From Candidatus Heimdallarchaeota archaeon (GTDB lineage Archaea; Asgardarchaeota; Heimdallarchaeia; Hodarchaeales; Hodarchaeaceae), in contig RDOB01000003.1 of assembly GCA_011364965.1 (NCBI GenBank), forward strand, positions 464,939-528,938: DNA of 64,000 nucleotides, given 5' to 3'. Positions 1-64,000 of the stretch are shown here, piece after piece. The number at the start of each line of letters is the position of its first letter. Position 1 is the first letter of the stretch. The notes under the pieces are model-generated. The model was given only the letters and a program-made list of their open reading frames with translations, did not search any database and was not told the DNA's origin. A program made the translations under genes and the position numbers.

Positions 1-285
1 TCCAATCCCCATGGAAAGCCCATCAGCTAAAAGATTAGCGAATCCAAGTATAATTACTATAAAAATATTCAAAGCTGCTCCAGTTACGCCGCAAACAACT
101 GCAAAAGTTGTTATTATTCCATCCAGTCCTCCATAAATTATACTTTTGATATATTTTCCCTGTTCAGTTTTGTGTTCTTCTGCAGGGCATTTCATATCAT
201 GTGCTGCGATAGATTTTTGAACATCTCCAAGTTTATAGGCTGTTTTAGCTTTGTGTAAATCCCGTTGTGGACACATATCATCCAT
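1..285 (-). CDS. VIT1/CCC1 family Fe2+/Mn2+ transporter (N-terminal part; runs off window start)
   Basis: Not in the ORF track. Manual reverse translation gives [14 protein letters not shown]...[53 protein letters not shown], containing the VIT1 hallmarks [13 protein letters not shown] and [20 protein letters not shown] at 286-290; the true start may be the ATG at 276. Confidence 0.9.
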
Positions 286-357
286 CACCTTATTTTTTAA
301 GTTCTGAACTCCAGCATATATTTATTTTTGATGAAGAAAGATAGGATCCCCATTTGA

Positions 358-377
358 CTGTTCACACTAGTGAACAG
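358..377. promoter_or_regulatory. Perfect 8-4-8 inverted repeat CTGTTCAC-ACTA-GTGAACAG, candidate operator between divergent VIT1 and P-type ATPase
   Basis: Read directly from the sequence; lies in the 175-bp divergent intergenic region. Confidence 0.55.
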
Positions 378-460
378 AATATCTTTATTGAAAAGGCAAA
401 AAAAGGGAAATGTGAGTATATCTTTCAATTTTTGCACCCCTAAATGGAAGAAAATTAAAA

Positions 461-3400
461 ATGGATTCCCAATTCATAGATTTCTGGAATGAAGGCCTAA
501 ATTCTACTGAAGTTATCAAAAAAAAGGCGATTTATGGCGAGAATCGGTTACCAGAGAAAAAAGGCCGAAGTACTTTTATGATTTATATTTCTCAATTTAA
601 AAACCCGTTGATATACATTATTTCTCTTGCAGCAATAATATCCCTTCTCTTGGAACAATATGAAGATACATTTATCATTATATGTGTTATTCTTCTGGAT
701 ACTGTTATTGGATTTTTCCAAGAATATAAGGCAGAGCAAACAATGGTTGCCTTGCGGAATTTACTCAAACCAATAGCTAAAGTGATTAGAGATGGAAAAA
801 TTCTAGAAATTTCGACAACTGAACTTGTACCCGAGGATATTGTAATAATCAATCAAGGAGATAAATTTCCTTCGGATGGGATACTAATAGAATCGCTCAA
901 TCTCTCCGTGAATGAAGCCATCCTTACTGGGGAGAGTGAAGCAATAGTTAAAGCGACTAAAGATTTAGTTTATATGGGTACAACTGCTTTGTCTGGACGG
1001 GGGGTAATGAAAGTAGTGAATATAGGCACCAAAACTGAACTTGGAAAGATTGCGACATCACTTTCCGATATTGGGGAAGAGGAAACACCCTTACAGCTAA
1101 AGTTAGAAAATTTTGGAAAATCTCTTACTTATATCGTAATATTGATCAGCTTGAGCATTTTTGCCATAGGAGTAATATTAAAGTTTAACATTTTTGAAAT
1201 GATTAGAATGTCGGTTGTTTTGGCTATTGCTGCAATTCCAGAAGGACTGATTATTGCTGTTACTATGATTCTAGCAATTGGAATGAGAAAAATTCTGCAG
1301 AAAAACGGGCTTGTCAAAAAATTATTAGCAGTTGAAACCCTTGGGTCTGTCTCTACCATTTGTACGGATAAAACTGGTACATTAACGGAAGGAAATATGC
1401 AAGTTGTCCGCTCTGATTTTAAATCAGAGAAAATGGCTGCATATGCAATGGCTTTATGTAATAATTTAGAAGATTCGTTAGAAATTCAGCTTTGGAATTA
1501 TGTTCAAACGTTAGGAGAAGATTCAGAGCGATTAACACGTAATTTCAAAAGAATTCATGAAATTCCATTCTCAAGTGATTATAAATTTATGTTAACGACA
1601 AATCAAATAGATGGAGAAGAGGTAAGTTTAATCAAGGGAGCTCCAGATATTGTCTTAGAGTTCTGTACAATAGAAAAAGGCGAGAAGACGCAAATTTACA
1701 CACAATTAGAAGAATGGGCAGGTTCTGGTTTAAAACTTCTTGGATTAGCGTACAAAAAAGATGGTAATATAAAAGAGGTGGAAGGATTTACATGGATTGG
1801 ACTTATTGGTTTTGAAGACCCCATTCGGCCTTCAGTTAAGGAAGCTATAGCTCTATGTCAGCGTGCAGGGATAAAAGTCAAGATTATAACTGGAGATTAC
1901 CAACGAACTGCAATTAAGGTCGCATCAAATCTTGGATTATCTGTTGGACAAGATAAAGTCATTAGTGGAGAGGAAGTAGAAAAATTATCTGATACAGAAT
2001 TATTAGAAATTGTTGAAGCTATTATCATATTTTATCGAGTTACTCCTCAACATAAATTAAGAATTGTAACAGCTCTTCAAAAATGTGGGGAAATTACTGC
2101 AATGATAGGCGATGGAGTAAACGACGCGCCTGCCTTAAAAAAAGCGAATATTGGAGTTTCCGTGGGAGGTGCAACAGATGTGGCTCAAGAAACAGCAAGC
2201 TTAATTCTTCTTGACCATAATTTCAAAACACTAGTTGATTCAGTAGAAGAGGGAAGAATTGTTTTTGACAATATAAAGAAAGTTGTCTCATTTGTGCTAT
2301 CAAACTCGTTTGCTGAAATCTTTACGATTTTTGGATCATTCATTTTAGGATGGCCGACGCCTTTAACAATCGCTCAAATTCTTTGGATTCATTTGATATG
2401 TGATGGACCTTCAGATGTAGCTCTCGGATTTGAAAGAGGAGAAAAAGGGATAATGGATGAACCACCTAGAAGAATAGATGAGAATATTCTGGACGCGAAG
2501 GGAAAGGTTCTTATTGCATCTATCAGTACAGTTTCAGCATTATTATGCCTAAGTATTTATGGTTATTTCCATCTTGTAGTAGGGAACCAAATATTAGGAA
2601 GTACATTAGTATTTGCAATATTAGGAATTCAATCGCTAATCTACATCTTCTCTTTTCGCAGTCTCAGACTTCCAATATTTAAATCTGGTAATTTTCTCTC
2701 TAATAAACCATTGGTCTTTTCAGTAGTATTAGGAATAAGTCAGATTCTTATTGGCCTTTATTTCCCCTTTTTCAGTGATATCCTAAATGTTACACCTCTC
2801 TATGTAAATGATTGGATAATTGTAATTTCAGTTTCTTTTTTAATGATCTTTATTGTTGAAATGGTTAAATATTTTGATCATCGAAGAAATCTCACCTCAC
2901 CCTACCAAAATATCATCACAAATATTCGAAAAGTGGAGGAAAAACTACCTGAAATTCATAATCTACATAATATCACGCTTGATATAATGGAAGATAAGAC
3001 CCTAATTCAATTCCATTTCAATATTCCGGCTGAAACAACACTCGAGATTGCCCATGAAGTGGCAAGAGGGATCGAAAATTTGATCGTAGAAGAAATCCCA
3101 CAATCAATTCGAAAAAGTATAGAGATTATTAGCCACATTGAGCCAGTTTCTGAAGAACCTCGAAAAATCCATTCACATCCCACACCTACTCCATCTCGAT
3201 CAATCAGAGAAATAATTCAAGCATCAATAAAAGAAATCCCGGAAATTAAAAATTGGGGACGTGAAACTGTACTTCAAGATAATGGTAATACTTCAATATC
3301 AATAGTAATTTATCTAGATGGAAATTTGAACATAAACCAAGTGCATGATTATACGGAAAAATTGGAAACGATCCTTAGAAGGAATATCCCCTCTTTAAAA

Positions 3401-3466
3401 CGCTGCATTATTCACTCAGAGCCATTGAAAGAATTCTCAGGAGGAATGAGAACATCTATATCTTAA
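461..3466 (+). CDS. P2-type (SERCA/PMR1-like) cation-transporting ATPase with two C-terminal CDF/ZT_dimer-like domains
   Basis: TGES, PEGL, DKTGTLT, KGAP, DPIRP, TGD and GDGVNDAPALKKA motifs; C-terminal ~180 aa contain two repeats of the cation-efflux cytoplasmic domain pattern (..AHEVARGIE..HIEP; ..VHDYTEKLE..IIHSEP). Confidence 0.93.
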   Translation: MDSQFIDFWNEGLNSTEVIKKKAIYGENRLPEKKGRSTFMIYISQFKNPLIYIISLAAIISLLLEQYEDTFIIICVILLDTVIGFFQEYKAEQTMVALRNLLKPIAKVIRDGKILEISTTELVPEDIVIINQGDKFPSDGILIESLNLSVNEAILTGESEAIVKATKDLVYMGTTALSGRGVMKVVNIGTKTELGKIATSLSDIGEEETPLQLKLENFGKSLTYIVILISLSIFAIGVILKFNIFEMIRMSVVLAIAAIPEGLIIAVTMILAIGMRKILQKNGLVKKLLAVETLGSVSTICTDKTGTLTEGNMQVVRSDFKSEKMAAYAMALCNNLEDSLEIQLWNYVQTLGEDSERLTRNFKRIHEIPFSSDYKFMLTTNQIDGEEVSLIKGAPDIVLEFCTIEKGEKTQIYTQLEEWAGSGLKLLGLAYKKDGNIKEVEGFTWIGLIGFEDPIRPSVKEAIALCQRAGIKVKIITGDYQRTAIKVASNLGLSVGQDKVISGEEVEKLSDTELLEIVEAIIIFYRVTPQHKLRIVTALQKCGEITAMIGDGVNDAPALKKANIGVSVGGATDVAQETASLILLDHNFKTLVDSVEEGRIVFDNIKKVVSFVLSNSFAEIFTIFGSFILGWPTPLTIAQILWIHLICDGPSDVALGFERGEKGIMDEPPRRIDENILDAKGKVLIASISTVSALLCLSIYGYFHLVVGNQILGSTLVFAILGIQSLIYIFSFRSLRLPIFKSGNFLSNKPLVFSVVLGISQILIGLYFPFFSDILNVTPLYVNDWIIVISVSFLMIFIVEMVKYFDHRRNLTSPYQNIITNIRKVEEKLPEIHNLHNITLDIMEDKTLIQFHFNIPAETTLEIAHEVARGIENLIVEEIPQSIRKSIEIISHIEPVSEEPRKIHSHPTPTPSRSIREIIQASIKEIPEIKNWGRETVLQDNGNTSISIVIYLDGNLNINQVHDYTEKLETILRRNIPSLKRCIIHSEPLKEFSGGMRTSIS

Positions 3467-3548
3467 GAGGAAGTATTCTTCAAAAATTCTCATACAATTT
3501 TAAAAACAACTTAATAAGAATATATCTTCAGGATAGATGAATGTATCT

Positions 3549-4055
3549 TTACAGGGAAATAACCTCTCCATACTTTCCCCGCGTAAATGTAAGCATTTTT
3601 GGGTATTCCTGTTGTTTCCAAGACTCATCGATCAGGAGTGCTACCACACGTGCTAGGAAAAGATCATGTGTTCCTAAAGGGATTATCTGTTCAATTTTAC
3701 ATTCCATATTGACAGGGCAAGCCTCAATCGCCGGAACTGCCACTTTATGACTTTTTCTTTTTATAAAGTGACATTCATCCCATTTATTAACTTCTTTCCC
3801 TGACTTCGTTCCACAGAACTTCACTTGCTTAAGCATATCGATAGTTGGAAAATTTACTACACATTCTTTTGAATTTTTTAGTATTAAATTTGAATATCTG
3901 TTAGGACGGATACTTAATGAGAGAATAGGCGGATCGGAACAGGATGTTCCAACCCATGCAAGTGTTATAATGGACTCACGGGTTTCATCCTGCACCGACA
4001 CTAAAACAACAGGATTTGGGTAAAATGCTGAATTTGGGTTTTCTTCTATCTTCAT
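3549..4055 (-). CDS. Flavin reductase family protein (flavoredoxin-like)
   Basis: YPNPVVLVS, PPILSLSIRPNRYS, CGTKSG, GTHDLF motifs; GAGGTGA RBS upstream. Confidence 0.9.
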   Translation of the reverse strand: MKIEENPNSAFYPNPVVLVSVQDETRESIITLAWVGTSCSDPPILSLSIRPNRYSNLILKNSKECVVNFPTIDMLKQVKFCGTKSGKEVNKWDECHFIKRKSHKVAVPAIEACPVNMECKIEQIIPLGTHDLFLARVVALLIDESWKQQEYPKMLTFTRGKYGEVISL

Positions 4056-4277
4056 TTATTCACCTCAAAACCACAGCTTATGGGTTATATGTATCTTCTA
4101 CTTTTTTTTGCGAAAGTTAGAATTATCTCAAGTTGGCAGATCCAACTAAAAAATGTTATGAATAAAGATGGTTGAAATAGATCCAAGGATATATTGCAAC
4201 CAATATTATAATTTATTTTATCCCTAGATAGCTGAATTGAGGAAAATTCTTTGAATAATAAAATAGGAAGACAAAAA

Positions 4278-4817
4278 CTATTTGTACATTTTTAGTAGAT
4301 TATATTTATGAGGATTAACTTCCTTAATCATCTCTGCAGCAGCATTTGTATTGAGTTTAATTAATTCATCCATTTTTGTCTCTAATTCGCTTGGTTCTTT
4401 AGTTTTAGTCGCGATAGAATAAAAATTAGACCATATTTGATCTTCAACTAGAGGGAGAGCTTTTTTTGCATTGATCTTGAAAATTGGGGCAAAGGTATCT
4501 TTAAATTCTTGTTTCCCTTTAGAATTTCCCACAGCAAAATGAAGGACTTTCCAAATGTGTTCTTTAGCTTTTCCTGTATCAATTTGGACGATAGAGCCTA
4601 ATTCCTCCTTTAATGCTTCCTCATTCTCACTAGATGTCGCTAGTTTGTGAATAGACGTCCAAAAATGTCCTTCATGAAGTTTAATAACTTCCCTTTCGCG
4701 AATTTCAAAAATTGATTGATATTTATCTCGAAATTCCTGTGCATTTCCTGTTTCCCCGATTGTATCACAAACAAGCATCCAAAAATGTTCTTTTATTTTA
4801 TCTTGATATTTTCCCAT
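4278..4817 (-). CDS. Hypothetical helical repeat protein (internal 76-aa duplication)
   Basis: HFW/HFW/HIW/QIW motifs at W13, W53, W89, W129; no recognised family. Confidence 0.75.
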   Translation of the reverse strand: MGKYQDKIKEHFWMLVCDTIGETGNAQEFRDKYQSIFEIREREVIKLHEGHFWTSIHKLATSSENEEALKEELGSIVQIDTGKAKEHIWKVLHFAVGNSKGKQEFKDTFAPIFKINAKKALPLVEDQIWSNFYSIATKTKEPSELETKMDELIKLNTNAAAEMIKEVNPHKYNLLKMYK

Positions 4818-5116
4818 GTAAGTGTCACCATTGGTTATTTAATTATTAATAATGGTTGATATTTGATTATTAATTTAGCTATATTGCTTTTATTAAAAAA
4901 ATATTATCCCTTATTTCTTATAGATTAAGTAGTTTAGCTTCTCAAGTCATTCTAGATTTGCTTCAAGAGCTTTGAATATGTGTGCTTTTTTCCTCTGCCG
5001 TATTCATCGAATTTTCGATAAAAATTCTGTTCTTTTTCATATTCACCATGGTACCATAACATGAACAGTCAACGTATAGTATAGTATAATAAACGAATCT
5101 TTATGAAAAAAGCTAC

Positions 5117-6082
5117 CTACTCAAAATTCTGCATAAGGAATGTAAGCCGATCTATACCTGCTTGGATTAGATCGGGTCGATCATGATCAAGACCAAATAG
5201 GATATAAGGAAGAAATGTAGTTTTAAACAAAAATTTCATTCGATCACGGATATTTGGATCAATATATTCCGTGTAGGTAGATAATATTGACTGAAGAAAT
5301 ATCTCGCCTTCATTAAAAAATAAGAGATCAACAGCAGGATCATAAAGTCTGGTATCTTCAAAATCAATAATACCTGTGACTGTATATGTTTGTGGATCGA
5401 TTAATATGTTTGTAGTATCAAAATCACAGTGACAGAGGGCGGGAAGAAACTCAATCTCTGACTCTAAAGTAAAAAAGTCTTTAAATTGATGTATGCTCCA
5501 TTCTTGTTGTAATTGAGAGAGAAATGGAAAAACACGAGTCCGAAGAACTTTATATTGATGTCGGTGTTGTTGCATATATTGAGAGACAGAAAAGGAAGAA
5601 CTAGAGGTAGCCCAATCAAAAGCATTAGAGAAACTGGAATAGTATCGAGTAAGAGAAATATCATGGAGTTCAGATAAAAATTTACCAATTTGCTGGCCTA
5701 TAAACACTGATTGGTCTGTTGACAGTTGGGAAAATAGTTTGGAAAGGGAGACCCCAGGAATTTTCTGATAACCTATGTATGGCAAATTGGGATCAGAAGA
5801 GATAAATTCAGGATTTGGGATTGTAGAAGTTAAGAATTCTTTTAGAAAAATGAGGGTCTCAACCTCCCTTTTGATAATCTGAACTCCTGATTCATTTCGT
5901 AAAGAACGATCAGGAAACCGAAAAATAAGATTCTGAGAGTCATGAGTAACTTCATATACATTATATGTCCCATGATATAAGAAATGAACCTCGGATTCAC
6001 TCACTTTTGGAAAATGTGTCTTCAAACACGAAAGAACAGCGTCAATTGGAATATCAGAAGGATTATTTTCTTCAAAGAACAT
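5117..6082 (-). CDS. Aminoglycoside phosphotransferase (APH)/choline kinase family protein
   Basis: IFRFP, Brenner-type HCDFDTTNIL and GIIDFED motifs. Confidence 0.88.
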   Translation of the reverse strand: MFFEENNPSDIPIDAVLSCLKTHFPKVSESEVHFLYHGTYNVYEVTHDSQNLIFRFPDRSLRNESGVQIIKREVETLIFLKEFLTSTIPNPEFISSDPNLPYIGYQKIPGVSLSKLFSQLSTDQSVFIGQQIGKFLSELHDISLTRYYSSFSNAFDWATSSSSFSVSQYMQQHRHQYKVLRTRVFPFLSQLQQEWSIHQFKDFFTLESEIEFLPALCHCDFDTTNILIDPQTYTVTGIIDFEDTRLYDPAVDLLFFNEGEIFLQSILSTYTEYIDPNIRDRMKFLFKTTFLPYILFGLDHDRPDLIQAGIDRLTFLMQNFE

Positions 6083-6154
6083 ATTAAAACACTAAACCTG
6101 GGAAATCATAATGGAATTGAGAATGGAATCCAGAAGGACTGTTTGCTAATAAAC

Positions 6155-6766
6155 CTATTTTCTTCGACGAGCTACTTTTACCCCTATTCCTAATATAATC
6201 CCGCAAATCAATACTCCACACAAAAGCGTTAATGTCCACGTAAATGCATGCTCAAAAGCGAAACGTAATATCGCCCAAGGTAAAGTTATAAATGCAGCAA
6301 ATAAATCAATAATAAGAATACGTAAGCCCCATTTTTGCCACCACCATACACGGTCTAATAAAAGGGTTTTTCCTTCCAATACCTTCATATGGGCAAGACC
6401 AGCTTGAATATAACATGCATAAGAGAACATAGCCATCAGAAATAAAACAATAAAAATAGTTAACATGTATGAGAAGTGAGTAGGCCAGTAAAGTTCCACA
6501 AAATTCGTTGGTAAAGCCTCTTGTATAGCTTTTGCAATTCCAAACTGATCTCCAATGAGTTCTTCAAGGAAAGCGTACTGATCAGATTCTCTTCGTTCAA
6601 CATTAACAGAAACCAAAAATATAGCTGCTGTGAGGAAAAATCCAGCAAGAATGGCCGCTGCTGTTGAGAAGTGGCCTAGTAAATCCAAAGCTGATTCCTT
6701 TACTAGTAACGTTTGATCATAATCACGTTTTAATTGATCTTCAGAGGACAATTCTTCACGCTCCAA
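6155..6766 (-). CDS. Hypothetical membrane protein (about 4 TM)
   Basis: Several hydrophobic segments, basic C-terminus; TTG start uncertain. Confidence 0.7.
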   Translation of the reverse strand: MEREELSSEDQLKRDYDQTLLVKESALDLLGHFSTAAAILAGFFLTAAIFLVSVNVERRESDQYAFLEELIGDQFGIAKAIQEALPTNFVELYWPTHFSYMLTIFIVLFLMAMFSYACYIQAGLAHMKVLEGKTLLLDRVWWWQKWGLRILIIDLFAAFITLPWAILRFAFEHAFTWTLTLLCGVLICGIILGIGVKVARRRK

Positions 6767-6935
6767 AAATTGGGATAAAAATGTGTTGTATCATTCTTAA
6801 GTGTTTACATGAAATAATGTGGTATAATCTGCTAAATTATATTTGGAGCTCCCAACTATATCGAATTCGCTAAGTAATATTTGAATTTGCCTAGAAGGTA
6901 TATTATATATTATTGGTGACTCATGCATTTATGTT

Positions 6936-7307
6936 ATGGAATCAGAAATAAACCAAATTCAAGAAACCATTGGAAAATACGTTTCAGGTGTTACTAAAGG
7001 TCATCATAACGAAGTAATGCAAGCATGGCATATTAATGGAAGGCGAATGATAGTTGACAGGGAACAAGGACAAATTATCTTTGAAAACAGCCCCGCCAGT
7101 GCGGAATATGCTGATCTAATCCCCTCCTCAGAAGTAAAACAGAGTGCACAAATTGAAACTATTGAACACACAAGTACAACGGCATATGTTAAGTTAAAAT
7201 GGACGATTACAAGTCCTCATTGGAAAGGGAAATGTATTGATTATTTACTGTTAGTTAAACCGAAAGATACATGGATTATTGTCTCGAAAGTATCCCATAA
7301 AGAATGA
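6936..7307 (+). CDS. NTF2-like/putative lumazine-binding (SnoaL-like) protein
   Basis: I.ETI.KY..G, DYLLLVK...W.IVSK pattern. Confidence 0.8.
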   Translation: MESEINQIQETIGKYVSGVTKGHHNEVMQAWHINGRRMIVDREQGQIIFENSPASAEYADLIPSSEVKQSAQIETIEHTSTTAYVKLKWTITSPHWKGKCIDYLLLVKPKDTWIIVSKVSHKE

Positions 7308-7322
7308 TAGGGGAATTCGAGA

Positions 7323-9161
7323 TTATTTTTTCTTATTGTGGGCTTTCTTGGTTAATCTTTTTTGTTCACGGAGATAATACAATCCTCCCAATAGAAAAAG
7401 AATACTGATTGAAAAGATAACTGCTGTACTCAAGTTAAAGTCTAGCGAAACAAAATCACTTGCATCATTAATAACATTTCCGTTAAAAATTCTTTGAATA
7501 GTTACTAATTTGGTATTATACCCTGAAATCCAGTCAGTTGAACTAACCAAATCAGCTTGTAAGAGAAAGCCTGTTACTGGATCGAAGTAGAACGAATATT
7601 GAGATTGATTAGTAATTGATGAATAAACCACGGTATTGACTGAAATATTCCGTTCTACACCATTTACATGCCAAGGAATATAATTCTGGGAGATATTTGC
7701 ATAAGGAGTAAATCCAGAAAATGGATATGAAGAATTTAAGTCATTATTTACTAGTTCAATCCAATCATGGTTAGCTGTATTATTAGGGAAAAAAAATGAT
7801 CCAAAGAGAAAGAAAGTAGATTGTGAGGAGAGATCTTCCTCTTCATCCCATGAAATTATAAGTTTAGCTTTAGAATTAATACCTAATGAAGTAGAAATAG
7901 GAGCTTCAAACTCCATTCCAAAAATAGCATACCAAATAAAACTCATATTCCCAAATTCGGGAAAATTTATTGCTTGAGTAACAGAATGAGGCCATGAGGA
8001 TACCCCTTCAGGCTTTGTGTTGAATTTATAATAAACAGGCAAATCACGTCCAGGAAGAGGATAGTCGACATTAGGCGAAGGAATTACAGGATAGGTTCGT
8101 GGAATAATTGTAGTTATCCCAATACAAATCAAAATGAAAAGTACTTTAGTCAAATTTTTCGAAACAGATATTGTTAGAGGGCTAGGAAAATTACGAGTTT
8201 TTAGAGTCTTTATCAGAGATCCTATCAAAACCAAAGATAAAATGAAGGAAAGAAATAACAAAAAAATATGAATTACTATTGACTGAATAAAAAAATCCAG
8301 ATACTCGGCAGGAGAGGGAATATATGTATAATACCAATCAGGAGAGTAACTTCTCGAAGTTTTATTAACACTTCGGTTAACAATATCAGTTAGACGGTAA
8401 CCATGACTTGTTATAACAGCAATTGCAGAGAATATAAACGAAATAAAAATTGCTGTGGGGACTGAAAGTTTGATAGATCGTGAATAACCTAAATAAAGAA
8501 ATATTCCGATTACGATGAGTCCACTGAGAATGACTTGAACATATTGTGAAACCGAGGTGACGCTCATTCCTGTTACGGAAGGATTCTGAGTAATATACGA
8601 AGGGACATCACCATGTTGACTAAGATAAAAATAATTTTGGTTGGAGGGATAAACGGTAACTTGATAAATCCCAGGGAAAAGAAAGAATAATGTCTGGATG
8701 ACCCCAACAGAGATGAAAATGAATAAAACACATAATATTGAAGTGAAAATGGGATTTTCGTGGAGTTTGAACCATTGATTCTTATCGTGTGTAAAAGTTG
8801 CGATTTTTAAAAGGAGATTATCTAGTCCTTTTGAAACTTTTATCAGTAAGGATTCAACGGGATAGAGGAACTTTAACTCTGTTGGTAATTCCTTTACATT
8901 CATGGATGGAATAATGTCCTTGGAATGATATTCTTGAATCACTCGCTCAACAATTTTTTTCACAGGCTCACAATTGGATAAAACAGTAACCTCAGCATCC
9001 TCAGAGGATAATCCTGGTTCCTGTACGAGTATTTCATCATACATAGAATAAAGTTGATCTTCGAGATTATCAAGAAATTCATCTACAAATACTTGAGAGA
9101 CTTTTTTATTGAGAAGCTTCTTTTTAATTTGAGAAATATACTTTTCAATTAATTTAGTCAT
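7323..9161 (-). CDS. Multi-pass membrane protein with N-terminal HAAS-like helical domain and C-terminal extracellular domain
   Basis: N-terminus IEKYISQIKKKL..EFLDNLEDQL..GLSSEDAE..L resembles HAAS; several TM helices; abuts PadR gene. Confidence 0.7.
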   Translation of the reverse strand: MTKLIEKYISQIKKKLLNKKVSQVFVDEFLDNLEDQLYSMYDEILVQEPGLSSEDAEVTVLSNCEPVKKIVERVIQEYHSKDIIPSMNVKELPTELKFLYPVESLLIKVSKGLDNLLLKIATFTHDKNQWFKLHENPIFTSILCVLFIFISVGVIQTLFFLFPGIYQVTVYPSNQNYFYLSQHGDVPSYITQNPSVTGMSVTSVSQYVQVILSGLIVIGIFLYLGYSRSIKLSVPTAIFISFIFSAIAVITSHGYRLTDIVNRSVNKTSRSYSPDWYYTYIPSPAEYLDFFIQSIVIHIFLLFLSFILSLVLIGSLIKTLKTRNFPSPLTISVSKNLTKVLFILICIGITTIIPRTYPVIPSPNVDYPLPGRDLPVYYKFNTKPEGVSSWPHSVTQAINFPEFGNMSFIWYAIFGMEFEAPISTSLGINSKAKLIISWDEEEDLSSQSTFFLFGSFFFPNNTANHDWIELVNNDLNSSYPFSGFTPYANISQNYIPWHVNGVERNISVNTVVYSSITNQSQYSFYFDPVTGFLLQADLVSSTDWISGYNTKLVTIQRIFNGNVINDASDFVSLDFNLSTAVIFSISILFLLGGLYYLREQKRLTKKAHNKKK

Positions 9162-9527
9162 TTAAATCCCCTTTCTAGTTTGAATTTGGCGTAAAACTGC
9201 ATTTACAAACGTTTCTAACTCCTGCCATTTCATTAACCAACTAAATATCTCCTTTTCACCCTTAGAAGTTAAGGTATAGAAACGTTTCTTTCTATTAGAA
9301 GATTTATCTACCCATGTCTCTAAAAAGCCTGAATTAGACATCTTACTTAGCAAAGGGTAAAGAGTTCCCTCAGGAATGGCCTTATCAATTAGATTTTCGA
9401 CAAATTTCTTCATTTCATAGCCATATGATTGATTATTATGAAAACGAACAGCCTCCAAAAGTAAATATGGAACAAGATTAGCAAAGATATCTCTTTCAAG
9501 ACGTTCATCTAATGACATGGGAATCAC
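9162..9527 (-). CDS. PadR family transcriptional regulator
   Basis: SYGYEM, EGTLYPLLSKM, KRFYTLTSKG motifs. Confidence 0.93.
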   Translation of the reverse strand: MIPMSLDERLERDIFANLVPYLLLEAVRFHNNQSYGYEMKKFVENLIDKAIPEGTLYPLLSKMSNSGFLETWVDKSSNRKKRFYTLTSKGEKEIFSWLMKWQELETFVNAVLRQIQTRKGI

Positions 9528-9719
9528 AGAAGGAATTTTTCATAGAAATCCGATGTATCGACTATCTATGTATCGATGCGCGAGAGTATAAAAATCTACT
9601 GATGATTGCATTTCTTTTCTATGGCTTTATAAAAGTGAACGAAACTTATAGGCTTTAGGGAATAGGTAAACTGAGTATTTAAAGTTCATTTTTGGATTTG
9701 GGATTTCTTTCCAATTTTC

Positions 9720-11024
9720 CTACTCAAATATCTTTTTCAGGGCTAATTTATCAATTAATTGTACGAAAAATTGATTATCAATGTTCAAATCTGATAGTTC
9801 TTTAAGAAATAATTTATAAGTAGAATGACTCGGATCAAATAGCCCATAAACGCGTCGAGTAAGCTTCTTTGAGCAATAGGATGATAAATCGACCGTATTT
9901 AGTCCAGAATGAAGATTTTTAACAGCTTTTTTTATCCCTCGAATTAATTGGTCTTGATTGACCGCTTTCATCATACTGGTCACCTTTTCATTTCGTGTAA
10001 TAGCCCATCCTGGATATCGAGGATATTTTGAAGGTCTTTTTTGCCTATCAGAATCTCCAGTGAAGGATACTTCAGATTTATAGAACCCAGGTTGAAATAA
10101 ACCGAAATCAATTTCACGCAAAGTTTTCCCTCTGCGATTAGAAATCACAAGGTAATTCCCACTATGTCGATCCCATGCACCACAGACCGTGTCAAAAACC
10201 AGCATTTTACCCAAGTTTTCTGCGTCATTTAAAGTCAGTTCCTTAATATCCTCTTTGGATGCAATATAGAAATCCGTGGTTCCTGGGGCCAAAGGTTCGA
10301 TTAAAAGATCAGAATCTGGGGCAAGTAGTTGAAAAAGAGCTGAATAGTTGTTGTACAACAACACAGCATAATGAGGTAAACCTAAACCGATTAATTTACC
10401 AATCTGAAGCACCTGTAGCTCCATATTGGGATTATCCATTCGATCTTTTCGAGATAATGCCTTAACAAATAATCCGTGTCCTTTTGGAGATGAAAAAAAG
10501 AAAAATGTTGGATTAGCACTACCTCCTTTATTATCACGAAAAAATAATAATTTTTTAGGTTTACTGGAGGGAATTATTGAACTAAATTGTTTAAATAATA
10601 AAATAACCATGGAATAGTATTCTAGCGATTTTTGTCGTCTACTCAAAACTAGATAAGAATCTATATAACCATGAACCAGTTTGTATTTTCGAAGAATTGT
10701 CAAATCATTTATGGAAACATGATTAATTTTAAGGAAAAGCGCGTAATAAGAAGAAAAGGTGCTCCAGTGAAGTGCAAACTTTAAATGCTCTTTAGTTTTG
10801 GGACCAGATACTTCCTCAAACGCAGAATGGAGATTTTTTCGAAACAACCGTTTATTATTAAACGGCTGGTCATTCTCAAGCTCGATATCGAATGATATAT
10901 AGCGGGGTATAGCAATTGTTTCAGATTTAGTAAAAACACCTTTAATTTTGATTTTCGATAAAAAAGCTCGAGTAGATCTTTCTGGATTTTTTCCTTTTTC
11001 GATAATTCTATTCGAGGTATTCAC
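9720..11024 (-). CDS. Atypical kinase of the PI3K/PI4K/HipA-like superfamily with uncharacterised N-terminal region
   Basis: KGGS loop, FVK lysine, helix C Glu (MELQ), WDRHSGNYL catalytic loop, IDFG. Confidence 0.75.
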   Translation of the reverse strand: MNTSNRIIEKGKNPERSTRAFLSKIKIKGVFTKSETIAIPRYISFDIELENDQPFNNKRLFRKNLHSAFEEVSGPKTKEHLKFALHWSTFSSYYALFLKINHVSINDLTILRKYKLVHGYIDSYLVLSRRQKSLEYYSMVILLFKQFSSIIPSSKPKKLLFFRDNKGGSANPTFFFFSSPKGHGLFVKALSRKDRMDNPNMELQVLQIGKLIGLGLPHYAVLLYNNYSALFQLLAPDSDLLIEPLAPGTTDFYIASKEDIKELTLNDAENLGKMLVFDTVCGAWDRHSGNYLVISNRRGKTLREIDFGLFQPGFYKSEVSFTGDSDRQKRPSKYPRYPGWAITRNEKVTSMMKAVNQDQLIRGIKKAVKNLHSGLNTVDLSSYCSKKLTRRVYGLFDPSHSTYKLFLKELSDLNIDNQFFVQLIDKLALKKIFE

Positions 11025-11528
11025 AGGAAAAAAATCTCCATTTATTAAAAGATCTAATTATTTAAGAAAAGACAAGATATCCAAATAAATCTTTCTTATC
11101 AATCTCGAAATAGATGATAGAATATTCATTCTCTTAAATAAGGAAAATAATCATTATTAGGAGGAAGAGGATTAAAAACCATCCAAAGAGAGTGAGGAAA
11201 TCGTTCTAAATCGAGTTAATCTAGAATAAAATTAATAGAAAAAATATTATAAGCTGAAATTTCCAGTAAACCAACCCTATATACTAACTCAATTTTTAGT
11301 TATTCCTCTGAAAGTCAATTGAACAAATTAAGTCATTTTCGCTTAGTTCTCCATTCATATTTAGGGAGTATTCGGTTTCATGACAATTCGTAATTTACGA
11401 CACACTTAATTATTCAACATTGACGGAACTATGAAATCATTTCGAAATTAAAAAAAAATAAAATTATATGAACCCAAAAATTAAAGAAAAACTAGGGAGT
11501 TTATTCCTGTAACTTTTTCGGATGAAAT

Positions 11529-14500
11529 TCAGAAGTTTTGTAAAGGAAGCTCAATTGTAACTGTTGTTCCTTTATCCAAACCTTCGCTAAAAATACTAAT
11601 TTCACCACCATGGGCCTCGATAATAGTTTTGCAAAGATATAAACCAATCCCGGTACCCCTGACTGAATACTTCGTGGGAAAGGAAACAAATGGATCAAAT
11701 AGGCGTGAAATATGTTCATCTAAGATACCTGCTCCGTTATCACGGATATTTACCCGAATGTTCTGATTATGAATCTGACATTCTACAACAACTCGACGAT
11801 TATCTTTATCACTATGATGAACTGCATTTTCCATTAAATTGTTCAACACTTGAGACATCCTATCGACATCTATTTCTACTAAAGCAGGTCTATCAAAATC
11901 CTTTACTACTAGTTGTAGTTGTTTTCCTAATAAGGTTTGATATGGTTCCATCTGTTTTGTTATAAAACTCTTAAATTCTACAACAGAGGTATTTAAAATA
12001 AAGATTCCCCTCTCAATCTTAGTAATTTCGCTAACACCAGTAATTAAAGTCTCTAATCTATTAATATTCTTCTCAAGAACATCAAAAAGATGCTCACGTC
12101 TTCTTGGGGGTATTTCATCATATCGAGACTTGAAAATTTCATAATAACCTTTGATAATCGTCAGGGGTGTCCGTAGTTCGTGACTAGTCAACGCTATAAA
12201 GTCTGCACGACGATTCTCTAAATCATTTCTAGCTTCCTCGGCCAATTTTGCACTAGTGATGTCTGATATAATCCCTACGGTTCCAATAAACTCATTGTTC
12301 TCATCTAAGAGTATTGAACCGGCAACCCGGGTTATAATTTGAGTTCCATCTTTTCTAATAAATCCTAGTTCATATGGAGTAACATCTTCCATATTATGAC
12401 GCATTTCATTAGCTCGATAAAGGATTGGCCTATATTCTTCAGTTATAAATTCATCAACTTTGTGTCCAACCATCTCAGTTTCAGAATAACCAAGCATATG
12501 AATTATAGCAGGATTGACAAAGGTTGTAACTGAATTTTTATCACTAACCCAAATACCCTCAGTTAAAGTTACAAATAATCTTCTAAATCGTTCTTCAGAT
12601 TCTTCAAGTTTTCTTTGAGAGATGATTTTTTCAGTAATATCTCGAAAAGCTGCTACAACTCGGTTTTTTTCGGCCTGAAATGCATGTATTTCGAAAAATC
12701 CTTTGAAATAATCATCCTCATAATATAACTGATCAACACTCCATTTAGATCCGTACTTGGCAACCGCACGACTCATTCGAGGAATTTGTGTTGAAACAAG
12801 GTTTGGGATAGCCTGTTCAATTGTCATGCCGACTAAAGTATTACAATCAAATCCTAGAATCTCATTTGCGGTCTGGTTTCCTCCTATAAATAACAATTCA
12901 TCGTTTTCTTTTAGCTCACAAAGAAACATGCCAAAGGGACTATAGTTAAAAATATTCCTAAATCTCTCTTCTGATCTTTTTAACTCTTCCTCAGCTTTTT
13001 TGCTCTCAGTAATATCTCTAAATGACACAGCCATTTGATTTGGTTGGGTTTGGAACGCTGTAACCGCATAAATCCCTTTTATCCCATGAGAATCATATTT
13101 AAAACTATCGATAACCCATTTAGTTCCTGTTTTAGCTACTTTACGATACATAGAGGGAACTTCTGTTTCAATTAAACCTGGAAACGCTTCTTCGATGGTT
13201 TTACCAATAAATTCTTGAGACTGTATACCCAAAATTTGATCAGTCATTTGATTTGCATTTTGGAAAATTAATGAATTATCTGCTTCCAACTCATATAAAA
13301 TCATAGCATTAGGATTGGACTCGAATATATTTCTAAAACGTTGTTCAGAGATCTTCAAATCCCTCTCTGCTTGTTTACGAAGAGTAATATCTTCACCAGA
13401 ACTTAATGTACCTATGATCTCACCAAATTCGTTTCTAATAACGGTATTATGCCATGCAATGCATCTCAGCTTGCCTGATTTCGTCTTAACAATATTTTCA
13501 ACATATTCAACAGCTGTGAACTCCCCTTTCATCAATTTATGAAAAACATCTTGTATTTGGCTGATGTTATCATCTGGGAGAAAATTTTCAAACCAATTCA
13601 TCCCTATGATCTCATCTTCTAAATATTCTAAGACTTCACAACCTTTGTTGTTAATCAAGGAAATATTCATATTTTTATCAATAGCTATCAATATTACTCC
13701 AGCAATATCAAGATATGTTTGAGCTCGATCTCTTTCTATCCTCAAGCGTTGTTCTAGTAATTTCCTATCTGTTATATTCAACGCAGTAAACGTAACACCT
13801 TTAGAAGGATCTGTAGGATCTATAGGAGTGGATCTTAAATCTATTTCTATGATTGTGCCATCTTTTCTTCTGAAAAAAGTATCAATAACTCCAGTTCCAT
13901 ATTTGGCAATATCCGCATATTTTTCTCTCCCTATTCTTTGATATTCTTCATCTGAAGGATATAAAATCCTTGCATTTTTTCCAATTAATTCCTCTTCTTT
14001 ATACCGCAGCATTTGCATTAACGTTTTACTTAAATATGTTAGATTTCGGTTTTCATCAACTAAACCTATCCCTATTGGTGCCACTCTTAGGATGCTCTCA
14101 TATTTTGCTTGACTTTCTTGTAATAACTGTTGAGTTTGCTTTAGATCTGAAATATCGACAATAGAAAGAATTACAAAGGACCAATCATCTTTGAATTCGC
14201 TAGGCATGGTGGCACGATAAAAAATGCTGATTTCTTTTCCATCTAATGTCTTAGTTTTGCCTTCTGCTTCAAAAAAATCTTCCCCGGCAAAAAAAGCTGC
14301 AATTCCTTTTTCAAAATCACCCAAAAAATCTTCCAGTGCAAGAATTAGGTATTTATTGAGTAATTCTTCTTTGGAAAGAGCATTGAATAGTTTAAGACTG
14401 GATTCATTTATATCTAGCACTTTAATCAATTTAAGGAGATCAGAGATAGATGAAAATCTTGGATGAATCTGATCACTAAATTGGATACCCTCAATAACAA

Positions 14501-17500
14501 TTTTCAATTCTGATAGATCGATTAGCCAAGTGGAAATTGGGGCATTATCAAATAACTTTTTAAATTTAATTTCACTTTCTTTTATTGATTCCTCAGTTTC
14601 TTTTAGCTTCGTAATATCGACATGATTTATTAATACTCGAGAAAGAGTCTCCTCGTGGCCAGGAACAACAATTACCTTGGTTAGAAGATATCGCCTTTTC
14701 CCATCGATTTTAGAGATGTGGGGAAATTCAATTACTGTCTTACCTGTAAGAAGCTGTAGATAATTATTTGCTGCAATTAAATTCTCTTGATTTTGTCTTA
14801 TGTCCCAAGTTTTATATCTAAGTTCTCGGAATTCCTTCAAGTCATTAACATTGTAAAGTTCCAAGGTAGCACTGTTCAAATCCGTGTCCTTGACTAATTT
14901 AGCAACTTCTATAGCCTTTTGAGGATTATTCTTGAAAAAAACAGCTATATCTTCGACTCCTCGCTCCTTTAACTGGTTTATATATGCTAAAGCCTCAGAA
15001 AAGTCTAATTCTCGCATAGGAATAGGCGTAGTTTCAAATAAATTACGATATCTTGATTCACTTCGTTCAAGTAACTCTATTGCTCTCTTTTTTTCAGTAA
15101 TGTCGATAAATGCTAACATATTGGCTGGTTTTGCATTATATTGAATAGATCGGGAATAAATATCAAGCCATATAACAGCTTCAGCTTTTGTGATCATTCT
15201 AATTTGGTAATTGGTAACTGCACCAAACTGACCTAAATGGATCTTTTTTAAGCCAAAATCACGATCATCGGGATGGATGGAAGATTCAAACTTATTGTTA
15301 ATGATTTTATCGAGCGAATAACCAAAAGTGTCAGCAACGGTCTGATTTGCGTAAATTATCCTTTCATCTTGTATGATACAGATTCCTAAAACTGATTGTT
15401 CGGATAATATCCGAAATTTCTCCTCGCTTTCTTTTAGCTGCTTTTCAAATTCAGAGGCTTGAGTAATATCAAATATAGTTGCAACAATTGACTTAATTTG
15501 CTTTTGTTCATCAAATATTGGGGTTGCATTGATAGAAAGTAGTCTTCTTTCACCTGTAGCTAATTCGATTGCATGTTTCACATCCCTTACAGGTTTTTTG
15601 CTTTCTAGTACCTTAGCAACGGGTAATTCTTCTTCAGGAAAAACTCCCCCGTTAATACTAGTTATTATCCATAGAGGATCGTTATATGTTCTCTCAGTAA
15701 TCTGGTTTTTTGTAAGACCAAGTACTGTTTCGGCATATTTATTAGCAAAACTAATTTTTCCATCTGGATTGATGGTCACGATGCCAATAGGACTCATTTC
15801 CATAACATTTTCTAGAAATGATGTCTGTTGCTGGAGCTTAAGCTCCGTTTTCTTCATCTCGGTGATGTCTCTGGTTATACTACCTATCATAAAGCCTTTT
15901 TCTGATTTTATTGGAAATGGGATCTGTTGAAGGTGCTTTATCTCCTCATCTTTTGTTTTAATTTTAATCTCCAAGATAGTGTTTAACCATTCAGCATTTC
16001 CTTCTCTCAATGCCATAACGACTGACTGCTTGAGAGAATCCTTCCTCTGAGCAAATAAAATTGGATCAACAGATAATTTTGAATTTAGATCCCAATAATA
16101 ATGGCCTAAAGAATCCTTTTTAGAATAACCAGTAATTCTCTCTTGACCTCTATTCCATTCAATTATTTTCCCATCTGTGTCTATTAAAGCTATTCCATCA
16201 TATGATTGATTTATTATTGACATCAGTCTATTTTTAGTTTCAACGAGTTCTAATTCAGCTGTTTTTAATTCCGTAATATCTCTGGTAATACTGCCAATAA
16301 GACGGTCTTTACTGGTTTTAATGAAAAATGGAGTTTGTTCAATATATTTAATTTCTCCACTTCGTAAATAAATTGTTGAGGTAAAAGATTTACTCAACCA
16401 CGGTGCTCTTTCTATACTAAAAGCTTGTAAAATGCGTTCTTTTGACTTTTCTAGATGCTCCCTACTTCTTAAGTTTGGGTCTCTGATTTGATGTTGAATA
16501 TCCCAAAATTTTTCACCTAAAACTTCTTCACGATTGTATTCAAAAATCTGCTCACTTGCGTGATTCCACTCATTAATGTTACCCGTAGTATCAATTAAGA
16601 CAAGCCCGTCGCTTAATTGCTCAATGATAGAACGATATTTCTCTTCACGATCGATCAGCTCTTGTTCGAACCTTTTTTGGTTTGTAATATCCCTAATTAT
16701 ACTGCCAATCATGAAACTATTCTCAGTTGGGATTAGGAATGGTGAATCTTGAAGAATCTGAAATTCTCCATTTAAAGCTTTTATTGTGTATTCATGAACT
16801 GAATCAAACCAACTTCCTTTCCCTTCTCTCAAAAGTTCTTTTGTCATTCGTTCCATTACGAGCTCTATCTGGGATATTGAGCTCGTTTCAGGAACTAATG
16901 CAGCCTGAACAGTCCAAGAATATTTATATATGGCATCTTTTTGTAAGATCCCAGTTATTCGTTCCATTGCTGGATTCCATTCCCTGATTCTACCTTCTTG
17001 ATCAATAAGAATAATCCCATCAGATGATTGATTTACAATGGAAGATAATCGGTTCTTGACCTCTCTGAGCTCCTGCTCGGCTTTTCTTCTTTCTGTGATA
17101 TCTAAAACCGACACAATAACCTTTGAGAGAGATTCCTCATAACCAGGGACTACTGAAAGCTTAATAGAAGAAATTATTGATTTTCCAGTAAGCATTATCC
17201 CTGTAAACTCGGCTTCATATTCTGTTTTTCCCTCACTTAAATTTAATATCTCCTCTTTAAATGAATGGTATGCAGACTCATCAAATATTTGATTTAGTCC
17301 TTTAAGTAATTTTTCTTTATTATCTGCACCATAGAGATCCAAGCTGATGTTATTAACATCAATAACTTTAACAAGAGAGGCTAAATTCCGAAGTTCTTCA
17401 GGATTATTGTCTAAGAATGAACTTATGTTAGATGTTTTTCCTTTAAGCTCATCTAAATATTCTTTGGCTGCAGAAAAATCTTCCTCCCAAATGGAAATAG

Positions 17501-17909
17501 GGGCGTTCTCAAATAAAGTTTGATAGCGTGTCTCCGTTTCATGAACATTTTGATTCGTGGTTTCTTCAATAATAATCGCAAACTGACTATCAATACTTAT
17601 AAGTTGAAGCGATAACCAGATTTGTGATTCTCCTTTCTGAAATTTAAATTCTTTCTTAAATTCGGTTAAATCGACCGAAGAAATGTCTTGATCTGGAAAT
17701 ATTAGTGCAAGGGGATGTTTATTTACTAAATCATTGCTTGTAAATCCTAGAATCTCAAGAAATTTTTGATTAAAATAAGAAACTAAGCCTAGGATAGGAT
17801 CATATAATAAAATGCCAATATTAAGGGAATCAACGAGTCTTTTAAGGTTTGTTAATCTTTTCTCTAAAAGAGAACATTTTTCTTGCAGTTGTTGGATCTG
17901 TTGTTCCAT
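11529..17909 (-). CDS. Soluble sensor histidine kinase with about 14 tandem PAS domains
   Basis: Repeated PAS/PAC ends (RDIT..K..E..L), H-box SHELRTPLT, N-box NLMENA, G1 DNGAG, G2 GTGIGL; no TM segment. Confidence 0.95.
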   Translation of the reverse strand: MEQQIQQLQEKCSLLEKRLTNLKRLVDSLNIGILLYDPILGLVSYFNQKFLEILGFTSNDLVNKHPLALIFPDQDISSVDLTEFKKEFKFQKGESQIWLSLQLISIDSQFAIIIEETTNQNVHETETRYQTLFENAPISIWEEDFSAAKEYLDELKGKTSNISSFLDNNPEELRNLASLVKVIDVNNISLDLYGADNKEKLLKGLNQIFDESAYHSFKEEILNLSEGKTEYEAEFTGIMLTGKSIISSIKLSVVPGYEESLSKVIVSVLDITERRKAEQELREVKNRLSSIVNQSSDGIILIDQEGRIREWNPAMERITGILQKDAIYKYSWTVQAALVPETSSISQIELVMERMTKELLREGKGSWFDSVHEYTIKALNGEFQILQDSPFLIPTENSFMIGSIIRDITNQKRFEQELIDREEKYRSIIEQLSDGLVLIDTTGNINEWNHASEQIFEYNREEVLGEKFWDIQHQIRDPNLRSREHLEKSKERILQAFSIERAPWLSKSFTSTIYLRSGEIKYIEQTPFFIKTSKDRLIGSITRDITELKTAELELVETKNRLMSIINQSYDGIALIDTDGKIIEWNRGQERITGYSKKDSLGHYYWDLNSKLSVDPILFAQRKDSLKQSVVMALREGNAEWLNTILEIKIKTKDEEIKHLQQIPFPIKSEKGFMIGSITRDITEMKKTELKLQQQTSFLENVMEMSPIGIVTINPDGKISFANKYAETVLGLTKNQITERTYNDPLWIITSINGGVFPEEELPVAKVLESKKPVRDVKHAIELATGERRLLSINATPIFDEQKQIKSIVATIFDITQASEFEKQLKESEEKFRILSEQSVLGICIIQDERIIYANQTVADTFGYSLDKIINNKFESSIHPDDRDFGLKKIHLGQFGAVTNYQIRMITKAEAVIWLDIYSRSIQYNAKPANMLAFIDITEKKRAIELLERSESRYRNLFETTPIPMRELDFSEALAYINQLKERGVEDIAVFFKNNPQKAIEVAKLVKDTDLNSATLELYNVNDLKEFRELRYKTWDIRQNQENLIAANNYLQLLTGKTVIEFPHISKIDGKRRYLLTKVIVVPGHEETLSRVLINHVDITKLKETEESIKESEIKFKKLFDNAPISTWLIDLSELKIVIEGIQFSDQIHPRFSSISDLLKLIKVLDINESSLKLFNALSKEELLNKYLILALEDFLGDFEKGIAAFFAGEDFFEAEGKTKTLDGKEISIFYRATMPSEFKDDWSFVILSIVDISDLKQTQQLLQESQAKYESILRVAPIGIGLVDENRNLTYLSKTLMQMLRYKEEELIGKNARILYPSDEEYQRIGREKYADIAKYGTGVIDTFFRRKDGTIIEIDLRSTPIDPTDPSKGVTFTALNITDRKLLEQRLRIERDRAQTYLDIAGVILIAIDKNMNISLINNKGCEVLEYLEDEIIGMNWFENFLPDDNISQIQDVFHKLMKGEFTAVEYVENIVKTKSGKLRCIAWHNTVIRNEFGEIIGTLSSGEDITLRKQAERDLKISEQRFRNIFESNPNAMILYELEADNSLIFQNANQMTDQILGIQSQEFIGKTIEEAFPGLIETEVPSMYRKVAKTGTKWVIDSFKYDSHGIKGIYAVTAFQTQPNQMAVSFRDITESKKAEEELKRSEERFRNIFNYSPFGMFLCELKENDELLFIGGNQTANEILGFDCNTLVGMTIEQAIPNLVSTQIPRMSRAVAKYGSKWSVDQLYYEDDYFKGFFEIHAFQAEKNRVVAAFRDITEKIISQRKLEESEERFRRLFVTLTEGIWVSDKNSVTTFVNPAIIHMLGYSETEMVGHKVDEFITEEYRPILYRANEMRHNMEDVTPYELGFIRKDGTQIITRVAGSILLDENNEFIGTVGIISDITSAKLAEEARNDLENRRADFIALTSHELRTPLTIIKGYYEIFKSRYDEIPPRRREHLFDVLEKNINRLETLITGVSEITKIERGIFILNTSVVEFKSFITKQMEPYQTLLGKQLQLVVKDFDRPALVEIDVDRMSQVLNNLMENAVHHSDKDNRRVVVECQIHNQNIRVNIRDNGAGILDEHISRLFDPFVSFPTKYSVRGTGIGLYLCKTIIEAHGGEISIFSEGLDKGTTVTIELPLQNF

Positions 17910-18163
17910 TAAAGATAATTCCTTTGAAATGTAATTACAATAACCAGCATTTGTATAAGAACCTACTCAAATGGCCTCTTAATAACTTCAAAAATCAAAA
18001 TAAAAACAATAAGAGAAACCTAGGAAAAACCTAACAGGATTATGAGAACATCTCAAGAAGTCTAAATTCATGTAAAAAATTGCATAAACCCACCAAAAAA
18101 AATGCAGATCTCAAATGAAACCTATATCATTATTTCGGAGATAAACTGGATCTTTCAGAATGT

Positions 18164-19111
18164 TTATTTAGTTTTTACCACCATTTTTACTTTTTTATCT
18201 GACAAGCCAATGTGAGCTACTGCTCCTGATTGGAATTCCAAATAATCTTCTTCGATACCATCACTAAAGATAACCCCTCGCTCAGGCATCTGAGACTCAA
18301 TCCTTAGGGTCTCATTGGTATTAATGCGACCATATATTATATTACTACCGGAAATTTTACTAGACCAAGGCTCCCGAACACAAAAGTGTAGAAAATTCGC
18401 ATCCCAACGTGAAGTAAACTCCCATTCATTTAATGGATCCATTTGAGCAGATCTAAACCCATTAACTATTCCTATTGCTCCTGTAACTATAGATTTATAC
18501 CAACCAGTAGATCCTAGCCCAGTTGAGACTATAACACCGCTAGAACTATGTTGTTCCTCCAAATCTCGGAATTTTATCACGTATCTGGCTGATTGATGTG
18601 ACTGATGACCAATGAAAATATCATTCACTCCTATTAGAACCTGACCCGTATTCAACTTTGCCTCAGCTAACGAAATATGCGTGAAGGAGGCATTACCACT
18701 ATTTAGACGATTTAATTGTTGCTCAAACTCAGAAGCATCGAAAGGGAGTAGAATTCCTTCAATACGTGAAATGTCAGGATTTATAGCGATGATTGGCTGT
18801 TGATCTAAGTATTTGGCTGTATTGACTACCAAGCCGTCTCTTCCGAGCACTACGATAAGATCATTTCTATTAAAAAGAAAATTTGGTAGAAAAGCCTTTT
18901 CAATTACCTGAAATTTCTGATTTCTCGGAATGGCTTGTTTAAGTTGTCGAAGAGAATAATAATAAACATCATTGCTATTTTGGTACTCTGTAAAGCTTAT
19001 TCCTTGATGTTCTAAGTAAAAACGTGCCTGCTCTTTCGTATTGAAACGCTCAATTAGCAGATCCAGCCATGTCTTTTGTGTAACTATAACAATTTTTCCA
19101 TATTCGTCCAT
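18164..19111 (-). CDS. NAD kinase-like protein (PpnK-type domain; NrtR-regulon 'OrfY' type)
   Basis: GRDGLVVNTAKY, GVNDIF, SSGVIVSTGLGSTGW, FSDGIEED; directly downstream of SPFH gene. Confidence 0.85.
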   Translation of the reverse strand: MDEYGKIVIVTQKTWLDLLIERFNTKEQARFYLEHQGISFTEYQNSNDVYYYSLRQLKQAIPRNQKFQVIEKAFLPNFLFNRNDLIVVLGRDGLVVNTAKYLDQQPIIAINPDISRIEGILLPFDASEFEQQLNRLNSGNASFTHISLAEAKLNTGQVLIGVNDIFIGHQSHQSARYVIKFRDLEEQHSSSGVIVSTGLGSTGWYKSIVTGAIGIVNGFRSAQMDPLNEWEFTSRWDANFLHFCVREPWSSKISGSNIIYGRINTNETLRIESQMPERGVIFSDGIEEDYLEFQSGAVAHIGLSDKKVKMVVKTK

Positions 19112-19135
19112 TAACTCACATCTGATTGATTTATA

Positions 19136-19993
19136 TTAATTATTAAGTAAAGAAGCTAATATTTCAGATGTTATGGTTAGAGATCCAATTCGTGAGGCGT
19201 TCTTAGATAATTCATTCAACGCTAAAGCCAGCACGAGCCGAGGATCTAATTCAGTGTAGACTTTGAGTTCTAATGCTTTAGCTTTAGCCAAATATTCGGC
19301 TTCTTCAATCGAATTTTTACCCCTTAAATCAATCAATGTCTGTTTCTTTTCTTCCAAGGTAATTTGAGTATTTAGCTCGTTTTCACGGATTTTTTGCTCT
19401 TGTTCAACAGCTGCAGCCCTACGTGTGTAAATTGCTTCGTCTGCTTGTCGTTGTAAGCTTTCCCGAAAATCTGCTTCAAGAGCTTTAGAAATTTCAGGGG
19501 TGGGCATTATGGCATTGAAAGTGATAGACAAGATTTCAATTCCCATTTCTTGTAAAAGTGATGATTCAGACGTACTCTGTAAAACAGTATCAGCTAAAAC
19601 TGTATTAAGTGCTAGGACTTCTTCCAAATCTAGCATTTTAATCTGCTTCCGAGTAATCATTTGAATAACATTCTTAATCCTCAACTCAAGTCTTTCGGGG
19701 TCTTCAGAGATGTACTGTCCGTCGTTAGGATAGATTTCAAAGTCTAATAACGACGCCATTCGGAGATGATCTTTAATCCTGTATGTTAAATGCCCTTGGA
19801 CGCTAACCATCTGAAAATTCTTTGTAGTCTCTGTAAATATGAAGTTTGAGTCTATAGTTGTAGCAGGAATTGAAAAAATCGAACTATTGTGTGTAAAATA
19901 GTAGAAAGATATGCCAAATCCCTTTTTCTTTACTTTTCCAGACACATATTTAATAATATACTTAGATGGATCTCCTTTAAAAAATTTCAACAT
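19136..19993 (-). CDS. SPFH/band 7 domain protein (NrtR-regulon 'OrfX' type)
   Basis: VQGHLTYRI, GIEILSI, coiled coil ADEAIYTRRAAAVEQEQKIRENEL. Confidence 0.88.
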   Translation of the reverse strand: MLKFFKGDPSKYIIKYVSGKVKKKGFGISFYYFTHNSSIFSIPATTIDSNFIFTETTKNFQMVSVQGHLTYRIKDHLRMASLLDFEIYPNDGQYISEDPERLELRIKNVIQMITRKQIKMLDLEEVLALNTVLADTVLQSTSESSLLQEMGIEILSITFNAIMPTPEISKALEADFRESLQRQADEAIYTRRAAAVEQEQKIRENELNTQITLEEKKQTLIDLRGKNSIEEAEYLAKAKALELKVYTELDPRLVLALALNELSKNASRIGSLTITSEILASLLNN

Positions 19994-20057
19994 CTATAAT
20001 ACACCATTTATCATTTTGTTGCTCTTTTAGAGGATCTTCTGTGTATAATAAAATATA

Positions 20058-20075
20058 GAACCTTAATATAGGTTC
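20058..20075. promoter_or_regulatory. Inverted repeat GAACCT-N6-AGGTTC upstream of the SPFH operon, enclosing a TATA-like TATATTAA on the minus strand
   Basis: Read directly; about 65 bp upstream of the SPFH start. Confidence 0.45.
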
Positions 20076-20170
20076 AGATGACGATAAAAATTACTAAGAG
20101 GGAACAAAACAAAGGTAAAGATTACTAAGATATTACAAAAATCAACTTCCATTAAAAATTTGTGTATTCG

Positions 20171-21217
20171 CTAGGATTCCCCTTTTTCGGTCAAGTTATA
20201 ATAATAAAGGTATTCTCGCATGTCTGTATAATTTTCTCGTCTTTTAACAAATCCTTTGCTTATTAATAGGTTAAGTGCATTTCTAATCGTTTTCTGATTG
20301 CGGATATGAGTGGTATTGATCAGTTCATTAATACTAACTGGTTTATCATTGTTTTTTAGCACATGAAGGAGAAATTTAGCTGTTGAGGTCAAAGATTGAG
20401 TATCCTCAAATGATAATTTATCTTTAAGTTTATTTTGCAAACGAATACTATTTCTAAGAGAAAACTTGATGAAAGCGATTTCAAATGGAGCTCGGGTTAG
20501 AGAAAAATAAGTATCATTGGTTTTAAATTGGTAGTTATCCACATTTATTACCAAAGGAAGTATTGCTTCAGTAATTTCAATCGCGATCTCTGAATTCTGA
20601 GGTATAATTTGATGGGAGGTCGTAATATTTCGCGACGCGATAGAGATAATCTGGAATACAGACGAGTGAGGGTTAATTATTGCACCTCCTAAATTAAAAC
20701 TCATAGCAGTAGATCCTGTAGGAGTACATACGAGAATTGCATTTGCAGAATCTGAACCATCATTATAGAGTGACTCTTCATCTACTCGAATATCATATCG
20801 AAGCCGTTTATTGATAGCTGAAGAGGTGACATGAATGTCATTCAACGCGTAGAATCTTTTTTCACTGGTTTCCAATTTGATTAGAGAACGCAAATCAAGG
20901 CCAAAATCATTCACAATGTATTGGTCTAACGCCCAAGAAAGATCATTCATGGTGACCTGGGCAAAGAAAGAATTATCTCCAGGAAGTTCAATACAAAGAA
21001 GTGGTGGAATATTTTCGATTTCTCGAACAATATTAAGCACATCATTATCATGAATAACAAGAAAAAGATCAAAATCTGAATTGGTGTTTAATTCTTTAAA
21101 ACCTATTGGAATGAACATAAAATTAGGATTATCTAAGCGAATTTTGTCAACAATTTTAATTATAAGAGAAATTTCATAATCAGAGATCATTTCTGATTTT
21201 ATAAGAGCAATTTTCAA
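20171..21217 (-). CDS. NAD kinase-like domain fused to C-terminal winged-helix HTH (putative regulator)
   Basis: ALND and TPTGSTAMSFNLGG NADK motifs; GGDG motif absent; C-terminal LTSTAKFLLHVL..INELIN..TIRNALNLLISKGFVKR wHTH. Confidence 0.8.
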   Translation of the reverse strand: MKIALIKSEMISDYEISLIIKIVDKIRLDNPNFMFIPIGFKELNTNSDFDLFLVIHDNDVLNIVREIENIPPLLCIELPGDNSFFAQVTMNDLSWALDQYIVNDFGLDLRSLIKLETSEKRFYALNDIHVTSSAINKRLRYDIRVDEESLYNDGSDSANAILVCTPTGSTAMSFNLGGAIINPHSSVFQIISIASRNITTSHQIIPQNSEIAIEITEAILPLVINVDNYQFKTNDTYFSLTRAPFEIAFIKFSLRNSIRLQNKLKDKLSFEDTQSLTSTAKFLLHVLKNNDKPVSINELINTTHIRNQKTIRNALNLLISKGFVKRRENYTDMREYLYYYNLTEKGES

Positions 21218-21304
21218 GCAATCATCACTGTTAAGGTAATTTGGAATTCTTATTTTGAAGTGGAGGCATTATTTAATTAATACATTCATTCACAAAAATT
21301 CAGT

Positions 21305-21369
21305 ATGATATTAATATCATCGTTTATCTTCGCATAAAGTATATAAACTCTCTTCAGAGAAGAGTTTAT
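21305..21369. promoter_or_regulatory. Two palindromes in the divergent NADK-wHTH/SSB intergenic region
   Basis: Perfect 16-bp ATGATATTAATATCAT (21305-21320) and ATAAACTCT-N9-AGAGTTTAT (21343-21369). Confidence 0.4.
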
Positions 21370-21451
21370 GGGAATAGAATAGATCTGGTTTCAAAATCGA
21401 ATAACTCCGTTTTTTTCTCCTTAGCATGCTATTCTATATATCAAAATCTGT

Positions 21452-21940
21452 GTGTTACATATGAATTCAAGTACAATAACTTCTATTGAAGATTTAAAAC
21501 CGTACGACAACGATATCGTTGTAAATTTCCAAGTAATTGAACAACTTTCTGTCAAAGAGATTAGAAAAGGACACGATGCTGTGCACAAAGTAGCTACTTT
21601 TAAAATTGCTGATGCAACTGGTTCGATCCGTTTAACAGTTTGGAACGAAGCTATTGATAAAATTGATATTGGTCAGACCTATGAATTAAATAAGGGCAAT
21701 GTCAATGTTTTTCAAGACCACGCTCAACTCTCCGCAGGAAAAAATGGACAAATAAAACCTTGTGATGTTAAATTCCATATACTAAATCAAGAAAATAATA
21801 TTAGTGAACAGAAAGTAGTAAAAGAAAAGAGACAATCATCTAGAAGATCACCGAAGTTTCAAAAGAAAAGATACAACGAAGAAGAAGATACTTTTTCAGC
21901 TGAAGTCAACAAGAAGTATTTATGGGCAGAAAAGCGATAA
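21452..21940 (+). CDS. ssb: Single-OB-fold ssDNA-binding protein (crenarchaeal SSB/hSSB1-like) with charged C-terminal tail
   Basis: IEDLKP, IADATGSIRLTVWN, GNVNVFQ..L..GK.G pattern; basic then acidic tail. Confidence 0.85.
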   Translation: MLHMNSSTITSIEDLKPYDNDIVVNFQVIEQLSVKEIRKGHDAVHKVATFKIADATGSIRLTVWNEAIDKIDIGQTYELNKGNVNVFQDHAQLSAGKNGQIKPCDVKFHILNQENNISEQKVVKEKRQSSRRSPKFQKKRYNEEEDTFSAEVNKKYLWAEKR

Positions 21941-22215
21941 TATCCGAGTAGAATCAGAGATAGATGGGGATTATTATCGCTCCATCCTCTGAGGCTTAAA
22001 CGCTTGATCGAATCAATAATCTTCCTTTTTTATCATTTAGTTATAATATATGTGTTAAATACCTCAATTATAGACTTTCCAGTAGATAAAAGGCAGATTA
22101 ACCACGTTCTTCCTATTGTTAAGTTATTTCTCTAAAAAAACTTTTATAAAGGAGAAGTCATATGGAGGTAATTTTATTCTCACGTTGGACCATAAGGAAG
22201 AAAGGCGGAAATTAG

Positions 22216-23337
22216 ATGACTATAGGATTGGGAAAAAAAATATCAAACAAAACTCTATTATATGTATTCTATGGATATATAATCTTCTCTCTTGGGGTAT
22301 TAGCTATTAATGTTCTTCGTAATTTTGACTCGCTAATAGAACCACTGTTTACCCGTCCCCCTGATTTATTCTTAGTGACTTATAGCTTATCAATCCTTTT
22401 AGGATCGTTTTGCACTTATAGATTAATCCTCTTCTATAAGGAATCACTATCCAGTCAATATCTCGTACTAGCTGTGTTTACCTTCGGAATGTCTGTCACA
22501 ATGTTTCTCTGGCAGATGTGGCTTGAGTTTTTTTCACTCGTTAATCTTGATATTTCTCTAGCGTGGACGAGCTATATCGAACCAGAAATTATGATTGGTC
22601 AGGCAAATTATTTTATTGGAATGATCGCCATGCTGATCTATGCAATTAGACTACGGGTTTGGAATGATTATCATATTCTTGTGAAAATTTTCTTTATCTG
22701 GCTTCTCTATGAAAATATTGTCATGGGATTCCTTTACTGGCCAGTTGGGCGAACTCTCCTGTGGTTAGATATCCTCCCGTTTGGTTATTGGGAGAACCCC
22801 CAATTTCTTTTAAATTTGATCTCTCCATATTATATCGTTACTACAGCCATTTTACCAGAATTAATATCTTTTTATGCTGCTTTATTTAATCCTATCGGTT
22901 TTGGTGTCCCATTGTTCTTTGTTTATGCATATCTTAGTGCTAAACCAGAAATAAGTACCTCGAAAATCTTTTGGTCTCGTGTTTTCTGGATTTTATTCGG
23001 CCTGTCCAATATTATCCTGGAATTAATTAGTATCTTCGATTTAGCTTCATTTTTTGGTATACAAACAGCCAGTGTATGGTATGGATTGTTGTCAGTTAAA
23101 CAGACCATAATTTTATCAGGTTTAGCAATTCTATTTGTTCTTGCGCCTGAAGCTCTGCTTATTACACGGGCGCAAATCTTTCAAGCAAAAGCATTGTATC
23201 GAAAAGTAGAACGCGGAGAACTAGGACCCCCAGTTCAATCAAATGTTTTAGATTATAAATCCCGTTTCCGGACGTACATCGATTCATTCCCCGCTGAACT
23301 TAAAGCTGCCCTTAAAAAAGAGCAAACAGAATCCTGA
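22216..23337 (+). CDS. Hypothetical multi-pass membrane protein
   Basis: About 8-9 hydrophobic segments; C-terminal PEALLITRAQI motif; no family recognised. Confidence 0.75.
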   Translation: MTIGLGKKISNKTLLYVFYGYIIFSLGVLAINVLRNFDSLIEPLFTRPPDLFLVTYSLSILLGSFCTYRLILFYKESLSSQYLVLAVFTFGMSVTMFLWQMWLEFFSLVNLDISLAWTSYIEPEIMIGQANYFIGMIAMLIYAIRLRVWNDYHILVKIFFIWLLYENIVMGFLYWPVGRTLLWLDILPFGYWENPQFLLNLISPYYIVTTAILPELISFYAALFNPIGFGVPLFFVYAYLSAKPEISTSKIFWSRVFWILFGLSNIILELISIFDLASFFGIQTASVWYGLLSVKQTIILSGLAILFVLAPEALLITRAQIFQAKALYRKVERGELGPPVQSNVLDYKSRFRTYIDSFPAELKAALKKEQTES

Positions 23338-23530
23338 TTTCAGTGATTTACAGAATTTAGCAAAAAATAGGCGCGGGGAGAAGTAATTCTCTAAAAACCT
23401 TCTTTCAACTTAGGATCTCACTTCTGAATTTAAATATTGCAGTGATCATCCAAATAAATAGCGAACAAAGACAACGTTAACAATAAGACTTTCAACAATA
23501 ATTTCCACTATTCCAGATGGTGCGTTAAAA

Positions 23531-23791
23531 ATGACACAGAATACACACCTCAATAAAAGAGGCAATTGGCAAGACCTTAGCGGTATTAGAATTGTTGTAG
23601 CGGCATTTGGCCTTCTATGTGGACTAACGGGAATAATTGCGGGATGGTTTGAAATCCAGCAAGGGAATATTACCCCTGATGGATTAGTAATTAGCACAAT
23701 TGGTTCAAATTATACTATAGCGGATGATCTTACTTATTTTGCCATCACGATCATTCCTAATATGATGATACCTGGAATATTAGCTATATAG
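23531..23791 (+). pseudogene. Probable truncated membrane-protein gene fragment
   Basis: Protein-like N-terminus (FGLLCGLTGIIAGWFEIQQGN...TIIPN) stops within a hydrophobic segment (GILAI*). Confidence 0.45.
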
Positions 23792-23987
23792 CTGACTCAG
23801 AAAGTATTATTCAATTTGTTGAATAAGCGGTTTGTTTGTATAAAAGCAGTCTATTTTTTGTCTGTTTTGAGATTGTCTCGGATTTTAAAGGTTGATTATT
23901 ATAAGTTTATCACATATAATGAGACCTCTAGTAAAATTTAAGTATGATAAAAGTATGAGGCATTTTTAGAAATGAGGTATTTTTAAG

Positions 23988-24446
23988 TTGACAAATCGTC
24001 GTATCGATCTAGATCAATATGATAAAGCCATAATCATTATATGGGCGATTTTAATCGCGTTATTGTTAGGAGCCATTGAAGCACAGGCTTTTGCATATTA
24101 TTTAGACTATGAACTGCATAATTTTCCGTTTTATTGGTTAATATATACATTATTCATCTTTTTAATGTTATCAATCATTCCATTCCTCACACGAGAAAAG
24201 ACAGATTGGTTATTGACGATTGGTGGTGCGTTCTTAATTCAATTTTTTCAAGATATCGGACATTGGTTAACAAAAATGCTTATTCAAGGTACCTGGACAC
24301 TTGGTGACCCCCTTTGGACTCCCCTTTGGGATCTTTTCCATATTAGTTTTCCAATCCCCCTGTTCTGGATTATTGATTGGATTATTTTTGGGATATTCTT
24401 TATTATCTGGTGGATGTTAGACAGATACCTCCCAGTAGCAAACTAA
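23988..24446 (+). CDS. Hypothetical membrane protein (4 TM)
   Basis: Hydrophobic helices; GAGGT RBS upstream. Confidence 0.7.
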   Translation: MTNRRIDLDQYDKAIIIIWAILIALLLGAIEAQAFAYYLDYELHNFPFYWLIYTLFIFLMLSIIPFLTREKTDWLLTIGGAFLIQFFQDIGHWLTKMLIQGTWTLGDPLWTPLWDLFHISFPIPLFWIIDWIIFGIFFIIWWMLDRYLPVAN

Positions 24447-24762
24447 TCAATATGTTGCGAAGGTTCCTCCGAACTGAAAGCGAGTTTTCAAATCCTCTCG
24501 AAGATTAAGTAAGAATCACCGTTACGACAGCGACGCTAGTCGTATCTTGAGTATCAGTAAGACGTTCATTAAGAAGGTTCAATCTAAATCCTTTACCTCT
24601 ATTACGCTCAACAACCTATAAACAAGAATTTCGTGAATTACTTCAAGCTTTCTAAACTCTCATAAGGTTGCAAAAGGAATTAAGTTTTAACTACTACTTT
24701 TATTAAATACAAAAAAGGAAGAATGAGAAAGACACCAAACAACTTCAATTGAAGGAAAAATA

Positions 24763-25527
24763 ATGAATGAAACCATCAAAACGATCCATAGATTAAGATC
24801 AATACATAAGTTTTCTAATAAAGAAATTTCTAACTCAGATTTGAAAATTATTCTTGAAGCAGCAGTATGTGCAGCCAATGCGTCAGCAAGACAGAGTTAT
24901 TCGATTATTGTAGTTGAGGATAGAACTATTTTAGAAACTTCTCATTTTTATGGAGCAAACAAAGCGTTGGTATTTTGTGTTGATTATAACCGTATTGCAG
25001 ACATAGCTAAATATTTGAATCATCCTATTGAATCTGGAAATATCATAAGATTCATCACAGGAAGTACAGATACAATTCTCGCAGCACAAACAGCCGCAAT
25101 TGCGGCACAATCACTTAATATTGATTCTCTTTTCACTAATAGCCTTCATAGAGCTAATATAACAGAAATTTATAAACTGTTAAACCTTCCAGATAAATAC
25201 TGCTTTCCTTTAATAACTCTGTGTTTAGGGTATTCAGAAACAGAACCAACGAGGAAAAAAGGTCGATTGCGGAATTCGGGAATCATACATCACGGTAAGT
25301 ACCAAAAGTTAACAACTGAAGAATTAAAAAAACTTGTAAATGACTATGATAATGAGGAAAAGCAGTTAGGTTTGATTTCATCAGAAAAATGGTCCGAAAT
25401 GGGATTTAAGCATTATCTAGATTGGTTTTACACCAAATGGCCAACCCTTGCCATGAACAAATCGAAAGTGGAAGAATTTCATAAGATCTTAAGGAAAGTG
25501 GGATTCTTAACTTCAATTCCAATCTAG
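24763..25527 (+). CDS. Nitroreductase family protein (NfsA/FRP-like)
   Basis: RSIHKF, AANASARQSYSIIVV, DTILAAQTAAIAAQSL, PLITLCLGY. Confidence 0.9.
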   Translation: MNETIKTIHRLRSIHKFSNKEISNSDLKIILEAAVCAANASARQSYSIIVVEDRTILETSHFYGANKALVFCVDYNRIADIAKYLNHPIESGNIIRFITGSTDTILAAQTAAIAAQSLNIDSLFTNSLHRANITEIYKLLNLPDKYCFPLITLCLGYSETEPTRKKGRLRNSGIIHHGKYQKLTTEELKKLVNDYDNEEKQLGLISSEKWSEMGFKHYLDWFYTKWPTLAMNKSKVEEFHKILRKVGFLTSIPI

Positions 25528-25595
25528 ATGAAGTAAGTAAAATTAAATAAAATAAACGTTTATTCTATTATACACACTTTACAGGGGAATGAAAA

Positions 25596-26774
25596 TCAAA
25601 GGATTTTTTGAAGACCATAATAACTTGCTGAATAACAAAGGAAGATTGTTATTGGGAAAACCACAGCAAGCTTAATAACTGGAAAGAGAGAGATAGGAGC
25701 AAATAGAAGGGATAAGAAGATAAGAATAGGGGGATGAATAAGGTACATATGAAAGGATGTTGAAGAAAAACGTTGTAGGAGAAGGTTTTGAGTATTAAAT
25801 TTTTTATGAAAGATCGGAATTAAAACGAAAATCATACTTAAACAAATAACATTGTCAACCACCGCAAAGATTAGAGCAGGAACGGAAATTCCCCCCATAA
25901 AAACATTCAAATTCGAATCAATGCCTAGAACTAGAAAAATATAAACGAAGAATGCTAAAAAACTTACAACTATAGTAATAGACCAAGCTTTGAAATATTT
26001 AGTTTCTCGAAACATAATTTCAAACCAGTTGTATCGAGCAGCCAAAGCTCCAACAGTAAACATCATTAGATATTGGATCATGAAAGGGAGGGGTACTCCT
26101 AATGGAAATTCATCAATAGCAAATTCGATACGAACCATAAAAGTAGCAATACCCAAAATGATTCCTAAGAATAATAAATAACCATATCTTGGGATAGAAA
26201 ATTCCTTGGGTATGTATTGTTGAACAGAATCAAGGTGTCTCCAAAAAGTATAACCCGCGGTAAATATTAATAGCACAAATAGAAACCACATAGGACCCGC
26301 AGATGTCAGAAAGTTGACAAAACTCTCCAATGATCGGAATTGAACGAGGTAGTAGTCGATTAAAGACCCAGTAAGTACTGGTTGGGAATTCCATGGTTCA
26401 ATTCCTAAGGTAGCTAGATAATACTTTAAAAGGGGGTCAATAAGTACACTATACAGTAGAAAAGGAATACCAAGACGAGTGAGTCGCTCTTTCCAAAATA
26501 ACTTAACTCCTTTATTATCATAACTTCTAGGAGTAAAATAACCACCTAGAAGAAAAAAAAGACCCAGCAGGGAACTCTGAAACAATCCTCCAATAGATGT
26601 CAATAATGCAAAAATGATATAACTAAAAGGGTCAACAAGATTAGACTCCACATAATACCACCATCCCGAACCTTCGTATGTAACCCGAGCGTGTTGGAAT
26701 ATTACGAGAATAGCAAAAAAAAGCTTCATGTTATCAAGAAAAATGAGTCGTGGTTTCTTAGATTCCGTATTCAT
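25596..26774 (-). CDS. Acyltransferase family 3 (OpgC/MdoC-like) membrane protein
   Basis: RLIFLDNMK..LVIFQH, FFLLGGYF, RLTRLGIPF, GPMWFL, YLIHPP. Confidence 0.9.
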   Translation of the reverse strand: MNTESKKPRLIFLDNMKLFFAILVIFQHARVTYEGSGWWYYVESNLVDPFSYIIFALLTSIGGLFQSSLLGLFFLLGGYFTPRSYDNKGVKLFWKERLTRLGIPFLLYSVLIDPLLKYYLATLGIEPWNSQPVLTGSLIDYYLVQFRSLESFVNFLTSAGPMWFLFVLLIFTAGYTFWRHLDSVQQYIPKEFSIPRYGYLLFLGIILGIATFMVRIEFAIDEFPLGVPLPFMIQYLMMFTVGALAARYNWFEIMFRETKYFKAWSITIVVSFLAFFVYIFLVLGIDSNLNVFMGGISVPALIFAVVDNVICLSMIFVLIPIFHKKFNTQNLLLQRFSSTSFHMYLIHPPILIFLSLLFAPISLFPVIKLAVVFPITIFLCYSASYYGLQKIL

Positions 26775-26831
26775 TTAGCTTATTCACCTGTAACCTAAAC
26801 ATGATAACAATATTCAATAAATATACAATTT

Positions 26832-27512
26832 TTAATAAATCCTAGGGATTAAGCGTTTTGTACGTTTAATGTAGCTTTTATATTCTTCTCCTAAATTAGT
26901 TAGTAATAATTTTTCTTCTAAATCAATTCTACTCATAGTAAGAGGAAGCATGAAAAGAACAACGAAACAGGATGAGAGAAGACCTCCAAAAGCAAAAGTA
27001 TATCCAAACAAAAATAGAATATAACCTAAATAGAGAGGATGGCGAATATATCGATAAATTCCGTTGGTAATTAATTGGTGATGGTCTTTTATCACGATCC
27101 TAGGTGTACCATACGGTCCAAGGAGGATCCTACTCCAAATCATTAGAATTCCTCCGCACAACAACACTAGATTACCGAAGATAGCCATTGCTAAAGCAAT
27201 TGGATATTGAATGAATTGCCGAAGGAAAATTTGGTATTCAGCATAGGGAATATACAAGAGAAAAGGGATAAAAAAGAATAATAGGAAAATCACCAAAGTG
27301 CTTTTTTTGAATTGATCCTTTTCTTCTCCAACCCAGAGAGGTCGAAATAATATGTCTCCAGCAAGAAAAACACATAGTAATAGCATAGTAACCAAATTTA
27401 AAATTGTTGCTTCATCGTATAACTCTGGCCAAAGAATTATAATCAAGTTTATATAAATCAATAAAATTGGAATGCCAATAAATTTCCTTTTTACAATATT
27501 CTGTTTCCACAA
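26832..27512 (-). CDS. Isoprenylcysteine carboxyl methyltransferase (ICMT/Ste14)-family membrane methyltransferase
   Basis: HQLITNGIYRYIRHPLYLG, RIDLEEKLL, RLIPRIY. Confidence 0.9.
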   Translation of the reverse strand: MWKQNIVKRKFIGIPILLIYINLIIILWPELYDEATILNLVTMLLLCVFLAGDILFRPLWVGEEKDQFKKSTLVIFLLFFFIPFLLYIPYAEYQIFLRQFIQYPIALAMAIFGNLVLLCGGILMIWSRILLGPYGTPRIVIKDHHQLITNGIYRYIRHPLYLGYILFLFGYTFAFGGLLSSCFVVLFMLPLTMSRIDLEEKLLLTNLGEEYKSYIKRTKRLIPRIY

Positions 27513-27772
27513 TATTAATGTACTCCTCTATCTTGCTTACTTTGGATTGATCTCGATTTACATATAAATCCTAAAAAGATTATTCTTATCTGAATTTGAT
27601 CTTAACCATGAAATTACTAGGAGGCTCAGAAGTAAATTTTTCCATAATTCTCGTCCCAACGCGGTTAAATTTCCATAAATACCATACGAGATGCTACATC
27701 TTGCCAATTATACCTCTTATAACGAAGAATTTCCTCTTAAATTATAAATATAAACCTGAAGAATGAAGGTAG

Positions 27773-28609
27773 TTGAATATTATGGATGAATTAGGAGAAT
27801 ATAAAATCCAGGATTTCCCGAGAAATCGGCTAAGCATAACTGATTATTTAGATGTAGCACAAAAACGACATATAATCACTGGTCTCCTAGAATTGGATAT
27901 AACAAAAGCACGTGAAAGACTAAAAACCTATAAGAATAAGACTGGAAATGCAATTTCATTTACAGGTTGGATTTGTTGGTGTATAGGCCAAGTTATAGAA
28001 AATAATAAAGAAATTCATGCCGCTAGAAAAGGAAGAAGTAAATTAGTATTTTTTGAAGACGTCGATATCACAATTCAAGTTGAAAGATCTGTGAAAGGAA
28101 AAAAAATTCCATTACCTTATGTCCTACGAAAGGTTAACCAGAAATCGGTTTTGGAAATAACAAAAGAAATCCGGACTGTACAAAAACAAACTTTTGACAA
28201 TCAAAATGTTCAGGTGCTAGGAAACCGAAGTAATCTTCGATATTTAGCTAGAATTGGAGTCTATTTGCCAAAATTTATACGCGCTCGCTTTTGGAAACGA
28301 GTCATCTGGAATCCATTTTCTTTGAAAAGGCTATCTGGCCTTGTATCGGTTACAGCTGTGGGAATGTTTGGAACTAATCTAGGATGGGCAATTCCGCTTA
28401 GTGGTTTTCCTATATCAATAGCCATTGGAGGAATAGGAAAGAAACCTGGGGTCGTGAATGATACAATCCAAATCAGAGAATATTTGGCTGTAACTTTACA
28501 ATTTGATCATGATATCATTGATGGAGCACCTGCGACAAGATTTGGTGCTGCTTTGATTGAATATCTTGAATCAGCAAGGGGTTTGGAAAACATCTTAATC
28601 GACGGATAA
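27773..28609 (+). CDS. Stand-alone 2-oxoacid dehydrogenase E2 acyltransferase catalytic domain
   Basis: LDITKAR, ISFTGW, catalytic DHDIIDGA (HxxxDG); no lipoyl domain. Confidence 0.88.
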   Translation: MNIMDELGEYKIQDFPRNRLSITDYLDVAQKRHIITGLLELDITKARERLKTYKNKTGNAISFTGWICWCIGQVIENNKEIHAARKGRSKLVFFEDVDITIQVERSVKGKKIPLPYVLRKVNQKSVLEITKEIRTVQKQTFDNQNVQVLGNRSNLRYLARIGVYLPKFIRARFWKRVIWNPFSLKRLSGLVSVTAVGMFGTNLGWAIPLSGFPISIAIGGIGKKPGVVNDTIQIREYLAVTLQFDHDIIDGAPATRFGAALIEYLESARGLENILIDG

Positions 28610-28804
28610 TTACTAATGGTCTAGAGAATAATAATGATCTTAAGAGAAAGATCTTTTCGATGATCTCTTGAAAAATTGCTATAATAATCCTGAAGGTTTC
28701 CTAAAGGAATTTTGAAAAAATTCCTGCAATTCCCCCTACCACAATCATAGATATTAAAAGAACCAATAAAATCTTTTGATCAAAGCGTTAATCAGGGGAT
28801 TTTT

Positions 28805-29638
28805 TTGGTAAAAACTAAAAAAACAACTAATCTAACGATTTATGATATTGGTGGTAAATTAGGAAGTACAGGAGGACATTTCGGAGGCATTGCAGCAACA
28901 GAACTCATGATATCTAAGCTGGGTATTTCAAGCTCTAATGCTGTAAAAATTTTAGAAATTGGATGTGGCACAGGGGGAACATCTTGCCTTATTGCTGAAC
29001 AATATGGAGGAGAGGTTACTGGAATCGATATATCAGAGGATATGATTGAAGGAGCTAGAAAACGCGCCGTTAAAAAAGGATTGAAAAACGTTACATTCAA
29101 AGTAGCGAATGCTCACAAGCTTCCATTTGAGAATGAATCCTTTGACATCGTTATTGCAGAATCAGCTACCGCTCTTATCCCAGATCCGTCAAAAGCACTA
29201 TCTGAATATTATCGAGTAACAAAACCCAATGGTCAAGTAGGAAATATTGACCTATTTATTATTCCTGGAGCGCCTGAAAAAGTATTTGAATTAATAAATG
29301 AGGTTATTATAGGGGCAGTAGGTAGAGCGATCAAGATACCAACAGCTGATCAATACTACAAATTGTTTGAAGAAGCAGGCTATACCAATCTCTCAATCGA
29401 GAAAAATCAGGAATCAGTTCTTGAATATACATCTTTTAAATATATGAAGAAAGAATATGGTATCCTTGGCCTAACGAAAATCACCCTGAAAATGTGTTAT
29501 TATATGATATTTAATGGTGCTTTTCGAAGATTACTATTTAAGATCAGAAAATTTCAAAGGGTTGTTTTTGAAAAAGATGAAAACGGTAAGTGTCGTTATG
29601 TAGGCTATATAGTTTTGGTTGGTCAGAAACCAGGGTAA
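28805..29638 (+). CDS. Class I SAM-dependent methyltransferase
   Basis: ILEIGCGTG, GIDIS, LPFENESFD, RVTKPNG. Confidence 0.92.
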   Translation: MVKTKKTTNLTIYDIGGKLGSTGGHFGGIAATELMISKLGISSSNAVKILEIGCGTGGTSCLIAEQYGGEVTGIDISEDMIEGARKRAVKKGLKNVTFKVANAHKLPFENESFDIVIAESATALIPDPSKALSEYYRVTKPNGQVGNIDLFIIPGAPEKVFELINEVIIGAVGRAIKIPTADQYYKLFEEAGYTNLSIEKNQESVLEYTSFKYMKKEYGILGLTKITLKMCYYMIFNGAFRRLLFKIRKFQRVVFEKDENGKCRYVGYIVLVGQKPG

Positions 29639-29745
29639 GAACGGCAGGGAATCCATTAGGATATTCTAGATTTTTCAATAATTTCCGTAAGTTAGAAACA
29701 TAACTTATTATTCCAATTCAACCTTCAATGCAACTTTGAAATATT

Positions 29746-30795
29746 TTAAGAAGAATCTTGAATTGAGAATTCACAATAATTTTTTAAAACAAAGGCGGCC
29801 CTGAAGGTCAACCATTTTGAGGGAGTGTTTTTCTTTTCTATTTCTACTAACATTGGATTCCTATGCGCGGATTGATTTATCCAAAATCCAAGGGGATCCA
29901 TGGAATTAATTATGTGCTCAACTGCTTCTTTGAATTCCTTATGATAAGGGATTTTGCCTTTCGCTAGCCAATATAGGGTTTCTAGAGCATCAGAAGTATA
30001 TGATTGAGGAAATCCAAATTTCATCCAACTCTTTTTTAATTCACTTTTTTCTAATTTCTCAGGTTGGGACAAAAATCGTGCTCTAATTTTCCGTATTTCC
30101 TTAGCAGTTTTTCCTTTAATCATATTATGGTAATCTTTAGACCCCAAAGGTACATATCTAAAAATCTTGTTTTCTATCATTCTTTCAACAATAATCTCTA
30201 CGGCCTTTTCAACTTCTGAAGATCTGTTATGATTATCTAAGATTGAATATAAAGCTAAAACCTTTGTAAGAGCCATTTGGCAATCAGGTAACAGCGTATA
30301 TAATGGATCGGGAGAACAGAATGCACCATGGTCCTCTAGGATTTGATTAGTGAGAAAATCAATTCCTTTCTGGGTATTTTCATTATTAATCTCAAAATGA
30401 TTAAGCGCTCGAATTAGATTTGCTGTCAAACACATTAAAAGGAAGTTGGAACCAATTTTGTGAGTGAATCCTCCTTCAGGTAATTGATAGGAAAGGATTT
30501 TTAGACATGCTTTTTGGATTAATTCCTCTGGATTCGCATTTAATTCGCATAAGAAGATTAATTGCCAATAATCGCCAGTATATTTCTTATAAGGGTTTTT
30601 AGAGCTACTCCAAGCTCCATTAGGTTTTATTAAAGAAATTAATTTCTCAATTGGCGGATACTGATTTACTTCCTTAATCTCAAGCACTGTAAGAGGTTCA
30701 TTTTTTATGAATTTTTTTGTCATATTCCTCACAGGGGGATTATTGGCTTCTAATAACCAATTAAGAGTTTTAGCTGGCAACTGAAAGAATCTCAC
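29746..30795 (-). CDS. Prenyltransferase/squalene-cyclase-like (alpha/alpha barrel) hypothetical protein
   Basis: WLLEANNPPVR, WQLIFL.EL, FGFPQSYTSDALE, SKWLTFRA pattern of this uncharacterised family. Confidence 0.7.
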   Translation of the reverse strand: MRFFQLPAKTLNWLLEANNPPVRNMTKKFIKNEPLTVLEIKEVNQYPPIEKLISLIKPNGAWSSSKNPYKKYTGDYWQLIFLCELNANPEELIQKACLKILSYQLPEGGFTHKIGSNFLLMCLTANLIRALNHFEINNENTQKGIDFLTNQILEDHGAFCSPDPLYTLLPDCQMALTKVLALYSILDNHNRSSEVEKAVEIIVERMIENKIFRYVPLGSKDYHNMIKGKTAKEIRKIRARFLSQPEKLEKSELKKSWMKFGFPQSYTSDALETLYWLAKGKIPYHKEFKEAVEHIINSMDPLGFWINQSAHRNPMLVEIEKKNTPSKWLTFRAAFVLKNYCEFSIQDSS

Positions 30796-30859
30796 TTGAT
30801 TACCTCAATTTTTAACTGGTTTTGTGAAATAAAATCAATAAGAGTCGTTCCTCAATAAT

Positions 30860-40233: not shown

Positions 40234-42984
40234 CTATACATCCAATACATCAAACCCTTCGACATCGACTTCTCCCATAACTTCTCTTATTTCTTTGAAA
40301 GCATTATCTATTGCCGTACTAATAGAAATACTAGGATCAGAAACGTCTATATACCGGCCACGAGGGGTCATGTCGCAGAGCTCACGAAGTTTAGGTGCTA
40401 GTGCCTTCACTTCTGATCCCACACCTACAATGACTATATTAATAGTCAAAAGATTCTCGTCAATAAAATCAGGTATTGATTGTGCCATTATTCTAGTGAA
40501 GATATCAGGTATAAGACTAGACCGTCTTTTTCGCTCAAGTGAAAATCTATGACTTTTATTATCTTCGCCATCAGTTAATGCTATGAGCCACTTCTGTTCG
40601 TTGCCTTTTTCGTTATTTAAAAAGATTAACGCGTCTCCCAACGCATCATAAAATGCAGTCATACCATCAGGATATTTTAAACTTGAAATTGTTTTGAGAA
40701 TTGTGCTTTCTCGGTTACGTACATCCCCTAGTGGCAACAATGTTTTAGATTCTGAGGAAAAAATAACAAGGCCAACTTTATCTTGAGGATTAATTTGATC
40801 TTGGAACAATTTTCTGGTTCCTTTTACAACAGATCTAATCTTAGAACCATCCATCGAACCAGAATAATCTAAAACAAATAAAGCCATTTTTGGCATAATC
40901 AACTTTTTCCTAATATTCGCTGCAGAAACTTTTGCTCGGTGACTCTCTGTAGAACGATCTAATTCATCATACGTTGAGGCCATACGATCAAGGCATTTTA
41001 AAGCAATATTTACATCATCCACTGATTTAGCTAAGTCAAATGATTTTTGAAGAAGTTTTAATCCTTCTTCGTGTTTGGCCTGTACAATATGGAAAATTGC
41101 ATATTTCAAATAACTGTGAGCAAGTCCACGTGTTTCATTATTCTTTTCCGCAAGATGAATAGCCTCTTTATATTCCCTCTCTGCTTTATCAAAGTCCCCT
41201 AAACGTTCATGGATTATCCCAAGGTTACCAATTCGAGTGATTAAACCTTTAGTATTATTGATTTCCTCATCATAAGCTTTTGCTCTTTCCAAAAGCTGCA
41301 AACTCATTTGATAAGCTTCACGGTCGAGATACAATAGGCCAAGATTATTAAGGCGAGAAGCTAAGCCTTTCTTGTCTCCTTGTTTCTCACCAATATCAAT
41401 AGCTTCCTGATAATGTTCCCGAGCCCTGTTAAAATCATTCCAAGCTCGATAGATGTTGCCAAGGTTATTTTTCGCTATGGCTATTCCTCGTTCGTTTTTC
41501 GTGGTTGTAAAGAGGGTGAGGGCTTTTTGGTAGTTTTGGTATGCGCGTTTAAGATCACCTCTATAATAGTCTGTATTTCCAAAACGTAGAGATGTTAATA
41601 GATTATCAAATGCTGAATGCAATGTTGCTACTTCCTTCCCCATACTTCGTGGATTCCCACGTAAATCTCTTGATAAATCGCCTTCTGCTATAAAATTTAC
41701 CATGCTAGTAAGTTCTTTAACAGGTTGTACAATTTTATTTGACATATATGAACCTGCTACAACGACTCCTATGATTACTACCGATAAAGCTAAGATAAAT
41801 ACCATCGTTTGTTGAATAGCTAGATTATTAATCGTATTTCTAATAGCTATGGCTGATGCAATTATATCTTGTTCTGGTACGACAATACCCAAAGAATATC
41901 CAGTTGTATTAATTGGAATGTAGGAAATATACCATGTTTTGCCCATCTTAGCGTAAGGTTCCGTCACAATTTGACCAGAAATCATTTTTGGTAAAATATT
42001 GGATTCAAAGGAAGTTTTTTCGGTAACTGATTGGCCAAATTCCAACTCTCCGAGAGTTGGGACTTCTTCAGCTTCGGGATCGGCTTCAGGGTGGGAAATA
42101 ACATTTCCCTGTGAATCAATCATAAAAGCATACCCATTATCCAGAACTTCCACTCCTAAAATAGCATCATTAATAACATCAATTGTAATATCTGCACTCA
42201 CAACTCCAATCAAAGATCCGTTGGAAAAGTGGGAAGGCCGGCCTATTGACATCAATAATCCTGCAGGATCCCAATAAGGGGAAGTAAATGCTGTAGAATC
42301 ATCATCCAAGCTTGCTGCGTTCGTATACCATTCTTCTGCATGAGGATCGTAATCAAATCCCGTTGTTTCATAAAAATCTATACACCATGACATACTATCA
42401 TAAGGATAGTTCTTAAATAAGTGCCCATCTCCTTCAAAACCGGCATAAAGCCATACATAATTGCGATTTGCTTTGTGCAAAGATCTAAACATATTATCCA
42501 TATTTGATGCGCTGTTTAGTATTTCCTGCATTTGAGAACTAAGATCGAAGGGATCATTCCCTCTCATATGCTCCTTGGGGAGATAATAACAGCTAACATC
42601 AAATGAGATGTAAGATTCATAATCCGAATCATAAGCTAGTCCAGGAACGTTATATCCTGTTTCTGCAAATTCTAAAGCAGAATCCCAATAATAAGAATGA
42701 CCAGGAGTGATATTCACTTCCCCATTAAAGAGCGATTCAGTATATCGATCCAGCATTTTGATTTCTGATTCATACTGTTTGAATGTTTCATCAATGAAAA
42801 GAGCTTCATCTGATGCAATACGCTCAAGATTTGCAATGGAATCAGCTCTAAGGGCATCACTTGAATCTTGAGAATTTTCCTGTGATAATAATAAAATCTG
42901 AGTACCGCTAAGTAATGCCAGAAAAATTACGGGAACAACTAATAATGTCATAAATACAACTAAAATTTTTCTCTGAAGGTTCAA
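40234..42984 (-). CDS. Membrane receptor: TM-dCache_1-TM-HAMP-TPR-VWA
   Basis: dCache motifs, HAMP (PVKELT..GDL..EVATL..AF), TPR repeats (NNLGNIY, NNLGLLY, GNLGIIH), VWA with MIDAS DYSGS..T..TDGED. Confidence 0.88.
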   Translation of the reverse strand: MNLQRKILVVFMTLLVVPVIFLALLSGTQILLLSQENSQDSSDALRADSIANLERIASDEALFIDETFKQYESEIKMLDRYTESLFNGEVNITPGHSYYWDSALEFAETGYNVPGLAYDSDYESYISFDVSCYYLPKEHMRGNDPFDLSSQMQEILNSASNMDNMFRSLHKANRNYVWLYAGFEGDGHLFKNYPYDSMSWCIDFYETTGFDYDPHAEEWYTNAASLDDDSTAFTSPYWDPAGLLMSIGRPSHFSNGSLIGVVSADITIDVINDAILGVEVLDNGYAFMIDSQGNVISHPEADPEAEEVPTLGELEFGQSVTEKTSFESNILPKMISGQIVTEPYAKMGKTWYISYIPINTTGYSLGIVVPEQDIIASAIAIRNTINNLAIQQTMVFILALSVVIIGVVVAGSYMSNKIVQPVKELTSMVNFIAEGDLSRDLRGNPRSMGKEVATLHSAFDNLLTSLRFGNTDYYRGDLKRAYQNYQKALTLFTTTKNERGIAIAKNNLGNIYRAWNDFNRAREHYQEAIDIGEKQGDKKGLASRLNNLGLLYLDREAYQMSLQLLERAKAYDEEINNTKGLITRIGNLGIIHERLGDFDKAEREYKEAIHLAEKNNETRGLAHSYLKYAIFHIVQAKHEEGLKLLQKSFDLAKSVDDVNIALKCLDRMASTYDELDRSTESHRAKVSAANIRKKLIMPKMALFVLDYSGSMDGSKIRSVVKGTRKLFQDQINPQDKVGLVIFSSESKTLLPLGDVRNRESTILKTISSLKYPDGMTAFYDALGDALIFLNNEKGNEQKWLIALTDGEDNKSHRFSLERKRRSSLIPDIFTRIMAQSIPDFIDENLLTINIVIVGVGSEVKALAPKLRELCDMTPRGRYIDVSDPSISISTAIDNAFKEIREVMGEVDVEGFDVLDV

Positions 42985-43154
42985 ATTTGTATCAACCTCT
43001 CGTAGACCAAAAACTATTGGTGAAATTCAGCTCAAACCAGAAGTAGTTTATCTTTTAAATGCTCCTAATGACGAACCTGTAGAGAACTTCTACAATGTTA
43101 CAGCTTATATATTATGCAAATATAAGGTAAGAAAAAGAAGAGGCAATCCCTTCA

Positions 43155-45062
43155 ATGAAATCTACCGAATGGACTATTAATGACTCTCAGAACGTCTATG
43201 GAATAGGAAAAACTTTTCGGGAGTTTAATTTCCTAGAAATTAATTCCCAGGGAGAATTATGCTTGAGAATTAAAGACGAAATAATTTCATTCAAAGAAAT
43301 TCTATCCCGTCTTCATAAACAAATCACATGGACGGATATTGATCAATGTCCTTCATTAACCCTACGGATACCACAGCTGGTTGAATATCAAATTGCCAAA
43401 CTAAACCAATCTTTTTCAAAAGCACTCAATGAGTATAATTATAAAGGAGAGTTCACTGCTGTTTATCCTATTAAAGTAAATCAGCAGAAACATGCCATTA
43501 ATTCGGTATTAAAAAGCAAATTTATAAAATATGGACTTGAAGTGGGAACAAAAGCTGAATTTCTTATAACCCTAAGAGCCCTTAAAGACCATACTGATAG
43601 ATATTTAGTTTGCAATGGGGTAAAGGATTTAGAATATTTAGGATTAGCTATTAAAAAGCTTCAGGAAGGGTGGAATGTCCTCATATCGGTTGAAACCTTT
43701 AGAGAATTGAAAACTCTTCTCAATTTAACTACAGATCCATCAATCTTGAAATTGAGCTTGCGATTAAAACCCTATTTTTCTGTGAGTGGACACTGGGCGC
43801 ACTCATCAGGAAGGGACTCGAAATTTGGATTGTCTATCGGTGAATTAACAGAAGTTTTAACTTACCTAGAGGAAACTAATAATAAAAATATCGTTGTGGC
43901 TCTTCATGCTCATATTGGGTCTCAGATTACATCTCTTGAAGACTTCAAATTTTTAGCCCAATATCTCACTATATTGTATAAGGAATTTAGAAATAAAGGG
44001 TTACATAATCTTCACATATTAGACTTTGGTGGAGGGCTTTCAATAGATTATGAAGGAAGAATTACCGACAAAAATCCAGACACCTTTGATACTTATGCGA
44101 AGCATATAGTTGAAGGGATTGTAACAACAATAGATGATTTTGATCACCCTGATATCATGATTGAAACAGGTAGGGCTATTACTGCTCTTTCATCCATTGT
44201 ACTTGCTCAAATTCTTGAAATAAAAGATATTTTCCCAGAAGGAAAGATTAAGGATGAGGAAAAGGCTTTTGTTGAAGAATGGAAAAAGAGAATTCAAAAA
44301 ATTACTACAGTAGATGAATTCCGAACCACGTGGTTTGAGTTATTAGGTTATGATGCTAAAAAGAATTCATCTTTAAGAACTACTTCCGAGTTATTTCATC
44401 ATGAAATCCTAGTGAGCAAAATTCGTAGGCTATTTCGAAAAGAATTGGGAAAGGAGTTCTATCTGAAGACCCTACAACAATTCATAAGCGACCCAAGCCT
44501 TAATCTGCTTTTTACTCAAGCAGAGAAATATGCTCTTTGTAATTTCTCTGTCTTTAATAGCGCTTGTGATCATATTCTAGTTAAGCAATATTTTCCTATT
44601 TTTCCAATAGAATTTCTTGATAAACAACCAGAAACTATAGTTAGAATTGTAGATATTACTTGTGACTCTGATGGCGAGATATCCCAATTTATCACCAAAA
44701 GAACAGATACTCACCCTAAATTTACCCTTGATCATTACCCGCTCCAAATTCCAGTCCCTGTAACACTGAAAGGAATCCCCGTTCCCAATTGTGATGGTTT
44801 GAATGAATCTTATTTTGCAATTGGACTTTTAGGAGCTTATCAGGATATTATAGAATTCGATCATAATCTTCTAGGTGATCTTCCAGACGCATTAATTCAG
44901 TTAGATGGAGATGATTGGAAAATTGAATGGTCTTCAGACCCTGAAAGTCCACAAAAATTAATTACAAAAATGGGATACAAAGGAGATGAAATTTTCCCAA
45001 ATATGGGAAAAATGTCTTATGCAAAGGACTCGTGGAACAGAAAGGAGAATAATACTGATTAA
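43155..45062 (+). CDS. speA: Biosynthetic PLP-dependent arginine decarboxylase
   Basis: YPIKVNQ, GLEVGTKAE, CNGVKD, SKFGL, HIGSQI, DFGGGL, ETGRA, NFSVF, DITCDSDG, GAYQ, HNLLG. Confidence 0.92.
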   Translation: MKSTEWTINDSQNVYGIGKTFREFNFLEINSQGELCLRIKDEIISFKEILSRLHKQITWTDIDQCPSLTLRIPQLVEYQIAKLNQSFSKALNEYNYKGEFTAVYPIKVNQQKHAINSVLKSKFIKYGLEVGTKAEFLITLRALKDHTDRYLVCNGVKDLEYLGLAIKKLQEGWNVLISVETFRELKTLLNLTTDPSILKLSLRLKPYFSVSGHWAHSSGRDSKFGLSIGELTEVLTYLEETNNKNIVVALHAHIGSQITSLEDFKFLAQYLTILYKEFRNKGLHNLHILDFGGGLSIDYEGRITDKNPDTFDTYAKHIVEGIVTTIDDFDHPDIMIETGRAITALSSIVLAQILEIKDIFPEGKIKDEEKAFVEEWKKRIQKITTVDEFRTTWFELLGYDAKKNSSLRTTSELFHHEILVSKIRRLFRKELGKEFYLKTLQQFISDPSLNLLFTQAEKYALCNFSVFNSACDHILVKQYFPIFPIEFLDKQPETIVRIVDITCDSDGEISQFITKRTDTHPKFTLDHYPLQIPVPVTLKGIPVPNCDGLNESYFAIGLLGAYQDIIEFDHNLLGDLPDALIQLDGDDWKIEWSSDPESPQKLITKMGYKGDEIFPNMGKMSYAKDSWNRKENNTD

Positions 45063-45515
45063 TCATCATGTGAACTCCTTATTGTCTCATTTCCTACTAG
45101 TTCGACAGTAGTTCAAGCTTCTTCGATAAAAATGGACAGAAAAGAACTTAATACATCAAAATAGGTCCATGGAAAAAACATTTAAGAAAACTATATCTCA
45201 TTAGCGGAAGTTATCCAAGATTTCATATCAAATCTGTTTTCTGTTTTTCTTCATCAGATCATATCAATAATCTTTGTATGTAATTAATTAGGCATTATAT
45301 ATCCCTCTAGCAGTTCCTGAACTTCCTCAATGGAATATCTACGATCAAGTTCACCACACGATTAATGTGGAAGCTATAATTTTAAGTAATCGGGTTTGTT
45401 TCGATATAAACAAAAGGAAGACCATCCGCAAAAATGCTCCGTTTCCAATCTACCTCTTGTTTTATGGTTTCTAGCTCTATCTAGAGCAATTTATATTGCC
45501 ATCGTGCATGAAATT

Positions 45516-46091
45516 CTAAATCTTTTTTGTAGCTTTGATGAAAAACCACTTTTTATGGTTATCTGCAATTTTAAGGTGAAATTTGGTTTCATTAAGTATC
45601 TGTTTTACTACCATTAAATTACGATTCCTTTGTTTTGTACCATAACCAGTATTTATCTTCTTTCCACTAGGTAAGGTAATTTGTAGCCTTAAAATAAATA
45701 AATCATTCTGATTTGATATTGTTGCATCCCAAATCCAAAATTCCCCATTATTTTTTAAAACGCGATATGTTTCCTTGCACATTGCTCTAAATGTCTCCAA
45801 GGACATATACATTCCACTAAAGAATAATGTAGCATTGTCAAAATACTCATTAGTATAAGGAAGATCGGTTGCATCAGCTAGAATCCAATTAGCATTCAGA
45901 GCATGTGGTTTTGCCTCATCAATTTCGCTTTGAAGTTTATCTATGGCTGTAATTCGTTCTTTTCCAATTTGAGCTATGACCCCTTCTCCACCTCCTCCAA
46001 TATCAATAACTGAACCATCAGGTATTGATTCAATAATAATTTTTGTCATTGGAGTAAAAAGCATTTGAATAAATGGTTTTAATCTTCTCAT
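45516..46091 (-). CDS. Class I SAM-dependent methyltransferase
   Basis: IDIGGGGEG, DATDLPY...FD, RVLKNNG. Confidence 0.88.
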   Translation of the reverse strand: MRRLKPFIQMLFTPMTKIIIESIPDGSVIDIGGGGEGVIAQIGKERITAIDKLQSEIDEAKPHALNANWILADATDLPYTNEYFDNATLFFSGMYMSLETFRAMCKETYRVLKNNGEFWIWDATISNQNDLFILRLQITLPSGKKINTGYGTKQRNRNLMVVKQILNETKFHLKIADNHKKWFFIKATKKI

Positions 46092-46163
46092 TCTTTTTCA
46101 CTTTGCCTTAGAGAGAGTTTAATCAAAAATAAATAATCCAGAAAAGTAAATTTCTGATGACCA

Positions 46164-47198
46164 TCATGCAAGAGAATCCAAAACTGATTGTGGTAAATAA
46201 AAAGCAAACTTGCAGTTCTCATCTCCGTTAAGAACTGATGACAATAACTGCACTTTAACAGGTTGATCTAATACGGCTTCCCAATAGTTTTTGAAGTAAC
46301 CTGCGCTACAATTACAGAAAATTGGAGGAATTTGTTGATCTTCCATCAAAAAAGCTTCACGTATCCAAGGACAATGACAGTAATAATATCGTTTCTTTTG
46401 TTCATTGGGCTCATTAAGATACTGTTTAATCATATAAGGGGTTTTTTTTATCAAAACCTGGTTTCCTTCGCGTATTCCTGTTTCAATTGATTGATCATTT
46501 TTAACAAAATCGATAACTTGTTGATCAACTTCTTGTGTATAAAAAAGAGTCCCCTCTTCATGATGTTTCTCGAGAGTCTTTACATAGTTTTGATGTTTGA
46601 GTCGTAAAAATTCATCAATATCCTTACTTTTAAGGAATTCTTCCCGTGGTTTTTTATAAGCCTCTCTATACTTATCACGTAATCCATCTGCAAGGAATTC
46701 AACGCATTTTTTTCTGTCAACTTGAGCAAGGAATCGTTCTATCAATTTTTTGGTGATTTCAGGCTTCTTTTGCGGATTTGTACCAAGAGGGGGAAATGCG
46801 ATGTCTTTAAAGATAATATTTCTTATTTCATCCCCAAATTCTTTAGTTAAACGTTCCGAAAAGTTGACCAATACCTCCTTGCCATCAATAATTTCAATTG
46901 AAGCAATCAATAATTGATGATTCTTAATATAATGACCAAAACGCACAAGAGCAAGGTAATTATCAAATGAGTTCTTATTTTTTTCAATTAAATGAGTTGA
47001 GTAATTATAAACATCCTCATATGTTGCATAAATGATTGATTTATCCTTTTCAGATAGAAATTGATTAAAATCGTTAATAGTATCCACAGTATCAGTAATC
47101 TTTTCCAAGTCTATTTTTCTTTCCATCAAGAAGTCTGTAAATCCATCTACATCCATGTAATCACCCAAGATTTGAAAAATTACTAATCTAAATGACAA
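46164..47198 (-). CDS. DUF6144/V4R-like Cys-containing protein
   Basis: YCHCPW, FCNCSAG, WEAVLDQPVKV...SVLNGD..C.F; probable start at MDVDGF (GGGTGA RBS). Confidence 0.7.
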   Translation of the reverse strand: MSFRLVIFQILGDYMDVDGFTDFLMERKIDLEKITDTVDTINDFNQFLSEKDKSIIYATYEDVYNYSTHLIEKNKNSFDNYLALVRFGHYIKNHQLLIASIEIIDGKEVLVNFSERLTKEFGDEIRNIIFKDIAFPPLGTNPQKKPEITKKLIERFLAQVDRKKCVEFLADGLRDKYREAYKKPREEFLKSKDIDEFLRLKHQNYVKTLEKHHEEGTLFYTQEVDQQVIDFVKNDQSIETGIREGNQVLIKKTPYMIKQYLNEPNEQKKRYYYCHCPWIREAFLMEDQQIPPIFCNCSAGYFKNYWEAVLDQPVKVQLLSSVLNGDENCKFAFYLPQSVLDSLA

Positions 47199-47462
47199 TT
47201 AATGACAATAATTGGCATAATTTATTAGCACTATTGTGTTGGCAATTTTCTCTTTCATTATATTTTTTTTGAAAATTAATTTGAATCTAATGCGTTGGAT
47301 GGAAGAACTAATAATCTAAACCAGAAGAATTATTAAGGTTTCCTTTTAACTCACTAATTGACAAATTTATCAACACAAAGTTCAAAAAAAGTATTCTTTC
47401 AATTATCCAAACTCCAATCAAAAGAAAGATTAAGAATGATTTTTCGAATTTGGTGACTTTTT

Positions 47463-48155
47463 CTAATAGATCTTAGGTACGAGACGAAATTTGACTCGGT
47501 TCATGTATTCCTTATATCCTGGGAGGTGATTTACTAGCATATTTTCTTCTATTCGGATTCTATAAAGAAGCAAGAGAATAAATAATAAAGATCCTAATAA
47601 ACCGACCAACGATCCCAATGCAAGCGGAATGCAGATACAGAAAATTACTACTGTAAAATACATTGGATGTCTTATATAGCGATATGGACCAGTAGTTATC
47701 AGTTCATGGTCTTTGTGAATAACCAATCCTTTGGAAGCATATCTATTAACCTTATTAACATAGGTCATGGCAATTAACCCAAATATCAAGCCCATAAATC
47801 CAAGGATCTCAATATACCAAGGAAGGGGAGAGATCCTTAAAGCGTGATCAATACCAGGAAAAATCATGAGAAACACAAACACTGGTACAGCGAGAATCAT
47901 GAAAGTTTTATCAGGGAAAATTTTGGTATCTGGATCATCGGTAGTATATTTGCTTCGTTTCATTAATATCGCTGGATCTTTGATTAGAGAATAGAGTAAA
48001 TATAAGAATATATATACGAAAAAAATGATGATAAACAACCAACCTTCTAACCAAGAAAAATCATTAGCTGGAAGGAGGATAAGCGCTCCAAAGATAATAA
48101 ACGTTATTGGAGTGTAGAAAATCATGATTAATAAGATTTTAAGGCGGTCATTCAT
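47463..48155 (-). CDS. ICMT/Ste14-family membrane methyltransferase
   Basis: HELITTGPYRYIRHPMY, RIRIEENML, YRLVP-like end FRLVPKIY. Confidence 0.9.
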   Translation of the reverse strand: MNDRLKILLIMIFYTPITFIIFGALILLPANDFSWLEGWLFIIIFFVYIFLYLLYSLIKDPAILMKRSKYTTDDPDTKIFPDKTFMILAVPVFVFLMIFPGIDHALRISPLPWYIEILGFMGLIFGLIAMTYVNKVNRYASKGLVIHKDHELITTGPYRYIRHPMYFTVVIFCICIPLALGSLVGLLGSLLFILLLLYRIRIEENMLVNHLPGYKEYMNRVKFRLVPKIY

Positions 48156-48514
48156 ATATTTCCCTCGAAAGACAGATTTAAATTAGTTCTACAAGAAGAT
48201 TCACATAGTTAGGAAAAAATTACTAATATCTAGTTTTTAAGCAATTTTATTAACGCAAATTTCAATAATTGGTGCTTATTTAGTGGTATTAGAAAATTCG
48301 TGCTCAATTGCTTTTACAAATGCATTAAATTTGCTTTTCTCTTCCATAAATTCACCAGATAAACTTTCATTAATATTAGGATTCAAATAATTATTTATTC
48401 CTAAAATGGATATATTCAACATCACATATCAAAACGATTGCGCTAATCAAAAGGATTTTATAACAACAGACACTAGATTATATGAACCTTTTTTAAGCTA
48501 ACAAACAATGACTA

Positions 48515-48973
48515 ATGGAGATCGCCAATTTGATATCAAAAAGCATATTATTTCCCCTCATTACATTATTTACCATAATCATTGGATTAACAATTGCTTA
48601 TTTCATATCACAAGAATCAATTGCTGTGAATTTAGCGGAGATTGATACTGAATTTTCACTTCACATCGGGGAGTCAGCTATCATAAAAGATCAGGGGATC
48701 AAAATTAAATTTATTGATGTATTAGAAGATTCTAGATGTCCGAGTGATGTACAATGTATATGGGAGGGAACAGTCTCCTTAATGATAAATATAAAATATA
48801 ACGAACAGGATCTAGGGAATTTTGTTCTAAATTCAACTAATTTACATAAAGCATCCTTCATGGAGTATTATGTTCAATTCAAGGAGCTAAATCCATATCC
48901 GGTTTCAACCCAGATTATTCCAAAGACAGCGTATCAAGCCACTTTTAGAGTTGCTCAATATGGACTTGATTGA
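48515..48973 (+). CDS. Membrane-anchored hypothetical protein with EDSRCP..V.C.W.G motif
   Basis: N-terminal TM; conserved-looking LEDSRCPSDVQCIWEG and LNPYP. Confidence 0.75.
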   Translation: MEIANLISKSILFPLITLFTIIIGLTIAYFISQESIAVNLAEIDTEFSLHIGESAIIKDQGIKIKFIDVLEDSRCPSDVQCIWEGTVSLMINIKYNEQDLGNFVLNSTNLHKASFMEYYVQFKELNPYPVSTQIIPKTAYQATFRVAQYGLD

Positions 48974-49405
48974 GATTTTTGATATTACATGTGATATATG
49001 ACATACTTGTAGAGGCAAATTAATAGCGAATTTTCAAGCTATTTTACAAATAGTGATCGCAATCTTCATCATATTCTGTTTTTGCCCTGGAATTGCAATC
49101 TTATTAGCTATCAACTTTTCTTTTATAATTATTGTAACTTATGAACACTAATATTTCAAATTTAATTGATTTAAATAAATAAAATGGATATATTGAAGTT
49201 TGTGAAAGAATTATCCCTGCTTTCAACCTTTACTCAAGCTATTGCTTTAAAGAGGCTTCCAAGAAACATGAGTTTGTCATAAGATTGAAATAAACATCTA
49301 AAGAAGGATTATTTTATCATACCAAGTTTCTTTCCTTCTTTATAACATAATTCCTGAATTTAAAAGCATTTTCGAAAAGTCCCTAAGGGGGATAAATGTT
49401 CAATT

Positions 49406-49795
49406 TCAAGTAGAGGCCTTAATACCAAAATCAATTCTGGAGGGAATTAGGATCCCATAGATTTTCTTGGTCAATTTATGGAATTGAATTTGTAATTGCT
49501 TATCTTGATCACCATGACTAGCAATATAATCCCAAGCATCTCGGGTAAGGCCATAATGCTGCAATCTGTCATTTATTATTTGTTCAAATGAATAAATTCC
49601 GTCTTGATATGAAATCGCCTTACTTAGTATCAAATCGAATTCAATAGCTAATTGTAAGTAAATCTTTTGCTCAGTTGAGGTTAGTTTGGATGAGGCAAGG
49701 GATTTGGGAAAAATAAAATCCAATGGTAAATGATAACTAAGCTTGATTGTGTTCAAGTCTTCTTCAGTTTCTTTATCTTCTATCATAACTTTCAT
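49406..49795 (-). CDS. Hypothetical protein
   Basis: 129-aa ORF with protein-like composition; no family recognised. Confidence 0.5.
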   Translation of the reverse strand: MKVMIEDKETEEDLNTIKLSYHLPLDFIFPKSLASSKLTSTEQKIYLQLAIEFDLILSKAISYQDGIYSFEQIINDRLQHYGLTRDAWDYIASHGDQDKQLQIQFHKLTKKIYGILIPSRIDFGIKAST

Positions 49796-50398
49796 TTCCT
49801 TGTGTTTTGTCTAGTAAAGGAGATTTTCTCTGGATATTTCAATGAAATAGATAGAAAAATAGTTTGAGTTACACACATGTGTAAATAAGTCATCTCCATA
49901 AAAATTCAATTCACGAAAAAATGACCTAAATTACTCTTTAATGGACAGAAAGCATATATCTGGTTTTTTTTAATATTTAAGTAAAGAAACGTCTATTTGC
50001 TCACAATGGGAATATATACTTACTTTTTATCTTCTAAAAAGTATTTCAGAATTGTCAAAATCTGAATTAGGTTTAATCCTGATCCTGTTTCTACATCATA
50101 GAAATTATTGAGCTTTTGAAAAGCAAAATTTTAGAAAAAAAATTAATTTTCATCTATTAAATTAAAAATAACATTGATGGACTAATTTACTTGATTTAAG
50201 AGAAGATTTAGTGTTCCATTCCTTTATTAGATAAACTAATACCGTGAACCAATTTCCCAAAGGATTACCAAGAACTTCTGAAGGTAAATTACTAGTATCT
50301 ATATTTAGATTTTAATAAAGAACATATTTCACAGTATTTTACCAACGTATAGATTACCAAAATCTGAGTATTTAAAAGGTGAAAAACATCCTGATTAA

Positions 50399-51325
50399 GT
50401 GGAAAATTTCCGAGGAATGATGATGCCAAATATTGAAATTAGAGGATTTAATCCAGATCGATTAGAAGAATTAGCAAAAGAGCAAACACAAATATATAAT
50501 GAAGCAACCTCTAAATTACCTGAATATGCACCAGCTAAGGTTGAAGATACCATTACGAGGTTCAAAAGGGAAACTTTTGATCAAAGTCGAATGTTCTATG
50601 CATATGAAGGAGAGAAATTGTTGGGATATTCGGGTTTGACTGGACGAAACGAGCAGGAAAACCGACGAGGAGTGGGATATCCTTGGTTAAGAGAAGGAAC
50701 TCCAGATATTGTTAGAGATCAATTATATGAGGCAATGGAAACAAAATGTAGACAAGAGGGAACAGCTTTACTAAGAGTTTATGGTTCTCCGCGTTACCCT
50801 GAACAATTGAACTTCTTTAAATCGAAAAAATTCAAAATAGAAGTCGAATTCTTAGTACATCATAAAGATTTAAAGACCAATGAGTTTAAAATTCCAAATA
50901 AATACATTTTCCGGGAGTTAAAGAAAGAGGATTTACCTGTATTAGAAAAAGTATCGCAAAATGACCCTAAAATGAAATCCCCATTTATTGCGTCTGATTT
51001 TGAGCAGTACATGAATTCAACAGATTATGATGCAGAAAGTATAGTTATTGCAGAAAAAAATGGATCTGTAGTTGGATTCTATGGGATGTTTATCCCCCCA
51101 GATCCAGATAATGAAAAAGTATATTTTGGGGGAGTAGCAATTCATGGAGATTATCAAGAAATAGAACCATACCTCCTCATGGAACTAGAAAACAGAGCAA
51201 TCAAACGAGGAAAAAAGAAATTTGAGATAACATTCTTTCCTGATTCTCCCCGCTTACCATTTGCAAAAGAACGAGGTTACATCTTAACAGAACATAGTTA
51301 CCAACTAGATAAAAGACTTGATTAA
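50399..51325 (+). CDS. Tandem GNAT-fold acetyltransferase
   Basis: Two GNAT-like halves (FYAYEGEKLLGY; FRELKKEDL..VIAEKNGSVVGF..GVAIHGDYQ); likely start at MMMPNIE. Confidence 0.78.
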   Translation: MENFRGMMMPNIEIRGFNPDRLEELAKEQTQIYNEATSKLPEYAPAKVEDTITRFKRETFDQSRMFYAYEGEKLLGYSGLTGRNEQENRRGVGYPWLREGTPDIVRDQLYEAMETKCRQEGTALLRVYGSPRYPEQLNFFKSKKFKIEVEFLVHHKDLKTNEFKIPNKYIFRELKKEDLPVLEKVSQNDPKMKSPFIASDFEQYMNSTDYDAESIVIAEKNGSVVGFYGMFIPPDPDNEKVYFGGVAIHGDYQEIEPYLLMELENRAIKRGKKKFEITFFPDSPRLPFAKERGYILTEHSYQLDKRLD

Positions 51326-51751
51326 TCAATCACCTCTGTGAAAACTTGAATCGATTTATATTTTCAAATTCATGGTGTTTCAACCAATTTCATTCGATTC
51401 TGGGCATTTAAAAAGTAACAGCTGAGTACCCAACAAGTAGAATTCCAGTGAAACGTAAAATGCACATCCAATTAGAAGCTTTCAAAATACCCAATCAGAA
51501 TGCGATCACAAGAATATTATATACAAAATAAAGCAGAATAACGATTGAACTTGAAAGAGTACGAATGGTGCTTATTTAACTAATATATTGAGATGTAAAA
51601 TCATAATTCCCCTATAACAAACCTCCGAGTATACCAGTACCACTATAAAGTAGTGAAGAGAAGATATCACAGATGAAGAAGAATTTTCTTGGTTACCGTG
51701 GAGTTTCAACCATTTTAAACCCCATCAGTAAATAATATTGGATTGCTTTCC

Positions 51752-52948
51752 TTAGTCGCGGTAAGGATCTCTTATACCAATTGAACGGTACATTGCTGTA
51801 CGTAGAGCGAAGTCTCTTGGATCTATAAGAGCCATACCCATCCCGTTGGGGACATAAGCATATCCAATCTTGGCTTGTGGGTTAGCAAATCCAAATGAAC
51901 CTCCTGTTCCGGGCATCCCAAATGAGCTGGGAGCTCCAAAGGGATTCTTCGGAGAGGGTCTCATGAAACCAAGCGAGAATGGTGTCTCCTGTTTAAAGGC
52001 CAAGTCTCGGAATCCTTGTTGTGGTGCCACTGGTAGCGCCATCAGTTGTTGTAATGTTTCCTCTCGTATTCCAAGCTCCTTTCCACCTGTCGCAAAGACA
52101 CTGTATGCATGAGCAATCGCACGAGCTGTTCCCACTCCTCCTCCTGAAGGAACCTCGAAACTTCTGGTGTATATGCACTCTTTGTCTAATGAAATGTCAG
52201 TTCCTAACAATGATCTGCGGAATACTGAGCGTGGATTCATCGATGCCAGAATCAACGATAATGGCATTCCTCGCATTGATAAAAGGCTGATTTTGGCTTG
52301 TCGGAGGGTAGCTAGCCTGTTATCTGGAATTTCTTCTGGAAGACTGATGTAGAAGTCAAGGCCAAGCGGAGTTGCAATTTCATCCTGAAAGTACTGCCCT
52401 ATACTGCGACCTTTGGGATCAACTCGGCGCAAAAGCTCGCTTTGGTAGTATCCAAGGGTAATAGCATGGTAACCTTGCCTTGTTCCTGGTTCCCAAGCCG
52501 GTTTTTGTTGCGCCAGGATTACTGCTAAGCGATTAAGGTTTGCTATAAGATCCTTATTATTTTGTCCCTCGAATTCAAAAAGACCAGCTTGATGTGCCAG
52601 TAATTGCCTGATAGTGATTTTTTCCTTGCCTTGTTGAGCAAATTCAGGCCAATACCTTGAGATAGGCTCGTCATAGTCAAAAAATCCCTGTGAATTAGCA
52701 AGTGCCATAGCTAGACCAGCTAATCCCTTTGTAGTCGACCAAACGATCACCATTGTGTCTTCTTCCCAAGGTTCTCTTGTAGTTTCATTCCTGATGCCAC
52801 CCCATAGGTCTACTACTTTTTCTCCCTGATAATAAATGCAACAGGCAGCCCCAAGCTCATTACGCCTCTCGAAGTTTTCAGCGAAGGCTTCGCGCACAGC
52901 TTCAAATCCGGGTTTAACAAAACCTGATACCGCACTTTTTTTGCCCAC
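51752..52948 (-). CDS. Beta-lactamase-fold serine hydrolase (family VIII esterase)
   Basis: WSTTK (SxxK), LLAHQAG, GYH, FGMPGTGGS. Confidence 0.92.
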   Translation of the reverse strand: MGKKSAVSGFVKPGFEAVREAFAENFERRNELGAACCIYYQGEKVVDLWGGIRNETTREPWEEDTMVIVWSTTKGLAGLAMALANSQGFFDYDEPISRYWPEFAQQGKEKITIRQLLAHQAGLFEFEGQNNKDLIANLNRLAVILAQQKPAWEPGTRQGYHAITLGYYQSELLRRVDPKGRSIGQYFQDEIATPLGLDFYISLPEEIPDNRLATLRQAKISLLSMRGMPLSLILASMNPRSVFRRSLLGTDISLDKECIYTRSFEVPSGGGVGTARAIAHAYSVFATGGKELGIREETLQQLMALPVAPQQGFRDLAFKQETPFSLGFMRPSPKNPFGAPSSFGMPGTGGSFGFANPQAKIGYAYVPNGMGMALIDPRDFALRTAMYRSIGIRDPYRD

Positions 52949-53080
52949 TTCGATTCACCGTGTTGTTTATAAAGAAAATGATTAACAAAAATTTATTAAA
53001 TATTTATATATAGTGTGGAGATACATAAAAGGTACAAAGTGCTTAGGCATTTCAGTTCTCACGCTTGGAAATGAGGTTTT

Positions 53081-53920
53081 TTGTTTATGACTACAGGAAA
53101 GCAAGACTCAGAGGTGAAACCTGAAGATTCAGGAGGTAATATTCCTTTCAGGGAAATAACCCGCAGATCCACTGGGCCCATAGACCTTCTTAACAACATT
53201 GCACCGAAAAATCGAATCTACGGACTGGTTGAAATCGATGTCACCAAAGCACGTAAGTTTATCTCGGAGAATGAAGCGAAAACTGGGGAGAAACTGTCCT
53301 TCACAGCTTGGGTGATAAAGTGCATTGCTCAAGCCATAAGCGAACATAGAGAAATCCAAGCCTTCAAGAAAGGGAAGATGAAGCTCATTGTTTTCGATGA
53401 TGTCGACGTTGGCATGATTATCGAACGACAGGTAAAATCAGAAAGGTTCCCAACCCAATATATCGTTAGAAAGGCAAATGAAAAGAGTTTCAGGCAGATT
53501 CATGATGAAATTCGCCGAGCTCAGAAACCAAACACTAGTGAATCTATCGTTACTGGTGAAGGAATTCCTAATTCAGTTAGTATCTTTCTTCGCCTGCCAG
53601 GCCCTTTAAAAAAGCCTTTTTGGTGGAAAATTAGGTCGGATCCTTTTCTGAGGAAGCGTCTCATGGGTACTGTTGGCGTCACAGCACTAGGCATGTTCGG
53701 GAAGGGGGGTGGATGGGCCATTCCAATCGGTTTGCACTCTGTGGTCTTCGCATTGGGAGGAATCAGCAGAAAACCAAGAGATCTGGCTAATCCAGTTGAT
53801 ATTGTTGAATACCTCTGCACAACTGTTATGTTCGATGAGGAAGTGTCATTTGGAGCCCCCGCAACCCGGTTCCTTGCTAAACTTTCAGAACTCATGCAGA
53901 CGGGGTTTGGTCTCGAATGA
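53081..53920 (+). CDS. Stand-alone E2 acyltransferase-like domain with degenerate catalytic motif
   Basis: Paralog of 27773-28609 (IDVTKAR, LSFTAW, GMFG..GWAIP) but FDEEVSFGAPA replaces FDHDIIDGAPA. Confidence 0.82.
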   Translation: MFMTTGKQDSEVKPEDSGGNIPFREITRRSTGPIDLLNNIAPKNRIYGLVEIDVTKARKFISENEAKTGEKLSFTAWVIKCIAQAISEHREIQAFKKGKMKLIVFDDVDVGMIIERQVKSERFPTQYIVRKANEKSFRQIHDEIRRAQKPNTSESIVTGEGIPNSVSIFLRLPGPLKKPFWWKIRSDPFLRKRLMGTVGVTALGMFGKGGGWAIPIGLHSVVFALGGISRKPRDLANPVDIVEYLCTTVMFDEEVSFGAPATRFLAKLSELMQTGFGLE

Positions 53921-54086
53921 TTGATAGTGTGGGGATATTTGAGATTGAGGTATTCATCCAATAGAATAGTACCCTCATATTCCATCCTCAACGATTCATT
54001 CACAAGAGTGTAATACCAATTCAATGATTTAGCAGAAGTACTAAAAGAAAAAGATAGATTAGACATTTTATAGCGGAGATGATGCA

Positions 54087-54551
54087 GTGAAAATTCTTGT
54101 AGCATTTGATTCAAAATATGGAAACACAAAAACTGTAGCAGAAACTATTGTAGATGGTATGGAAGCAATTGGGGACATTAATGTTACACTCATCAATATG
54201 AAAAAAGTTGATTTCAAGAAGCTAGATGAATATGATGCAATCGTAATGGGTTGTCCTACTCATTTTGGGAAGGCAACTAGAACAGCTATGAAATTCATTG
54301 AGAGACTTGGAAAAACTAGTGAAACAGGAAAGCCAATAGCCACCTTTGATACGTACTTTAAAACTGATTTCGAAAAAGCAGTAAAGAAGATGGAGAAAAA
54401 AATAAGAGAGGAAATATCTGGATCTCAACTGTTACTTCCAAGCTTATCTATAGAAGTTGAGGATATGAAGGGACCCATCTTGGAGAAAGAATTACCTAAA
54501 TGTAGAGAATTCGGAAAACGGATTGTTTCTCAACTTAAATCTGAATTTTAG
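54087..54551 (+). CDS. Flavodoxin family protein
   Basis: SKYGNTKTVA, YDAIVMGCPT, ATFDT. Confidence 0.9.
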   Translation: MKILVAFDSKYGNTKTVAETIVDGMEAIGDINVTLINMKKVDFKKLDEYDAIVMGCPTHFGKATRTAMKFIERLGKTSETGKPIATFDTYFKTDFEKAVKKMEKKIREEISGSQLLLPSLSIEVEDMKGPILEKELPKCREFGKRIVSQLKSEF

Positions 54552-54648
54552 ATGGAATCTTTGATAATTCAAAATTGAAAATGACTCGACAAAGGAAATA
54601 AACTGGCTTTGTTGCACAATTCAGAGCTTTTTCTATAATTCCATTTTG

Positions 54649-55050
54649 CTATGGGCAGAATTTAACTTCTCGTTGAGAAGCAAGCCAGAGATCAACTCCA
54701 AGTTCCCTCATCTTTTTCATATTATCAATAGTCTTCGCGTGGTTTAGAGCTTGTTTTCCAAATTCAATTAACTTTTCGCAAACAAAATCCTTACATTCAA
54801 AGCAGTAGGTTAATCCTTGGTTAATAGCACAAGATCGAAACGGACAATCAGAAGTCCAGCACCTATCGGCTATACCTCTACACTTTTCACAAGATACAGA
54901 AATGATGCTTGCATCAATATTTTCCTTGAAGAATTTAAGTAATCTATCATGCAGTTCAGGTTCACCATGTGACGCACGATAAATATCACAAACAGCACAA
55001 TTTAGTCCGCAAAAACTGAGATCCCATTCTTTTTTTATATCGTTTTTCAA
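54649..55050 (-). CDS. DUF3795 family Cys-rich protein
   Basis: CGLNCAVC, CEKCR, C...C...G...CFEC..F.C. Confidence 0.85.
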   Translation of the reverse strand: MKNDIKKEWDLSFCGLNCAVCDIYRASHGEPELHDRLLKFFKENIDASIISVSCEKCRGIADRCWTSDCPFRSCAINQGLTYCFECKDFVCEKLIEFGKQALNHAKTIDNMKKMRELGVDLWLASQREVKFCP

Positions 55051-55648
55051 TGTAATTCTCCGTAGTTTGAAAATACTATGGACATGAGTTTAACGATTTT
55101 TATAATAAAAATATTATTTAATCATAAATTCTAGCTGCTTTTCGAAATAAAGTTGGTTATCTATTAATTTACCTAAAAAAGGTTATCAAATAGATTTATT
55201 GTTATTCAAAAGCTTTCAAATTTCCGATGATTATTTTTAATGAAAGTCTTAAAAAAGAACTAATACACTACAATTGGAACTTAATTTATACATTATATAT
55301 TTTTGTGCTTCAGGTACGTCCTAAACAGAATGAACGACATTATTCTACCCGTTCAGCAGATCCTACTAAGTATTAGTAAAATAATAAATTGCTATTATTT
55401 TAGTTTTAATGAAGAATCTCCCATAATCGCAAAAGGAGATCATGAAGCCACGATCACTTTAACTTTACCTTAAAGGTTAATTAGGTTACTATTTAGGTTC
55501 ATCAGAGCTAGGAAGAGATACTTTCCAAAACGAAAATAGTGTCTTTCCATTTAAATATGTCTTCTCTTCATTGAATTGGCTCAATCCGTAGCAAAATCAA
55601 GAAATTTGATCCTAGAGTATTTGGAAAATGAACGATAACCATTGAGGA

Positions 55649-57307
55649 ATGAAATTGAATAATAAAATGAAATTATTAACAGTAACCACAATTAGTATTC
55701 TGCTATTAAGCATAAGCATTGTTAGTTGTGGATCTATCCTTGATTCAGGTCAAAATTTGCAACTGCAAGTTAATATTGCAGATTTTACGTATTCTACCTA
55801 TCTAGGAGGAGATAATTCGGTTCTTTCAGAAGTTAATATTGAAGATCAGATCAGAGATGTGACCATTGATTCGCAAGAAAACATTATTGTCACGGGAAAC
55901 ACTTTATGTGCCAATTTTCCTATTAGAAATGCTTTTCAGGATACTTTTGCTGGTGGCGGGAATGATATTCATGGTGTTGGCGGGGATGCCTTCTTGACGA
56001 AGTTTGATAAAGAGGGACAGCTTGTGTGGTCTACATTTTTAGGTGGAAGTGGCTTAGATGGAGGGAAATTTGTTAAAGTAATAGAAAACGATAAGATAAT
56101 TGTACTAGGGATTACTAAATCAAGTGATTTTCCTACCACTGATGGCGCTTATCAGAAAAACTACTGTAATAACTATGATATGTTTATAACAATGTTTTCT
56201 TCAAATGGATCAATGATCTATTCAAGTTTTCTAGGTGAGAGTGGAAACGAAGATATATCTGATTTTGAACTTGACTCAGCTGGCAATCTAATTATCTCAG
56301 GTCTTACTACATCTATTAATTATCCAGTGACGGCAAATGCAGCTCAACCAACTATTGGGGGTGAAACAGACGGTTTTCTCATGCGTTTATCTCCAAATTG
56401 CTCTTCGATCCTATACTCAACTTATTTAGGGGGGATTAATAATGACACGATTAACGAAATTAGTTTAGATGGCCAAAGTAATATTGTTGTTACAGGATAC
56501 ACTCTGAGCTCAAATTTTCCAGTTACACCCAATGCTTTTCAAAGTTCCATGAATAGCACCCTTAGTGACACCTTTATGGCAATATATAACTCTTCTGGCC
56601 AGAAAACCTATGCTACTTACTTTGGAGGTTCAGAATCGGATTATAGCTCAGGAATTGCAATTGATTCAGGAGGAAATATCATTGTGGGGGGTAGAACCTA
56701 TTCTACCGATTTTCCTACAATAAATGCCTGGCATGCAAATTATAGTAGTATTATGGTTGATGGATTTGTCACAAAATTCAGTGCAGATGGCCAAGAACTA
56801 ATTTTTTCGGGTAATTATGGAGCATCTAGTTGGGATATAATCCATGGTGTATCAATTGATTCTAATGACAATATTATTGTAAGTGGATATGCAGACATTG
56901 ATCCAAATGGTTTTCCTATTTTAAATGCATTTCAAGAAGACATCTACGGCCGGTGTGATATTGTCATAATGATGCTTTCTCCAGCAGGTCAACCATTATT
57001 TGGAACTTATTTAGGAGGTAATGAAATAGATCATCCGTGGAATCAATATCTTACTAGTAATAATCTCTATATTGTGGGATTCACGAAATCCGCTAATTTC
57101 TTTACAACTAGCAATGGTTACCAGCAAACGCTCAGAGGAAATCATGATGGATTCCTCTTTAGGTTCGATATAGAAGGATATTTAAATGCATTAACAGAAT
57201 TGGATCCTAGTGCTAGTTTTGATCCATTTTTTCTAGTTATTGTTGGTTTATTCTCCATTTTGGGAATTGGAGTAATTTTTTATAGAATTTTACGCCGTAC
57301 GAGTTAG
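55649..57307 (+). CDS. SBBP-repeat beta-propeller cell-surface protein
   Basis: Repeats YSTYLGG...D....I.ID..GNI.V.G.T.S.DFP; N-terminal signal (possible lipobox IVSC); C-terminal TM anchor. Confidence 0.9.
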   Translation: MKLNNKMKLLTVTTISILLLSISIVSCGSILDSGQNLQLQVNIADFTYSTYLGGDNSVLSEVNIEDQIRDVTIDSQENIIVTGNTLCANFPIRNAFQDTFAGGGNDIHGVGGDAFLTKFDKEGQLVWSTFLGGSGLDGGKFVKVIENDKIIVLGITKSSDFPTTDGAYQKNYCNNYDMFITMFSSNGSMIYSSFLGESGNEDISDFELDSAGNLIISGLTTSINYPVTANAAQPTIGGETDGFLMRLSPNCSSILYSTYLGGINNDTINEISLDGQSNIVVTGYTLSSNFPVTPNAFQSSMNSTLSDTFMAIYNSSGQKTYATYFGGSESDYSSGIAIDSGGNIIVGGRTYSTDFPTINAWHANYSSIMVDGFVTKFSADGQELIFSGNYGASSWDIIHGVSIDSNDNIIVSGYADIDPNGFPILNAFQEDIYGRCDIVIMMLSPAGQPLFGTYLGGNEIDHPWNQYLTSNNLYIVGFTKSANFFTTSNGYQQTLRGNHDGFLFRFDIEGYLNALTELDPSASFDPFFLVIVGLFSILGIGVIFYRILRRTS

Positions 57308-57471
57308 TTAAAATCAGTAAAAATCTACGATTTGATAATCAACCCCTCCTGTTCTAAAAGGGAAGCAGCAGAGTATATAAGGTTTCTTTTTGGTGAAACA
57401 TTAAACAACCTACAAACACTACATATAACTAAAATATGGATTTGCATACTCCAATATCAAAAAATTAGTAT

Positions 57472-58437
57472 TTATGGAACAACTCCAAATCCTAAAACTA
57501 CGCCATTAAATTCAGTAACTGAAACATCCTTAAGTCCCACTGTGGTTAGGTCATGAAAAATCTCATCTTTTGATATATTTGCTATTAACGGGTTTGAAGC
57601 AACCAATTCAATAAATGAATCAATAATGAAATGATTAACTTTTGGGGGGATGGAAAATGAGGCAACTATTACTAATCCTGCTGATTTAGTAACCCGAACA
57701 GCTTCTTTAAGAAGCTCTGTGGAACTCAAATTAAAAAATTCCTTTCTTTTTTGGTAGGATGTTAAATAACAGGCATCAAAGTCCTTATCTGGCTCTCTAA
57801 CTTTTCCACTGAGAATCTTTGTTTGATGTATTTCAGATGAATACGGTAGAACATATTTCTGAAAAGAATCATTCGCTGCAACAACATGGATGTGTTTTGC
57901 ATAACGTTCAATAATCGGATACGCATGTACGTCCAAAGAAGCTTCCTGGCTAATAACAAGGATAGAATCAACCTCTTGAGTCACTCCAAGCTGATTAATA
58001 ATAAAAGAAGCAATTTCAGGGAAAAATGAACGAAAATTAAAACCAGTAAAAGAAAATAAGGAGCCAATCTGTTTAAAAGCATTATCTGATTTTGGAGTCA
58101 GATGAACAAGTGATATATTTCCCATAGAGTCAGCAGAGAATTCAAGGAATCCCTTTCTTTCAAGCTTGTTTAAGCTGTTGTAAAAACTAGAAGCTGAGAT
58201 TCTTTTCTGGGGAGAAAGGTATGAATTTATACTTTGTAGAACAGTATAACGTACAGTTCCTTCAGGAAAGGCCGATATCATGAGTAATATAAAAACTTGA
58301 GATATAGATAAATCAATCACATCATCAAAGCCTGTAAAAGTATCAATTGATGAACTATTATTAGAATTTCCCGTGTTTTGGTTTCGTTTGTCTGAGAACA
58401 AATAATTTCTTCTCCATAATTGAATCAGTTGAATCAC
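57472..58437 (-). CDS. Winged-helix (PadR-like) regulator fused to degenerate methyltransferase-like domain
   Basis: ISASSFYNSLNKLERKGFL..LTPK wHTH; C-terminal EPDKDFD and LKEAVRVTKSAGLV MTase motifs without a GxG loop; true start possibly TTG near 58402. Confidence 0.75.
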   Translation of the reverse strand: MIQLIQLWRRNYLFSDKRNQNTGNSNNSSSIDTFTGFDDVIDLSISQVFILLMISAFPEGTVRYTVLQSINSYLSPQKRISASSFYNSLNKLERKGFLEFSADSMGNISLVHLTPKSDNAFKQIGSLFSFTGFNFRSFFPEIASFIINQLGVTQEVDSILVISQEASLDVHAYPIIERYAKHIHVVAANDSFQKYVLPYSSEIHQTKILSGKVREPDKDFDACYLTSYQKRKEFFNLSSTELLKEAVRVTKSAGLVIVASFSIPPKVNHFIIDSFIELVASNPLIANISKDEIFHDLTTVGLKDVSVTEFNGVVLGFGVVP

Positions 58438-58493
58438 GATTCATTTACTTATAGTCTAATAATGTATGGTCAATAGTTTATCTTTTTTATAGA

Positions 58494-58593
58494 TTTCCAA
58501 TTCTGGAAAATATAATTTTAAATTAAATTTTATTTATTTTAGAATTCCTTTATTTAAATTCCAAATTTAGAATCATTAATTCCATAATTGGAA
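58494..58593. promoter_or_regulatory. Three copies of palindrome TTCCA-N4-TGGAA (candidate operator array)
   Basis: 58495-58508 TTCCAATTCTGGAA, 58559-58572 TTCCAAATTTAGAA, 58580-58593 TTCCATAATTGGAA. Confidence 0.6.
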
Positions 58594-58707
58594 AACCTTT
58601 TTAAGGATTTATTATCTTCTCTCAAAATCGCTGATAGCAATTCATGAATCATGATCTTGATCATTTATAATGAAATCAGTCTTTTAAAACACAAGATGTG
58701 ATGAATT

Positions 58708-59412
58708 ATGATAAAAACAATATTTAAAAAATTTATTCGGAAAAAAGCATGGGGAACTCACAAAAAAGCCATAACTCAGGTATTAATACCGAGATGCAGA
58801 CGGGATGGAGTACCAGAGTACGGTCGTTTCACTTACAAAGATATAGAACGGATAATATTCCAAACAGAATCGAATATTAGAGAGTTAATGTCTTATTTCA
58901 AAAACCTTGATAATATTGGTAATTATATGATGCAATATGCTGGATTAATATATTTAGCTATATATAGAGCTCTAAAAGATGAGAACATAGATTCTACTTA
59001 TGCTATGAATCTAATTGGGGATATTCAATGGCAATATCGTATGAATAGTAATGGTTTATTTCCTATACTTGATCCGTTAAGACTGAAATTAGCCAAATTT
59101 AGAGCAAAAAGCCCAATAGATTTTCTGGGAAAACGTCTTGAAGACGCGTTGAAATACCCATATACCGAACCAGGCTATAAAGCAAAACTTTACAAAGATA
59201 AGGATGTATATTGTATGAATCTCTATTCATGTACGGTTTTTGATTTCTATAAACAATTCGGACAGGAAGAGATAACCTTGTTCAGAAGAACTTGGTGTAC
59301 CTATGATTTTGCAGTTGCAGAATATCTTGTTGAGGGTGGAAAATATGAAAGAGAACATACACTCTCCGATGGGGATGAGGTATGTGATATGAAATTTTTT
59401 ATTGGAAAGTAA
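58708..59412 (+). CDS. L-2-amino-thiazoline-4-carboxylic acid hydrolase (ATC hydrolase)-like protein
   Basis: C....FYK.FG, WCTYD, R.HTLSDGDEVCD pattern. Confidence 0.8.
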   Translation: MIKTIFKKFIRKKAWGTHKKAITQVLIPRCRRDGVPEYGRFTYKDIERIIFQTESNIRELMSYFKNLDNIGNYMMQYAGLIYLAIYRALKDENIDSTYAMNLIGDIQWQYRMNSNGLFPILDPLRLKLAKFRAKSPIDFLGKRLEDALKYPYTEPGYKAKLYKDKDVYCMNLYSCTVFDFYKQFGQEEITLFRRTWCTYDFAVAEYLVEGGKYEREHTLSDGDEVCDMKFFIGK

Positions 59413-59506
59413 ATCCATTTTCGCTCCAATTAAGTAAATAGTATGTCTAAAAGCTCTAAAATCAAAGGAAAATATAATTAATTATAGATTCAGTAATTCA
59501 CCTGAC

Positions 59507-62500
59507 TCAAGTGTCAACTGTTTTTCTATTCTTTTCGGCCTCAGCATAAAAGAATGGATCAGAAGCTGTGTGAGGATCAAGCGCTGACTTAATGCGGGAC
59601 AACCAAATGTGGTAATTCCCACATGCAGGACCGAACTTTTGATTTGCTTCTACACCAAATGCTGCAATGGGAACACCCAAAGCTTTATCAATTGTATCGG
59701 AAATTCCTCTTTCTACCAATTCACGTGTTGCTATTGATGATTCAGGATTTCCAGGATTATACAAAATGATTCCTTCAAGATAACCTAAATGACCGCTTTC
59801 AAATGTTCCCCCTGAGCCCAAATCACCTCCATCATCAAGAATTAACCCTTGTTTAATATAGGGCTGCTTAATTTTAGCTACATACTCTGCTTGAGCATGA
59901 GCTAGATCCCAAGTATCGAATGCACCAAGCATAGTTGCCATGCCCTGAGATGGACGAAACGCAGCTTGAGTATTGTTTGCATTGCGGAATAACAACCAGA
60001 AAAGTGTTGATTGCTTTTCACGTCTAAGTTTCTGCCAAAGCGGGAAATGTGGAATCCAATCCTGTAAGGGGCGAAATATGCGTAAGGGAAACAGTGGATC
60101 GGGAATAGGTTTGGTTAATAACCCCGTAAGTTTTAAAAACCATGGACGAAGAGGTAAGTTCATTGGAACGACAACTCCACCTGTTTCACGCCGAATTTGC
60201 TTTAACGCCTTCATTTTCCAGGCAAATTCCCCGTCTGAAGCCGAGAAAATGGCTGTACTGATAATATTGTTAGCAATTTTTTGGAAGATTCCACTCTCTA
60301 ATGCAGTTTTTAATTCCTCATTCGTATCTGTCAATCCTAAGGCAGTAAAAAACATCGCTGTACGGAATTCACCAAAATTGAGTTCCGCTTCACCCATTTT
60401 GTAACCAGCATCTTTTTCAGCTTCTCGTGATGGGAATGCAATTGCATTCATGGCGCAGCGTGGTGGTACTTTCTTTAAAACGTATTTAGGAGATTTTCCT
60501 TCTACCTCCCACTCTCGCGGGCCATCCCACTTATACAGCTTGATGGCACAGCGTGTAAACACACCTAATCCTCCTAATGTTCCCTGAAATCCACGAACAA
60601 TTCCACGCATTGATGGTCCAGGTCCATCAGCTGAAAACCAACCACATCCTGCTCCTGCACTCCCAAGGATGATAACTTCTCCCGTTGGCAAGACCCACTC
60701 CAATCCTAGCAGATTTCGACCAGAGAAACTTGTAGCTGCGCCTGAAACTCCGTAACCCCAAGAAGCTGCGTGTGATGCTAGTAAAGAATGATTTGCACCT
60801 GAGGAAACAATATGACACGTTAATCCGTCCTTTATAATATTTGTCTGCAAGTCAGTAGCTCGGACATATGGTTCTATGACTGCAATTTGGTTCTGGATAT
60901 CAATCTCGATAGTTTGATTCATACGTTTTAAATCGAGAATAATTACGTTTTCATTCGATGCAGCCGCGGCAGCGTGAAACCCAGTTGAGATTGGTTTTGC
61001 CATGAAGCGGCTGTTAGAGCAAAATTTCATGATTTCCTGAACTTCAGAAGTAGTTTTGGGCATAACCACAGCTGCTGGACGTGGAAGCCACAAGGATCCA
61101 TCCTTATTAATAGTTTCGGGATTCATATAGTAAGCATAAGTATCAAGAACGCAAGGAGCAGTAGATACCCATTTTTTTCCAACAATTTCCTCTAGTTCTG
61201 AAATATCTCTCTCTTTGTGTATAGATACGGGTGTTTTTCGCCTTTCTGGTATATTAAACCACTTTCCTCGCTGTAATACATTTTTTGGATCGAAAATGGC
61301 CTTGATGGTTTCAACTAGTCGTGTATTGCTGGGATTTTGGTCCCAGACTAATTCTGAAGCAGAACCATAAGGTCTACTAAAGAATGCGCCAGCTGCCATT
61401 AACTGCCTCGTAGCATTTTTTTCGAGTTTCTGCAGCTGCTTTACATGTTGGGAGGAGGTTGGATCATAAGGAATGAGTAATTCAATATGACATGCGTGGT
61501 TCTGAACCATTGGTTGAATATAAATGCCAATTTCTGAATTACTGATACCTAGCTCACTTGCTAGTTCCGCAAAGACTGTTAAAAACCCAGGTACACGATT
61601 TAGTGTCGATTGGAAGATAATAGACAGGCAACCACCACGCAAAGTGTCACGCCAATCCTTAACACCACAAGTTTGAGTAGCTTTTTCAAATAACTTTACT
61701 GCAGAGAGATCTCCAATGCAAGGTTCGAGCTGTAAGTTATTCGGATAAGCAATTTGTTCAATATCGTGTTTATGGTAAACTAGCCGTTCTTGAGGTAACC
61801 TCTCGAATCCAGCTATACTTTGAAGACATATAAACTCAGGTAGAGAACTCCTAAAGTCATTGAATTCTTGGATGCTCTCAGCTGACATTAAAAGTGAGGC
61901 AGCTGTACGATTCAGAATAAATGATTGCTCTCCGAGTAACCCTCGTTGCACAGCATAAACATAATCAAATAAATCTGTTAATTGTTCAGCTCCAACTAAA
62001 TAATGTTCCTGTATAGTGGGGAGGATCTCAGTTCGAAGTGTTATCCAGGTAACAATGCCAAAGGTACCTTGAGATCCCATTACTACACGATGAAAATCGG
62101 TTTGTGATGGACCTGACGGATATTTCTGAGCACCTCCAGAATGGCGTTGCTGTTCGATACTTCCAGGCCCTCCTGCAGCTCCTGTTCGAAATCGTTCCCC
62201 ACTACCAAAAAAGAACTCAGTACTCCCGACAGGATCCCCACTATCCCATTGTTTATTTGCCCAAGTGCTCGGTTCTCTGTCCATTACTGCAGCTAGTACG
62301 CTTTTTCCATCTCGAGGTGCTAGAGGCATAGGAATGGTCATTCCATGGGACAGCAGTGTATTCTTAAGTTGTTTATAGGTTACTCCAGGCTCCACACGAC
62401 AAACACGGTTACGGCGATCGATTAAATCTATCTTTTTCCAGTGAGACAAATCCACCTGAATATGGCGTTCTTGATTTATGATTCCTCCTTTGCGGTGTTT

Positions 62501-62722
62501 ACCTGTGGAGGATGTAACAGTCAAGTTAAGATCACGTTCGTTAGCAAAGTGGATAATATTACCTAGCTCATCAATATTCTCAGGTCGTACAATACAGATA
62601 GGAGAATAGCCCAGCTCTTGTAATCCGTACATGGTTGTACAGCATAAATCCTCTGGATTTGCGTTCAAGGTACCAGCAGGCATTATTTTTCTCAATTGTG
62701 TAATGAAATCAGATTGTTTCAT
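59507..62722 (-). CDS. Fused double FAD-binding (PCMH/GlcD-like) oxidoreductase
   Basis: Two FAD-binding modules (VRPEN..EL, VEPGVTY, GSQGTFGIVT, K.IFDP.N; VVMPKTTSEV, LDLKRMN, GTLGGLGVFT, KSALDP). Confidence 0.88.
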   Translation of the reverse strand: MKQSDFITQLRKIMPAGTLNANPEDLCCTTMYGLQELGYSPICIVRPENIDELGNIIHFANERDLNLTVTSSTGKHRKGGIINQERHIQVDLSHWKKIDLIDRRNRVCRVEPGVTYKQLKNTLLSHGMTIPMPLAPRDGKSVLAAVMDREPSTWANKQWDSGDPVGSTEFFFGSGERFRTGAAGGPGSIEQQRHSGGAQKYPSGPSQTDFHRVVMGSQGTFGIVTWITLRTEILPTIQEHYLVGAEQLTDLFDYVYAVQRGLLGEQSFILNRTAASLLMSAESIQEFNDFRSSLPEFICLQSIAGFERLPQERLVYHKHDIEQIAYPNNLQLEPCIGDLSAVKLFEKATQTCGVKDWRDTLRGGCLSIIFQSTLNRVPGFLTVFAELASELGISNSEIGIYIQPMVQNHACHIELLIPYDPTSSQHVKQLQKLEKNATRQLMAAGAFFSRPYGSASELVWDQNPSNTRLVETIKAIFDPKNVLQRGKWFNIPERRKTPVSIHKERDISELEEIVGKKWVSTAPCVLDTYAYYMNPETINKDGSLWLPRPAAVVMPKTTSEVQEIMKFCSNSRFMAKPISTGFHAAAAASNENVIILDLKRMNQTIEIDIQNQIAVIEPYVRATDLQTNIIKDGLTCHIVSSGANHSLLASHAASWGYGVSGAATSFSGRNLLGLEWVLPTGEVIILGSAGAGCGWFSADGPGPSMRGIVRGFQGTLGGLGVFTRCAIKLYKWDGPREWEVEGKSPKYVLKKVPPRCAMNAIAFPSREAEKDAGYKMGEAELNFGEFRTAMFFTALGLTDTNEELKTALESGIFQKIANNIISTAIFSASDGEFAWKMKALKQIRRETGGVVVPMNLPLRPWFLKLTGLLTKPIPDPLFPLRIFRPLQDWIPHFPLWQKLRREKQSTLFWLLFRNANNTQAAFRPSQGMATMLGAFDTWDLAHAQAEYVAKIKQPYIKQGLILDDGGDLGSGGTFESGHLGYLEGIILYNPGNPESSIATRELVERGISDTIDKALGVPIAAFGVEANQKFGPACGNYHIWLSRIKSALDPHTASDPFFYAEAEKNRKTVDT

Positions 62723-62726
62723 TGTA

Positions 62727-63971
62727 TTATTCCAGTCCTACGGCTTCATATACTAGATCTACTAGATCTACTACTGGTAGAGTTACTTCTTCCTGCCAGC
62801 GACTTAGGTTGTGTCTACAGTGCTGACAACAAGTAACTAACATTTCTGCATTCACATCACGAGCTTCATCGAGGCGATGGATGGCTGCCGATCGGGATAC
62901 ATTAGGGTGGGCATCTGGAACTCCCCCTCCTCCACCACAGCAGTATGAATGCTCTCGGATTCGGTACATCTCAACAAATTTTATTCCAGGAATCTTTCGT
63001 AAGACTTTCCTAGGTGCATCAAAAACACCATTCACCCCATAGTTTATTGATTTTGGCGGTTTAAAGTAACGCATTACTCCGTGAGTTTGGAGTTCTTCTC
63101 CATCCCATTTCTGAATTGGTTCACTTTGTCGTCCCAAATAACATGGATCATGATAAGTTATTTGTTGTTGGATGGGATAAGTTAATTGCAGCTTCCTTTT
63201 TTGGAGGAGTGTTAGGAGAAACTCGCTGACATGTAAAACCTTCGCTTTAATTAAAAAGCCGTAACGGGGATATTTGGAGCGAAACATGCCCAAATCTTCC
63301 CCGCACAAGGTGATTATGATCTCCACTGCAGTTTTATTAAGTTGATCGGTTACCTCTTGAGCTTGTTTGATAAATTCCTCTCTATGCCCTGTCCAATAGG
63401 CTTCAATCCCACTATCTGGTTCATTCCCCTCCAAAATACCGAAATCAACTTGAGAATGCTGAAGTAATAGAGCTAATTTTCGTGCGGAAGAAGCATGATG
63501 CAAATTATAGTTCGCATCGCTTCCCACATAGAGTAACACCTTGGATCTTTCTTTAGGGAGAATTTTAAGATTTAACCCCATCGCCCAATGAGAAATTGGG
63601 ATTTTTTCTGGTCTTTGTTCAAGATCTAGACCAGATTCAACTATATGTTCTTTTAGTGCCATGATGACTTCCTGTCGTTCAGCAGTCATTATAAATTTGC
63701 AAGAGACATCACATGCCCCACAGGTAGTACACGCGGAAAGGATTTGGGCTAGATCATTATCAACTTCGATCCGACCATCAAGTAATGCCAATGCCATGAC
63801 TTGGATCCCCCCTCCTGAATAAGCATGAAAATGATACTCATCAACTGGAGGACAAGCACTAATAAATTTTGTAGTTTTCTGAATAGTAGGCATAGGTACG
63901 AGTTTACATAAACTACAGCGCACACATTTTTTCATATCCTCTCGTAGGGTTTCCAATCGTTCCAAACTCAT
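62727..63971 (-). CDS. Fe-S oxidoreductase (GlcF/HdrD-like, CCG domain)
   Basis: CVRCSLC, CTTCGACDVSC ferredoxin motifs, YHDPCYLGR, CCGGGGG, TCCQHC; GAGGA RBS. Confidence 0.92.
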   Translation of the reverse strand: MSLERLETLREDMKKCVRCSLCKLVPMPTIQKTTKFISACPPVDEYHFHAYSGGGIQVMALALLDGRIEVDNDLAQILSACTTCGACDVSCKFIMTAERQEVIMALKEHIVESGLDLEQRPEKIPISHWAMGLNLKILPKERSKVLLYVGSDANYNLHHASSARKLALLLQHSQVDFGILEGNEPDSGIEAYWTGHREEFIKQAQEVTDQLNKTAVEIIITLCGEDLGMFRSKYPRYGFLIKAKVLHVSEFLLTLLQKRKLQLTYPIQQQITYHDPCYLGRQSEPIQKWDGEELQTHGVMRYFKPPKSINYGVNGVFDAPRKVLRKIPGIKFVEMYRIREHSYCCGGGGGVPDAHPNVSRSAAIHRLDEARDVNAEMLVTCCQHCRHNLSRWQEEVTLPVVDLVDLVYEAVGLE

Positions 63972-64000
63972 ATTAGTTCCTCTTATAACGGTTTGAATAT

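Follow-up and report, generated by a model that had tools for sequence, protein, structure and literature searches.

Export of transition metals by P-type ATPases is in textbook accounts the task of P1B pumps, with P2A pumps assigned to Ca2+ and to Mn2+ as a side substrate. Terminal autoinhibitory domains of P-type pumps are exemplified by the calmodulin-binding tails of PMCA and the plant ACA pumps and by the R domain of the H+-ATPase. The preliminary description of the locus reported here held that P1B and not P2 enzymes normally export transition metals; this has to be corrected, because Mn2+ exporters are already known among the P2 pumps: SPCA1 (PMC9984183) and MgtA of pneumococcus, a riboswitch-controlled bacterial P2A pump which exports Mn(II) and Ca(II) (PMC11672702). 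SPCA1/PMR1, a P2A Ca2+/Mn2+-ATPase with known structures (8iwp, 7yag), is a 10-TM type II pump with PEGL in M4, an Asp in M6 and a lost M8 ligand. It thus carries a transition metal although it is a P2 enzyme; its ligands are Asn738, Asp742, Glu308 and M4 carbonyls, Asn738 ligating both Ca2+ and Mn2+ (PMC9984183). The other close structural reference is the prokaryotic P2A pump LMCA1 of Listeria (6zhf).

We analysed a 64,000-nt stretch of DNA (the window), which carries a pump gene comparable with these systems. Positions in the window are used as coordinates throughout, unless marked aa. The features of the pump body are as follows.

461–3466, plus strand: P2A (SPCA/LMCA1-like) P-type ATPase with a C-terminal tandem pair of CDF-type domains; 1001 aa, intact ORF
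926–937, plus strand: actuator-domain TGES motif (aa 156–159)
1235–1249, plus strand: M4 motif IPEGL (aa 259–263), in which Glu261 corresponds to SPCA1 Glu308 (PMC9984183)
1367–1387, plus strand: DKTGTLT phosphorylation motif (aa 303–309)
2297–2317, plus strand: M5 motif LSNSFAE (aa 613–619), with S614, S616 and E619 invariant in the family
2375–2407, plus strand: M6 motif QILWIHLICDG (aa 639–649)

In a profile search the ORF matched E1-E2_ATPase, Cation_ATPase_N, Cation_ATPase_C, Hydrolase and ZT_dimer. It has the type II membrane architecture (PF00690, 2e-13; PF00689, 1e-38; PEGL in M4), and all catalytic motifs are present (TGES, DKTGT, KGAPD and GDGVNDAP at aa 156, 303, 392 and 550, respectively). 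The best solved relatives found with HMMER were SPCA1 (E 7.9e-136) and LMCA1, the latter similar in length and aligned over its full length. The best NCBIfam model was of PMR1 type; at 555.6 bits the pump scored below the cut-off of 798.3 for the PMR1-type Ca-ATPase equivalog (TIGR01522). SPCA1 has no CDF-type tail, and LMCA1-type sequences have neither this tail nor the His/Cys site described below. A P1B heavy-metal ATPase was ruled out, as PEGL replaces CPx/SPC in the M4-equivalent helix and no HMA match was found; P1B NCBIfam models gave 145–267 bits, less than their own cut-offs and less than the P2 models. The P1B-4 (PfeT/CtpD-type Co2+/Fe2+) pumps, whose membrane motifs are Ser/Cys and His/Glu/Thr (PMC3573892, Table 1), resemble the pump in the proposed export of borderline divalent metals and in the kind of ligand, but their scaffold is unrelated within the superfamily, the pump having PEGL instead of SPC/CPC, Cation_ATPase_N/C domains and 10 TM. 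A CDF transporter was also ruled out, since the protein lacks a Cation_efflux (PF01545) match; no gene with this domain was found in the assembled genome searched (87% complete). A literature search returned no paper on a fusion of a P2A-ATPase with a CDF-type tail. From its sequence, the protein is probably an undescribed transition-metal pump, predicted to combine a P2A scaffold, a rebuilt ion site and a CDF tail.

The M5 and M6 motifs read as first described, and both depart from the canonical form. The same genome encodes a canonical paralogue with LSCNAGE in M5 and QILWVNLATDG in M6; relative to it, the pump has S616 for Asn, H644 for Asn and C647 for Thr, and keeps E619 and D648. In an HMMER alignment with human SPCA1 (8iwp), His644 corresponded to Asn738, Cys647 to Met741 and Asp648 to Asp742, so that H644 takes the place of an ion-ligating Asn; in M5, a Glu stands opposite an Ala of SPCA1. 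The replacement of the Ca2+ ligands Asn and Thr by His and Cys was thus confirmed, for Asn by both comparisons and for Thr by the paralogue. The oxygen-only ligand set of Ca2+ pumps (Asn and Asp in M6, together with Thr and M5 Asn/Glu in two-site pumps) was not found in the pump. Among the 120 best database hits, all 119 with a readable M6 carried the motif WIH(L/V/M)(I/V)CDG with invariant His, Cys and Asp. E261, S614, S616, E619, H644, C647 and D648 were at least 98% conserved across the family, and the M8 position was not, the M8 ligand being lost as in SPCA1. More distant paralogues (≤44% identity), including the one in this genome, all keep LW(I/V)NL(V/A)TD, and a canonical Ca-type pump therefore coexists here with the His/Cys pump. 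The preliminary description had suggested a survey of the co-occurrence of the IHLICD motif with the fusion; the motif proved to be family-wide and mostly on pumps without a tail (~90 of the 119). On sequence grounds, the His/Cys site marks out a large and so far uncharacterised family, whose members are ~820 aa long and come from anaerobic archaea and bacteria. The proposal that a Ca-pump scaffold was retuned to a transition metal is strengthened by this invariant site and by an operator shared with feoAB (see below), and such a change may well have taken place.

It is unlikely that the pump is still of Ca2+ (or Ca2+/Mn2+) type, with His644 and Cys647 serving proton counter-transport or structure and the tail making a Ca pump answer cytosolic transition metal. 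This explanation draws on the closest solved relatives, which are Ca2+/Mn2+ and Ca2+ pumps, on the PMR1-type best model, on the retained PEGL, E619 and D648, and on the database labels of relatives, which read Ca2+-transporting ATPase. However, the equivalog cut-off is not reached, an SPCA1 ligand Asn has become an invariant His and a neighbouring position an invariant Cys across the whole family, every paralogue keeps N..TD, the genome already has a pump with the canonical N/E and N/T/D set, and the operator links the gene to feoAB and not to calcium genes.

The C-terminal extension is divided as follows.

2909–3145, plus strand: tail domain a, the first ZT_dimer domain (aa 817–895), with His/His/His/His/Glu at the five YiiP site-C positions
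3146–3196, plus strand: linker, in which a K-x-H-S-H motif is conserved; low model confidence
3197–3424, plus strand: tail domain b, the second ZT_dimer domain (aa 913–988), retaining His, His and Glu at three of the five positions of site C

Two His-rich ZT_dimer-like domains had been proposed for the C-terminus, and both the profile scan and the residue counts agreed with this. ZT_dimer (PF16916) matched the pump with 55.2 bits (cut-off 26.7) in two stretches, both after TM10, which were recovered again by a genome search; His makes up 10 of the 196 tail residues (5.1%) and 0.6% of the pump body. In AlphaFold2 models (pLDDT 78; pTM of the tail model 0.66), both domains are predicted to have an alpha-beta-beta-alpha-beta fold, and the expected CDF C-terminal fold was borne out in these predicted structures. 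Domain a, modelled alone, resembled the MamB C-terminal domain (CTD) (Z 12.9, rmsd 1.8 over 84 residues; Z 10.7 to YiiP), and the model of domain b resembled that of CzcD (Z 13.4, rmsd 2.4 over 84 residues; Z 13.2 to YiiP). The tail domains have this fold in common with the CTDs of YiiP/FieF, CzrB, CzcD, MamM and MamB (Z 10.7–13.4). In tail numbering, His26, His42, His55, His82 and Glu84 of domain a align with LHD, FHL, AHS and IHQDP of Shewanella YiiP, and H152, H175 and E177 are the site-C residues of domain b, where the correspondence was assigned by motif position and not by residue-level alignment. Over 27 tailed pumps, all these residues varied hardly or not at all.

The tail differs from the CTDs of CDF transporters in being joined to a P-type ATPase instead of a Cation_efflux domain and in placing two unlike domains in one chain. 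An internal duplication was rejected, because domains a and b match the second and third domains, respectively, of triple-ZT_dimer CDFs (E 1e-10 to 4e-24) and do not match each other. The nearest relatives are thus accessory domains and not the canonical first domain. Multi-domain CDFs with three to five ZT_dimer-type domains and stand-alone two-domain proteins also exist. Zn-binding YiiP is the best-known bearer of the His-rich site-C pattern, but TMD II/V of the donor CDFs carry DxxxD/NxxxD, which sets them apart from Zn and Fe/Zn CDFs, so that the hints about the metal conflict. In a tree, tailed pumps formed one clade nested among untailed ones, its named members being Asgard, with two untailed pumps nested inside; the fusion was acquired once, in one Asgard-centred clade. 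The tail is predicted to be a two-domain metal-binding module from CDF transporters, of which the origin, by sequence matches, and the fold, in models, are well supported. Of the "borrowed CDF sensor" first proposed, the borrowing from CDFs, the fold (in models) and the site-C positions stood, and sensing is the part that we infer.

The tail may instead be a dimerisation or scaffolding module, which assembles the pump into oligomers or links it with a partner such as a CDF, and holds at most a structural metal; we give this a low probability. CDF C-terminal domains do mediate dimerisation (as in the PDB titles of YiiP, MamM and CzrB, and in the Pfam name "dimerisation domain"), the CDFs with three to five such domains and the stand-alone proteins fit this role, and the untailed pumps within the tailed clade suggest that the tail is dispensable. 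On the other hand, the residues conserved over the 27 tailed pumps are exactly the YiiP site-C ligand positions, with a complementary subset in domain b, and the two unlike domains always occur together and in a fixed order, which fits an internal heterodimer better than an intermolecular homodimer. A metal-sensing tail would resemble the domains of PMCA, ACA and the H+-ATPase, being a cytosolic extension that could gate turnover by ligand; by analogy, it would differ from them in responding to the very kind of ion that is transported, bound through a borrowed CDF module.

Upstream of the pump, the window shows the following features.

1–288, minus strand: VIT1/CCC1-family gene, N-terminal 96 codons, divergent from the pump (PF01988, 52.2 bits vs 28.1)
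358–377, no strand assigned: operator-like palindrome CTGTTCAC-ACTA-GTGAACAG, with the core TGTTCAC-N4-GTGAACA at 359–376
385–395, plus strand: candidate TATA-like box TTTATTGAAAA, predicted from sequence, separated from the operator by 7 nt towards the pump

The divergent VIT1 gene was verified by its PF01988 match and by the complete ORF in the assembly (267 aa, running past the window edge), which has an N-terminal extension of ~45 aa containing Cys and His. No close homologue of it was found in 21 congeners; in five congeners that carry a tailed pump, the VIT1-family genes are on different contigs from the pump, and only in this genome does VIT1 lie next to it. Another divalent-metal transporter gene was present within 1.5 kb at two of five tailed-pump loci (VIT1 here, a CDF gene in genome G067); pump neighbourhoods were otherwise uninformative and without synteny. 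The link of the pump to VIT1, as first suggested, has to be corrected: the adjacency is not conserved, the operator stays with the pump gene from genome to genome, and the TATA-like box in the window is on the pump side only.

The distance from the palindrome to the pump ATG is 84 nt, and to the VIT1 start 70 nt. The element had been called a perfect 20-bp palindrome and consists in fact of perfect 8-nt arms around a non-palindromic 4-nt spacer, with 16 of 20 positions symmetric. About 0.04 inverted repeats of 8 nt with a spacer of ≤6 nt are expected in the 172-nt pump–VIT1 spacer, and the significance of the operator comes from its recurrence in other genomes and not from the repeat itself. 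The perfect form occurs once in this genome. In G072 and G074 a form with two mismatches precedes the orthologous pump gene (0.0016 expected per 600 nt), and with 0–1 mismatch the operator lies between the TATA box and the start of feoA, 19–40 nt ahead of FeoA, in six congeners (G059, G071, G072, G073, G074 and G075); feoAB are ferrous-iron uptake genes in these sister species. Five perfect operators were counted in 22 congeneric genomes, all in promoters of transporter genes (~0.3 expected from composition). Matches with ≤1 mismatch were ~1.5 times commoner than those of a reversed control pattern; because of this small excess, only perfect or recurrent operators carry weight. From these sequence comparisons, the palindrome is a candidate regulon operator.

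An operator followed by a T/A-rich box was also seen in congeners at ABC-2, ICMT-like and hydrolase genes. The regulon includes ICMT-like methyltransferases, ABC-2 exporters and one hydrolase, and with such non-iron genes the signal need not be iron. The operator precedes the TATA-like box at the pump, ABC-2 and ICMT-like genes and follows the TATA box at feoA, with 12 nt left to the start codon. For the archaeal regulators TrmBL1 and Tgr, a palindrome downstream of TATA means repression and one upstream activation. The same two placements occur here, whereas the motif differs and the regulator is at the candidate stage: a DUF134 HTH protein and a DtxR-like protein are encoded beside feoA in G071, and of the two only DUF134 is present in this genome. 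Neither feoAB nor a DtxR-type repressor was found in this genome's assembly, and no riboswitch was found here, in contrast to MgtA. At the pump, an operator abutting TATA/BRE could repress rather than activate; repression would imply co-expression with feoAB at low metal, fitting an importer or another role. That the pump is an importer or otherwise required at low metal, repressed together with feoAB through one holo-repressor and with the tail as a feedback brake, is very unlikely: feoAB does carry the same operator, an operator in this place can block TFB/TBP, type II P-type ATPase uptake is reported for CtpE of M. smegmatis (PMC5615198) and this assembly is without feoAB, but the operator placement differs from that at feoA, which argues for opposite control, the tail derives from CDF exporters, the closest relatives of known function export ions from the cytosol, and the neighbouring VIT1 and CDF genes belong to exporter families.

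On balance, we consider it reasonably probable that the protein is an ATP-driven exporter of a divalent transition metal, with a rebuilt P2A site, a cytosolic metal-sensing CDF tail and operator-linked control. In this exporter, the all-oxygen Ca2+ site would have become a Glu/Ser/Glu/His/Cys/Asp cluster made of E261 (M4), S616 and E619 (M5), and H644, C647 and D648 (M6), through which the metal would be moved out of the cytosol at the expense of ATP. The two unlike tail domains would pack as an intramolecular pseudo-dimer and bind cytosolic metal at the His/Glu positions resembling YiiP site C, and metal occupancy may be coupled to turnover, giving a metal-relieved regulatory tail. Between the TATA box and the feoAB start, the operator would be in a repressor position, and one metal-responsive regulator might switch uptake (feoAB) off and export (the pump) on. 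Fe2+ is the favoured candidate substrate, with Zn2+, Mn2+ and Co2+ as further candidates; the outward direction, the sign of regulation, the identity of the regulator and the mechanism of the tail are likewise what we infer.

More tentatively, and with some doubt, WIHLICDG pumps may represent a third class of transition-metal P-type pumps, one that evolved independently, with P2A and not P1B as its origin and a wide distribution among anaerobic archaea and bacteria; the CDF pair may be a portable and self-contained (intramolecular pseudo-dimeric) cytosolic metal sensor on unrelated transporter classes, and in this genus of Asgard archaea one regulator may, through one palindrome, both repress the uptake of Fe2+ and switch on ATP-driven export. 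If a P2A-derived family with an invariant His/Cys/Asp/Glu site is confirmed, it would mean that a few substitutions in M5 and M6 can re-engineer the metal selectivity of P-type pumps, and the His/Cys pump would offer a natural swap comparison with SPCA and LMCA1, whose structures are known. As the tail demonstrates, CDF C-terminal domains are transferable modules, and the single chain of two domains in the tail would make the debated sensor role of CDFs testable without obligate homodimers. To our knowledge, no regulon is known in Hodarchaeales-like Asgard archaea, and the candidate operator would provide a first handle on metal regulation in these organisms.

The pump gene of the window was found to be real, intact and unusual: on a P2A scaffold it joins an ion site of non-canonical, soft ligands to a sensor module borrowed from CDFs. 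The gene lies beside a divergent one, as follows.

461-3466, plus strand: pump ORF, 1001 aa, with E1-E2_ATPase, Cation_ATPase_N, Cation_ATPase_C and Hydrolase domains and ZT_dimer in two stretches
1-288, minus strand: beginning of a gene of the VIT1 family, whose full 267 aa are encoded in the assembly

The motifs TGES, DKTGTLT, KGAPD, GDGVNDAPAL and IPEGL are all present in the pump. Its closest solved structures were human SPCA1 (E = 7.9e-136) and Listeria LMCA1, and the top NCBIfam model was of the PMR1 type, with a score of 555.6 that lies under the cut-off of 798.3. An Rfam scan of window positions 1-4200 at E <= 1 gave no match. Downstream of the pump, all on the minus strand, are genes for a flavin reductase-like protein (3549-4055), a 179-aa protein that shows an internal repeat-like pattern and matches no Pfam family (4278-4817) and an APH/choline-kinase-like phosphotransferase (5117-6082); none of these three genes (3549-6082) is kept beside the pump in congeners. 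The assembly that includes the window on its contig C11 (G000) has 2.97 Mb, 35% G+C and is 87% complete. It is 1-3 Mb below most of 21 congeners in size, which could be a true reduction or a matter of missing contigs. Since the named protein relatives came from Hodarchaeum, 'Promethearchaeota' and Lokiarchaeota MAGs, the host is an Asgard archaeon; DNA identical to the window occurred in metagenomes labeled marine-sediment, estuary, mangrove and 'soil'.

The M6 motif that the preliminary description had placed at 2375-2407, and the M5 motif reported with it, were exact. In a HMMER alignment of the pump with SPCA1, His644 falls at Asn738, Cys647 at Met741 and Asp648 at Asp742, and Glu619 of M5 aligns with an Ala of SPCA1. 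In SPCA1a, the ligands of Ca2+ and Mn2+ are reported to be M4 carbonyls (Val303, Ala304, Ile306) together with Asn738 and Asp742, Glu308 contributing weakly (PMC9984183); because Asn738 ligates the ion and His644 aligns there, one direct side-chain ligand is now His. Relative to the canonical P2A paralogue of the same genome (C9:342052-344691; M5 LSCNAGE, M6 QILWVNLATDG), the pump has N replaced by S616, N by H644 and T by C647, and E619 and D648 unchanged.

Of the 120 best database matches to the pump, 119 had a readable M6, and all 119 conformed to WIH(L/V/M)(I/V)CDG, in which H, C and D never varied. Conservation over 116 family members was at least 98% at E261, T268, S614, S616, E619, Q639, W642, H644, C647, D648, P650 and D652, and the M8 segment was not conserved across them; two-site Ca pumps take a ligand from M8. 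All remoter relatives with a readable M6 (at most 44% identity; Asgard paralogues and bacterial and archaeal pumps) carried LW(I/V)NL(V/A/I)TD or another motif without His/Cys. A scan of contigs with the pump protein recovered a single true family member, a Bathyarchaeia locus (L001), the rest being canonical N..TD pumps. Because the motif is invariant in the family and missing from all remoter relatives read, the WIHLICDG pumps are, at the level of sequence, a discrete and uncharacterised branch set by a Glu/Ser/Glu/His/Cys/Asp site. The kinds of ligand in this site resemble the Ser/Cys and His/Glu/Thr motifs of P1B-4 Co2+ pumps (PMC3573892). A survey of the His/Cys M6 motif together with the tail fusion had been proposed, and the two did not go together: about 90 of the 119 motif carriers were untailed. 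These untailed pumps have about 810-875 aa, with named Bathyarchaeota, Thermoproteota, Hermodarchaeota, a DPANN archaeon and Anaerolineae bacteria among them. No publication on the M6 motif or on the fusion of such an ATPase to ZT_dimer came up in full-text searches of the literature, which does not prove absence; the only relevant mention in the Asgard transportome paper is of a putative Ca2+-ATPase.

The tail covers residues 811-1001 (tail numbering starts at 811), with domain a at 817-895 and domain b at 913-988. As expected from the preliminary description, the ZT_dimer profile matched the pump C-terminus in two stretches. A predicted model of residues 811-1001 (pLDDT 78, pTM 0.66) contained two alpha-beta-beta-alpha-beta domains with a disordered linker between them. 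Domain b of this model matched the C-terminal domains (CTDs) of CzcD, MamM, YiiP and CzrB with Z of 12.2-13.4 and rmsd of 1.3-2.4 over about 80 residues (Foldseek, VIA-align). Domain a was modeled separately (pLDDT 77.5) because domain b filled the match list of the whole-tail structure; it matched the MamB CTD (Z 12.9), a T. maritima CDF (11.5) and YiiP (10.7). Thus, the CDF CTD fold, on which the proposal of a CDF-derived tail had been staked beforehand, is adopted by both repeats in the predicted models. Aligned to Shewanella YiiP, domain a places tail His26, His42, His55, His82 and Glu84 on LHD, FHL, AHS and IHQDP, positions that we take to be site C of YiiP (H234, H250, H263, H285 and D287). 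PDB titles confirm YiiP H263 and D287 as zinc-site mutants. Within 27 tailed pumps there was no variation at H55, E62, H82, E84, P85, H152, E159, H175 and P178, and almost none at H26, H42 and E177. Site-C positions were kept at five of five in domain a and at three of five in domain b, the latter read by motif and not by alignment. These comparisons show conserved ligand positions in both tail domains.

An exhaustive profile-free search with the tail returned 319 proteins. Apart from ATPase fragments, the best matches were CDFs of about 460-520 aa consisting of Cation_efflux and three ZT_dimer domains; other matches were free-standing proteins of about 160 aa made of two domains. CDFs with multiple ZT_dimer domains occur among database proteins P0122 and P0125-P0145, the last of which has five; to our knowledge, CDF tails with several domains have not been described. 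Every match of domain a was to the second domain of these CDFs (E as low as 4e-24) and every match of domain b to the third (as low as 9e-22), and no similarity between a and b was detectable. Since the two domains match CDF domains 2 and 3 and not each other, the tail is an old two-domain unit that moved as a block, and not a duplication within the ATPase; the searches thus show its block origin from triple-domain CDFs. Such CDFs are also present in the same genus, at G071:C21:39699-41021, on G073:C75 and at G066:C1:3597641-3598966 (G059 to G077 denote congeneric genomes). Their membrane site reads DxxxD in TMD II and NxxxD in TMD V. It has been reported that TMD V has HxxxD in Zn and Fe/Zn CDFs and DxxxD in Mn CDFs (PMC1868760), so that the donor site, as a weak hint, may point away from zinc. 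The idea that tailed pumps and CDFs replace each other was rejected: G000 and G072 lack Cation_efflux, but G067, G071, G074 and G076 have both.

We built a tree of the pump core alone (FastTree), leaving out the columns of the tail and using two paralogues as the outgroup. All 28 tailed sequences fell into one group together with two untailed DPANN sequences, and this group was nested within untailed members, with support of 91 for the 30-row group and 99 for its parent; four tailed sequences carry three tail domains. The tree shows a single origin of the fusion, and the simplest reading of these sequences is that the tail was gained once, with later loss or transfer possible. Full or partial tailed orthologues were found in 6 of 22 genomes of the genus, and none outside it among the best matches listed for 400 sampled Asgard genomes; metagenomic tailed pumps (P0010-P0028) were Lokiarchaeia-like. 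The untailed pumps inside the tailed Asgard clade are P0050 and P0119, from the DPANN archaeon Candidatus Tiddalikarchaeum. Their annotation as 'Copper-exporting P-type ATPase B' is at odds with their PEGL and WIHLICDG motifs, suggesting tail loss or transfer as well as mis-annotation.

The sequence between the pump and the VIT1-family gene (358-377), described at first as a perfect 20-bp palindrome, is indeed a palindrome, and not a perfect one of 20 bp: it reads CTGTTCAC-ACTA-GTGAACAG, two 8-nt arms with a 4-nt spacer. Its core, TGTTCAC-N4-GTGAACA, occurs perfectly once in G000. G072 and G074 have two-mismatch copies 136 and 141 nt, respectively, upstream of the pump start codon, against a background of 2.7e-6 per position (0.0016 per 600 nt), and the 19-kb pump loci of these two genomes hold no other copy with two or fewer mismatches. 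The G067 pump has a half-site only, and the G071 pump promoter fell outside the comparison because its contig begins too near the gene. Perfect copies stand between a TATAAGG box and the feoA start codon, with feoB next, in G071 and G072, and copies with at most one mismatch are located 19-40 nt ahead of the FeoA match in G059, G071, G072, G073, G074 and G075. Thus, the searches show the operator recurring at feoAB and the pump. The arms are conserved and the spacer varies, as expected of a protein-binding site. Five perfect operators were present in 22 genomes versus about 0.3 expected from base composition, and all five are in promoters of transporter genes: two at feoA, two at an ABC-2 exporter and one at the window's pump. 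We gave weight to sites that are perfect or recur, since matches with at most one mismatch were just about 1.5 times commoner than in a reversed control. The palindrome is a candidate regulon operator. A sigma-70/terminator scan had flagged it as terminator-like, which was dismissed because the flanking genes diverge and such a scan is not meaningful for an archaeon. A one-mismatch copy at G000:C11:388701-388718, outside the window (about 0.02 expected by chance in the genome), lies within the 3' part of a 379-aa ORF, with the same sequence at G060:C225:12257; being inside a coding region, it is probably coding sequence and no operator.

Additional operator sites were found at the ABC-2 exporter in G061, G062 and G063 (G000 has a copy with two mismatches at C1:110992), at an alpha/beta hydrolase accompanied by an ABC exporter in G059 and G077, at a 679-aa Cation_efflux protein in G062, and at ICMT/PEMT-like membrane methyltransferases in G059:C54 (L059), G062:C188 (L063) and G067:C23 (L056). 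ICMT-family proteins (CzcN) are found in bacterial metal-resistance clusters. In G074:C39 (L055) the operator overlaps the start of a Ste24-like CAAX protease (Peptidase_M48). The operator has two placements. At feoA it comes after the TATA box, with 12 nt left between its end and the start codon. At the genes for ABC-2, ICMT-like and hydrolase proteins the operator comes first and a T/A-rich TATA-like box stands directly behind it; the window's pump has such a box 7 nt after the operator. By analogy with dual regulators such as TrmBL1/Tgr, which act in archaea, we infer that one metal-loaded factor may repress feoAB and activate the pump. In G071, the stretch immediately upstream of feoA codes for a DtxR-like and a DUF134 HTH protein, and G000 has two DUF134 genes (C11:1392-1757 and C15:107351-107680). 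A DtxR-type repressor was rejected as the factor, as neither family nor protein search found one in G000. The sole FUR-profile match in G000 is weak and lies in a 196-aa ORF (C9:405692-406282) that by eye was judged an ArsR-like winged-helix protein. The G071 locus (L053, C5:186500-196500) is an iron-related cluster upstream of feoAB, which besides the DtxR-like and DUF134 genes includes a 395-aa fusion of a CDF with a NifX-like Nitro_FeMo-Co domain, an Mrp/ParA-like ATPase, DUF364/DUF4213 ('heavy-metal chelation') and DUF5320.

The link between the pump and VIT1, first supposed to be one of co-regulation, did not prove general: no orthologous locus had VIT1 within 1.5 kb. The VIT1 side of the window's operator has no TATA-like box for about 35 nt, and five VIT1-family genes examined had no operator with three or fewer mismatches. 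VIT1-family genes lie on other contigs in the five congeners with a tailed pump, and no close homologue of the window's VIT1 was found in 21 congeners. The genes flanking the pump differ in every genome, the only other metal gene near a tailed pump being a canonical CDF 1.3 kb downstream in G067. Cation_efflux, FeoA, true FeoB and the DtxR C-terminal domain were all absent from the G000 assembly (87% complete), and most congeners have such genes. The window's VIT1 has an N-terminal extension of about 45 aa (145-288, minus strand) with two Cys-Pro and several His, which may be a cytosolic metal-binding arm. Besides, the GTG annotated as its start is overlapped by a strong Shine-Dalgarno-like AAGGTGAT, and translation may therefore begin instead at the ATG at 285 or at the one after it.

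We infer that the pump substrate is a transition metal, for which the hints conflict: FeoAB co-regulation and the VIT1/CDF neighbors speak for Fe/Mn, the His-rich site C speaks for Zn/Fe, and the donor CDFs lack the TMD V His. Fe2+ is put first, tentatively; Zn2+ is possible at a lower probability, and another or mixed substrate (Mn/Co/Ni/Cd) is less probable still. Ca2+ is an unlikely substrate, and anything else is very improbable. In the proposed mechanism, the operator would activate the pump, the pump would transport outward, and tail domains a and b would form an internal pseudo-dimer sensing cytosolic metal. What has been added here is the family-wide His/Cys site, the origin of the tail from CDF domains 2 and 3, the tree with one origin of the fusion, an operator linked to feoAB, and the finding that the argument from VIT1 falls away. 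Because the pump is directly testable against well-understood relatives, it deserves experimental work.
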